A stretch of 61,685 nt of DNA from Vitrella brassicaformis CCMP3155 (lineage: Eukaryota > Protista > Chromerida), in NCBI GenBank assembly GCA_001179505.1, contig CDMY01000509.1, positions 1 to 61,685 on the forward strand, written 5' to 3'. Shown piece after piece: positions 1-61,685 of the stretch (position 1 is its first letter; every line of letters starts with the position of its first letter). The notes beneath the pieces are model-generated. The model had not been told where the DNA came from and ran no database searches. It was given only the letters and a program-made list of their open reading frames with translations. The position numbers were made by a program, and so were the translations under genes.

Positions 1-725
1 AGCCGCTCGGAGGTCGTGGGGCGATGAATGTTCATGTCACTCGATTGGCGCCTGCCTTTCGCAGTCGTTGGTTGATTGAGATGAAGGATCGCCCAGGTCG
101 CTTTAGAACAGAGACAGTGACCGACAAGCCTGAGCCACGAACAAACATCGTTGCTGAGGATGAGGAATCTGAACCTTGGGAGGTGCAGTACATACTTGAT
201 GTGCGAAAGCGCGGAAAGGAGCCCACCGCCAAGTTCGATTTCCTCGTGAAGTGGAATCTGTTGCCTGAAAGCCAAGCAGAATGGATTCCAGAGGAACAAC
301 TCGATTGTCCACACTTGGTCAATGAGTTGATAATGAAGAAGCGTACGATTGATGCCAACAGGGCGTCAAAGAAGTATGAAAAAGCGAAGAGAGCTGGTGT
401 GCAGCCGAAGGATCATATGGATTGGGTGCCTGACTCAGTTCCATTGCGTGAAACGGTGACGGGCCAAAAGCAAGACAGTGTGCCTGCCTGGCCTGACATG
501 AAAGAGGGTCAAGTCCTTCATCTGTATTACCTGCTAAGCAAAGGACTTCGTTACTGGGTGTCAATTGAGAAGAAGACACCTAAGAAGATAGAAGTGCTCT
601 TCTTGCCGAAGAGCTCGAAAGTGGAAGTGGCTGATGATGTCTACCAGAGCCCTGTGAATAAAATAGTCGAGTTCTCACGAAAGGAACTTCTACTCGTGGG
701 ACCTCGTGCCATCTACCATTCGTAA
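1..725 (+). mobile_element. C-terminal end of Ty3/Gypsy (chromovirus-like) Pol: integrase tail plus chromodomain, truncated by window edge
   Basis: Frame is open from base 3 (PLGGRGAMNVHVTRLAP; HVTRLAP resembles the HVSRLKP motif ending gypsy integrases). It is followed by a chromodomain WEVQYILDVRKRGK..FLVKWNLLPESQAEWIPEEQLDCPHLV. No introns, unlike the host genes. A purine-rich tract and TG follow downstream. Confidence 0.7.
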
Positions 726-797
726 GCCAAAGTCGAATCGTCAGCCGCGCAGACGGACTGGATAAGTTCGTTGGCAGCGGGGACGTGCCAGCTTATT

Positions 798-1570
798 GAG
801 GGGCGAGCTGTGGCGACGCTTGTGGCCTGTATGATCACAGACCACTAGGCCGCTCACAGAATGCCTGACAGCAGCAGAGACACATTTAGAGAGACGTATC
901 AGATTGGTCTGTATGCGTGCCCTCACTGTGTGTCGGGACGTTGATGTGTATGTATGTGTCGGACACATGCATGCTGATTGATGAATGGTTCGTCGTTTGT
1001 GATGGACAAGTTGATGGTTGCGCATGAAGCAGTCATCGATTGATCGATCCGTTCATTGCAAGTTCGCATTGCATACACACACGCGTCTACGCTTGTGTGT
1101 GTGTCTGTTGGTTACTCATCCGCTACTCAGTGACAAGAAGCTATGCATGGAGCGCTACAAGTTGCTCTATTGCTGGTGCTTAGCTGGCTGGCTGGAAGAA
1201 AAATCGCCAGCATCGATCGATGTGGTTAGTGGTGAGCTCTCTTTGTGACCCACCCACCCACACGAAGACGAAAATCAACATGTAACTGCGATGACGGCAT
1301 TCAAACGCCGATTCAAAGCACAGACAGCTGAGGCTGGTCGCCTCGCATGCGTACGTATATGTATGTATGTACGTATATGTATGCAGACGTATGCAAGTGT
1401 GCAAATAGGTATGCAAGTATGTATGTGGCGACATGCATTCATGCATCCCTCTTCCCGCGTGTGTACGCATACCATGACTAGGTCCTTGCCTGGGGGATGG
1501 TGTGTTGATGAGCTTAGTGAGTCGATGAAGAGAACTAGTAGCTGAGGGGAAAGCCGTCGAAGTCGTCACT
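798..1570 (+). mobile_element. Candidate polypurine tract (798-807) and 3' LTR (809 to ~1570)
   Basis: GAGGGGCGAG lies 73 bp after the Pol stop, followed by c and TGTGGCGAC at 809. GTCGTCACT at 1562-1570 matches the reverse complement of that start at 7/9 positions. The 5' LTR is outside the window, so this cannot be confirmed. Confidence 0.4.
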
Positions 1571-1608
1571 GAATAGAGACGCAACGATGAATGATAGATC
1601 AGTGATCG

Positions 1609-3700
1609 TCAATCTGTCGTGCATGCAAGGATTGCCCTACGTGGGGTTGCACCGCGTCCGCGTCCGCCATCGTAAGGTCGGCTGCATGAGTAGCCGCGGG
1701 CTCGGAAGCCGCCGCGGCCGCGGAACGGGCCTGGCGGGAAGTGGCTGGGCATGGGGGGAGGCAGCACCGTCTGGAGCGAGTGTGGGGCGGTCTCGCGCTG
1801 CGCCTGTTTGGTGTCGGTGGTCTTGTTGCCGCCGTCCTTGCAATCCTTGCCCTCGCCCTTGCCCTTGTTAGCACCCGACTCTAACAGTCATACGGCAAAG
1901 CACGAGAAGAATGATTCATGCATACACGGATGTGTGTGTGTGAGTGCCTTACCGAGCTTCTCGATGGTCGATTTCATGAGGTTGACCATCCGCTTTTTAA
2001 TGTTGTTGTTAAACAGACCTTTCTGCATGCCCACGCTGATGCTGCTGAGCACGTGCAGGAAGCGCCGGGCGTGTTTCTCTTCGAAGGCGACGCGAATGGG
2101 ATCGGTCGGCTTGCGCAGCAGCAGCTCGCCGTAGCTGTTGATGCTCTTGTGGGCGTCAAGGGTGATGCTGTAGACGTGGCTGCCGAGGATGCTTGTAAGG
2201 TCGCCCATATGCTCGACTGGCATGTTGGCTGACTCTAAAACAGACACACACAGTGAGTGTGTCTGTTTCATGCTCCTTGTGTGAGTGGTGGAGCCTCGTT
2301 CGTGTTGTTCCCCTGCTCATCTAACTCATTGACCATTCTGAACCAACAGCCAGGCTGCCCAATGTGGATGGCCTTTTGCACTGCAAACACATACAGACCA
2401 AAGAGGAATGACTTGATGTACATCCATCCATGCAGATGTGCGTGGGTGGGTGGGATGCTTACGATCTGGGTGCTTAATAAGGATGGACTTGAACTCCTTC
2501 TCGATCCACTCGTTGGGCAGTGGCGTGAAGGCGGCAAACCTGTTGCTCCTCTGCTTGGATGGGATGAGCCCCGGGTAGCGGCTGCTCACCTGAGCGAGGT
2601 ACTCGCTCGCCAGCGTCAGCTGCGTCTTGCTCGTGATGTGGTGTTGGCTCTTGAAGAGCGAGACTGCACACACACGCGCAAGCAGACGGACACGACAATG
2701 ATGACAGTGTGCGTATGCGCGTGCTGTGTATTGGTGCGTACTGGAGTCCTTGATGGTGCGATGGTAGGCCGCACTGAGAGGGTCCCAGTCGGCGTGGAAA
2801 ATCTCATTCTTGAAGTCCACCACGAATGCGTCGCTGTGGAAGACGAGCTGTTCTCCGGTTGACAAACCTGACCAACACACACAGCAGCCATCACAGTGTG
2901 CGTGTGGCGGTGATGCTGCTGGTGGTGTATGTATGTGTGCGCGTTGTACCTCAGTCCGTCTTGAGGTACGCTGCCGATCGGCAGAGCCCTAAGGGTGAGC
3001 ATGAAAGCCCATCCCACACGAGCACGTGATAGGCCGGATAAGCTTGATTCGCCCTGAGCTGGCTGGCGCCGGCCATCTGGTAGTGATATCTCTTGTAGCT
3101 CTTGAACTTGTTGTCGAGCAGGACCGCAAACCAGCGGCAGAAGGCCTCCTTTCCTTCCCACTGCTCGTGGCCCTTGAGTCGCTCGTCAAGGATCACCACG
3201 TTGCGCGCGTAGTTGCCCTTGATGGGTTGCTCGACGCCCCACTGGTAGGCACCGATCCACAAGCGGTTGAAGGTGCGCTCGTCGAAGACAGTGGCTGAAT
3301 GGCTGCGGATGGCGTGGTAAGCCGCGGCCGTCTGTTTCTCAATGTTGAGCTTGTAGACCTCTACAAACTCTTGGATGCGAGAAGCCGATGGGTTGACCGT
3401 CTCCATGAAATCCACGAACTTCACGTATACCTCTGACGAACACACAACACAGGCAGAGAATGAGTTGTGTGGTGTTGATCTGTGTGCCGTGATGCGTCGC
3501 ATACCAGCGGCGGGCATGGCGCCTTCCATGAGCGTCTCGAGGTTGCTCTTGTCTTGAGCACTCGATGACGCCGATGCGAGTGCAGTTTCTGATGCACACA
3601 CAGCATCAGAATGAGAGAGAGATGTGTGAATGTCTTCGCGTGTGTGCGAGGATGCTCACCGATCTGCATGCCGCTTGGTGAGTTGCCGTCTTCCGACGCA
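1609..3700 (-). CDS. Multi-exon hypothetical protein with RG/RGG-rich C-terminal tail
   Basis: Spliceable exon chain: ETALASASSSAQDK.., YVKFVDFMETVNP..YLKTD, LVFHSDAFVVDFKNE.., SLFKSQHH..ILIKHP, MYIKSFLFGLY.., SANMPVEH..IEKLG, and last exon ESGANKGKG..FRGRGGFRARGYSCSRPYDGGRGRG..TTD* (stop 1609-1611). No family recognised; 5' end uncertain. Confidence 0.7.
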
Positions 3701-4300
3701 CCTGCTACAGCCGCAGCGCTTTAAATGTTGCCGCCCGGGGGCGAGTCAGCAGGACGGCAGTCGACGGGCGCACGCAAGAAGCACGGCGACAATAGGCTAC
3801 CTCAGACACAGAGACCATCTAAATGACAAGACATGACAGACCGCCTCCGCCCACACCACACAGAGCACATCATGATCACGGTGCCAGTGCAACAAGCGAA
3901 CCATGCAATGAAGCAGATGCCCTCCCATCCCTACGCAAGCATCATTGCAGCTTCACCATGGCAACACCAGCGGTTCAGCACACTCTGACGAACGGGGACG
4001 GGGGGGAAGCCGCATGTCCCAGGCAGGAGGAAGTGCAGTTCTCGTCACGTCGGTCCGCTGAGACGGCGTCGTCAAGCAGATCTTCACGATGAAGACCCAA
4101 TTGAGGCTCGGGCGGATGTGAGAGAGCGTGCCGGAAGGGCGAGAAGGACGTCAGAGGAAGAGCCAATAAGGCTGAGCGATATGATGAGCTGCGGCGGGCA
4201 CCATCACGAGGAAAGGTCGGAGACGCCAACCACAGCCAAATGGGCACGGACGAGGACCGGACGAGGACCAACATGATCCTCAGAAGGAGGGGAAGCCGAT

Positions 4301-4338
4301 GGCATCCTCAGCCAAAAGAAAACAAGGCTGAGGATGCC
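4301..4338. other. Perfect 13-bp inverted repeat with 12-nt A-rich loop
   Basis: GGCATCCTCAGCC (4301-4313), loop AAAAGAAAACAA, GGCTGAGGATGCC (4326-4338). Confidence 0.9.
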
Positions 4339-4481
4339 TCGAGATCTGCCTTGGGATCTGCGAGCTCAGATGTGGAAGGTGCTTGACACGAGACGGGAGG
4401 AGCTTTCACACATCCGTTTCGCGCACAGGCTTTCGGGCCACATTGGGAAACCGCTCTCTCTTTCCCAAGCAGTTGTGACTC

Positions 4482-4720
4482 CCAATTCTGGCTGTCATTC
4501 TCATATACCTGCAACCGTTGTCGACAGCGATTTTCTGACCATCATAGGGTGGCACGTGCGTGTCGAGTGGGTGGGTGGGTGGGATGGGGAGACAGGCCGT
4601 GTGCATGCTTCTATGCATGAGCATGCTGCTAGTTTAGTGCGTGACCTGGACAGGATCCCCTCGGGGTTACAGACACGAGTCTCGTTAAACACAATAACCA
4701 ACCAACCAACCAACCAATTC
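4482..4720 (+). mobile_element. ~230-bp insertion with (ACCA)n tail flanked by CCAATTC direct repeats (retroposon-like)
   Basis: The upstream region of paralog 3 (8260-8410) aligns with 4386-4488 and 4714-4770 but lacks 4489-4713. CCAATTC is present at 4482-4488 and 4714-4720, and the insert ends in AATAACCAACCAACCAACC. Confidence 0.5.
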
Positions 4721-4767
4721 GGCTCCCGTGGCACCCAGCGAAGAGAAGACGCGTGCTGTGAGGAAAG

Positions 4768-5704
4768 ATGGTGCCATCTGTGTGCAATGTGTTGAGCCTC
4801 CTGGCGTCTGTCCTCGTGCTGCTGCCGTCTGCTGTGCTGGCGCAGTCTTCACCTTCAAGAGTTGCCCGGATATCGCCCGCATCCATCGTGAGACCTCGTG
4901 TCTGATGTGCATACTGATTGATGCTCATGTGCGCTGTGTGTGGTTACTGATGCAGCCCGTTGTTCCAGGAGCGCCAGACTCGCTGCCGTATCTGTACGTC
5001 CTCGGCGTTGTGGAGCAGGGCAGGACCTCCTTGTCTGTGCAGGTCCGCCTTTCACAACAAACAGATGGCACGACTCATGGATGGAATGGATGGATCTGAA
5101 CTATCCAATGCAGAACTTCGGTCCTGGCAGTGTTTCTCTGACGACCGTCGATGAGAACAACGACATTGTCTCATCCGCTGCCATACAACATGACGACCTG
5201 CTCTCCAGAGAGATGCTTTTCGGCGCGAGCAATGAGCTGACATTCATCTTTGAGGCGGCGAATGGCACAGAGGTCTTCCGCCAGACAGTCAGCAATGACT
5301 ACGACTTCACCATCGACTTCCAGAGGTTGAACGTCTCCATGATGAAGAGCCGAGGCCCTCTCCCAAACAGCAACGCCATGCTGGTGACTTTCGGCAACCC
5401 CCTGCCCTTCGACCTTGTGGCGACCATGGAGCACCAGGGCGACCCAGTGGATGGCTCTGGGACGGTGATTCAGCCGAGCGCCTCCCTCACATCGGGCTGG
5501 CTGCAGCAGACCTACCTGCAGCGGCTGAGTGAGGGGGATGACTTCTATGTGTCAATGGTGCCAAAGGACGAGAGCGACGGAACGGGCGTTGTGAGCTTTA
5601 TGGCTATCACGAATTGGCGGCCCTTTGCAAGCGCACAGAGGGCCAGGAGATTGAGAAGGGAGGGAAAGGCGGCCGTCGAGTGGGCCGTTGGAATGGGCGC
5701 CTGA
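4768..5704 (+). CDS. Secreted Cys-poor beta-rich protein, tandem paralog 1 (exons 4768-4887, 4956-5042, 5114-5704)
   Basis: Signal peptide MVPSVCNVLSLLASVLVLLPSAVLA. In-frame GT-AG introns give ~266 aa. Homologous to the genes at 6818 and 8411. Confidence 0.85.
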
Positions 5705-6817
5705 GCACACAGCCCTTCCTGTGTGTCTTTTTGCTTGTCGTCATTCTTTTTCTGTCTGTGCCACGGGAAGTGAGACGAGATCAGCGTGGTTTGTGCCTCT
5801 CTTTGTCTTGTTGCGTCAGTCCGTGATGCGCTGCTGGGCTCGGTTTGTGTGTCTGTCGATTGATAGATTGCAGTGTGTGTGCGACATCCATCGCATCTGT
5901 GTCTGTGTCCGGATGACTGCACCCATGTCCCAAGTCAGCCGTTCGATAAGTGTGTGTTTGGTTGGCGTTCTCTCTTGTCTGCTGTTTGTTTGTTTAATGA
6001 GATGGACGCGATGGCTGTGGCTTTGTGGTTGATATGTCTTTTTACTCCCGTTGTCAGTTTTATTCGTTTTATCGGCACCTGTCCTCAGTTGGTGTGTAGA
6101 GAAAGGCCTTACTTCTGTGGCCATCCGTGTGCATGACGTGTCGGTCAATATGTATGTGTGTGTGTGTGTGTCTGTGTGTGCGTCCCTGAATGGGTAGGTG
6201 GGTGGGTGGGTGAGCGATAGACGAACGCACGAACGATGACACTGAGGCATTCACTCGTTAAATGACTGTGGCTGACTGATCCATGCGATGCGTACCACCC
6301 ATGTTTTCATCTCTCTCACACACACAACACACTTCCCTCCCCTCATTATGCATGTGTGTGTGTGGATGAGTGTCTGCCGCGCACACGCCAACACACGAAA
6401 TTTGCAAGCCCCACGCACCGTCGGGGCACAATCACTGACTCACACCGACAGCAGCACCCAGCACCCACCCACCTGCAATGGGAAAAAGCCGGCACCCTCC
6501 TGGATCGCCAGGCAATGAATGCGAGCTTAGAGTGCGAAAGGGAGGCCGGGAAGACACACAAAATGGACAGATCAGCTGCAGGGAGGCTCACAGGAGGGCC
6601 ACACATGCAGCCATGATGCGTTCTCTTCGTCTCTCTCTCTTCCCACCGCAGCTCGCGGGAGGAGAAGAGGGTCTCCTCTCCGGGCTCTCTCTCCGCCCGT
6701 GTCGCCGACGTCAGTTGAAGCCAGCGTGCCCGCCGAGCCAAAAGAGAAGACGCGTGTTCTCAACAAGTCAGAGAAACGACGTCGCCTGTGACTGAGTCTG
6801 CAGTCATGTCAGGAAAG

Positions 6818-7721
6818 ATGGTGTCACTGTGCATTGTGTTGAGCCTCCTGGCTGCTGTCCCTGCCCATTCCTGGATATCGGGCGCCCTCCTCTTGGTAAG
6901 GACCATGGAGGAAGGATCATCATTATGTGTCCTTCATCTTGCTCATCTTTGTCTGATGTGCACGTTGATGCAGCCTGTTTCGGCAGGGACGGCAGACTCG
7001 CCGCCGTATCTCATTGTGCTCGGTGTTATGAACGGGGAAAGCAAGAGCGTTTCGCTGTCTGTGCAGGTAAGTACAACAGACAGATGGCGCACCACACGTA
7101 TGGATCATGCATGGGTGTGATCTGGGGTGTGCCATTCAGAATTTCGGTCCTGGCAGCGTCACCCTGACGACCGTCGATGAGAGCAACGACGTCATCTCAT
7201 ACACGGCCATAGAACAAGATGACTCTTTCATCAGAACGACGCCTTTCGGCGTGAGCAGTGAGCCGACCTTCATCTTTGAAGCGGCGAATGGCACAGAGGT
7301 GTTCCGGCAGACAGTCAAGAACGATCTGAAGTACACTCCCATCGCCCCGAACCAGGGCGCAAGCCTCCTTAGCCTCAAGCTCACGATGAACGACTTCATG
7401 GTGATCACTTTCGGCAACCCAATGCCCTTCGACCTTCTGGCGACCATGGAGCACCAGGGCGACCCAGTGGATGGCTCTGGGACGGTGATTCAGCCGACTG
7501 CCTCTTCCACATCAGGCTGGCTGCAGCAGACCTACCTGCAGCGACTGAGTGAGGGGGATGATTTCTATGTGTCTATGGTGCCAAAGGACGAGAGCGATGG
7601 GACGGGCGTCGTGGTCTTTGCGGCCGTCAAGAACTGGCGCCCATTCGCAAATGCACCGAGAAGGACATTGAGAAGCGAGGGAAATGCAGCTAGCCAGGGA
7701 GGTTTTGAAATGGGCGCCTAA
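6818..7721 (+). CDS. Secreted protein, tandem paralog 2 (exons 6818-6895, 6974-7066, 7140-7721)
   Basis: Signal peptide MVSLCIVLSLLAAVPAHS. Same intron positions as paralog 1. Shares NFGPGSV.LTTVDE and GWLQQTYLQRLSEGDDFYVSMVPKDESDGTGVV. Confidence 0.85.
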
Positions 7722-8410
7722 GCAGACACACCTCTTCCTCTCTCTCTATCTCTTTCCCCTTGTTTCACTTATTGCTCTGCACTGAGGCTCGCACGGGAAG
7801 CGAGGCGCAATCGGCGTCTCAAGCGCCCGTTCTCGTCGTGTTGCGTAGGTCGGTGGGCGAGTGTAGGCTCTGTGTTTTTTGTGTCTATCTGTAGACAGTG
7901 CAAGTGTCAGCAGCCGAGAAGGGACGGAGCAACAATGCCGTGAATGTTTGGCTGGTGTCTTTCGTTGCGTGCTGTGCTCTTGGTTTGCTTGTCTGCTGAG
8001 ATGGATGCGATGCGGTCAGTGGCCGCCGTTTTTTAGCTTTCTTCTTGACATTGATGTGTTTGTGTCCTATGTCGGTCTTGGGAGGGAGGCCTTGGTTGTG
8101 AGGCCCTGACATATGTGTCGCTCTGTATGACCGTTCCATGACATTGCCTTAACGGCGGCAGTCGTGCAAGAAATGTTGTGTGCACAATCAGTGTTAATCG
8201 CTTTGCGTCATTTCTCTCTCTGACAGCACACGTCTTCTCAGGACGGCAGACAAAACCGGGGAGATACGGGAGCTTGCTACACATCCGTTTCGCGCAGGCT
8301 TATGACGTTCCGTGAAACTGCTCCCTCTTTCCCAAAGGACTCCCAATTCGGCTCTCGTCTCGTGGTAGCCAGCGAAGAGGAGACGCGTGCTGTGGCTGCT
8401 GTCAGGAAGG

Positions 8411-9350
8411 ATGGTGTCATCTGTGTGCGTTGTGTTGAGTCTCCTGGCTGCTGTCCTAATGCTGCTGCCGTCTGCTGTGCTGGCCCAGTCTTCATTTGGG
8501 AGAGTTGCCCGGATATCGCCGGCATCCAGTGTGAGACCACGTGTCTGATATGCATGCTGATTGATGCGATGCTCATGTGTGCTGTCCATCGATGCAGCCC
8601 GTTGTGCCAGGGTCGCCAGACTCGCTGCCGTATCTGTACGTCACCGGCGTTGTGGAGCAGGGCAGGACCTCCCTGTCTGTGCAGGTCCGCCTTTCACAAC
8701 AAACTGATGGCACGACTCATGGATGGAATGGATGGATCTGAACTATCCAAATATGCAGAATTTCGGTCCTGGCAGCGTCGCCCTGACGACCGTCGATGAG
8801 AACAACGACATTGCCTTATCCGCTGCCATACAACACGACGACCTGCTCTCCAGACAGATGCTTTTCGGCGCGAGCAATGAGCTGACCTTCATCTTCAAAG
8901 CGGCGAACGGCACAAGAGGTCTTCCGCCAGACAGTCAGCAATGACTACGACTTCACCTTCGACTTCCAGAGCTTGAACGTCTCTATGATGAAGAGCCGGG
9001 GCCCTCTCCCAAACAGCAACGCCATGCTGCTAACTTTCGGCAACCCCCTGGCCTTCGACCTTCTGTTGACAATGGAGCACCAGGGCGAGCCAGTGGATGG
9101 CTCTGGGACGGTCATTCGGCCGAGGGCCTCAATCACATCGGGCTGGCTGCAGCTGAACTTCATGCAGCGGCTGGCTGAGGGCGATGACTTCTATGCGTCA
9201 ATGGTGCCAAAGGACCGGAGCGACGGGGCGGGCGTCGTGTGTTTTATGGCTATCACGAATTGGCGGCCGTTCGCGAGCACAAAGAGGGCCAGGAGATTGA
9301 GAAGCAATGAAAATGCTGCCGTCGAGTGGGCCGTTGGAAAGGGCGCCTGA
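8411..9350 (+). pseudogene. Tandem paralog 3 with a +1 frameshift near 8914 (pseudogene or assembly error)
   Basis: Exons 8411-8530, 8598-8684, 8759-9350. Reads GGCACAAGAGGTC where paralog 1 has GGCACAGAGGTC. The frame stops at 8944 (ANGTRGLPPDSQQ*) and the homologous sequence continues in another frame to 9350. Confidence 0.75.
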
Positions 9351-10786
9351 GCACACAGCCCTTCCTATCCATCTCTGGTAACTTGTCGTCATTCTTTTTC
9401 TGTCGGTGCCACGGGAAGTGAGACAGACGGGATCAATAAGCGTCTTCCGTGCCTCTTTTTGTGGTTCTGCGTCCGTGATGCGCTCCTGGGCTCGGTTTCT
9501 GTGTCTGTCGATCGATAGATAGCAGAGTGTGTGCGGCATCGCATCTGTGTGGATTCGCCCACACATGAATGCCCTCATGTCACCGGTCAGCCGAGAAGGC
9601 AACACAGCAACCATGTGTGTGAGTTTGGCTGGTGTTTCCTCCTGTCTGCTGTTTGTTTGTTGAGATGGACGCGGTCAGTGACTGCCCTCGATTGGCTGTG
9701 GCTTTGTTGTCGATACGTCTTTTTCCTCTGTTGTCAGATATATCGGTTTTATCGGCACCTGTCCTCATTGTTCTATGTGGGAAGGCCTTGCTTGTGAGGC
9801 CATCCGTGTGTATGACGTGTCGGTCAATCTCTCTCTCTCTCTCTCTGTGTGTGTGTCGGTGAAGGGATGGATGGATGGATTGCTGGTGGATGAGCGCAGG
9901 CAGGCAGAAAAATGGGCAGACGCTCGTAGTGGGTGTAGTTTCCTTAGAGTAGGACACATGCATTGACGTGCGTCTTTCGCGGACACTCTGGACAGCGTAG
10001 GTCGGTGTTGCGTAGGTCGGTGTGCGAGTGTAGGCTTGGTTGGTTGTTGTGTCGACAGCTAGCAGAGTGCATGTGTCAGCACCGGGGAGGAGTCGCAACC
10101 ATGAATTAATGAATGTTTGGTTGGTGTCTTCCCCTGTCTGCTGTTTGTTTGTTTGTTGAGATGGACGCGGTCCCTATTGGCTGTGCCTTTGTTGTCGATA
10201 CGTCTTTTTGTCCTCTCTCTGGATCTCATCCGTTTCATTGGTGTCGTCATTGCTGCGTGGAAGAAGGCCTTACTTGTGGGGCTATCCGTGTGCATGACGT
10301 GTTGGTCAATCTGTGTGTGTCGGGTTGGTCGGTGGATGGATGGATGGGTGGGTGGGCGGGGTTGATCACGATCTGCGTTCGCTCGGTAAATGAGTGGTCC
10401 ATTGGTAGGTGGTGGGCGGAGTGTTGGCTCTGTGGTTTTTGTGTCGATCTGTAGCACAGTGCCTGCATGTGTCAGCAGCTGAGAAGTTGACGCCATGGAT
10501 GCTTGGCTGGTGTCTTTCGTTGCGTGCTGTGCTCTTGGTTTGCTTGTCTGCTGAGATGGATGCGATGTGGTCAGTGGCCGCCGTTTTTTGGCTTTCTTGA
10601 CATTGATGTGTTTGTGTCCTCTGTCGGTCTTGGGAGGGAGGCCTTGGTTGTGAGGCCCTGACATATGTGTCGCTCTCTCTGACCATTCCATGACATTGCT
10701 CTGACGGCGGCAGTCGTGCAAGAATTGTTGTGTTCACACAATTTTGTGTTCAGTGTTAATCGCTTTGCGATGCACTGGCAGCCATC

Positions 10787-11760
10787 GTGGGGGCGTCTCC
10801 TCAGCGAGGCCCCCTGGGCCGATCTCACGGCAAAATCGACGCAATGGCAACGCCATCAGGACAAGACGATGATGCCCCATCACCGGCGTCAGCAGCAGCA
10901 GAACCAGGATTGCCGCCCAACCCCGTCAAGCAGTTCACGCAGCGGCTGTTCGAGCTGCAACGGATCTACAGCAAGGTCCTCGAGCGACGCAACACGATAC
11001 ACATGTTCCACCAGCTCATGAACAAGGCGCCGAGACCCCCTGCGCCACCACTGATGTCCATGCGGACCCCCGTCGCGCAAGAACCTTCTCTCTCTCCACC
11101 AATCCCTCGAGCAGCAGCAACGGGCGGCACTGAGAAGGCGGAGAGCCCGAATCGCGTGTTGAAAGGGAAGCCCCAGCCGCCCAACCCCGTGTTGCTGCAG
11201 ATGAAGGCGGGGATGGACCTGTCCTTCAACTCGCTGGCGAGCCATGCAAGGCGGCTGGGGGAAGCTAACCATGAGCTGGCACGGCGCATGCAGGCATGTC
11301 CGTGGCACACACACACACACACACACACACGCACGCACTTACGCACGCACAGAGAGAGAGAGAGGGAGGGAGAGAGAGAGAGATGCACTCAATGATGCGA
11401 GAACGCAGAAACGTGTGTGGGATGGGTCTCTCTCTCTGCGTGCGCAGGAGCAGTTGTACCGTCAGGAGTTCGATGAGAATGAGTGGGCGGCGGCCGACCC
11501 GCGGCTCAACGATCTCGTCAAGGAGCAGAGAGACCTCATCCTAGAGCAGAAGAGACAACTGCATGAAGTAAGTAAGACCTCCAAGCACACATCCAGATGC
11601 ATCTGGATGGCTCATGTCAGCTGCGGACGTCGCACAAGCTGGCAGAAGATGAGAGGCAGCGCATGGAGTGGGACACCAGACAACGACTATACGAGCAGCT
11701 CTACTCAGACCAAAAGTCGGAATCATCACCCCGCTCGCCAGACACGATGTCTCTCTTACC

Positions 11761-11792
<32 letters not shown>

Positions 11793-14700
11793 TTGTGTAT
11801 GTTTGTACACGTAGACGGCAGCCAGGTGCTCTCAGCCAATCACTAGAAGAGATGACCGCCGCTCACAAGCTGCGGATGCCCCGCACGGCAACCGAGGCAA
11901 GAGTCACTGATGTCCGCACACCCTCCCCCCCAGCCAAGTATCGTCCCCGCCCGAAGTCACCTGCAGAAGCCGTCACATCCGCGGGATACAGAAACGACTC
12001 GTGGCAGCCCACACACGAATATGGTGGTGGCCAGAAGCCTCCCCACACGTCAACGCCTCTCCTTTCCCCAATGTCTTCCCCCCCCCACACACGACCTTCC
12101 CCGCGCCCCTGCAGCCGTCAGAGGGATGGATGAAGCGTAGGCGAGACGACTGGAAACACCTGGGTGAGCCGGACTTCCATGAGATCGCCGAAAGTGGAAT
12201 GAGTGGTTTGAGAGAGAAGAGGGGGGCGCATAAGAGAGGAAAGAGGGAGAGGGAGAGGCTTGCTGAGGCGCGAAGGCTGGTGGACAGACAGATGGAGAGG
12301 AACGCTCTGGACGATGGTGCTTATCGAAGGCAGCCAGCAGGCATGAGAGAGAGACCATCGGCTGCAGCTACAGCAGCTGAGAGGAGAGGAGGGCCAGGAG
12401 TGGGTGTGAGAGTGTGTGAGGAGTCTGAGGTGCTGATCTCACCTCCTGATGAGATCACCAGGGGCTCGATTGACGACGCTTTTGCAGAGCTGGTGCGCAC
12501 ACAGAGACAGGGATACAGGGAGAATGTGTCTCCGTTTGTTGCAGGCATCCGCAGTCCGCGAGAGGCGTCTTGGCGACCCGGCAGCAGCGCAGACCGTCTA
12601 CAACTTCACAGAGGCCCTCAGCGGACCAGCCGGCGAGTCACTTCCTCAGGCTAAATGCCCGCAGTACGTCAGCGCATTGGCTGAGGCTCTCCCCTGCTAT
12701 CCCAAACAGGCACCTGCACACACGGAGAGAAGGAGATGAAGAGATGTGCGTGTGTGTCTGTCCGTGTGCAGATGGAGGTGCAGCGCAGCGGCCTCAGCGC
12801 GTTAATGAGGGTGTACATGGCCCATGAGACCGAGCCCGTCCGTGAACAGGTGGAGAGGGCGGTGGTGCCGATGCTCGCGACATCTGCAGCTGACGACCAA
12901 ATGCTTGGAGAAGGTTTGTGTGTGTGTCTCTGCGTGTGAAAGATGTATATGTCTGTCTGTGTGCGCAGTGATCACTCAGCTGACGCTGCTGTCCTCTGCA
13001 GCTGAGAAATCGACACTCAAAGTGAGTGACACAGACAGACAGACAGACTCCCTCCTTGTCTACTGTCTCTCTGTGTTTGTCCCTATCAGCTCGACGGCAG
13101 CACCACTAGCCTCTTATTGAAGCGCATAGCCTCGTCGCAGTCTGTCGAAGTCACAGAAAACCGCCTAAAGGCACGCAGGCACGCACGCACTCGACACCCA
13201 TCCATTCATCCACCCTTGTGTATGTGTGCAGCTCTTGACATCGGCAGCGAGCAGCTCCGATCGCCGCGAGGAGCAGATCAAGTGCTCCCTCGAGTGCCTC
13301 GACAGGTGGTCGCTGGAGGCGAGAGTGATCACCCAGGCGTTGATCCTCCTGGACACGCTGCTGGAGCAGAAATCTGCCCACGGCAAGGTAAGCACCCCTT
13401 TCGCACAGAGGCACTCACACGTATATTCCAATCGTTCATTCATTTATTCGTTCGTTCGCTCATTCATTCATTCATTCATTGATTCATTCAATATCTCTCT
13501 CTCTTCCTGTGTGTGTGTCTTCCGTCAGGGCAAGTTGCGTCAATGGCTGGGCGACAAAGCCCTCCCCGTGTCTCCGGGCGATGCGGGCAAAGTGGCCGCA
13601 CTCATGCAGCGGTACCCCGCCCAGAGAAAGCTCCAGGGAGCCGCTTGCCAGGTGAACAAAATCGACAACTCAACACACTTTTTGAAAAAGAGAAGGTCAG
13701 TTTTCGTAATGGTTTGTCCATTGCGTGTGTATGCCCACCTCCGTTCAGGCGCTTGTGTCGATTGCCCACCTCTCCCCAGAACACTCAAGAGCCCTCTCCC
13801 AGCACATGTACACCCACACCCATTCTCACATGTGATGGGCATAAGCATAAGTACATGTGTGTGCTTGTCTCTATGTGTTGTGTTTGTAGGGGTGTGTTGT
13901 TCGCCGCTGCTGAAGCCCACGGCGAGAGCCAGTCGATCGCCATGAACGTGTGTAAGGCCGTCAAGGCGGCCGGCGCCACCGACAGCAGAAAAGCGACAGA
14001 ATTCCTGTTCAACGCCATCAAACGATTCAAGTATTGAAGAGAGATAGACATACACTCACACAGACAAGAGAGAGAGGGCACACAATTGTGTGTGTGAATT
14101 GCATGCCGCGCAGAGGTGTCAAGGACGTCTATATCCCAGCAGTATCGGCCCTCGCAGCCACCAAGCACCCGCACACCCAGCACCTGACCGAGCCCACCAT
14201 CCGGCCATTCGTCGCGGCATCACTGAGCCTTCTTTCAACTGGAACCGGCAAATCGCACAGAGACATACAGGCGGTGGAGAGCCTGAACGGTGGGCACACT
14301 GCAGCCAATACGTTTTCACAAAGAAGACGAATGTCCGTGTGTGTGCAGTTGTGGTGTGTCGGTACGCCTGTGTGGCGATGGCCGCTGCGGGGGCGGCGGA
14401 GATCCCCGTCAATACACTCAAGGCGGCCAATGGTGGGCAGCAGGTGAGCCCGTGACCACACACACACAGACGCACACACACAGAAGAGAGACATGGGGGA
14501 GTGTGTGTTTGGTGTGTGTAGGTGTGCGTCAAAGCAGCCGAGGCGCTTGAGGCGCTGAGCATCCAGGGCGGGCCGAAGGCGGCAAGCGACATTGTTCGGT
14601 CAGTCAGTCAGACAGACAGACAGACAGACAGGCACCCTCACCCCAACACACACACACATGCACATCTGTCTGTTTGTGACAGTTTGGACGCTGTCAACAC

Positions 14701-15803
14701 TCTCCTGGACGCTTTGATGGCGCAGCAAAAGGACACGGCCTTCGCCACCATCGTACGTGTGCATGCCCACATGCTCCTGCACTTGTCCACACATGCATAG
14801 CTCTGTTTGTGTGTGTGCAGGGCTTACGCACGGTGGCCAACTGCTGTGTGGACGAGGGAGTCAGGAAGACCATCCCAAACACACTGTGGATGGGATCATT
14901 GACGTATGTGGACCTGCCAAAGAGACACACCTAGACGTGTGTGTGCGCATTACGTGTGTCTCTGTGTAGATGGTCAAGAATACCCCCTCCCTCTCTGAGC
15001 CAGAGTGCCTTGCACAATTCTGCAGAGCAATGGTGAGCGACCCCTCCTCCCTTACTCCACAACGAAACAGCAAGAGGCATCGCTTGTGTGTCTACACAAA
15101 TATGTGCAGGCGGCCCTGCAAGCCAAGAAACCCCCAGCCACCTCAGCGGTCAAAGAAGCCGTCAAGCGAATGAATGCTCCCGGCCAGCTCGATCAATACG
15201 ACGCCATCCTCTCCACCCCTCTGCCCCAACTGCAGCAGACCACCGCTCACGCAGCACCGAAACCAGGCGCAGGGAAGAGACGCGCGTCCGTGGAGAGACG
15301 AGGCTCAGTGGAGAGAAGGGGATCGACAGCAAGTGTGGAAAAGGGCAGGAGGCCAGGATCGCCGTCTCTTTCCCCATCACAACCAGCGGCAGCAGCTGGT
15401 GGTGGGCGGAGAGGGTCACGCGCGTCAAGAAGGGGGTCAGCGGCGAGTGCTGTGCCGAGAGATCAAGGGGGAGGGGGCAGAAGGCCTCCATCACCTTCAC
15501 CCCCACCCGCATCAGCACGGCCACGGCCGCCACCACCACCCCCGCCAACAGCAGCAGCAGCGGCGATGCAGCTGAGACCATCCCAGGTACTTGCACACCC
15601 TCTGTCTCTCTGTCTGAATGAACACACATACATCCCTCTGCCTGTCCGTGCCTCTGCAGGCTGCCGAGAAGGAGAGAAGGGGTTCGACGGCGAGCAGGGG
15701 AGAGGGCCGGTGTGGGTCGAGTGCTGGGAGTGTGAGGAAAGGGGCGGGGGAGAGAAGGGGGACCAGCGCATCACGGCGGCCGAGCAAGTCGCCTGCTAGA
15801 TAA
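10787..15803 (+). CDS. Large multi-exon protein: N-terminal coiled coil, central alpha-helical (ARM/HEAT-like) repeats, Ser/Arg/Pro-rich tail
   Basis: Exons include PVKQFTQRLFELQRIYSKVLERR, EQLYRQEFDE..EQKRQLHE, MEVQRSGLSALMR, LDRWSLEARVITQALILLDTLLE, AALMQRYPAQRKLQGAACQ, VCVKAAEALEALS, LDAVNTLLDALMAQQKD, and RRGS-rich end ..SKSPAR*. Could be two genes. Confidence 0.65.
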
Positions 15804-16203
15804 GCATTATTCAGCCATGTGGTAGTTGAGACGTTGAGTGTGTTCCATGTGTGCTGTGCTTGAGCTGACAATTGTGCATAAGATGAACTTCACTATAAGC
15901 CTTCGGTCAGTTGCGGAGAAATAAGTTGAGGCGAGTAGGACATACGCCCATTCGCCCACCCGAATGGCACGCAATGGAATCACTCACGTCACCTCCGCTT
16001 AAAAACACCCTGGACCCTTTAACTAGGCCACACACTGACACGTCAAAGATGAGTACGGCATCCATCCATCCAGGACACACACAATGCAATCAGTCACGTC
16101 GTCCATTCAAAAGCACTCAGTCCCATTCCACCACCGCTCACACAGACTGACCCTCTCCACCTATCCAATCCACCAACACCACCCGGCCAACACCACTCAC
16201 CCC

Positions 16204-17308
16204 TCACACCAGCACCGTCCCCCTGTCAATGACGGCACGCTCGAGACCGAATGGCCGCAGCACACGGCGCCACAGGGGTTCCGACACGGGAAAGCGCACA
16301 GCGAGTGGAGCCGGCGCACCGGCAGCAGATGGCTTGGTCGTGTTCAGACTGATGCGGTCGAAGCCCACCCACACACTGGCAGCGACGGTCTTGTTCTGTC
16401 GGAAGCCGCTCACTATCACATGACGAAAGTCACGCGGATTCGCAGCATTCAGATCGCTCCTGTCCCAGCGCCAGTCGACAGCGATGCCCTGATCCTCTGT
16501 GATGCCCTCGGTCAGCAGACGGCCATAGTCATAAGGGCCGACGACTGCATCGAGCACCCTCCTCCTATCCACCTCACCGCACCACCGCCCGAGCAGATTG
16601 TGCAGCAGGAATGCCGAGAATGAGGGGAAGGGCCAGTCAGTGACCCAGCGGATGGCGGGGTCGGTCCGCTTGTAGCCGTCAGCATAGTGATGGCCGCCCG
16701 GCAGATCACCATATGGCACCACACGAAATGACTCATTGCCAATCCGGTAGGCCCCATTGTTGGCTTGCTGCAGCGCCAGGCTCTGTCCGCCCAGTTTGAG
16801 TAGGTGGCTGAATGTTTTGTAGATGGCCATTGTGAGGGGCAGCTGGTGGAAGGCCGTTGCTGTGGGCAGCGAGTCGGCCGACAGCCGAAGGGGCCGCGTC
16901 GTGTTGGCGGGAGTCAGCCGATAGATGAAGGCCAGGCAAAGGAACCGCCCCATCGCCCGCCACTCCTCACCGCTGCCCTGCTTCAGCAGCCAGACGACCC
17001 CTCAAGCCGCCCTCCACGTTACCACCAATGTCGAAGGCCAAGACGTCCTCCAAGCCGAGACGCCTGATGGCCTTGTTGATGTGTCGCTGGACGCCGTTGA
17101 GCAGCGTGCTCGTGACGGTCGCCGAGGTGTGGCCCTTCAGCTCCTGCTGCCGAGTGGGGGTGACGATCTGTGAGCGGAGAGCGGCTCGCGTGGCATTGTC
17201 AGCCGACATGGCCATGGCGGCCATCTTGCTGATGGGCAATGACAGGTCAAAGAGCTCGGCGGGCTGGAAGAGGGGCTGGGACGAGGGCGCTGCACCAGTG
17301 GGCCGCAT
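16204..17308 (-). pseudogene. Lineage-specific family protein interrupted by a +1 frameshift in a G-run (16998-17001)
   Basis: ORF 16967-17374 (..LEDVLAFDIGGNVEGGLR) joins ORF 16204-16953 (MGRFLCLAFIYRLTP..RFPVSEPLWRRVLRPFGLERAVIDRG) as GLRVVWLLKQGSGEEWRAMG if one G is removed. Confidence 0.65.
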
Positions 17309-17879
17309 CGTGACGTCTGAGGTCTCGGCGTGGTTTACGTGAGGTCTGGCAGGCACACACACGGAAAGGCACATGCATTTGGCATTTCAATGGCTCCGCT
17401 TCCTCTCTGGCTGCCATCTTACCCTCCAGTGGGTGAGGTGCAAAGGCCTCAGAATCTTCCCTGATCCGTCTGCGAGCTTGGCTTTCCGCTTTCGGTGCAT
17501 CTTGGCGACAGCGTGGCCGTGTAGAGTGTGTGGGAGATGCCCAAAGAGCTGTCGTGATGTCATCGATCCACACGGATGCCGCCGCCCATCTGTCTGAGTG
17601 ACGCTGATCTGACGCATTGAGGTGAGAGAGGACAAGCAAGAGGGCCTACTGGCATCAGCAATGACAGTCTCCGCGACCTCTGTGTGTTTGTTGCAGATTT
17701 CCGGCACTTTCAGTGGCGTCCAGCAACAGAGCGACAGTCAAAGGCAGCCGAGTAGCCAACTGAGGTACGGCAAGCGGAAGAAAGCCACTCAGAGGCTCAC
17801 AGATTGATGAGGCGACACTCACCGCATTCACTCATATGATGTCCGTGCTGTGACTGTTTGCAGGTGTGCAGATGTGACT

Positions 17880-19184
17880 ATGTCTGCTGCTGCTTCTGAA
17901 GGAGCCGGTGACTCTATAGCTGACGAGCCATCTTCATCTGCTGCGCCGGCTGCTGTCAATGGTAAGCAACCCCATTCAGTGCAAAATGACACAGTCCTGC
18001 CGGCACACAGCTCTCTCTCTCTTTCTCTCTGTGTGAGTGTAGCGGTCAAAGGTGGCGGTCAGCGAGAGAGTGTGCCCTTCTCGGCCGTCGCTGCCACAGT
18101 GACACCGGCTATCGCCCAGTGCCTCAGCGGCAGTGAGTACGCCGGGATGATCGCTCTCAGCCGCATCGATAAGACCCTCCGCAACTCCCTCGCCCCAATT
18201 CTGCTGCCTTTGCTGATGCGCCTGTTGGTCGTCCTGCTGCCCACTATCGGCCTCGATTCTCTCGTCGTGTGGGTCATCCCCCAGCTGCCGCTCCCTGAGG
18301 CACTCAGCCACGGCTGCTGCGTGGCATACCTCATCGAACAGCTCAGCCGGCGGCTGTGGATGATGGAGAGGGGCGGCAAGTGGGCCAGATGGAAACCTGT
18401 GCTGGAGATGCTGTATCTGCTGAGAGGCAAGAGGCCACTGGTGCTGGGGGATGACAACTTCGGCGTCTTCGGCAGCCGGGCGGCCTTCATGAGTGAGAGG
18501 GAGGCGGTCCGCCAGTGGAAGATACTCAGCTGGGGGGTCACTGTCAATCAGGGAGGCCAACAGAGACTCTTGATGGACGGCGATAATATTCTCCTCCACT
18601 GGTATGGCCATCACTGGTATACCTATCAGCCCCCCACTCTCCTCGCCTCTGCCAGCCCCCTCTTCCGTCGTGCCGCATTCGATGCATTCGACCCCACCGA
18701 CCCGCCCACGCAGCTGGCCAGCTACCTGTACTCCAACTACACATCCATGGTGGCCTTCGAGCTGTTCCGCTGGCTGACCAATAGCGGCCACATCCGTCGC
18801 ATCAAATCTTGCTCGTCTTTCCGTCGTGCTTATGCTGAGTACCGGCGTGTGGGTGAGCTGCAGGCGGCCTCTCCCAGCGATGCGGCGCAGTGGGGGGCGG
18901 GGGCGGCCGTATTCAACGAAATGATGGAGGGTTGGAGGGGATGGCATTGCCGGCTGGTGGTGCTGGGCAGTGAGGCGATGGGCGAGGGGCACATGGCAGT
19001 CATTCGGCTGGTGAGAGATTCGGGCCGTACGAGTGACCGCTCTGTGGAGATCTTCACGACCGAGTCGGCCCCCCACGACCACACGCGCACCGTTGTAATG
19101 AGAGTGCTGGGGGACCACCTGGGGGGCAACGTGTGGGATGAGCAGCACGAGACAGACAGAGAGATCATTTTCGTTGTAGAGTAG
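17880..19184 (+). CDS. Lineage-specific family protein with degenerate N-terminal F-box-like motif (exons 17880-17961, 18043-19184)
   Basis: GT-AG intron 17962-18042. Long open exon 2. Paralog of 60307-61424 with 54/57 identical residues in the ERGG.WARWKPVLEMLYLLRG..QWKIL.WG core. Confidence 0.8.
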   Translation: MSAAASEGAGDSIADEPSSSAAPAAVNGKQPHSVQNDTVLPAHSSLSLSLCVSVAVKGGGQRESVPFSAVAATVTPAIAQCLSGSEYAGMIALSRIDKTLRNSLAPILLPLLMRLLVVLLPTIGLDSLVVWVIPQLPLPEALSHGCCVAYLIEQLSRRLWMMERGGKWARWKPVLEMLYLLRGKRPLVLGDDNFGVFGSRAAFMSEREAVRQWKILSWGVTVNQGGQQRLLMDGDNILLHWYGHHWYTYQPPTLLASASPLFRRAAFDAFDPTDPPTQLASYLYSNYTSMVAFELFRWLTNSGHIRRIKSCSSFRRAYAEYRRVGELQAASPSDAAQWGAGAAVFNEMMEGWRGWHCRLVVLGSEAMGEGHMAVIRLVRDSGRTSDRSVEIFTTESAPHDHTRTVVMRVLGDHLGGNVWDEQHETDREIIFVVE

Positions 19185-19599
19185 GACGCACCAGGCAGAC
19201 TCACAGACAGTCTGCTGCCGTGGTGCTCTTGCGGTGTGAGTGTTCCCTTGACAGTGTGACAAGGCTGTGTGTACTAGTGGGAAGCAAAGGCTGTGTTGGA
19301 GTTTTTCCGTTGACCTCTTTGCCATGTTTGGTGCATGCTGTAGCATTCCGGTCCTGGTGTGTGTGCGTGTCCGTCGTGACTGAGTGAAACGAGCGCACTT
19401 TTGCTCATCCATGAGCCGAAAACATTCAGACTGCCGTGAGCATTATCGTTTGTGTGTGTGTGTGTGTGTGTCGAAGCACGCCACCACTGCATTGAGCAAT
19501 AATCAGCCACCATCCCCCCCCCCGCCTCCCCCCTTGTTGCTGCGATGGCATGTGTGTGTCACATCCACCCCCTCAATCAGTTGTCCACCTCCCAACGCC

Positions 19600-19899
19600 N
19601 NNNNNNNNNNNNNNNNNNNNNNNNNNNNNNNNNNNNNNNNNNNNNNNNNNNNNNNNNNNNNNNNNNNNNNNNNNNNNNNNNNNNNNNNNNNNNNNNNNNN
19701 NNNNNNNNNNNNNNNNNNNNNNNNNNNNNNNNNNNNNNNNNNNNNNNNNNNNNNNNNNNNNNNNNNNNNNNNNNNNNNNNNNNNNNNNNNNNNNNNNNNN
19801 NNNNNNNNNNNNNNNNNNNNNNNNNNNNNNNNNNNNNNNNNNNNNNNNNNNNNNNNNNNNNNNNNNNNNNNNNNNNNNNNNNNNNNNNNNNNNNNNNNN
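19600..19899. other. Assembly gap (300 N)
   Basis: Run of N. Confidence 1.
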
Positions 19900-19957
19900 T
19901 GAGCCCCCTCTCCCCTCTAACACACAACACGCATCCACACCTCCACACCTCGATCCA

Positions 19958-21536
19958 TCAAGCACCGTGTGTGCTGAAGTAGTGGTCCTCGCACACGATG
20001 AGCTGGTGGATGAGAGGCAGGTACGGCCCAACTGAGGGGGGGAAGGCCTCACCGCCCTCCGCCTGGTCATCGGCACCTGCTGCTGCGTCCTACATAAACA
20101 CACACACACAGAAAGACTTAGAGAGACATGTCGTTGCGATCATTTGGGCTCACCCCGGCTTGCTGCAGGTATCGATACGCAGCCAAGAAGGCGTCGAGAC
20201 CCACCTCCTACACACGCGCACAGAGAGAGAGACATACACAGAATACTCAGACAGATGCAAAGACACCACACACCACACCACACCGAACGCATAAGCGACG
20301 CTTGCCTGTTCCAAGTACATCTTGAGGCTCTCAATCCTGACCCCCATGGTGTCCTGCTCTGATGCTGCCACGCCCAAAGACGCCAACTCGCGGCCCAGAT
20401 GAGACATCAGATGGCCCTCACGGCCCCTCTCGGCCTCTGACGCGCCCTGTCGGTCGTGTCATGGCACACGAATGGATGGATGGATCTGTCTGTGTGTGTG
20501 TGTTGGGAGGGGAGGGAGGAGGACATCTACCTCTGGTGGCTGCTCCTGTGCTGCTGCTGCTGCTGCTGGCTCGGGAGGCTCGGAAGGTGCCTCTCCCGAG
20601 CGCAAGCCGTCGCTGAGATGAGACACCGACCACCACATTGCCCATGGCTCATCCCTCATCCATCCACTTACCGCAGTGTGGCGATCAGCAGCTCCTCGTC
20701 TTGATCGGTCCCCTCCTCCTCACCCCCCACAGCCACAGCCACATCCACCTCCCCCTCTACACACAGCCATAGGTCATGTGTGTGACCATTCATTCTCTCC
20801 CTGACTGACCTTCGTCAATGGTGATGGCCCGTCTGCGGGGCTGTACCACCCCCATCCCCACCGAGACCCCCTCTTCCTCTCTCGTGGTGGTGGTGGTGCT
20901 GCTGCCGGCCTCTGCTGACACGGATCTCGCCATACCCACTGGGTGCACCTGCAAGCAACCATCCAAGCAAAACGACAGAAATCCCCAGGGAGAGGCACCC
21001 TCAATGACGCACCTGTCGATGCACACGAAAGGACGGTGGGGGCAGGGCGGGGTGGCCACCGTCACCTTCTCCCGCTGCTGGTGGTGCTGGTATTATTGGC
21101 GCTGCTGGGGGTGACGGGGGCGGTCTCGGAGGCAGGGACGGCGCCGCTGCTGATGAAGGTGTCTTCACCTCTACACCCTCCCCCCCTCCGTCCTGCTGCT
21201 GCTGTTGCTCTTTGGCTTTGAGCCTCCGTTGCTGGGCCAGAAAGTCCCTGAGTCCCTGCCTGTGCTCGTCCCTCTCGGCCTTCCTGTCTGGCCGGGGGGA
21301 GGGAGTGGATGGGGCGGGAGAGGGGGCCTCCTGTGTGACAACAACAACAACAACAAGAATGTGACAAAGAGTGTGGGAGAAGGAGAGAGACAGGGAGACG
21401 GACATGTTAGGCGGGTACGGACCTGTTTGTGGTGGACCTTGGGGGCGGTCTCTCTGATGTGCGCCTCGATCTTCTGCCGCCGCGCCTCCGCTACGCGGAT
21501 CTTCTCCTACACATACACATACACAAACGCGCCTCG

Positions 21537-21567
<31 letters not shown>

Positions 21568-21948
21568 GTCTCTGTCTCTCTCTGTGTGTGTGCGTGTGTT
21601 ACGTGGTGGTATTCCCTTCTGGCTTCCTCCAGCTCCGTCCACCGCCTCTTCTCTTCCTGCCGCTTCTTATCCCTCTCCCTCACACCATCCCTCCCACCCG
21701 CACCCTCTCTCGACGGCTGCTCGTCTGGAGCTGCACAGCGGTAGGGATTGACGCACACGTCAGAAAATCTCTCCATCGCCATTTTCAAGTGTAATCAGAG
21801 AGAAAGTACCTGACCTGCCGGGGGTGTGGAGGGCTTGTTCTGCACATCGCCCTGCCCCTGGTCTCCGCCATGTCTGTCCTCGAGGACGCGGCGCTTGACG
21901 CTATCGGCGATGGCCATCCTGTCGCGAAACTACACACACACACACACG

Positions 21949-21982
<34 letters not shown>

Positions 21983-23015
21983 TTTGGCCGAAGTCTTTTC
22001 TTGCCTATAAGTCTATAAGTAAAAACCTATAAGTGCACGGGCTTGCTGACCTCTTGCACCAGAAACGGGTCTGCTGACGGCCCACCACCGGCAGCAGCAG
22101 CAGCGGCAGCAGCCGGCGGCTTCTGCTGCTGCTGCTGCGAAGGCGGCACCACCGCCCACCCACCACCCCCTCTCGGCCCACCACCTCCCCCACCACCGCC
22201 AGCCACCTTTCTGTCTCTCTCTTGGTGCCTGGCCGGTACATGTCTCCTCGCTTCAGGCCTGTTCTGCGCGCCACCAATGCCGGGCGATGGATCGCGTGAT
22301 ACTCTGCGGTCTCTGCTTTCTGATCGTGCCCTCTGTGGTGCTGGGGGTGGTGGTGGGACAGCTGCTGCTGCTGCTGCTGCTGCTGCAGGGGGGGAGGGAG
22401 AGGGGGCGGGGGAAGGGGAGGGTCTTTCTCTTTTGTCGTTTTTCTGCTCTCTCTGGGGGCTTTCTGGTGCTTGAGGCTTCTGTTGCGGTTGTAGCGGCGC
22501 CTGTCTGCCCTCCTCCTCTTCCAGGAAGGTCTTGATCTGCTGCTGGATGACCCCCCGGTTCAATATCGCCTATCACCACACACAACACACAAAACAAGCC
22601 GCCACAACTTATCCCATTGAGATGACGTTCTCTGGTCAATGAGAAATCCTAAGCGAAGAGACCTGAATTGACGGCCTTTTCGCGGGGTCTTTCTGCAGCA
22701 TGTCGTCGACGAGCTGCCGTATGTCAGGCGAGAATGACTGTGAGATGGGCGGGTAGTGGCCCTTGAGGATCTTCATGACGAGGCCCCGCATGGAGTCGGC
22801 GTCGAAGGCGTGGCGGAGGGTGCAGCACTCGTAGAGCACACAGCCCAGACTGCGGGAAGCGAAGGAGAGAGAGAGAAAGGGATACATGTATCCATGTCTC
22901 TCTTCGTGTGTGTGTGTGTGTGTATGTCTATACCTCCTGAGGGACATCACATACACACACGGAGACAGACAGACAGACAGACAGACAGAGAACAGAGAGA
23001 CATTGCCAACAATCC

Positions 23016-23048
<33 letters not shown>

Positions 23049-23534
23049 CAGATGTCGCTCTTATAAGAGTAAGGCCTCTCCTGACATATCTCCGGCGACA
23101 AGTAATAAGGCGTCCCAATCGCCGTTCTCGCGTAGTCCTGCGTGTGCTGCAACACTCGCGCTATCCCAAAATCTCCCAGCTTGATCCGCTCGGCGCCGGG
23201 GCCCCTCCCGCCCTTGCCTGTCAGAAAAATGTTCTGCGACGCAGGAGCCGCAGGACATAGGACATATTTCGGCTTTGGTCTCGTTAAAGGCATCACCCGG
23301 CCTTCACCTGTGATTTGAGGTCTCGGTGAAGGATGTGACGCTCGTGAACTGCATGGATGGGGGAAAAGTGTTTGTTTGTGGGAAGAAGGGTGAAGATTGT
23401 TACTGACCGTGTTTGAGTGCGAGGCACAGCTGTGTGAACCAGCGAATGATGGTGCGTTCGGGGAAGGGGCGGTTCGTCTGCCTCTGGGCGGAGATCTTCT
23501 TGTAGAGGTCCCCTCCTGCACACACACGCACACA

Positions 23535-23569
<35 letters not shown>

Positions 23570-23873
23570 GCGAGGCCTTTCTTAACACCGATCCCCTCCC
23601 CTCCCGCCATCTCATCTCCTGACCTTCGCAGTAGTCCATCACAATGCACAGCTGGTCGTTCTCAATGAAGCTCTCTCTATACGTCACGACATAAGGGTGC
23701 CGCAGCGAGCTCATCACCTTGACCTCATTCACGGCGTCCTTCTTTTGCTTGGCCTCCATCCGCGATATGTCGATGGTCTTGACGATCAGGGAGCGGCCAT
23801 CCCTGTCAGTCACCAGCACGGCTGACCCGAAGGAGCCCTTGCCCACCACACGAACACGCTTGTATTTGTGCAT
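19958..23873 (-). CDS. NEK: NIMA-related (NEK1/3/5-like) Ser/Thr kinase with long coiled-coil/low-complexity C-terminus
   Basis: [92 protein letters not shown]-terminal [14 protein letters not shown] and [18 protein letters not shown]. Confidence 0.92.
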
Positions 23874-23994
23874 CTTCAAGTTTGAAGTTGAATTTCTGGG
23901 GGCGAGATGGGGGCCTCCGCGTCTCGGTGAGACAGTGACGGCGTCGAACGATTCCTGATTCGGTGGGAGGTTTGTGAGGGCTGCTGAATTGCAG
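23874..23994. promoter_or_regulatory. Putative bidirectional promoter between NEK and EML start codons (121 bp)
   Basis: Divergent ATGs at 23873 (-) and 23995 (+). Function is inferred from geometry only. Confidence 0.5.
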
Positions 23995-24619
23995 ATGTAT
24001 CCGCTCCGCGAAATCCCTGCTGCGGGCCAGGCCCTGGCTGGCGCGGAGAAGGACGATGGCAGCATTCGTGTGCAGGTACGCTTCCCATCCACACATATGC
24101 AGATATCTGCAGACATAAGCGCCGCCCTTTCTGTGTGTCAGCTGGGCCGCAGAATCACGCTGCTGCACCCGCCGACCCAGTGGCAGCCCGACCCCGAGGG
24201 CGCCAAAGCGCCAAACACCCTTCTCGAGCTGCAGTGGGCCTACGGCTACAACGGCTCCCTGCTCAAGTCGCTCCACTGGATCAACTCCCACGAGTATGTC
24301 TACGCCACGGCGGCACTGTGCGTGGTGCAGAATATCCCTCTCAACGTGCAGCGGTTTTTTTCTGGGCATGATGAGGATGTCACTTGTGTGACGTACAATG
24401 TGGCTAGGGGGCTGTGTGCGTCGGGGCAGAGAGACCCCAAGGGACCGGGGGGGCCTTATGTGTGCGTGTGGAGCCCGGGTGAGGATCTGATTGACGTGGC
24501 GATTGCGGAGCTGCATTTTCACCAGAGAGAGGTGACAGCCGTGTGCTTCTCTGCTGATGGCAAGTGAGCTGCGTCGGACTTGGAGCACTGAGAGAGAGTG
24601 CACCCCTCTATGCGATCGA

Positions 24620-24672
<53 letters not shown>

Positions 24673-26905
24673 TCGCTTCTCCCAAGGTATATATACTCCT
24701 TCGGCCGAGACGACCATCACCTCCTCGCCGTCTGGAGGACCCCCTCCCTCGCCGAGCGGCCCATCCCGAAATACGGCGGCCCCAGTCAGCCGTTGAAGCC
24801 CTTGCGCGTGACCACGCCCATCTACTCGGTCGGCACGGGCAAGGCCCCCACCTTTGGGGCGATGACGGCTTTTCGCGCTGGGGGTACCGCAATGGGCACC
24901 ATTGACACGGAGAAGAGGCCTGAGGGGGAGTTTGTGGGGTTTTCCAAGGTGAGAGCAGGCTCTTTGCTCACCTGCAATGGAAAGAAAACCGCTTTGTGTG
25001 TTCTTTGTGTGTGGGGGGGTGGGGGGTGGGGGGCGTGTGTATGCTTGGGTGGTCAGGAGTTTGTGCGGTTTTGGGTGCATCGCGCGGAGGGCCAGGGGCT
25101 GGGGGTGGGCCGGCACATACTCACCAACAACCTGGCTGTATACGGCAAGTGAGCAGATACATCGACCCCTCTCTCTGTGTGTGTCGCTGTGTCTGTCATC
25201 CATCCATCCATCCATTCATCAGGCACCCCACCCCCCGTCGTATGGTCGATGTGGCGTCCGTGTCCTTGTCCACCGAGCGCAAGAGCTGGCTCACAGCCGA
25301 GAACGGATACCTCTACAGCTTCATCGGCAACACCTGCAAACTCGCCGTCAACATCGCCAAAAGGACACACGGCAAGACGCCGCCACTCGGGTGAGTGAAA
25401 GCTTTTGGACCTCTTTCTCTGTCATCTATCTGTGTGTGTATGGTGTATGGTTGTGGGTGTGGGCATTCTTGTGTGTGTGCATTGGGTGTGCAGGGGTGTG
25501 TGTGAGCTGCCGTTGGGCGGCTTCCTGGCTGTAAGTAAGACAGAGACAGAGAGAGAGAGGGAATACTGGCATTGTCTCATTGCCTCCGTGTGTCTGTGCC
25601 TTTGGTAGGCTGACTTTGCGGGTGTGTTATACAGCCGCTCGTGTCTCGCCTCACCCTTGGCTGTGTTCACTCCTGACCAATGGGCGGGAGACGCCGCAAG
25701 GCAACAAACCTCCTCCCCCCCACCAGCCACCGACCACCACCCACACCCACATCTCTCTCTCTGTCTGTGTGTGTGCAGGTGGTTCCAGAAACCCCCGGTC
25801 CTCCGCATAGCGAGCCTGGCCTCCAACCACCGCTTCGACGCCCAGCTCACGCAGAAGATGAAGGCCGGGGAGAGGGAGAGGGAGAGGGAGAGCATCAGCC
25901 TTCTCGTCAGTCAGCCCCATCACACCCCACCCCACCCCTCTAGAATGGAAGTCTCTGCAAATAGGCATTTGTGTGTTGGGTGTAGGTAGCGGCCGGCACG
26001 ACGACGAATCACCTGTTTGTACTGTCGCTGACGCTGGAGAGGGATTACAGGGGGGAGCGGGTGGTTGTGCCGATGGCTTCTACCACTAGCACCATAAGAG
26101 AGGACGTCAAGCGGCTCGCTTCGGCGACTTGGAAGCCTGTAAGAGAACCCTACAAACACATAGGAGAAAAAAGCCATTTGTGGAGCTTTTCCTTTACGGA
26201 CTCTCTCTCTGTCTCTCTCTCTGTGTGTGTGTGTGTGTGTGTATCTGTGGTTCCACGTAGTCTCTGTTGTATGCCTTTCAAGCGGGCCACATGGGCGAGG
26301 TATGGGGGCTGGCGCACCACCCGTCGCTGCAGCTCGCCGTTACCGGCGGAGGCACCACCGTCCGGTTTGTCATCCAGCGACCAACACCTTCTGTCTCTGG
26401 GACGATTTGTCTCCCTCCTTCTATGTGTTTCTTGACACGCAATCGTCAGGTTTTGGGATGTAGCCAAGGGCCGGCCGCTGTTCGGCCAAGTGCTGCGTGT
26501 GGAGCATCCTGTTGGTACGCATCCACACACACACACACACAGACAGACAGAGAGAGAGAAAGGGATATATTGTGTGTGCAGGGAGCCTCTCGTTCGCGCC
26601 AAGTGGTCACTTTTTGGCTGCTGGTCTGGACGGGGGCATGCTGCGCGTGTGGGCCTTTCCGAAACTGGAGCCCGTTTATAACAACTTTGTCGATAGCAGG
26701 CAAGACACAGCCCCTTCGTGTGGGTATCTCGCTATGTGTGTGTGTCTCCTTGGCTCAGGTACAGGGAGCGCGTGTACTTCGTCCAGTGGTCCGACAAGGG
26801 CGACTACCTCGCGGCATGCTGCGGGGACCAGCGCATCTACCTCTTCACGGCGAAGGCAGACAGCTCCACCTACTTCAAGGCAAGCACCCCCCCCCCCCCT
26901 CCACA

Positions 26906-26939
<34 letters not shown>

Positions 26940-28550
26940 TGCGTGTGTGTTTGTGTGGATGGGTCAGCTTGCGCTGCACCGTGTGTTGGTCGGCAACAGC
27001 AGCAGCATCCTCTGCTGCATGTTCAGCAAGGACGGCAAGTACCTCATCAGCAACAGGCATGTACAGTACTTGACCCTCATTGGTCTTCGAGTCTCATGCC
27101 TCTCTGCGCTCCTGCAGCAAGGACGCCCAGATCCTGTGCTGGGCCACCCTCACCGGCCACCGCGAGACACGCATGGGCGCCCTACGCAACCTCACCTACC
27201 AGCTGCCTTGGTCACCTTATACACACACGCACACTCACAAACACACACAATGACTTTTCTCTTTGCTCCAGGGTCAACATCTTCGGGTGGCCGGTGATCG
27301 GTCTGTGGGGCGACCCCTTGTACGACTGCAGCGACATCGACAGCTGCTGCTCTGACCACAGCGGCAAGCTGATCGTCATGGGCGACGACTACGGCCGGAT
27401 CAAGCTCTTCAGGTCGGTGCCCTGCGCATTTGTTCGTTCGGATCATTGTGGCCGCGTGGGTGTTTGTGTTTGTGTTTGTGTTTGAAGGTTTCCCACCCCG
27501 TACCTCTCCCCCGATTGTCGTGTGTACGGTGAGCACTCCGCACCGCCCCCATCTCGCTCTCTCTCTGTGTGTGTGTGTGTGTAGGCGGCCATTCAGCGCA
27601 TGTGACTCGAGTGCTCTTCACGAAGGACAACAAGGTGTTCTCGACGGGGGGCAGGGACGCCACTCTCCTTCAGTGGCGGGTGGTGGAGCTGAAGCCGCCG
27701 CCACTGCCGCAGTAAGCACACACACATTGGTAGAGGGAGGGAGAGAGACCTGGTGCTCGTCTCGTCTGTGTGCCTGCCTGTGTGTGCAGGGCCTCCTGGG
27801 AGTCACCTGACCACCACCCACCACCAGCAGCAGGAGAGCAGGTCCCTCCCGCTTCAGCGCCCCGTGTCCCATCATCAGGCACGCGCCACGTGCTGCAAGA
27901 CGCCCTGCACCCACACCGACAGCCACAGCCACAGCCATACACACAGACAGAGCCGCCGCCACAAAGGCAGCAGCAGATGGAGAGAGAGGAGAAGGCGGAG
28001 GGGAAGGGTTTGTCGTTTGTGCATCCGCCTTATGCCACGGCGCCAGCACCAGGGGTGGGCATGGCGAGTCTGAGCCCTGCTGGGCCGCTGGAAGGGCCAT
28101 CAGGTGTGTGTGTGGGGGGGGAGAGGGGGAGAGGGGGAGGGAGGGAGGGAGATGCACGTGTCTCATGTGTCTCGCTGTCAGGTCCTGTTGTGGCCACGGC
28201 TAGAGGGCGTGCGAAGCTGCAGCAGTACTTCAAAGGTGTGTGTAAGGTGGGCGGGGTGGTGATGATGTGTTTCCTTACAGATCTATGACATGTTGCAGAT
28301 CACTGCGCCGACTGCGGGAAGGTGAAGGTGGCGTTGCAGCAGAGCGAGACACGTGAGACAAGGCCCGGATGGTGAGAATGCGCCGCGTACGCCCATTTGT
28401 GTGTATCGCGCTTCTCTCTGTCTCTCTCTCTCTCTCTCCCTCTCTCTGTGTGTGTGTGTGTGCAGGTACTATAGGAATGCGTCTACAGGCGTAGGCCCGG
28501 CGATGAGCGGATTTAAGGCCTCCTGGCAGCAGTTCGCACGCGACACATGA
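23995..28550 (+). CDS. EML: Echinoderm microtubule-associated protein-like (HELP + WD40 TAPE domain) protein
   Basis: HELP motif PNTLLELQWAYGYNG..EYVYATAALCVV..QRFFSGHDEDVTC..ASGQ. WD repeats GHMGEVWGLAHHP, LVGNSSSILCCMFSKDGKYL, GDDYGRIKLF, GHSAHVTRVLF..STGGRDATLLQW. Low-complexity tail ends ..QQFARDT* at 28550. Confidence 0.88.
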
Positions 28551-28623
28551 CATGACGACTTGATTGGAATTGATGGATCCATGTGACAGATATGGTTTGA
28601 CACTTGATAATTCCCACGATCAG

Positions 28624-30344
28624 TCACCCAAAGCACTCCTGCGCAAACCCCTCCCCCAAGCACATGACCAGCACGGAGCGCGATAGCCCCCCCAGCCCCT
28701 CAGGCAATCTCTCGTCCGCCCCTTCTCCCTGTCCCCTCTCCCCTGGCCTCCCCAGCCCCACAGCACGTTTGCTGATATCAATGGTAGGGGCTGGTGCTGG
28801 TGCTGGTGCTAGTGGTGGCTGTGGTGGTGGTTCGTCGTCTGATATGGTGCTGGTGCGTGTTGGCGCGTTCTCTTGCTGCTGTTGTTGTTGTTGTGGGTGT
28901 GGTTGTGTGCATGGGACGATCTTGTTGTTGCTATCGATGGTGATGATGGGGATGGGCGTGGAGCGGGGGTAGGGGGTCGGCTGCAGTGCATTCACACACA
29001 CATCGACGGTTGCGTCTCTCTCTCTGTGCCTCTTTCTGTGTGTGGCTCGTACCTGGTATGGTCTGATGTCACTGATGCCGTGGGCGAAGGCTGCATTAAG
29101 AGAGAGAGCGAGAGAGAAGAAATGTCTCTCACACACAAACACAATGCCGGCCGTTGTGTGCTCACTGTTCACTGCTCACCGCATTCGTCGCCATAAGTGC
29201 AGGAACCCTGCACACACACAAACAGACACAAAACGAACAGCACAGACATACCCCCACACCCTCCTCCCCTCCCTCCCCAGCACACCCATCTCTCAAAGTG
29301 GTGGCACAGCTTGGTCTTATAAGCGGGGTGCACCGTCCGCTGCTGCTGGCCCGCCAAGCCAGCACACGCCAGATCCTCCCCCATAGAGTCGTACTCCTGG
29401 CCGAGGAACCGCGGCCGCGGCGCCCATGGGAACAGAGAGGGCGGCAGCATCGTCCGCATGGCGGGGGACGAATCGACCTGTGGGGATACACACACATACA
29501 ACACGTCCCCCTCTCTCTTTCTGTCTGTGTGTGTGTGGTTCTCCCTTCCTACACACCAGGAGTTGTGTGGTGAGCGGGCACTTCTGCATTGTGGCGAGCA
29601 GCTCGTCGACAAAGATAGCCACGGAGGGCGGAAGGACGGCCGACGTGGGAGTGGTGGTGGTGGTGGAGACAGGCTGGGGCGGGGGCAGGGGGCGGCCCTC
29701 CGTCACGCGACACAGGGAGGCGATCTGATCACATCGCACACACGGAGAGAGCACAGACACACCGACACACCAGATGGAGAAACACCGAAAGACACAGCAA
29801 AGGAGAGTATGAGAAGAGACCTGCTCCCTCTCCCTCCCTGCCGCTCCCACCTTGCTGCCCATCCGCCGCCAAGTCAGTCTCGGCGCCTTATACGTCAGCC
29901 ACTCCATCGCCCGCAGCACATCCGCCGTGTTGTCGGCCGTCAGCGCGTCCGCCACCCCGGCCGCCTTCTCCAGCACCAGACGCAGCGCCTGAGGGCGGAC
30001 GGTTGCCGGGGCGTCTGAGAGGTCCACCTCTTTGGTGTCGCTTTCCATCATCTGCCGAGGCAGGCGCATGCAGACACACACACGCAGAAAGACTGAGAAT
30101 CCTTATGAAGAGAGAGAGAGAGAGAGATTGTCTTGTACTATGTCTGGGGACCGCATACGTTTGCAGTGTGTAGAAAGCTGCGCAGGCTGTGGCTGGGCAT
30201 CTGCAGTGGCGGGCAGCCCTTGACCTTCACCTTGACCACCGTCACAACTTGCTGTGGTTGAGCAGCAGCGGTCTGCAGAGGCGCGGTGACCGTCGCCGGC
30301 CCGGGCGGCTCTTTCTGTTTCTGCGGCTCACCACCACCAGTCAT
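28624..30344 (-). CDS. BTB/POZ-like domain plus CCCH zinc-finger protein
   Basis: QMMESDTKEVDLSDAP..ALRLVLE..LTADNTADVLRAMEWL (BTB-like). The spliced YKTKLCHHFERWGSCTYGDECAFAHGISDIR is C-x8-C-x5-C-x3-H with the YKT lead-in of TTP-type fingers. Last exon ends at 28624. Confidence 0.8.
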
Positions 30345-30740
30345 CTTTAGAGCACGGGCTACACTACACACGGAGAACCGGCTCAACATCTCACACACGG
30401 CGCCAAAAAGGAAAAGGACAGCAATCCGGCGATCTGCGAGCTGAGAAAATCTGCCAGTGGAGTCTTGACAACTCAGTTCCCTGATGCATCAAGGGGGAAG
30501 GTCTTGTTGAGGTAAGAAGGCACGAAAGATGTCCGTCCATCTCGACAAACACGATGTGCATCTGATTCATCTGGAAGCAGGATGTGACGCTCTCACCACA
30601 GCTGACAAACACCATGTGAAGCGCCCGTAAGCATACAGGCGCACGGATGCACCAACACGTGTCGGCTGGCATCTTTTGTGTGTGTGATGTGTGGATGTGT
30701 CTGCAGCCAGTCTGCAGCCAGCCGAGGCAAGATACACACG

Positions 30741-32645
30741 ATGTGGTGGTTGCTCTACTATGTGATCGGTATCCTGCCGCTGGTCGCCTCATCCCAGCCA
30801 CAACCGCAACCACAGACAGAGGCCATCCCCGTCTCCCTCCCTGACGCCTTCCCAAGCCCAGCCATCGACTGCCACACCCATCAGCATCACCGTGACCACA
30901 CCCACACCCACACACGCTCCCCCGGGCTCGTCAGCTGCGTGTTCCCCCTCGGGCCTATCGGCGCGGCACAGTGCGCGAGGGCCATCGTCGGCACCGCTGT
31001 GGGAGACGTGTTGGGCGGGTCGGTGCCTGGCTTTGTTGACGTTGCCAGAGGGCTGTGTGGGTGTTTTCCGGCTGAGGCTCGTGCAGAGAGGGGGAGGGTG
31101 TGCGAGTCGGCGTATTGCTGTATGAGCAGTGAGTGAGTGGGGTTGGTGGGAGGGTGGGTGTTGGCATCGTGTGTTGTGTTGATGGGTCTCTCTCTCTGTG
31201 TGTATGTGTGCAGCCTTGATCTGTGGGAGCGGATTCCTTGTCGAAAGTGAGTGGGGAGACCAACGCACTCGTTAAACCATCCATCCATCGGTATCCTTCT
31301 CTCTCTCTGTGTGTGTGTCCGTCAGGGTGCGCCCATCTCGCCAATGCCCTTCCTGGCATCACCGCGCCCCGGCCTTCAGCTCTGCCCCCGTCCACTCAGT
31401 CAGCCGACCTCTTTCTCACCGACCTGACCGGTAGCGTGCCGGCCACCATCCCTGCAGACATCGTCGAGAGGGAGGGGCTGACCTACTATGTGCTCATCCG
31501 GCTGTTGATGAATTTCTATGCCTCGCCGTGCAGTGGTGGTGGGGTGGGTGCATTGCCGGAGCCGCCCATTCCTGGCTGGAGGACGGTGCACTTCATCAGA
31601 CTCATTGAGACGCGTAGGCGGGCGAATGGGATGGGCCAAGTGGGGATGTCTGAGTGTGGAGATGTGTGTGGGTGGATTGCTGCAGCCGAGTGGGACGATA
31701 GCGGTTTGCGAGAGACGCCTTTCGTCCAGGTGGTGGCCAAAGAGGACGGCAGCGAGCTGCTGCTATTGGTGCGGGGCACGGTGACACTGACGGAGGCAAG
31801 GCTGGAGACCTACAGGCGCCAAGTGGCATTCCTGGACATCATCCATGGCGCCACCTCTCATCGCCAAGCAGACGAATGCGGTCTATGGGGCGGTTGCAAA
31901 GCCGTCCCACTCATCCGGGAGGGCTATGGGGCGATTCTGCGAGCGGTGTTCCCCTCTATAAGGCGGATCGTGGATTCTTACGCCTCGACCGCCGAGCGCG
32001 TTATCGTGGCTGGCTTCTCGCTCGGTGTGTAAGCGAACCAAACAGACAAACCGCACCCTCGTTGGCCGTCCATCTCTTTCTGTGTGTGTAGGTGCCTCTG
32101 TGGCCAGCTACATCGCTCTCGGCCTCGCAATGGCCACCTCACCATCACACGAGAGACACACCGCAGACAACAGCCACAGAATTGACCTGGTGGCCGTCTC
32201 CCCTGTCCGCGCATTCAACCAGCCATTTGCCGACCTGATGACCGAGAAAGTCAACCCCCGAACTTTGGTGTACGAGGCCGATCCGATCCCACAGTGGGCC
32301 TGCAAGACGGCCGTGGGCTGCAGAGCGAACCAACCGCCGCCTCAAACCGATACCATGGGAACGGTCGAGTACGTCGATTTTCCTGGACGGGTGGAGATCA
32401 GGAGAGGCGACTTAGGCGAGCCGAACGAGATGGGCGGCTCGCTGCATGCGTGGCCGGCACATATGTGTGCTTACATATGCTGGGCGGTGCGGCGGTTTGC
32501 GGCGGATGATGGTGTGGACTGGTGTCTGCTCAGGGGAAGGGGGCACACAGGGGGTGGAATGCGTGTGGGTGTGGACGAGAGTGAGGGTGAGGGTGAGGGA
32601 AGCATTTGTCCGTATAGTGTCGAGAGGCTGCCTCTGCTGGTGTAG
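30741..32645 (+). CDS. Secreted class-3 lipase-like alpha/beta hydrolase, paralog 1
   Basis: Signal peptide MWWLLYYVIGILPLVASS. Cys-rich N-domain, LLVRGT, nucleophile elbow GFSLG|ASVA (Ser 32018-32020), YEADPIP, PAHMCAYICW. Confidence 0.75.
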
Positions 32646-33262
32646 GTGGCAGCGGCATTTAGGCGTGTCTGCAAGGTGACTTAGTTGACGGTCAGACTGT
32701 GCTGTGTCTTTTTCTGTTGAGGCCTGACAAGACAGACAGATGTACTGATAGGAAGCTTAAGATTCACTCGGCCATTCCACACCTACCTCTCCGTTCATCG
32801 CCAGCAAAGCTACATACGTCACACCACATTTACCACACTACCCGAAGGAGGTACCGTCACATTATGCACATTGGCATCACTATAAAGAGAAAGACTCACT
32901 ACACACACACACACATCAGATCGAGAACAGAGCTCGGTGAACGAGCCACGTCCATGTGCACGCACAAACACACACTCACGCCATGTACATATACTAAGTG
33001 AGAGAAGTGCGCAGTAGCCTGCACATCCCATAGACCCACATCTCCGTAGCAAAATAATTAGCGGAGGAAAGTAAGTCATGAGGTCTGGCTGTCACTAATG
33101 CCTCACTCACCCTTCGCCTCAATCACCCCACCCACAAGGAACACGCACGCATGTTATCCAAAGCCAAGACGTGGCCACCGGCGGAGCGGGAACACTACTT
33201 ACTCCACAGCACCAAAGTCACATTATTAACACACAGATTCTGGTCTGGTGACCCAAGACCAG

Positions 33263-35095
33263 TCACCAGTAGCAGCAAACTGACGGACCGCCAAGAGGGT
33301 CGGCAGCACAGCGTCCTTTGAAATTGCCAGGCCCCGAGCACAGAGTGTCTTTGTCAAGCCGCTCCTCAAAGCCCCCCCCAATGTACTCGACGTCGCAACA
33401 CTGGAGACACACACATACACTCGAAGAATACTCACTCATGGCTAGTGTCGTCCGTGTGTAAGGCCTCTCACCATGTTGTCGCGCGGGCACTCCGGAGTCT
33501 CGAATGTCACGGTGTCGCTACACTCTGCGATGGTCATTCTGTATGCCCACTCCTGTAGCAGACACACCAGAGCATCACAACACAACCATGCTGGAGACTT
33601 TTTCTTTCCCTACCTCGTACTCCCCGGTAACCACAATTAGGTCCTCCCTGCAGCAATAACCAAGCCAGCACTGACCCCGTTGAAGCACCGTTTCAGAGCC
33701 ACGATATTTGAAGGAGCACCACTACAAGCAAAATTCACATTTGCCCACACGAACACACACACAAACACGGCTACTCCGCGTGTCCCCTGCGAGAATAAGG
33801 GCTCTTTTGCCCACCCCAGGGTTGTCCGGCGTCAGCAAGTTGCCATCATCATCCTGCGGGAAGACCGACAGAGAGACAGAGAGACGGAGTGACATCCCGT
33901 CATGGCGACACAAATCAGCAGCACAACACGCACAGCACATGTCAGTGGCTCACGCATCCCCTACCGCAGGAGGGGCAGTGGTGGGCGGTGGCGGTGAAGG
34001 AGGATCTGGACGAGGAGGGGTGGCTGGGCGAGGCGGAGTGGTTGTACGAGGCGGGGAAGGAGTGGTGGGCGTCGGTGAAGGCGGAGGAGGAGTGGTTGTG
34101 CGAGGCGGACAACAGACATCACCACGGCACTGTCCCGGCAAAAGCACTACGGCCGAGTCGCCCCGGTCGAAGTAGCACACCTGCACACACACACTCGTGT
34201 ACACACACAGCCGTGCCGCGTGCGATGCACGTGCGTGTGCGCAACGTCAGCTGGCCCACCCCATTGTTGTCGATCAGCTTAGGAGTCGGATCGACCTCGC
34301 CACCTTCCTGCACACACAGGGAGAGAGAGAGAGGCGTGGCACCACTCCAAGAATGCCAGTGGCTCATTCATTCCTACCTCCGTATCGTCAGCCAGCCAAC
34401 AGCGGCCACCACACAGCTGTGTGTGCACCCAGCTCATTGTGATGTCCCCTCCTCCCATCCCTGCCGCAGACTTCAACAGCCACTTTCCCCTGTCGACCGC
34501 AACAGCGCTGCAGTTAGGGTGGGATTCGCAGCGTTCCGCGAGATACGCGGCTGTCGTGACGACGGCCAACTCGCGTCGCTCGCCATTCACTTCGCCACTC
34601 AAGGACAAGTTGAAGTCGGGGTTGTCGGCCACAAGCACGGTGCCATTCACCTCCACCGCAATGACGGGCACGCCCGGTGCCACCGGCACAACAGACATCG
34701 TCGTGTTGAAAGTCTCCAGCAACGCACTTTCCTGCTCATCACTTATGCCTGATTGAAACCCCACAGAGAGGCAGCTCAGCTTGACAGCTGCCCATTACCG
34801 AATGTCAACAGGTCTCCTCACCAGTGCTCTGCTCGGGAGCCGCACGAATCCGCTTCGCGCGCGAGCCGCTTCCCCAGTCCGCCCGCAGAGAAACCACCAA
34901 CACAGCGCTCACGACACCGGCCAGCGCGAGGATGCCGACAACGACCACAAGATCTCTCTTGTGCTCCTGCGCCCACAGAAGGAGCTTATTCCCTTCGCTC
35001 GGCAGCTTCGCCAGGAACAGCTTGAGCGACGCGAATGTCCTCCGGACGAAAGACACCATGCGGGCGAGTAGTGAGGGGAGCGACTGCTGCTCCAT
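33263..35095 (-). CDS. Type-II membrane/secreted protein with Pro/Thr stalk and repeated Cys modules
   Basis: Hydrophobic anchor LVVVVGILALAGVVSAVLVVSL. Exons ISDEQESALLE.., VCYFDRGDSAVVLLPGQCRGDVCCPPRTTTPPPPSP.., WCSFKYRGSETVLQRGQCWLGYCC, and CCDVEYIGG..KGRCAADPLGGPSVCCYW*. Confidence 0.7.
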
Positions 35096-35416
35096 GGTGC
35101 TGTCGGCAAGCCGGCGGGAACGATGACGGAGAGAAGAAGCGGAGAGAGGGATCTTGAAGATGGACCGATGCCAAAAGGAGAGGGGAGGGAAGAAAAGGGG
35201 CGCCAGACGCAAGAAGCGAAATAGCCGAAGATCCCGCACGGAAGAAGCGGTCAGGGAGGATGAACGTAGCTTGGCACCTGGAGATCTTGAGGAGGGAACT
35301 GTAGGGTGAGAGAAGACTGCACCAGACGCGGAGGTCGCCAATCACGGAGTCCAAGCTCGCACCATTTTCCGTTAACCGTTTGAACACCCCTACATACACT
35401 CTCCATATCAAGGCAG

Positions 35417-37238
35417 ATGCGACCTCTCCCCATCCTTCCCGCGGCATGGTCATACCTGCTGGCGTTCCCTTTCCTCACGCCAGCCTCATCGCAAATTGAA
35501 CCATCCCAAATCCAGTCGCTCCCCCTCCCACTGCCTGGTGCCTTCCCCACCCCTGCCCTCGACTGCGATGCCACACCACAGGGCGTGTTCGGCTGTCTGC
35601 TGCCTCTCGGACCGATCGGGGCGACACAGTGTGCCAAGAGCGTCATTCGGGAAGGGGGAATGGGCTTTCTGGATGGTGTGGATGGTGTAGCTGGGCTTGA
35701 GGATGTATTGCCGCTGGTTGGAGTGGGGCGGGCGCTGTGCGATTGCTTTGCGGACCAGGGCACCGGTGTGTTGGGGCAGCCGGAGAAGGTGTGCGAGTCT
35801 AGGCTGTGCTACCTGACCAGTGAGTTGAACGGACAAGCTGTCGCACTGTTGGGCACACGCCTTCATGAGTGTGTATGTATGTGTCTGTCTTGTTGTTTTG
35901 CAGTCTTCATATGTCTGATCATCGGGGAAAGTAGGCAGATGCCGCCATGATGTGCAAAGCGTCCACGCACACACACACACACACACATATACCTTTGTGT
36001 GTCCATGTGCCGACTGTGTGTCTGTCAGCCTGTGCCGAGTTCCCCGTCCTTCCCGGTGTGTTCGCACCGAGTCCTCCCGTGCTGCCCCCGTCCACTCAGT
36101 CAGCCGACCTCTTTCTCGCCGACCTGACCGGCAGCGTGGCCCCCACCATCCCTGCAGACATCGTCGAAAGAGAGGGGCTCACCTACTATGTGCTCATCCG
36201 GCTGCTATACAACCTCGGTTATGGGCCGTGCTTTGGCGTGGCTGCTCTGGCTGAGCCGCCCATTCCTGGCTGGAGCACTGTCAACGTTCTCAACCTCATC
36301 GAGACGCGTAAGTACATGGGGAATGGGTGGCAAAGTGGTGTTTGGCTGATTTTGTGTGGATGGATGGATGGCTGCAGCCGAACAAGAAGACGGTGGACTG
36401 CGTGAGGTGCCATTCATCCAGGTGGTGGAGAGGGACGATGGCAGCGAGCTGCTGATCCTGGTGCGGGCGACTGGGACGTTCACAGAGGCACGACTGCTGA
36501 CTTATGAGGACCAGGTGGCGTTTGACGACATCATCGGAGAGACAGCAGGCACTTCTGCGTCCGAGCCAATGATTCGGGAAGGTTTGGGGGAGATTTTACG
36601 AGCTGTGTACCCGTCGCTAAGGCGGATTGTGGATGAATCGACGGCCGAGAGGGTTATCGTCGCAGGATACTCGCTTGGTAACAATGCGTCACACACACTG
36701 GTCATCCGTGTGTGTGTGTGTGTATCTCTTCATTGATTCTCTGTGTGCAGGTGCCTCTGTGGCCAGCTACATCGCTCTCGGCCTGGCAACGACCTTCCCA
36801 GACGACCGAGTCGACTTGGTGGCCTTCGCACCGCCACGAGCCTTCGACCAGGCCTTTGCCGACCTCATGGTTGAGACACTCAACCTGCGCAACCCTCTCT
36901 ATGAGTTCGACTTCATCGCCAGGAGTGCCTGCAACACGGCGGTCGGTTGCAGTGCGGCCGATGCTTCTAAAACGGAGCTGCAACTTGTCGAGTACGTCGA
37001 TTTTCCCGCCGGCCGGATTGACATCAGTGAGGAGGATTTGGGCGAGCCCAATGGCATCAGTCCGCTGTCAGTGTGGGCACCGCATACATGCTCTTACCTG
37101 TGCTGGACAGTCCGAAATTTCCAGCCGGATGACCCCGTGGACTGGTGCGAGGCGGCGCCAAGTGATGGACAGGGAGATGGGGCCATAAGTTTGGGCAGCA
37201 TCTGCCCGTATAGCTTACAAAGGCTGCCGCTGCTGTAG
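35417..37238 (+). CDS. Secreted class-3 lipase-like alpha/beta hydrolase, paralog 2
   Basis: Signal peptide. Shares LPPSTQSADLFL.DLTGSV..TIPADIVEREGLTYYVLIRLL with paralog 1. GYSLG|ASVA (Ser 36671-36673) with the intron in the same codon. YEFDFIA, APHTCSYLCW. Confidence 0.75.
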
Positions 37239-38353
37239 GTCGCTGTGGGTGTAAATAGAGTTGGTCAGCTTGTAGAGATTGATTTGATTTTGATATTTGA
37301 GAGAAGAAAGGATGCTTGTATGTTATTCTGCTTCTGCCCTTCTCATGTTGTGCGACGTGTGGGAGGGACGTGTAGGCAGAATAAAAATATCTCCTTCCTC
37401 AGACTACTTTGTTTACTTTGTCCCTGTGTGTCTGCGTGCGTTTGCGCCTCTGTCTCCCTCCGTCTGTGTGTCTGTGTGTTCGTCCCATGTGAGAGCTCAT
37501 GGGCAATTCGCCGTGGATGATGCCGTGTGTTTTGTCAGACTCGAAAGATCGCATGCCTTAATTAAATCGTGCTGTGTTTGAAGGGAAAATCATTGAGTGA
37601 GAGCATTCATTGGTCCAATGCGTGAATGAATCGAGAGATGGATGTCTATTTGTATCCCCCTTAAGCGTCCCACCATTCGCTCGATACATCATCTATCCCA
37701 TCCCCATCAGCAATCCTATCGACGGTCGACTGGTCCGTGTAAGGATGTGCATCTGTTTCTTCCTCCTGCCCATGTTCCTTCCTCTGCCTGGGACACATTA
37801 CATACCATCCTTCTTCGTCGTGCCCACCAAGGCGAGCAGGCAGGCAGTCGGGCAGGCAATACGACGGGCGGGCAGGCAAGGGAGGGACCATCCATTCAAT
37901 CATTTAAACGCCTCCACGCGCAATGACATCACCACGGTAGTCTCTCTTACTCTCCCCAACCCACCCAACGCACACCGGCAGGAAGGCACGCAGGCAGGCA
38001 AGTGGCAGCCAGGCAGGTCCACTCCCTTTCATGTGCTGCGTGCCGTTAGGCTGTTCATGGACTGTCTGATTTGTTGGCCTCCTGTCCCAAAACTACCCCT
38101 CTCGCTAGTTGCTCATACTGGCGGGTCGTCAGCGGGGGTTCAACACGGTTGAACCACGAATTGCGCGTGTCGAACGCCTGCTGCTCTCGCTGACAGAGAT
38201 AAGTCAGCTTGTGGGCCATGCGTTTGACCACATGTCGTCCACCGTGCCGTGGGCATAGTTGTCAGTCTAAAGGAATCACACACGAATCTTTCCACGTCCT
38301 CCCTCTCTTTCTGTGTTCTTGTGTTCTCTTCTGTGCTTCTCCAGTCTGCTGCT

Positions 38354-41300
38354 TCATTGCTTGTTGCTGACCTCTATGAGGTTCTCCGCGGAAAAGTCCT
38401 TGGTGTCCGAATCGTAGTTCGTCCACATGTCAGAGAGCGCCGGCCTCTTCTCGATGTATGTGCATCTGCCGTCGTTCGAGATGTGCACAGTGCTGAGCCC
38501 TGCCTGCTGCACCTCATAGAAAAACTGCTCGGTAGTGTATCCGACGATGTGTCCTGCACGACACACAGAACAAAGAACAGAAAATAAACCACACAACACA
38601 CACACGCTCCATCAGAGAGAGTACAGACAGACATGTGTAGACACAGTATACTATGCATATGAATGCTTACGAATTATTCTATTGATAACTGTCTCGCATC
38701 GCGGCTTCGATTTCGACCTCGAACTTTGATGGTTCCATTCTGTTGAGGCCCAAGTGGAGGTCGATGTGCAGTCGCTTGCGACTTGCACGCATAGCACTCG
38801 AGGACATACTTGGAAGTGCCAATCAGGGGGCAGTCATTAACCCGGTGGCCGTGATACGTGGCCCCGGCGAGCTTGGCATAGTTGTCACAGAAGTCGGGGT
38901 CCTTGCGCGTGCGAGAAGAGGCGGCCTGGTGGGCGGTGAGTTATCAGCCGTGTTCTGTTGTTGTTGGTTTGTTGTTGAACGGCTAGCTCGAGACACTGAC
39001 GAAGTGTCGTTGTGAAATCTCAAGGCCCCCTCACCACAGCGACTCTCGGAACGAATCACGGTCGTTCCCAGTCACTTGACGGTCTGCACATTCAGGCATC
39101 GCTTTCACATGTGGCCATCTCTGGTCCTTCCACGTATGGAAATGTCGACTTGCTCGCAGATATGCCATTGCCTGAGCAGAGATTGACACAAAGTCAGACA
39201 AATACATGATTTATTCGCTGTTCTCTATACGTATATAAGGCGGCGTATATTGTACATCAGCGGTGGCTCATACAAGGGCTATATGTGGCTCGAGGCAGGC
39301 CAAGAATAGGGTCTTCCTTTCGCGAGCGCGACTCGGATCGTGCCCTTGCTGTTCTTGATGTTCTGTGACGTGTCGATGAGTAGACCTTCATTGTTGGTGA
39401 CCACCCGAGCTAGCGTAGGGGCAGAGACGAGGCGGTGAGCGAAGGCATTTCGCCTTCTGAGTTGACGTCTCCTTTCTTCGACTGTCTCGATTGCCAAGTA
39501 TCCATAAAGTGCGGCCTGAAAATAACTGTGTGCTCGCCGGATCTCACTTCGCCTGTAATATGCGACTTTAGACATAGACGGTTCGACTAGTCGAGCCCCG
39601 TCTCTCTTCCTTCTTGCCATCCTGACTGCATATGGGCGTCGATCTTGGATTTTCGCGTTGTTCTTGCTGTCCTCCTTATCCTTGCTGCCCTTCTTGTCGT
39701 GTTGTTTGTTGTCTTCCTTGTCGTCCTCCTTGTCGCCCTGCTCATATAAAACACAAACCAATGGAAAATGTCTATGGGTACCTTTTCGGCTTGCTACGGT
39801 TTGTTGGGCGAGAAGCCACCCTTACTTGCGCCGCCGGGGGGCGGCATACAGAGGGCCTGCCGTGGTTTGCAAGCGGAATGAACCCAACCGGCATGACCCG
39901 AGATAGGATAGAAATGATGGATGAAGACACGGCGCACAGGTCGATCGATGGGAGCACTCGGAATTGGTCTTGTGACACACATGTTGACCGACTTTCATCA
40001 ACCCCAAGTACAGGAGCATGGCCTCGTCGAACGAGCGGCTCATTTTGCAGTCATTAAACCGCCGAGAACACGCCCGGTGACAAATGCCGAGATCCATTGG
40101 CTACTTTTCTTTCACCTGAAGAGCCGATCTCGGATTTTCGCGTTGTTCTTGCTGTTCTCCTTCTCCTTGCTGCCCTTCTTGTTGTGTTGCTTGTTGTCTT
40201 TCTCGTCGTTCTCCTCGTCGCCGGCCGCGGCAATCTCAGAGACGGATCGATGGGATACAGTCGAATGATCTTGTGCTTCTGCATTTGAGTGTCGATGCCG
40301 CCATACTTGAACTTGTAATACTTGAACTTGTGATGGTCGTCGCCTTTCGACAGCGTACGCAGATCGACTCTCATCACGTTTACCCGACAACAGAACTCAT
40401 GCGCCTTCACAGATGCAGGATGCAGCAAAAGAGACAAAGAACAAAGACAAAACGACATCACTCTGCAATCCATCAGCTCACGGGATTCATCGTTGTAGAA
40501 GATCCATCGTCATGGAGGTCCCCTGCGCACCAGATTGTGTCTCATCAACGACAAGCTGTCAGCCATGTTGGCGTTCTGCTGGTCGTCATTGATTGCCGGC
40601 AGCTGAGGTTGAGCGTGGTCCGACTCGCTGCTGCTCGGCGCTCTCCCTTGGTTGACAGCTCAATCTGTGAAGAACTACAAATACGCACAGCTCAGAGCCT
40701 CCCGTCGCATGCATGCACTCACACAAAAACACGTTTGCCTTCCCGCAGTTGCCCTCGCTCGCCTCATTTCCTGTCTACTCTTCGTAGGGGATGATCTTGA
40801 AGTAGGCCAGTAGGGCGACCACATACTCGTCTAGCCACAGCGACGCGACGTTCTCCTCCGGCCGCTTCGGCGTCGACGAGAACGTGCTGCCGAACGAAGC
40901 GAGTCAGTCTCGGATGTGTCGACAATGGGTGAATACACGAGGTCGGTCTGAGGCCGCGAGGCCAGACCTGCTGGCATAAGCTGCATCCATCCATCAATAC
41001 ACAAAGTCACACACATTCATCCCTTTCGTCCTTCCTCCCTTGTCCTCTCTCGTGTGCGAATGTGTGTGTTTGTGTGTGTGTGTCGATGTTGTCTGCTGAC
41101 CTGGCTGCCGTGCTTCACCTGAGGTGAGGGTCCTCCTCTCTGAGCCGACGTAGGGCAACGATTGTCTGCACCGCCACTAGTCGCTTTCCATCGCACGCCT
41201 TGATTCATGAGCCTGAAAGACATGGAACATTAATGAAACGACGAAGTGGATGAACGTACACTTACCTTTGCCTCGGCTGCCGCTGCTAGGCCATCGGAAA

Positions 41301-42266
41301 CCACTGCTGTTCTGCGGTGCATCCAATTTTTTGGGTGCATCTGTCTTGCGCTCGCGGGGAACACGAATGGCTTGCTGTATCCATGTCTGACTGTGCTGCA
41401 GCATCCGTTTCTCGAATTGCTGTTCCAGGTTCTCAAGATGTGCAACGAATACAGCCGCTCTCGTCTCCATCGAGAGCTGCCCTTTGCCTAGCCATGTCTT
41501 ATACCTCCTCAATCCCCTCCCTTCTCTTTCGGTCCCTGCAAGTTGGACGATGGGTTGGTGGCCGGTGGAGCTCGGGGCGACGTGAGGGCGTCAGCGGAGG
41601 CCGCACGCTTCAGGGCGGTGGGAGCGGGTGCCCCGGCCGCCGCCGCGGCCGCAGAGAGGGACGGGCCAGCGGGAAATGATCCCCTCTCTTCCCTTCCCTT
41701 CATGCAACATGAATCGGCCCGACTTCATATAGGCCTACTTGATCAAAGAAGGGCTCGAGTGAGCCAGCTCCGCCAAAGTTCTCACGCATAACGGCATAAT
41801 CGATTGGCTGCAGCTGCAGGGGGGGGGTGAGGTCGACTGATTACCACATCTGAATGATGGGCGCTGCCGCTTCGTGTGCTTCCTGCAAGAACAGGTGCCA
41901 AAAACGTGAACAAAGTGTGAGAGTGTATTGTGGCGAGAGGTGTGAAGTAGCGGAGGCACTAGTGTGTGCGCCTGTGTCTTCGGCTGACTTGCCTTTCGTT
42001 GACTGCACATTCAGCTGCCCTGGATGCGGAGCGAGGCTCGCCAAAACCACCCGTCCTGGTGGTGCCAGAATCTTCTGACGCCCGGTTTGAGTGCTTTCGA
42101 CTGCGGCTGCCCCGTCGGGAACGGGTAGAAGAATCTTGGATGCACGGCGCCCTTGAACAGACGATGCGGTTGTTGTTCCTCGGAGAGGGTCAGACGAAGC
42201 TGGCCAATGTGTAGCCGAACAGGAATCGCGGGGTTGCAGGCCGGGTGGATTTAAACAGATGTTCAA
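38354..42266 (-). pseudogene. Zone of broken coding-like remnants (degenerate genes and/or transposon relics)
   Basis: Protein-like fragments that do not join cleanly: GHIVGYTTEQFFYEVQQ (38354-38560), YYRRSEIRRAHSYF (39279-39761), SFGSTFSSTPKRPEENVASLWLDEYVVALLAYFKIIPYEE (~40780-40900, stop directly upstream), FVAHLENLEQQFEKRML (~41270-41510). Confidence 0.35.
39641..40222. repeat. ~97-bp direct duplication (39641-39737 and 40126-40222)
   Basis: Minus-strand translations GDKEDDKEDNKQHDKKGSKDKEDSKNNAKIQDR and GDEENDEKDNKQHNKKGSKEKENSKNNAKIRDR. Confidence 0.9.
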
Positions 42267-43515
42267 GGGCGCATCATCTGTTCATCTGACAACGTCGCTA
42301 GAATCGCCAAGACTGGACGCATCTGTCTCGTCTCTCGCGACTCTTCGACCCTTCAGCGAGCCATTGTGTCACGTGCAGAGGTTGAGCACGCCTAGAGCGC
42401 TGTCAATTGAGTGTCGTTGCTCACCAATGCTCACACGCATCCTAGCCAAACTGTAAACTATTTGCGGAGAGAGACGGTTCGGTTTACATGTGTGGAAGCG
42501 TGGGGCATTATGTTTGAGGCACTTCATCCCATTCGGCATCGCGCGCATACATATTGATAACACTTGTCTGCCACACTCACCATTCACAAGTCCATCGGCC
42601 GACCGACTTCCTCCAACGCGTATCCTACATACACAGAGGACACGCGGACATGCATGCCTACAGGTAGACTAAAGGCCTTCCAAGACTTGCCCCCTCTGTC
42701 CACTGCTGTCGACCCGCCCACCCCCACCCACTAAATCCTTGATTGCATAAATATGACAGACAGACAGACAGCCCATACGGACGTGCATATATGCATCTCA
42801 CCTTTGCTGATGGACCCTCCCGTGCACCCGCCCACCAAAACACCCACGCGAAAGCAACAGGATGAGTGTGCAATGGCTGAACGGATCAATGGAAGCGGTG
42901 TGATGCGATGTGATGTGATGCGATGATCGATGTCATGCGATGTGGTCAGGGAGTGATGCGATGATCGATGTAATGATGAGTGGATGAGTGGATGGCTCAA
43001 ACAAAGAGGGAGGACTGCACGGAAAAACACCCACCACACACATGTGTGTGTGTGTGTGTAGGTCATTGAAAGCACTCATTTTCACGCCGCAGCTGTGTAT
43101 ATAAAACCATAGCTGGCATACCCCACGGGCGGCACACACATCCGTTAGTGCGCTTATCCGCACACCGATGTGGCCCACCAGAAGGCCCACGCACACACAC
43201 GCACACGCCCTCACGCCAGGCAGGCAGACGCGTGAGGCCACAAAATGACGAAGCAGTAGGGGGGACAAAGACGCTCATTATTGACAAAATACCCATCATC
43301 CATCGATCCATCCATCCACACAGCCACCTGCCCCCTTTACTGACCCACCTATACTCTCTCTCTATCTCTCTCTGTCGCACTCACGTCTACCTACTTGATG
43401 CAAAACCCACCCTCCCGACCGCCCAAACAACAACACCGTCACACACAAAAGGATGGATGGATGGATGGATGACACACAGCATCACACACTGCACCGCCGC
43501 ACCACCACAGCATCA

Positions 43516-44717
43516 TCATTCCTCTGCACCCCAGCTCGTCGTCTTGGTCAGCTCGTCGTTGCTCCGAATCGACTGACGCGGGTCATAGTGGGCGTTCTCA
43601 TCACCGCCGCCGCCCCCTCCCCCTCTCCACTTGCCAGAGCGCACAGGCATTGACACGGAGGGCACCTTGAACCGCACAGCCTTGTTGCCGTGCCGGCGCA
43701 CTTGCAAGGGCGGCGAGTCCTGGTGCAGGTCTGCTCTCGGCTGGTGCGTCTCGTTGTTCTCCTGGCCGGTTTCAAGTGCACTGGCTGGGTGGAAAGCGGG
43801 CGGCGGTGGGGGGACGGAAATGTCAGAGAAGGTGGTCGTGTTGTCGTTGTCTGCGGTGGAGCTCGCGGCGCATGAGTCGTCGTTGCGCATGCCGCTTTGC
43901 CCGAAGGCGTCGTGGTCGTGGTCGTGTTGCGAGGGGACTTTGCAGTAGGCGCACAGGAGGAATTTGCGGAGGGAGCGGCCGCAGACGCAGCACCACAGCA
44001 GAGACATCGCAAACACCAACGCGCCACCGCCCAATGCTGGCACACACACACACACAGAGGTTGAGAGGGAGAGGGTCGGTTCTACAAGGTCACTGGTGCA
44101 CGAGCTGACCTCCATAGAGAAGGAATAGCCATTCCTGCGTGTTGGGGGAGCCGTTGCCGTCGCTTTGGTCCCCTCTCCCTCTGGTCAGGTCGCTCGTGCG
44201 CTGCTGCACGTTGGTCCACTTGTTGTTCTTGTCGGCTGCCTTGTAAGCGGCTGAATGGCCACTAGCAGCCAGTATGGCAGCGCTGGTGGTGTTGGTGGCT
44301 GACCACAGAGCACCGAGAGACAACAGCGTGTCTATGTGTTTATGTGTGTGTGTGGGCTAGGGGGATGGGCCAACTGACCGTTGTGTATGCAGTGGACGGC
44401 CGGCTGGTCCCACAGCAGTGTGCGGTAGTTGGGCAAGAAGCGACAGAACATCGACCCATTCTGCACCGATGGCCTGACACACACCCACACCCCAACACGC
44501 GAAATTGTCTTGCGAGCCATGTCAGCACACAACCATCCGTGTCATGCGTACGTGAGCGGTCTCCATCCGTTCTCCTCGTCACACGCGACCGTCATGGACG
44601 CGCCGCTGATGGCCTGCCCGTCCTCGTTGACGCGCGTGGGCGGCTCGGCTGTCGACACAATGCCGGCAAACGACTCGTTGTTGCCGAGCGGCAGATCAGG
44701 ACACACCGCTTCACAGA

Positions 44718-44767
<50 letters not shown>

Positions 44768-47700
44768 TGGGCGCGCGCAACACACACACGGTGGGTACCG
44801 ACCAGCGGGTTTGGCAAAGACGTCGACGCAGATGGACGGGGAGTCTCCCTGCTGGGCTGTCGATGGATCGGTAACAGCAGTGAGGTTGCGCAAGGCCTCG
44901 CCGAACCAGACTCGTAAGCGATCGCCCTCATGCAGAGAGAGCAGGGTGGGCGAGGGGCCCATGTACGCCTGCACACACACATGCACACACGCATATCTAT
45001 GTGTATGTGGCTGGCTGTGTGAGTCTGCGTGACGCGCTTTGCTGTTTGCGGGTTTACGTCGAAAGTGATGTGCTGATCGTTCCAGTGCTGTCCGCTGACA
45101 GTGTACCAGGCCTCGCCGCACTCACGGCCCACACAGTGAGACGGCACACGAACTGCATGGAAGAGCCACACACACACACACAGACACACACACACACACA
45201 CGCAGTGAGAGAGAGAGATACACAAATGTGTCTCAGATGCGCTTCCACACCCGTACCTGTGTCGCCAGTCCATTTCTGGTCGGGCAGGATGATCGCGTCA
45301 TCGGCATCCGTCAGGAAAAGTCCAGCCTGCACGCACCAAACACACACCGAACACAGACATGCAAACACATGGAGACCCCCGGCCCACCCACACTTACGAT
45401 TAGCTCGTCCGACTGTCCGTCTCCGCCACTGGTGACATTGTTGCTGCAGATGCCGCCCCATCTGCTCCTTGTGCCGTCCCCGAGGCACGCCACATCGCCA
45501 CTCACATGGGACAATTTGACCGCATACACGTCTATCACGTCCTGGGAAACCGTGAAACGAGCTGCCACAAAACCAAACAGAGAGAGAACACACACACACA
45601 CGCAGAGAGAGAGATGCATGGCTCAGTCGCTCACGCGCACACGGACTTACCAGGCTCGTGTGTGTGTGTGGGCACACACACTGGCCCCTGGTTGTTGAGC
45701 TGAAGCCACGGCTGGCAGGCCGAAGTCACGCCGTCACACGACTCGGTGGAGGGGCAGTCACTCTCAACCACACAACCTTCCCACAACACACACACGGGGA
45801 GGGAGAGAGAGATGGCCAATGCCATGGATAGATCTCTCTGTTGTGTGCCGGGAGGGGAGGGAGAGGGTGGCCACGTACCAACACACATGTGTTTGGAGGG
45901 GTGGCACTTGTCGGTCGGCCACGCGCATCCCTCATCGCTGTAGCACTTGGGCGTCGCGTCAATCGCCTGCACCTGTGCCTGCGGCTGCCAACCTGCACAT
46001 CGTGTTGTGGTGTGTGTTGTGTGTTGTGTTTTGTGTGTTGTGTGTTGTGTGCTGCAATGCGACTTGCGTATTTACGTGTGCATCTGAGCGAGATGTCTTC
46101 CCAGATCGGCTTCCGGTAGCTGCTGCCAAACACGCAGGCCACCCTCTCTGTCGGCCGATTCCGACTAAGACAACAAGCATCCCACAATCTACCTGTGTGT
46201 GTGTGCTTCTTGCGTGTGGTGTGTGGTGGCTGAAATACTACTGCCCACTTGAGCGGTCGCCATCCGTCCTCTCCATTACACGCGACCACCACATACTCGC
46301 CCGTGTGAAATGTCACATTGGACAGATCACCGCCGCTCGAAGACAACACCTGCACACACACATACACACACACACAGAGAGAGAGAGAGAGAGGCATACA
46401 CACACACACACACACACGGAGCGAGAGAGAGTCTGTGTGTGTTCGGGGAGATGGCTGTTGCCCACTGTTTCAGCGTCCTGTGTCATTGGTGCACTGATGG
46501 GGACAATCCCGCGGAACGGAAACCGACGCAGATACGTGGCAGGGAACGGTGGACACACCGCCTTCGGCCGCGCGTAGACGTTCACACACGTCTGGCCCTC
46601 ATAGCTATGCGTCGTTCCCGTCGTCGCTGCTGCTGCTGCTGCTGTTGACGTGAAAGTGGACGTGTTGGCGAGCGCCTCGCCGAGCCAGAGGTGCATCCGG
46701 CTGTCGGCGGTGATGTTCATCGGACGGGCCGACATCTGCAGGCAGGCAAGCATTCACACACACGTCCTGTCGTATGTGGTGAGGAGACAGAGGGAGGGGA
46801 GAGGGGGGCCAAGCGAGCGTAGCGTACGGTGAAGACGAGCTGGTCGTCGTTGATGTGCGCGTCTCTCATGAGGTACCAGGCCGACCCGCACGCGCGACCC
46901 ACACACTCGGGAGGCGTCGCAACTGACACACACACATCCATCCACAAATCATTCCTCTCTCTCTCTCTCTCCCCGAGTGAGTGGGCCGGTGAAGTAAATG
47001 TACCTGCGCCCATTCCCTGATGTTTCCGATTGGGCAGCAGCAGCTTGGCTTGCTCGTCCGTCACAAACACGCCCAGACGGTCGTCGTGACCTGATTGATG
47101 CACACACACGCACACACACACAGAGAGAGAGGGAGAGAGAGAGAGAGACATGGGCGTGGGTGCGTGGCGTGGCATGGCATGAGTACCTACCGTTGAAGTC
47201 GGGACATCCCCATCTGCCGGCGCGCTGCGACGCATCCTCCACATCTGTCAGGTCCGTGTCGCTCTCGCTCTCACCAATAGGAACGCACCGAATGCCCCCT
47301 GTCTCCACACACATGGTTAAGGGGCCATGGAGGGAGGGAGGGGAGGTGTGGGTGGGTCTACCTACCGTGGGCGTATTTGACTTTGACGGCATAGGCGTCT
47401 TTGACCGGCTGTGCGACGGCGAACGAGGTCTGGCTGCTGGTGCCGTTGGGCATCTGCAGACACACCTCGCCGTGGGCATTCAGCTGCACCCATGCTGCAC
47501 ACAATGACGACACACACACACACACACACTCAGCCACACTGTCTGTCCCGTCTGTGTGTGTGGCTGGGAAACCCTGGCATGTGTCTGTGAGGGCGTCGCA
47601 GATTTCGCCCTCGAGGCAGCCGAGTCCACTCGATGACACACACTCTGCACACACCAAACACAGATACACAGGCAGAGAGAGAGAAGCCAACTTCCTCACC

Positions 47701-48237
47701 GACACAGGTGCCCTTGTCAGGGTGGCAGGAAGGTGTGGGCCAGCGGCACTGATCGTCGTGCGAGCATGACGACTCGGCTAGGGACTCTGAACAGGCAATC
47801 AATACACGTGTGTGAGTGTGCTCAAAGAGAAAGAGAGTGAGGCTCCTTACTGGCGCATCGAATGTGGATGTCGTCCCACTTGACGGTGCGGTAGTCGGCC
47901 CGGAAGCGGCACAAAAGGTCCTCCTGCCCACCGTAACTGCACACACAAACAAACACCCACACACACAGATGCAATCACTGAGGGTCTGCATGGATCGCAA
48001 GAGGCTCCCTCTACCGACCCTGGTTTAGCCTGGTATCCCCTCTGTGTGTCGCACGCCACCGACACGGTGTCCCCCGCCATGAAGGAGCGGTCAGAGGAGC
48101 TGACGCACACACGGGGAGAGGGAGAGAGAGGGGCAGAGGTGTGTGTGTGTGTGGCTGTAGCGTACGTGTAATTGATGGCAACGACGCCCTCGAGAGTGCC
48201 GTTGTCGAGCGTGGAGAAGGGGAACGCCGGACACGCA

Positions 48238-48274
<37 letters not shown>

Positions 48275-50312
48275 GGGTGCAGACGTGTGTGTCTGCGTGT
48301 CTACACGCAGGCTCATACCAGCGGGCCTTGCGAGGACGTTCATGCAGAGCGTCCCGAGGTTGTCGCGGTGGTTCCACTGGTGCAGCGCCTCACCTGACCC
48401 CGCACACACACAGATGTGTCTACGTGCGTGTGTGGTGTGATCAGGGATACCGAGCCACACGCGCCACTTGGTGCTGCGGTCGATGGCGAGGGTTGATGGG
48501 CCGCTGTGGGTCTGAACGAACGCAGCCACTTTGTCTGTGTGGCTGTGTGAGTCTGTGTCACGGGCTGTGCTGTTTGTGTGCGGGCTGACGTCGAATGTGA
48601 TGTGCTGATCGTTCCAGTGCTGTCCGCTGACAGTGTACCAGGCCTCGCCGCACTCACGGCCCACACAGTGAGACGGCACACGAACTGCATCGAAGAGCCA
48701 TACACACACACAGACACACACACACACGCAGTGAGAGAGAGAGAGAGAGAGAGGGAGAGATCCCCGCGGCCAAGTGTGTGGACTGGTGTGTGGGTGTGGC
48801 CACGTACTTGTGTCTCCAGTGTAGGTGTTGTTGGGCACCACGAGGGTGTTGTTCTCGTCTGCCAGGGTGATGAAGATCCCAAGCTGCTCGCTCTCATCCC
48901 GATTGCCCAATGGCGGGCAGCCCCTGCACACACACACACACACACAAAGGGACAGACAGACGCAGAGAGAGAGAGAGAGATGGCTTTGTGGGTGTCTGTG
49001 TGTGTCCGTGTGGGGCGTGCGCACCATCTGCCGGCACTTGAGGGGTTATGGTGGCAGAATATGACCCCTGCACACACCCAACACACACACACACACACAT
49101 GTGACCACACACACACGCAGACGAACGAACGAACGAACGAAGACATTTCGGCGTGCGTACCGTTGACATACTCCAATCTGACGGCATACACGTTGTCCAC
49201 CCTCCGGGCCACCTGGAACGTCGACCGCTCGTGCGACCCGTCTCTGCTTGACAAGCACACCGGCCCGTTGCCGTTCAGACGCACCCACACTGCACACACC
49301 ACACACACCGCAACACCCACAGAGACGGACAGAGAGGGAGGTGCACACAGTGTGTGCAGAGAGAGAGAGAGAGGGAAGGAGCGGGACCTTGGCAGGTGTT
49401 GGTGACGGCGTCGCAGGTCTCGCCCTCCCTGCAGCCTTCGTTGCCGCGGAGCTGCGGATTGCACCCGATGGCCGGCTTGTCAGATCTGCACACACAATAC
49501 ACACGACACACACACACACATGGATTGTGCGTGCGTCAGAAAGGAACGAGGGAGGGAGGGAAAGTGGGACTACACACATGGATGAGGGCGCGTATGCGTC
49601 TGGTGTGGGCCGGCCGCTCTCGAGCTCGTCCAGGGGCACCTTGGTTTCTGTGACATCCACACACACGGATGGATGGATGGATGGATGAATGGATGTGTGC
49701 CCACTCACTCTCGCATCTGATGTGCACTGTGTCCCATTTGGGCGTCTGCCAGTCGTCGGAGAAGCCGCAACGCACCTTCTGCGTCACATAATCAGGACTG
49801 ACACACACACACACAAGGAGAGAGAGAATGGCTGGCTGTGTGTGAGAGGGAGGGGCTGGCTGTGGTTTGGCTGATGGCTCACTCGGAGGGCGTGTAGCGG
49901 TATTGGAAGCCGTATGCCTCTGAAGTGCCCTCGCTGCAGCCCAGCAGCCGGTAGCTGCCCGTCATATCCACCACACCCTTGTGGCCTGGACCACTGGATG
50001 ACACACAAAGACAATAACACAATAACACGCACGATGACACACACCCCTTACCCTCGGCCCTTGGTGCTGACGCCCCGCATGGTCCCCTGGTTGAGCCGCC
50101 AGGAGGGGAAGGGGAGGCACTCCACAGACTCCATCACATAGACGTCCGCACACGTGTCCGCAGCGGTCGCCCGCCGTGCGGCTGATCGCTGGGTCATGTT
50201 GTGGAGCCGCTCGCCGAGGGTGAGGGTGAGCCTGTCTCCCTCGGTCAGGTGCAGCAGCTGGCTGCCGTAGGACGTCTGCAACAATGGGGCACACACAAGA
50301 GGGCGTTCTGTG

Positions 50313-50345
<33 letters not shown>

Positions 50346-50905
50346 CTTTGGGGGTGGAATTCTTCACTTGAATGATGAACTGGTTGCCGTCGATGGAGGC
50401 GTTGCGGCCGGTCATGGTGTACCAGGCCTCGCCACACGGCTGGCCCAGACAGGCGCGCGGCACAGACACTGTCGAGAGAGAACCGCCAGACAATGAGTGA
50501 GTGGGCGTGGTGCCACCACACACGAGTGTGGTTGTGTGGACGCACCCACCTGTTTCGCCCGAGTACATTGAAGCGGGCAGCATGACGTCCGACGCAGAGG
50601 CAGAGGCCCCATCAGACTCGCCGGCTTCGTCTGCACGACAGACACATGACACAAGGGCCTGCAGTGCTGTGGTGTGTGTGTGAGTGTGTGTGTGTGGGCC
50701 GACGCACCACTGTCGTCACTGTCGTCTGTGTCTCTGTCAACTTTTTCCTTGGTGATGAAGACGCCGAGCATCTCCTGGCCACCCTCCTCCTCCGTCGACA
50801 TGCACCCCCACTTGTGAGCATCGGCACTGCTGTCGTTCCCACCTCCGCTGTCGTTCCCACCTCCCCCACCCCCACACGCAATGGCGCCTACACACACACA
50901 TCCAT

Positions 50906-50943
<38 letters not shown>

Positions 50944-51359
50944 GCTGTCACCGGAAGTGTGTTTGAGCAGGACGGCGTAGACGTCGCGTATAGTGTCTTT
51001 CATCTCGAATGCGTCACCGATGCACACCGGGCCGTCGCGGTTGACCTTCTGCCAACCTGTGTGTGTGCAGGCGTGTGTGACGGACAGACGCACAATCATT
51101 CGCTTCGCTCGCTCACCGCTCGTCAGCCCATGGATGTCGACGCACGTCTCGCCTGTGTACTCTGCGCACACACCAAGGATCCATCCATCCATCCATTCAC
51201 ACGTGTGTCCGTTCGGACGGACCTTGGTCAGTGCCGTTGCTGCCGTTGTTGCCCCTGAGCGCCTCGCCAAACCACAGCCGGCCGGTCGACCCGCCGCGCA
51301 ATGACAGAGGCGACAGACCATTGGCCGTCTGCGGACACACACATACACCGCTGGAGCTG

Positions 51360-51392
<33 letters not shown>

Positions 51393-52426
51393 CCTGGAAG
51401 ACGATCTGTGTGGCGTTGAAGGTGTTATTCTTGACCAGGTACCACGCCTGGGCGCACGTCTGGCCCAGACAGTAATCCGGCACTGACACTGCACACACAC
51501 ACACACACACACATGAATGGTCCGGACACACACACACACCCATTGTGTGACAAACACACCTGTGCTGCCCATGTATCTGGCGGCCGGGAGCAGCACCCTG
51601 TCGAAGCGGTCGGTCAGAAAGAGACCCAGCGCCCTGTCGCTGCCTTCGTCACTCTCGCCCTCACCATCCACTCGCCCTCCCCCGCCCCTCGGACACCCGA
51701 AGCGGCCAACCACAGTCGTGTTGCCGCAGCTGATGCCCCCTACACACACACAAACGGAGAGAGAGAGAGAGGAGAATGAAAGTGTCTGTGTGNNNNNNNN
51801 NNNNNNNNNNNNNNNNNNNNNNNNNNNNNNNNNNNNNNNNNNNNNNNNNNNNNNNNNNNNNNNNNNNNNNNNNNNNNNNNNNNNNNNNNNNNNNNNNNNN
51901 NNNNNNNNNNNNNNNNNNNNNNNNNNNNNNNNNNNNNNNNNNNNNNNNNNNNNNNNNNNNNNNNNNNNNNNNNNNNNNNNNNNNNNNNNNNNNNNNNNNN
52001 NNNNNNNNNNNNNNNNNNNNNNNNNNNNNNNNNNNNNNNNNNNNNNNNNNNNNNNNNNNNNNNNNNNNNNNNNNNNNNNNNNNNNNNNNNNNGTGGGGGG
52101 GGGGGGGGGGGGGGGTTGGCTGACCGCTGTGGTAGGTGAATCGTAGCGCCTGCACTCGTCTGAGGTCGCGGGGTATGCTGAACTGGCCCCTGTCTGACAG
52201 CTCAGCGGCGCCCATACACACCGGGCCGTCACCGTTGAGCTGCACCCACTCTGCACATAAACATACATGGATCACCGATAGGCGTGAGTGTGTGAGTGTG
52301 TGTGCGTGTGGCTGGTCACTCACCTGCTTCCCCCAGGAATGCCGCTGCGCCATTGGCAAGCAGCATTATCAGGACGGCAGCAAGAGCACATGCGTGGCAA
52401 AAGCTGTTGTAGCTGTTGTAGCTCAT
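43516..52426 (-). CDS. Large type-I membrane surface protein: signal peptide, five ~150-aa repeated domains, four sushi-like and several small Cys-knot modules, TM helix, cytoplasmic tail
   Basis: Start MSYNSYNSFCHACALAAVLIMLLANGAAA (52426). Repeats begin WVQLNGDGPVC, WQKVNRDGPVC, WVRLNGNGPVC, WVQLNAHGEVC, WLQLNNQGPVC. TM segment WLFLLYGALGGGALVFAMSLLWCCVC. Ends ..TTSWGAEE* at 43516. Confidence 0.85.
51793..52092. other. Assembly gap (300 N) inside an intron of the surface-protein gene
   Basis: Run of N. The flanking exons (..TYHSG | GISC..) join without an obvious missing piece. Confidence 1.
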
Positions 52427-53304
52427 CTCTCCTCGAGCCTCCTTCACACGCACAAACGTTCTCTGCTCCCTCTCTCTCCCAAGCGCCAGCCTTGAGTCAG
52501 TCAGTCAGCCGAGGTAATACCTAATGCATCACCTCACCGGCGCGAACGAACACATCGATGACATCACAATCGCAGCCGAGCCGATGGGAGCACTCTTGAA
52601 TCCTGCTGGTATTGTGCACTGCACAGAGCCGATTGCGGTGCGGCTGCTTCAACTCATCAATGCATCCGCTCTTCGTTCTCTAACGCTCAAGAGATCTGCG
52701 AGGTTTGCGAACCCCTCACCCGAACCCTAGTGTGAGTGACGAATGCGACAATTTCACGTGTGACATTTTACAGGGAGGACATTTGCAGTCAGTGTGTGTG
52801 TATGTCTCTGTCGGTCTGCTGACGTGCGCACACACGTACGTAACTATACACTGACTGCATATGGACCTGGCTGCATCCACAAACAGCCACGACGCGGTCC
52901 CCTCGCTCCCCTCCCTCCCCCACTCACACACAATGGCTTGCCTACCTTACCCGACACACAGTCACAGTAGTCAGGATGAAAAATGGCATGGCACGGCACT
53001 CACGCACACAACACATGCCATTGGCTGGCTGCCCTGTACACGGGGATGGGGTGGAGGGACACAGGCATGTTGCCACGCACACACACATGTGGGTGCAGTG
53101 GGGGCTTGGGTGGGGTCGGTGGTGAGTGAGTCAACAGACAGCTCACACGTGTGCAGCAAACTGACAAACGACAAAGGAACTCGGGACCGGCGCTGATTGA
53201 CTGACTCATTGCAGTGGTGCACTGACGCACACTCATCGTTCCCTCCCTCCCTCCCTCCCAGGCCCACCTCTCCCTGCAGGCCAGGCCCTGCAGTGACTTA
53301 AAAG

Positions 53305-55992
53305 TCACTGCAGCACGGCCCTGTCAAACAACTCACACACAAACTCCTGGATCAGCTTGTCAAGCCCCAGGTCCCCCTCCCCCTCCCTCTCCGGCCCTCT
53401 AATCGTGTGGCCCCCTCTGTTTGTCTCCTCACACACCACACCAGGGTCCGATTGCACCGAGTGAGTCGACCGGGCCGGTGACGCCTCACCACTGCCGGCC
53501 TGCTGATACTCCTGCTGCTCCTCTGAGGTCCGTTGGTGGTTGTGGTTCTGCGCGCCATTGTCGGTGTCTGCAGCGGTAGTGGCCGACGCGAGCCGCCTCG
53601 GTGGCTGGTCCCGGGCACCGTCCTCGTGGACATCCATCTCGCCGTAGGCGCATTCCAGTTCGAGCAGTGAGGCGACGCTGCTGGCCGGGGTGAGGGTGTG
53701 GTGGTGGGTGTGGGGGTGCAGGTGATGGTGGGGGTGGTGGGGGTGGGTGACGTCCTTCGCAATCGCTTCGATGGCTGCAAGCACTGGGTCTCCGCTGACC
53801 TGCACCGCACAGACAGACAGACAGACAGATGAGTGCACTCATCGGCAGCACAATGGACCTCTTCTCCCCTCCCGCCGTGCCGACCGTCTGCGTCTTTGCG
53901 AGTCGGTCGAAGGCGTCAACAATGGCCTCCAGGCAGCACGACCGCCGTATATACCCTGCAGGCAATAACCGAACACAAACAACACACATCATCATCATCC
54001 ACCCACACCCCCGCGCCACACCACACAGTAGTTCTCGAACGAACGAACGCACCGATAGCATGTCCGCCGTCAATGAGCCTGACGGTGATGCTCCCCCTCT
54101 CCCCGGCTGCCTGTGAGAGGGAGGCGATCATGTCGTTGCCGAACTCGAGCGGCACAAAATGGTCGTTCTTGGCGTTGACGACCGCCACGTGGAGACACCG
54201 TTGGCTGGCCAGGGAAGGTGGGCAGAGCTGCAGGCAGGTGGACACGTTGCCCTCGCCCAGCCAGGCGTGCAAACGGTCCTTGGCTGACTGCTCGTCCGAA
54301 CCGATCTCCTCCTACACACAGAGAGGGAGAGAGCGACACACCGCACCGCATCCAACCACTCGTCTGTCTGCCTGTGCTGCCTCTCCCTCTCACTCACTCA
54401 CTCACCGCGAGAGTTGCCCAGTCGATGCCCTCTCTCAACGCTCCGCTGCTCCACGCGCCTGCAATGATGAGATGAACACCAGACGGATGATGGGTTTTGA
54501 ATTGTGTCGTATTGGTGTTTGTCTCGGTGTGTCTGCAATCTGTACGCATGCTCTCGCCCCCCAAACAGGGCACACAGGCGATGGGGAACTTGCAGATGAT
54601 CGCCCCCACCACGGCGGCCATCCCGCCACCCAATGAGAGGCCAGTAACGCCTAGCCCCACATGGGGACAGCACAGCTCGTCCAGCTCGCGGCGGAAGAAA
54701 CTCATCAAAGCGCAACACTCGCTGCCGACACCGTCACCTATACGAAAAGGGTGAGCGTGGGCAGGGAGAGGGGGCGAGGGTATTGCTTCTGCTTACACCA
54801 GAGCCGTATGTCCGCTGCGTGTTTCATGAAGAAGAGGAGCTGACCCTTCGGCTGCCGCTTGCCTGCAGTGAGTGCAGCACACAAACACAACACAACACAA
54901 CACAACACAACACACCGAATGAGGGGCAGGCCGATTGACAAATGCTGCGTGTCTGTGTGTCTGTCTGTCTGCCGGCATGTCTGACACACCGTAGAATGGC
55001 GCCATGAGGATGATGCTGCCGATGCCGTGCTGCTGCAGCAGCGGCTCCGCCAGCCACTTGCGCCGAAAATAATAAGTCGTGTCGCCAGTACCTGACGCAC
55101 ACACACGACACACAGTGAGTCCATCGATGCTCTGCTGCCGCCGCCGCCACTGTCTCTCTGGTCGACCCACCCACTCACCGGGTATGTGGAAGGCGAGTCC
55201 TCTCATGTCGCCCCCTCTGAAGGCCACCACCGGGTTGGCGTCCGTCCGATGCCGCCCACCTTGCCGACCTATCGAATGCACAAACAGAAAATACGCGTAC
55301 TCGGACCTGCAGACAACACACGCACATCCATCCATCCATCGACCGGCACAGCGCATGTCATGTGGGTGGGGTGTGGTCTGCTCACTCTGGTGGAAGGTAT
55401 TTCGCTATGGGCGATCGGAACCGTCCCTCGTGGCAGACGGTGAGTTCGTCAGTGGTCCAAGTGTTGAGCCACTCGACCTCGATCTCAGGCACACTGCCCT
55501 TCCGCACCAAATCGTTCGACATAGCCCTGCACTCGTTGCTGCCCTCCACATCGCCCCACCCACGCGTGAACTGACACACCACCAATAAACCACACACACA
55601 CAATCACACAGAATCACACAACACAGACAAGACAAGCAGAGGCCAGCATTGACTGGGCTTACGAATCTGAGATTGGTGGCTTTGCAGAAGACAGCGAAGC
55701 TGTGGTCCATAAAGGCCATGGCCTGCGAGAGGGAGCTCATGGCGCCGACCAGCACCCTGCGTACTACAACCAGCAGCGCTTGCTGCGCCGAGAGGAGCAG
55801 ATACCGATACACAGGCGGCGACACCGCACTACGCCACCCAAAGGCAGCCGCTGTGTGCGCGCAGATCCCTCCCTCGCCTCCGTCGCTTCTTAGCGCGCAT
55901 TCGATCGGGGGGAGCCGCGAGGGGGGGAGAGAGGCAGCTTTGGAGCCCTTGAGGGCAGCGGAATAGCGCCTAAGCGATTCGAGGTCATCCAT
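53305..55992 (-). CDS. ABHD18: ABHD18/DUF2048-like alpha/beta hydrolase
   Basis: FTRGWG, EGRFRSP, GTGDTTYYFRRKWLAEPLLQQHGIGSIILMAPFYGKRQPKGQ (ABHD18-type signature), nucleophile GLSLGG, AKNDHFVP, GGH. Confidence 0.82.
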
Positions 55993-56130
55993 TCACCAGT
56001 TGAAGTATATAAGATCCTAGGCGAGTCAAGCGGGTAGCATCCGTTCGTTCTCTCAAGATCTGTCCCTTTGTTATCTATCTGTCCGCGCGCGTGTGTGTGT
56101 GGCACAGCGTCGAGTCGCGGTCAGATCGCC
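55993..56130. promoter_or_regulatory. Putative bidirectional promoter between ABHD18-like gene and DEAH helicase (138 bp)
   Basis: Divergent ATGs at 55992 (-) and 56131 (+). Function is inferred from geometry only. Confidence 0.45.
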
Positions 56131-56996
56131 ATGGACGAGGATCTGTCGATAGATCACAACGAGCAGGTCAGTCACCACACCACACCCACGAACACCACCA
56201 CATCAGCGCATGCACCATCCCATCTGCCCGTTCCATGGACACTGCAGCATGACGACGAGGATGCAGACGGCGTCGCGCCACGGCGGCTCAACCACCACCA
56301 CACCAACGTGAAGCCACCCGACCTGAGTGCCCCAACGCCCGAATCAGACGCAGCAGCCCGGAGGGAGAAGCTGCGCGTCCAGCGTGAGGGCCTCCCGGTG
56401 TGTTCCTACCGTGATCAGATTGTGGGCATGCTGACGTCTTCGCCCGTGGTGATAGTGGTGGGCGAGACGGGCAGCGGCAAGTCGACACAGATCTGCCAGT
56501 ACCTCCAGGACAGTGAGGACTTCAGGACGGCATGCTTCGGGGCGCAACACAAGGTGCGCATTGCACCGCACGTGGGATGGACGGCTGGTGGATCGATGGG
56601 TGCATCCGATGCGTCCGATGGATGCGTCTGTGTGTGTGTGGTGTGTGTGTCAGGATTCCATCCGCATCGCCATCACGCAGCCGCGTCGTGTTGCTGCCGT
56701 CGCCACCGCCAAGCGAGTCGCCGACGAGCGGGGCGGCAAAATCGGTACGCACACCACGGAAGGAAGATGCGCACGTGGATGGGATGTGCGGCTGGTTGGC
56801 TGGCGGCTGCAGGGGGGGAGGTGGCATATTCGATTCGCTTTGACGACACGGCGTCCCCTCGGACCCGCATAAGGTTTCTCACGGACGGGTGTCTGTTGCG
56901 GGAGTGCCTTCACGACCGGCATATCCTCAACTACCAGGTGAGTCCATGCCAGCCATCCATCCATCCATCCATCCTAACACACAAACATCTCTCTCC

Positions 56997-57031
<35 letters not shown>

Positions 57032-59903
57032 TGTGCAGGTGATCATCCTGGATGAGGCGCACGAGCGGTCTGTGAGCACCGACGTGTTGTTCGGCATCAT
57101 CAAGGGCGCCCTGGCCGTCAGGGCAGGCAACCTACGAGTGCTAGTCACCAGGTCGGCACATACACATGACACAAACCAACACGGGACCTTCAAGCAAGTG
57201 TGTGTGTGTGGTCAGTGCGACGCTGAACACGGAGCTGTTCAGCAAGTACTTCGGGAACGCTCCCGTGCTCAACATCCCCGGCAGATGCTACCCCGTCGAC
57301 ATCCACTACTCACCTCTCACAAAAGGAACGCCGCACCACCACCACCACCACCACCAAAGATACACACAACACAGACCAGCACAATGTGTGCGTGTGTTGT
57401 GCGCAGGGGGCACTGCCCGCGTTGAGGCGTGTGTCAACGCCGCTTTGCGTCTGCACATGGAGGAGAACGACCACCCCTGCGCACACATTCTGATCTTCGT
57501 GACGGGGATGGAGGAGTGTGAGCGGGGCTGCACCATGGCATACGACAAGCTACAGGCCCTCATGGAAAGCGGTCAGCCCCCCACCGCCGCCCCGAACACC
57601 CACCACCCACACCACAAACTCGGCTGCAATCCAATCTCTGTGTGTGTGTGCAGGGAGGGAGGTGGGCGACGTGTTGATAGTGCCGCTGTACGGCGCCCTT
57701 GCGTCGGAGGACCAGCATCTCGTCTTTGAGGAGGTCCCGCTGGTGAGTAACTCACTCACCAGTGTGTCTGCTCGTGGATGGATGGCTGGATGTCTGCGTG
57801 TGTTGCGTCAGGACTGCCGCAAGATCGTCTTCGCCACCAACATCGCCGAAACCTCGCTGACTGTGGTAGGTTTGGCAGCGGACCGCACGAAGGCAGCGAC
57901 CGTCTTGTACTCATGTGTGTGTGTTGGTCAAATGTGTCAGGACAACGTCGGGTTCGTCATCGACTCGGGATACGTCAAACAGGCAAGCAAGCACATGAAT
58001 CCAGTGCCAATGCGAGCGGCTTATTGCGCTGCCTCGCTGCATTCTCCCTCCCTCCCTCCCTCCCTCCCTCACCTGACAGAAATCCTACAACGCCAAGACA
58101 GGTCGGCTTAAGGCAGGCAGAGAGATGCGAGTGGGCTCACAAACGACGCAGTGGCATGTTGTGTGTGCGTGTGTGTGTTGGTGGGCAGGGATGGATTTGA
58201 TCCAGACGATGCAGGTGTCCAAGGTGCAGGCCGAGCAGCGCACGGGCAGGGCGGGCAGGACCAAAGCCGGTAAGTAAGCACGGCCAACCAAGCCAACCAA
58301 CACACGACGCACACTTCCCTCTGCTCTCCTCCGCCCAACACACACGCGCAGGCAAGTGCTTCCGCCTCTACAGCATCGACAACTGGAAGCAGTAGCCACC
58401 TCCCCCCACCCACCCACCCACACAGACAGACAGACAGCGACACAGACTCCTCATTGTGTGGTCATCAGTTTCCAGGCGGTGACGACGCCCGAGATCCAGC
58501 GGGTCAACCTGTCGGCGGTGGTGCTGCAGCTAAAATGCATGGGCATCAACGACGTCCTGCACTTCGACTTCCTGGAGCCGCCGTCGACCACCGCCCTGCT
58601 GCTGGCCTACAGGCTGCTGTACTTGCTCAAGGCCATCGACGCGGAGGGGGCGGTGACCACTGAGGGGCAGTTTATGGTCGAGGTGCCTCTGGAGCCGACG
58701 TATGCACGGTGAGTGTGGGTGGATGGATGGATGGATGTGTGTCGCCGAGGGTCGATCGTGTTGTTGGTCTGGCTAGGTGTGTGTTGGCGTCTACGTGGCT
58801 GGACGTGACGGACGAGATGCTCACGCTGGTGGCCATCCTCTCGTCAGAAAACGTGTGGGTGAGACCCTCCAAGCAGAACGAGGCCGCCGTCAACAAGGCC
58901 TCAAGGGCACACAAACAGTGAGTGCTCACCCACCCAAACCGCACACAGAGGAAAGAGAGACAAACAGACCGGCCGCATGTGTTTGTCCGTCTGTAATAAC
59001 TGCACACAGGTTCCATCACGCCACAGGCGACCACCTCTCCCTGCTGACGGTATTCTCCGAGTGGCTCGACAACCGCACCGACCGCCGCCCCGACTGGTGC
59101 AAGTCCCACTTCATCAGCCACCGCTCCCTGCGCATGGCCATGGACATCCGGCGGCAGCTTAGAGAGCAGCTCGACAAGATCCACATTCCACGCAAACCGG
59201 CCGATGATGCCGACAGCCGGCTGGTTGAGGTGCGTCGAGTGCCGACAAGCGAGCGGGTGCGTCGGGCGCTGTGTGCGGGACTGTTCATGCACACGGCGAG
59301 GCGGTCTGAGACGGTGGATGCCTGGGTGAGTGTGGGCGAATCGACGCTGGCAAGGCCCGAGAGGGACAGCGCGCTGGAGGATATGGACCCGCCCCCACAG
59401 TGGCTCATTTACAGCGAGTGAGCAACTGCGTGACTGAATGGATGGATGGATGGATGGGCGGACACACACAACGCACCTCTGTGTGTATGTGTATGTGTGT
59501 GTCTGTCTTTGTGTGGATCAGGTTGTCGGGTCAGAGTGCTGGTGCGGCCATCTTGCGGTGCGTGTCGGTCATCGACAGGGAGTGGGTGGACGAGCTCCTC
59601 AAGCGAATGGACCACGTCGACCTCAAAAAACTTGCAAACTACCACCCAGCCGACAGCACGGCCGATGGGCGAGGCAGGGGCAGGTAGGTACACGCACCTC
59701 AGCACTCAGCACGTGCCTTTGTGCCTAGTCTGTTATTGCATGTGTGTGTGGTGTGGTGTGTTGTGTTGTGTGGGGTGTGCAGGAAACGTGTGCTTGAGAA
59801 GGACCCAGCAGCGCCTGAGGCGGCTGTGTCGACTGAGGAGCAGGGGCAGCGTGTGATGAGTGCTAAGGAGAGATACCTCGCCAGGAAGAAACAGGGCAGC
59901 TGA
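56131..59903 (+). CDS. DEAH-box RNA helicase (DHX40/PRP22-like)
   Basis: GETGSGKSTQ, TQPRRVAA, DEAH (57051-57062), SAT, ILIFVTG, ATNIAETSLT, QRTGRAGRT, followed by HA2 and OB-like regions. Ends RYLARKKQGS*. Exact ortholog not resolved. Confidence 0.92.
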
Positions 59904-60306
59904 GCTGACGTATGCTGAGCTGTGCGTGAATGGATGACGTCGTGTGTAAATGAAGACATTCCCCCATTCAGTCCGACATATGACTGACCAGTCTTCATCC
60001 ATTCGCAACCCCCACCCCCACACACGGACATCACTCATCAACAACACTCATGGATGGATGGATGCAGGGAATCAACACACGAAAAACAAGTGCTCACTCA
60101 TACGTAGAGTAGCTAGGCAAGGCACACGTGATGAGCATGCGAGTCACACGGTGCATCACACTAGGCACAGTGCACGTCACACTCAGGCAGACACAGAGAA
60201 GAAAAAACCTCTGCCTGCCTGTCTGTCTGTCCATCTCCCTCGCACCCTCCTGCTTCAAGAACACATCGACAATGTGCCGAAGGCCCTTAAGCCTACCATA
60301 ATCTTC

Positions 60307-61424
60307 CTATCCACCCCGCCGTAACAGCCTGGCGCCCAGCTGATCCCCAAGCACTCTCATTACAGCGGTGTGCGTGCAGTGGCGCGGGGCCGACTCGGTT
60401 GTATAGATACTAACAGAGCAATCCCACCAATCCCGCCCACGATGCATCTCGATGACTGCCATGTGCCCCTCGCCCATCGCCTCACTCCCAAACACCACCA
60501 GCCGATAATGCCGTCCGTCCTCCCGCTTTTCGTCGAATACGGCCGCCCCCGCCCCCCACTGTGCCGCATCGCTGGGAGAGACCGCCAGCAGCCGACCCAC
60601 ACGCCTACGCCGAGACGCGGCAGACGCAAGAGCACGCCTCTGCCGCCACCCTGGTGACGGGGGAAAGAAGCGGAGGTGCATGGCGTACCAGGATTCGATG
60701 CAATCGATGTGGTTGCTGCGCGCAAGCCAACGGAACACGACGAAGGCCACCATGGTTATGCAGTTGGGGCACGTCCCGTCCAGCTCTGTGGGCGAGTCCG
60801 CGGCATCGAATGCATCATGACGGAAGAGCGGGCTGGCAGAGGTGAGGAGCGCGGAGAGCTGATAGCAAAACGAGTAGGAAAGGATTTTATCGCCGTCCAT
60901 CAGGGCCCTTTGTTGGCCTCTCTGAGTGACAGTGATCCCCCAGATGAGTATCTTCCACTGGCGGACCGCCTCCCTCTCACTCATGAAGGCCGCCCGGCTG
61001 CCGAAGACGCCGAAGGTGTCATCCCCCAGCACCAGCGGCCTCTTGCCTCTCAGCAAATACAGCATCTCCAGCACTGGTTTCCATCTGGCCCAGCTGCCGC
61101 CCCTCTCGAGCATGAACAGCCGGCGGCTGAGCTCTTCTATGAGGGCCCTGGTCAGGGCCACCGTGACGGCCACCCCCTGAGTGAGCTGTGGGATGGGCAC
61201 CTCCACCAACACACCGAGGCCGAGTGACGCCATAACAATAGGGAGCAGACGCTGCAGAATAGGCAGCAGGACGGTGGGCATGAGGGCGCCATGGCGGCTC
61301 TTGTCGATGCGGCGGAAGGCACACAAGTCGGCATAGCTGCTGAGGCATGCAGCGATGGCCGGCGTCACCTCAGCAGGGAGGTCAGCGAACGGAACGCCCT
61401 CTCGCTGACCGCCACCTTTGACCG
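60307..61424 (-). pseudogene. F-box-like lineage-specific paralog of 17880-19184, with mutated splice acceptor
   Basis: Open exon VKGGGQREGVPFADLPAEVTPAIAACLSSYADLCAFRRIDK..RRGG*. The acceptor reads GTGTAA|CGGTC where the paralog has GTGTAG|CGGTC. No first exon is visible in the window. Confidence 0.6.
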
Positions 61425-61458
<34 letters not shown>

Positions 61459-61468
61459 CTACAGGTGT

Positions 61469-61685
61469 ATCATTGTGCCTTTCTGCAGCGAACATGTTGG
61501 GTTAGTGGAGCGAGCGGCACGGAGCCTCAGTGGGAGCGCTGGACCGACCGGTGACGATGCGAACTTCTGGCAGACCTTCCTCCTCCGATACGGTGCCAAG
61601 AGCGGCCGCCTCCGCGCGGCTGTGGCCTCGCTCGTCTCTACCCTGGCCAACACCATCGTCCCATGGGACAACATCAAGGCCCTGC
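61469..61685 (+). mobile_element. 5'-truncated CRE/SLACS-like non-LTR retrotransposon, start of RT domain (runs off window)
   Basis: Frame without a Met: SEHVGLVERAARSLSGSAGPTGDDANFWQTFLLRYGAKSGRLRAAVASLVSTLANTIVPWDNIKAL. This matches my recollection of the CRE-type segment preceding RLIALDKCPGVRPIG. Confidence 0.7.

What the first reader, a model, noticed from the sequence alone, without database searches (positions are those of the whole stretch)
43516..52426. Surface protein built from five copies of a domain resembling an unnamed anthozoan (coral/anemone) extracellular domain
Seen in sequence: five repeats (~52250-51117, 51056-50135, 49289-48319, 47494-46563, 45708-44803) share the pattern W-x-x-(L/V)-N-x-x-G-(P/E)-V-C ... 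(A/V)-x-L-x-(H/Y)-x-(S/N)-G-x-I-x-C ... (W/F)-G-C ... L-G-x-F-x-T-(D)...LLP ... AWY ... (L/V)W(F/L)GE(A)L ... (T/I/L)-C-(V/M/A)-(D/N)-(V/I). Repeats 2-5 are each followed by a sushi-like module (CP.FP...VAC...G..P...C.F...Y...W(D/E)...+.C). From memory, the repeat matches an uncharacterised ~150-aa domain expanded in stony corals and sea anemones (W.KVN..PVCFGA...LVH.SG...C...WGC...IWYGEDL...DN.G.TC.DVYA). Inference: a coral-associated alveolate displays a host-like domain array on its surface, suggesting adhesion, mimicry or horizontal transfer. I know of no description of this architecture.
Basis: partly seen in the sequence, partly recalled or inferred. Interest (0 to 1): 0.85.

Follow-up and report, generated by a model that had tools for sequence, protein, structure and literature searches.

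The report
Alga's five-copy sea-anemone-type lectin protein
A coral-associated alga (Vitrella brassicaformis) encodes a large cell-surface protein built from five copies of a sugar-binding lectin domain (AJLec type) that the literature describes as found only in sea anemones and corals, which makes it a testable candidate for alga-coral recognition.

Summary
On the minus strand, 52426-43516 is one 43-exon gene with an intact 5,208-nt reading frame (1,735 aa). The assembly gap lies inside intron 2 and removes no coding sequence.

The domain is not uncharacterised. It belongs to the AJLec lectin family, founded by the Ca2+-dependent galactose lectin of the sea anemone Anthopleura japonica (PDB 6A56). 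A profile built only from non-Vitrella members scores the gene at 196 bits. A coral member models onto 6A56 with TM 0.90. Pfam has no model for the family.

The origin is unresolved. The five Vitrella domains form one clade, but AU tests (p 0.29 and 0.51) do not place it inside Cnidaria. A divergent GC-rich environmental group, of unknown and probably non-cnidarian origin, also carries the domain. Only domain 3 keeps the canonical Ca2+/sugar ligands.

The parts
43516..52426 (-). Whole gene: 43 exons, 5,208-nt CDS, 1,735 aa, type I membrane protein
   Evidence: Manual splice model. It has no internal stop, 41 GT-AG introns plus 1 GC-AG intron, and introns of 55-123 nt. Exon and phase table.
52324..52426 (-). 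Exon 1: start codon and signal peptide (hydrophobic core about aa 9-31)
   Evidence: Highest Kyte-Doolittle windows fall at aa 9-15. Sequence view.
51740..52124 (-). Intron 2, which contains the assembly gap (N run 51793-52092) and a poly-C run
   Evidence: Donor and acceptor read. The domain alignment is continuous across the junction.
51117..52250 (-). AJLec-type domain D1 (aa 35-218, exons 2-6)
   Evidence: Family HMM 43 bits. Includes the single GC-AG intron at 51329-51393.
50126..51056 (-). AJLec-type domain D2 (aa 219-424), with an acidic/Gly-rich insertion
   Evidence: Matches the HMM in two halves.
49710..50125 (-). Sushi/CCP-like module S2
   Evidence: Pattern of four Cys and one Trp.
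49388..49647 (-). Spacer L2: one degenerate module and one intact small Cys-rich module
48319..49289 (-). AJLec-type domain D3 (aa 572-744), the only copy that keeps the E141/D150/N151 equivalents
   Evidence: Family HMM 58 bits, E 1e-10 at library scale. Site alignment.
47851..48238 (-). Sushi/CCP-like module S3
   Evidence: The near-identical module in paralog P0001 gives Sushi clusters by features (score 0.95) and TM 0.56-0.67.
47573..47786 (-). Spacer L3: two four-Cys modules
   Evidence: Only weak EB/DPY-like leads.
46562..47494 (-). AJLec-type domain D4 (aa 878-1075)
46077..46561 (-). Sushi/CCP-like module S4 (the donor at 46466 has an alternative at about 46416)
45712..45992 (-). Spacer L4: two four-Cys modules
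   Evidence: Pfam Dumpy_DPY at E 0.012 only.
44803..45711 (-). AJLec-type domain D5 (aa 1231-1415)
   Evidence: Family HMM 46 bits.
44379..44708 (-). Sushi/CCP-like module S5
44132..44298 (-). Juxtamembrane stalk (Ser/Thr/Asn-rich)
43981..44131 (-). Transmembrane helix (aa about 1556-1581), split by the last intron
   Evidence: Second hydrophobic maximum at aa 1557-1564.
43516..43980 (-). Cytoplasmic tail (154 aa) ending ..TSWGAEE, plus the stop codon

Best explanation
The locus is one native, intron-rich Vitrella brassicaformis gene. It encodes a 1,735-aa type I membrane glycoprotein with this layout: signal peptide, D1, D2, sushi-like module, spacer, D3, sushi-like module, spacer, D4, sushi-like module, spacer, D5, sushi-like module, stalk, TM helix, 154-aa cytoplasmic tail.

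Shown: D1-D5 are members of the AJLec lectin family. This is a small jelly-roll beta-sandwich first defined by the Ca2+-dependent galactose-specific lectin of the sea anemone Anthopleura japonica. All five keep the four Cys of the two family disulfides and the Glu of the WYGEDL motif, and they add a lineage-specific Cys pair (CxGxxCG.AWY). The five copies arose by tandem duplication within the Vitrella lineage after introns had been acquired, because two intron positions and phases are shared by all five.

Inferred: the protein is displayed on the cell surface as an extended glycan-recognition or adhesion receptor. D3, which retains the Glu/Asp/Asn Ca2+ ligands, is the best candidate for canonical Ca2+-dependent sugar binding. 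The other four have altered sites, so they either bind something else or act as spacers. Whether the domain came from a cnidarian host or is an old, patchily kept eukaryotic domain is not resolved.
For: Gene model: 43 exons read through 5,208 nt with no stop, using consensus GT-AG sites. Intron positions and phases are conserved among repeats.

Family membership: phmmer of paralog fragment P0001:1-100 against 1.84e9 representative proteins finds P0002 at E 4e-12. P0002 in turn links to coral proteins. An HMM built from non-Vitrella domains scores the spliced protein at 196 bits, E 2e-53 at Z=1.84e9, with full-length domain matches. The reciprocal Vitrella-only HMM hits Nematostella, Actinia and Exaiptasia at 57-62 bits over its full length.

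Fold: the AF2 model of Acropora palmata P0024:103-248 has pLDDT 89.8. Foldseek matches it to 6a56_A AJLec at TM 0.90, E 3e-14. The family profile hits the AJLec sequence at E 7e-41.

Site residues: the AJLec ligands are listed in PMC6070535.

Topology: signal peptide, TM helix, 24 N-glycosylation sequons and 66 ectodomain Cys.

Native gene: window GC is 58% against 37-38% for the coral loci. The gene has 4-5 introns per domain, whereas Acropora encodes the whole domain in one exon.
Against: The splice model is manual; it contains one GC-AG intron and at least one ambiguous donor.

Vitrella's own domain could not be folded or scanned remotely, because a spliced sequence has no reference. The fold is therefore inferred through about 25-30% identical homologues.

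D150/N151 equivalents are missing in D1, D2, D4 and D5, and D142 is replaced in all five. Lectin activity is therefore uncertain.

The sushi assignment lacks HMM support, and the AF2 model of that module is poor, with pLDDT 45.

The gene's own product did not appear in the 1.84e9-protein library, so the public annotation probably lacks or breaks it.
Confidence: 0.72

Rival explanations
1. Host-derived domain. Vitrella, or an ancestor living with cnidarians, acquired an AJLec-type lectin exon from a cnidarian by horizontal transfer. It then gained introns, multiplied the domain five-fold and fused it to sushi modules and a membrane anchor. It now uses this host-type lectin array to bind or mimic coral surface molecules.
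For: Every named homologue is a cnidarian: Acropora, Montipora, Pocillopora, Stylophora, Oculina, Nematostella, Actinia, Exaiptasia, Xenia and Hydractinia. AFDB and ESM-Atlas fold neighbours are cnidarian clusters. Papers state the family is exclusive to cnidarians (PMC6070535; PMC10377782). No other alveolate hit appeared among 1.84e9 proteins. The Vitrella-only HMM ranks anthozoans first and the GC-rich environmental group last. A 48-row tree places Vitrella sister to Acropora at 99/89 support. Chromerids associate with corals (PMC4501334).
Against: AU tests do not reject Vitrella lying outside all cnidarian sequences (p 0.29; p 0.51 with delta lnL 0.34). The 106-row tree is unresolved. Vitrella has a long stem branch and only 25-30% identity to cnidarian domains. 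No intron is shared with coral. Probably non-cnidarian members exist, since the environmental contigs have GC 49-61%. Searches for large multi-domain proteins in other protists were limited by the tools' length windows.
Confidence: 0.3
2. Old, patchily retained eukaryotic domain. The AJLec fold predates Cnidaria and survives in several marine protist lineages, with Vitrella and the GC-rich environmental clade as remnants. Its apparent restriction to cnidarians would then be a sampling and annotation artefact, because there is no Pfam model.
For: A divergent clade of two-domain proteins comes from metatranscriptomes and a Tara metagenome scaffold. Their GC is 49-61% and GC3 is 51-74%, unlike cnidarian loci. 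Constrained trees that keep all cnidarian-type sequences together, with Vitrella outside them, are statistically as good as the best tree. Pfam has no model for the family, since only 1 of 35 members gives a weak DUF3821 hit, so annotation pipelines cannot see the domain.
Against: The taxa of the environmental sequences are unknown. No named non-cnidarian was found among 119+33 hits or among AFDB clusters. Vitrella is more similar to anthozoan members than to the GC-rich group.
Confidence: 0.35
3. Lectin fold used only as a scaffold. The five domains have lost sugar binding and serve as rigid spacers or protein-binding modules in a wall, matrix or cyst-associated protein.
For: Four of the five domains lack the D150/N151 equivalents, and all lack D142. 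An extra disulfide and loop insertions lie next to the aromatic platform strand.
Against: D3 and its paralog copy P0001 keep the Glu/Asp/Asn triad and Gly153. E141 and the platform Trp are kept in all five. The AJLec paper notes that sugar-contacting residues vary among homologues while the fold persists.
Confidence: 0.3
4. Artefact: coral DNA contamination, a mis-assembly across the gap, or a dead gene.
For: The locus contains an assembly gap. The gene product is missing from the protein libraries. A truncated chimeric copy exists on another contig.
Against: Window GC is 58% against 37-38% for coral. The short microsatellite-rich introns are the same kind seen throughout the window. The coral gene has no intron in the domain. 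The gap is intronic. A 1,735-codon frame that stays intact over 43 exons is not expected of a pseudogene.
Confidence: 0.04

Closest known systems
AJLec, the galactose-specific Ca2+-dependent lectin of the sea anemone Anthopleura japonica (PDB 6A56; Unno et al. 2018, PMC6070535), and its uncharacterised cnidarian homologues
   Same: It is the same domain family by profile. It has the same two intradomain disulfide positions (C15-C156 and C48-C61 equivalents), the same W.GE motif Glu (E141) and the same aromatic platform position (F103 to W). D3 also keeps D150, N151 and G153.
   Different: AJLec is a soluble 18.5-kDa single-domain, disulfide-linked dimer. The Vitrella protein is a 1,735-aa membrane protein with five tandem domains. 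It has an added Cys pair, longer loops, D142 replaced in all copies, and D150/N151 lost in four copies. It comes from an alveolate alga rather than a cnidarian, and each domain is split by 4-5 introns.
Stony-coral PAN/Apple + AJLec-domain proteins (for example Acropora digitifera LOC107339770, P0018)
   Same: They share a homologous C-terminal domain and are secreted or extracellular.
   Different: The coral proteins are about 245 aa, have one domain after a PAN module, and encode the domain in a single exon. They have no sushi module, TM helix or tail.
LecA/PA-IL of Pseudomonas aeruginosa
   Same: It is a small jelly-roll, Ca2+-dependent galactose lectin with a similar site position (PMC6070535). 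It appears as a weak feature neighbour.
   Different: There is no sequence homology. The AJLec authors consider the fold similarity convergent.
Apicomplexan and chromerid modular surface adhesins (TRAP/MIC2-type, sushi-containing apical proteins; Woo et al. 2015, PMC4501334)
   Same: It shares the type I topology and a mosaic of 'animal-like' adhesive modules with sushi-like units. The tail has a Trp near an acidic C-terminus.
   Different: It has no TSP1 or vWA domains. The tail is 13% acidic and the Trp is fifth from the end, so it does not meet the TRAP-tail definition (PMC2169348).

Membership tests
AJLec-type lectin domain family | Significant full-length similarity to a profile of established members | tested here: met
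   The non-Vitrella HMM scores 196 bits, E 2e-53 at Z=1.84e9. D1, D3 and D5 each cover HMM positions about 3-140. The reciprocal Vitrella HMM hits anthozoan proteins at 57-62 bits.
AJLec-type lectin domain family | Small jelly-roll beta-sandwich fold as in PDB 6A56 | not testable with these tools
   This was shown for a coral member (TM 0.90 to 6a56_A). Vitrella's own domain is split over 5-6 exons and has no reference to hand in, so its fold is inferred from the alignment.
AJLec-type lectin domain family | Two intradomain disulfides (Cys15-Cys156 and Cys48-Cys61) | tested here: met
   All four Cys columns are occupied by Cys in D1-D5. The pairings are taken from PMC6070535.
AJLec-type lectin domain family | Sugar-site Ca2+ ligands Glu141, Asp150 and Asn151, reported as conserved in all cnidarian homologues | tested here: inconclusive
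   The Glu141 equivalent is present in all five. Asp150/Asn151 are present only in D3 (RDNLG). D1 has Glu/Tyr, and D2, D4 and D5 have lost them. The feature is met for one domain and not met for four.
AJLec-type lectin domain family | Ca2+-dependent binding of terminal galactose | not testable with these tools
   This needs recombinant protein and glycan assays.
Sushi/CCP/SCR module | About 60-aa module with four Cys (1-3, 2-4), a conserved Trp, and a Pfam PF00084 match | tested here: inconclusive
   The four-Cys plus Trp pattern is present in S2-S5, but the modules are 80-95 aa. Pfam gives no hit even at E<=10. AF2 pLDDT is 45. Language-model features give 75 of 100 nearest named clusters as Sushi, with score 0.95 and TM 0.56-0.67.
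TRAP-family adhesin cytoplasmic tail | [quoted passage not shown] | tested here: not met
   The tail has 20 of 154 acidic residues (13%), and the Trp is fifth from the end.

The most novel reading that the evidence does not exclude
Vitrella acquired an AJLec-type lectin exon from a cnidarian host. It expanded the exon into a five-domain membrane receptor and uses this host-type lectin array to dock onto galactose-bearing glycans of coral mucus or cells, or to interfere with the host's own lectin-based recognition. This would be an animal-to-alga gene transfer that shapes a coral association.
Probability: 0.2. Interest if true: 0.85.

Novelty: new variant of a known kind. Interest (0 to 1): 0.6.

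Why it matters
Lectin-glycan recognition is a main working model for how corals and anemones recognise their microalgal partners. AJLec-type lectins are described as a cnidarian-only invention. Here the same domain sits, five-fold and membrane-anchored, on a coral-associated relative of the apicomplexan parasites. That yields a concrete protein to test in alga-coral contact, through D3 binding assays, localisation, and binding to coral mucus or larvae. It also corrects the stated taxonomic range of the AJLec family, and it points to further, probably protist, members in ocean metatranscriptomes. Finally, it exposes an annotation blind spot: the family has no Pfam model, and this 43-exon gene seems to be missing from the protein databases. 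The result also feeds the long-standing question of where the 'animal-like' adhesive domains of apicomplexans and their algal relatives came from.

Tried and rejected
- Pfam on single exons found nothing useful.
- Composite MAFFT alignments of exon fragments, meant to build a full-domain profile, were misaligned and were discarded (A1, A2, A5).
- The search for homologous proteins with a stop-free read-through of D3 returned only the paralog fragment P0001.
- In the phmmer result, P0003 is a bacterial Calx-beta-like repeat protein, and I judged it spurious.
- The DUF3821 hit on P0002 is partial and occurs in only 1 of 35 members, so I rejected it.
- A check for the dinoflagellate spliced leader on environmental transcripts L006, L007 and L010 found nothing.
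- The neighbouring ORFs on Tara scaffold L008 look spurious and gave no taxon.
- AF2 of the sushi-like module as a single sequence gave pLDDT 45, which is unusable, so no fold search was run on it.
- A PDB sequence search with that module found nothing relevant.
- A metagenome scan for close relatives of P0001 found none.
- The TRAP-like tail idea was tested against the published definition and was not met.
- The tree-based HGT claim was tested twice with AU tests and was not supported statistically.
- The spliced Vitrella protein was not sent to any remote tool because it has no reference. It was analysed only locally with HMMER, MAFFT and IQ-TREE.

Full report
ORGANISM AND LOCUS. The window is eukaryotic DNA with 58% GC. 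It contains very short exons and short introns full of (GT)n, (CT)n and (CA)n runs. Earlier notes of this scan name the genome as Vitrella brassicaformis. This agrees with my only close protein hit, P0001, an 'unnamed protein product [Vitrella brassicaformis CCMP3155]' on contig CDMY01000500.1.

GENE MODEL. I read the minus strand in three frames and joined exons at consensus splice sites. The result is 43 exons running from ATG 52426 to stop 43516, giving 5,208 nt and 1,735 codons with no internal stop. There are 41 GT-AG introns and one GC-AG intron (51393-51329). Intron lengths are 55-123 nt, apart from the intron that holds the gap. The model is manual. One donor in sushi module 4 has an equally legal alternative.

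The required gap test came out as follows. Exon 2 ends at 52125 and exon 3 starts at 51739. The N run (52092-51793) and a poly-C tract lie between a GT donor and an AG acceptor. The junction (..YHSG|GISC..) is at the same place and phase as the corresponding intron of D2-D4, and D1 aligns to the other copies without a missing segment. The gap is therefore intronic and the frame is continuous.

ARCHITECTURE. The order along the protein is:
- signal peptide (hydrophobic maximum at aa 9-31)
- D1 (aa 35-218), then D2 (219-424)
- a sushi-like module and a spacer
- D3 (572-744), a sushi-like module and two four-Cys modules
- D4 (878-1075), a sushi-like module and two four-Cys modules
- D5 (1231-1415) and a sushi-like module
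- a stalk, a TM helix (about aa 1556-1581) and a 154-aa tail

The ectodomain has 24 N-glycosylation sequons and 66 Cys. The five D copies are 29-48% identical and share six Cys.

Two intron positions and phases are shared by all five copies: phase 1 before V.VP..C, and phase 0 after the ..(V/I)(F/I)(Q/T/D) strand. A third, phase 1 after SG, is shared by D1-D4. The array therefore grew by genomic tandem duplication after these introns existed.

WHAT THE DOMAIN IS. Single exons gave nothing in Pfam. A spliced protein has no reference, so I could not send it to the remote tools. Instead I reached the family through P0001, a 218-aa Vitrella gene model that is a truncated, chimeric paralog fragment at the start of another contig.

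phmmer of P0001:1-100 against 1.84 billion representative proteins found only three hits: itself, P0002 (E 4e-12) and a spurious bacterial repeat protein. P0002 is a three-domain protein from an environmental assembly. LVH.SG...C ... NWGC ... LRLWYGEDL ... DN.G..C.D(V/I)). Searching with P0002 found stony-coral proteins from Acropora (four species), Montipora, Pocillopora and Oculina, most of them a PAN domain followed by this domain.

I then ran local HMMER on my spliced protein. An HMM built only from 59 non-Vitrella domains scores it at 196 bits (E 2e-53 with Z set to 1.84e9). D3, D5 and D1 give E 1e-10, 5e-7 and 5e-6 over essentially the full model. Conversely, an HMM of the five Vitrella domains hits Nematostella, Actinia, Exaiptasia and Montipora proteins at 54-62 bits over its full length. 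Homology is secure.

FOLD AND KNOWN RELATIVE. An AlphaFold2 model of the Acropora palmata domain (alignment A3, 35 sequences) has pLDDT 89.8 and pTM 0.87 and is an all-beta sandwich. [quoted passage not shown] The next hit has TM 0.39. The family profile hits the AJLec sequence at E 7e-41.

AJLec is a Ca2+-dependent lectin specific for beta-linked terminal galactose, with a small jelly-roll fold. It has disulfides Cys15-Cys156 and Cys48-Cys61. Its sugar-site Ca2+ is held by Glu141, Asp150 and Asn151 plus the main-chain oxygens of Met147 and Cys48 (PMC6070535). The family's invariant WYGEDL...E.DN.G..C motif is exactly this site.

Pfam-A has no model for the domain, because 1 of 35 members gives only a weak partial DUF3821 hit.

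STATE OF THE SITE IN VITRELLA. hmmalign to the family model gives these results:
- All four disulfide Cys, the Glu141 equivalent (W.GE) and the aromatic platform residue (Phe103 to Trp in AWY) are kept in D1-D5.
- Asp142 is replaced (Ala or Arg) in all five.
- Asp150, Asn151 and Gly153 are kept only in D3 (..RDNLG..C) and in its paralog copy.
- D1 has Glu/Tyr at those positions, and D2, D4 and D5 have lost them.
- A Cys pair (CxGxxC) just before the AWY strand is present in all five Vitrella copies and in no other member I saw.

The commitment I make is that the protein is a surface-displayed glycan-recognition or adhesion receptor in which D3 is the most likely canonical Ca2+/sugar site. The other copies would be diverged binders or spacers. 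The surface display and the binding are inferences.

SUSHI-LIKE MODULES AND SPACERS. S2-S5 share a CP.FP start, four Cys and a Trp before the last Cys, but they are 80-95 aa long. Pfam finds no Sushi match even at E<=10. PDB sequence search gives nothing relevant. A single-sequence AF2 model is unusable, with pLDDT 45. The protein atlas does support the assignment: 75 of the 100 nearest named clusters are Sushi, with score 0.95 and 197-200 shared features, and TM is 0.56-0.67 to sushi proteins. I keep the label 'sushi-like'. The four-Cys spacers give only weak EB/Dumpy-DPY/EGF-like leads.

DISTRIBUTION. A profile search with tandem-domain alignment A4 returned 119 proteins. Every one that carries a name is cnidarian:
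- sea anemones Nematostella, Actinia and Exaiptasia
- stony corals Oculina, Montipora, Stylophora and Pocillopora
- the octocoral Xenia
- the hydrozoan Hydractinia

The 13 strong AFDB-cluster matches (TM 0.76-0.93) are followed by a sharp drop to TM<0.5. One of them is literally named 'Cnidarian restricted protein'. The organism column was blank, so assigning the others to cnidarians rests on accession series I recognise, which is unchecked. ESM-Atlas neighbours by features and by shape are clusters labelled 'commonest Cnidaria'. The AJLec paper and a 2023 review state that homologues occur only in cnidarians. A full-text search found no paper placing AJLec-type domains in chromerids.

The restriction is probably not absolute, however. 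A divergent group of mostly two-domain proteins from metatranscriptomes and a Tara metagenome scaffold (P0035, P0038, P0041-52, P0049, P0147, P0148) sits on contigs with 49-61% GC and GC3 of 51-74%. The coral-type loci have 37-38% GC. The taxa of this group are unknown, and no dinoflagellate spliced leader was seen.

ORIGIN. The five Vitrella domains are always one clade (100/100, 99, 100/99).

In a 48-row tree that clade is sister to the Acropora group inside coral sequences (99/89). The AU test, however, does not reject a tree with all coral-type rows together (p 0.29). With 106 rows the position is unresolved.

In a careful 64-row tree, Vitrella falls on the cnidarian side of the branch that separates the GC-rich environmental group (89/81). 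A tree that holds Vitrella together with the GC-rich group, and so outside all cnidarian-type sequences, is only 0.34 log-likelihood units worse (AU p 0.51).

The Acropora gene encodes the whole domain in one exon, so there is no shared intron to argue from. If a transfer happened, it was old enough for intron gain, five-fold duplication and divergence to 25-30% identity.

Similarity ranking and known distribution favour a cnidarian connection. Phylogeny does not demonstrate it. I give transfer from a cnidarian and old patchy ancestry roughly equal weight.

Contamination is excluded by composition, by intron structure and by the embedding of the gene in typical Vitrella sequence.

COMPARISON AND NOVELTY. 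The domain is a member of a known, structurally defined lectin family. The new points are:
- the host organism, which is to my knowledge and searches the first named non-cnidarian and an alveolate alga
- the five-domain, sushi-interleaved, membrane-anchored architecture
- the extra disulfide
- the partly degenerate sugar sites

I therefore class it as a new variant of a known kind. The tail ends ..TSWGAEE, which recalls TRAP-family adhesin tails. It fails the published definition, which requires 18-30% acidic residues and a Trp at the second or third position from the end. Here the tail is 13% acidic and the Trp is fifth from the end.

LIMITS. There are no expression data. The splice model is manual. 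Vitrella's own domain was neither folded nor scanned remotely. The remote homology searches were bounded by query-length windows. AFDB organism names were not shown. The environmental clade has no assigned taxon.

Noticed in passing
L001:617-1963 (contig CDMY01000500.1, start of contig): A truncated, chimeric paralog fragment is annotated as the 218-aa protein P0001. It joins an L4b/D5-start-like exon directly to D3-like exons c-e, followed by a sushi-like module and part of a spacer. Its exons are about 95% identical to the window gene, and the middle of the lectin domain is missing. It is probably a partial duplicate or pseudogene at a contig edge.
   Followed up: partly
window 43516-52426: The gene's own product did not come back from a phmmer scan of 1.84 billion representative proteins, although P0001 is about 95% identical to part of it. 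The public annotation probably lacks or fragments this 43-exon gene.
   Followed up: partly
L006, L007, L008/L009, L010 (environmental contigs of P0038, P0043, P0147, P0049): A divergent clade of AJLec-like, mostly two-domain proteins sits on GC-rich contigs (49-61% GC), including a Tara Oceans metagenome scaffold. These are unlike cnidarian loci (37-38% GC). This suggests non-cnidarian members and contradicts the published 'cnidarian-only' range. The taxon is unknown.
   Followed up: partly
L004:3894-4154 (Acropora digitifera DF970828.1): A second, degenerate AJLec-like stretch (48% identical to the real exon) lies inside the single intron of the coral PAN+AJLec gene. It may be a decayed or alternative exon.
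   Followed up: no
window 51329-51393: This is the only non-GT donor in the model, a GC-AG intron of 65 nt after the D1 'IVFQ' exon. No in-frame GT donor gives an intron of workable length there.
   Followed up: partly
window 43519-43540: The cytoplasmic tail ends ..TSWGAEE. A Trp near an acidic C-terminus is reminiscent of apicomplexan TRAP/MIC2 tails, but the tail does not meet their definition.
   Followed up: yes
window 47573-47786, 45712-45992, 49388-49485: Pairs of about 22-28-aa four-Cys modules lie between each sushi-like module and the next lectin domain. There are only weak leads to EB/Dumpy-DPY/EGF-like modules. In spacer L2 the first module has lost its Cys.
   Followed up: partly
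window 17850-19412, 23806-25215, 56068-57042, 60307-61452: The longest stop-free ORFs elsewhere in the window have no Pfam match. In this GC-rich, microsatellite-laden sequence, long ORFs on both strands are probably not genes.
   Followed up: partly
P0012, P0013, P0011 (C-termini); P0014, P0015 (middle): Unnamed AJLec-domain proteins from transcriptome assemblies combine the domain with a Cys-rich C-terminal module (..GEGDCDSD..C.G.LKCG..NC..) or with a jelly-roll-like middle domain. Others combine it with TSP1, Kunitz, Gal_Lectin plus Kazal, FN2, F5/8-C or fn3. The domain is a widely shuffled extracellular module.
   Followed up: no
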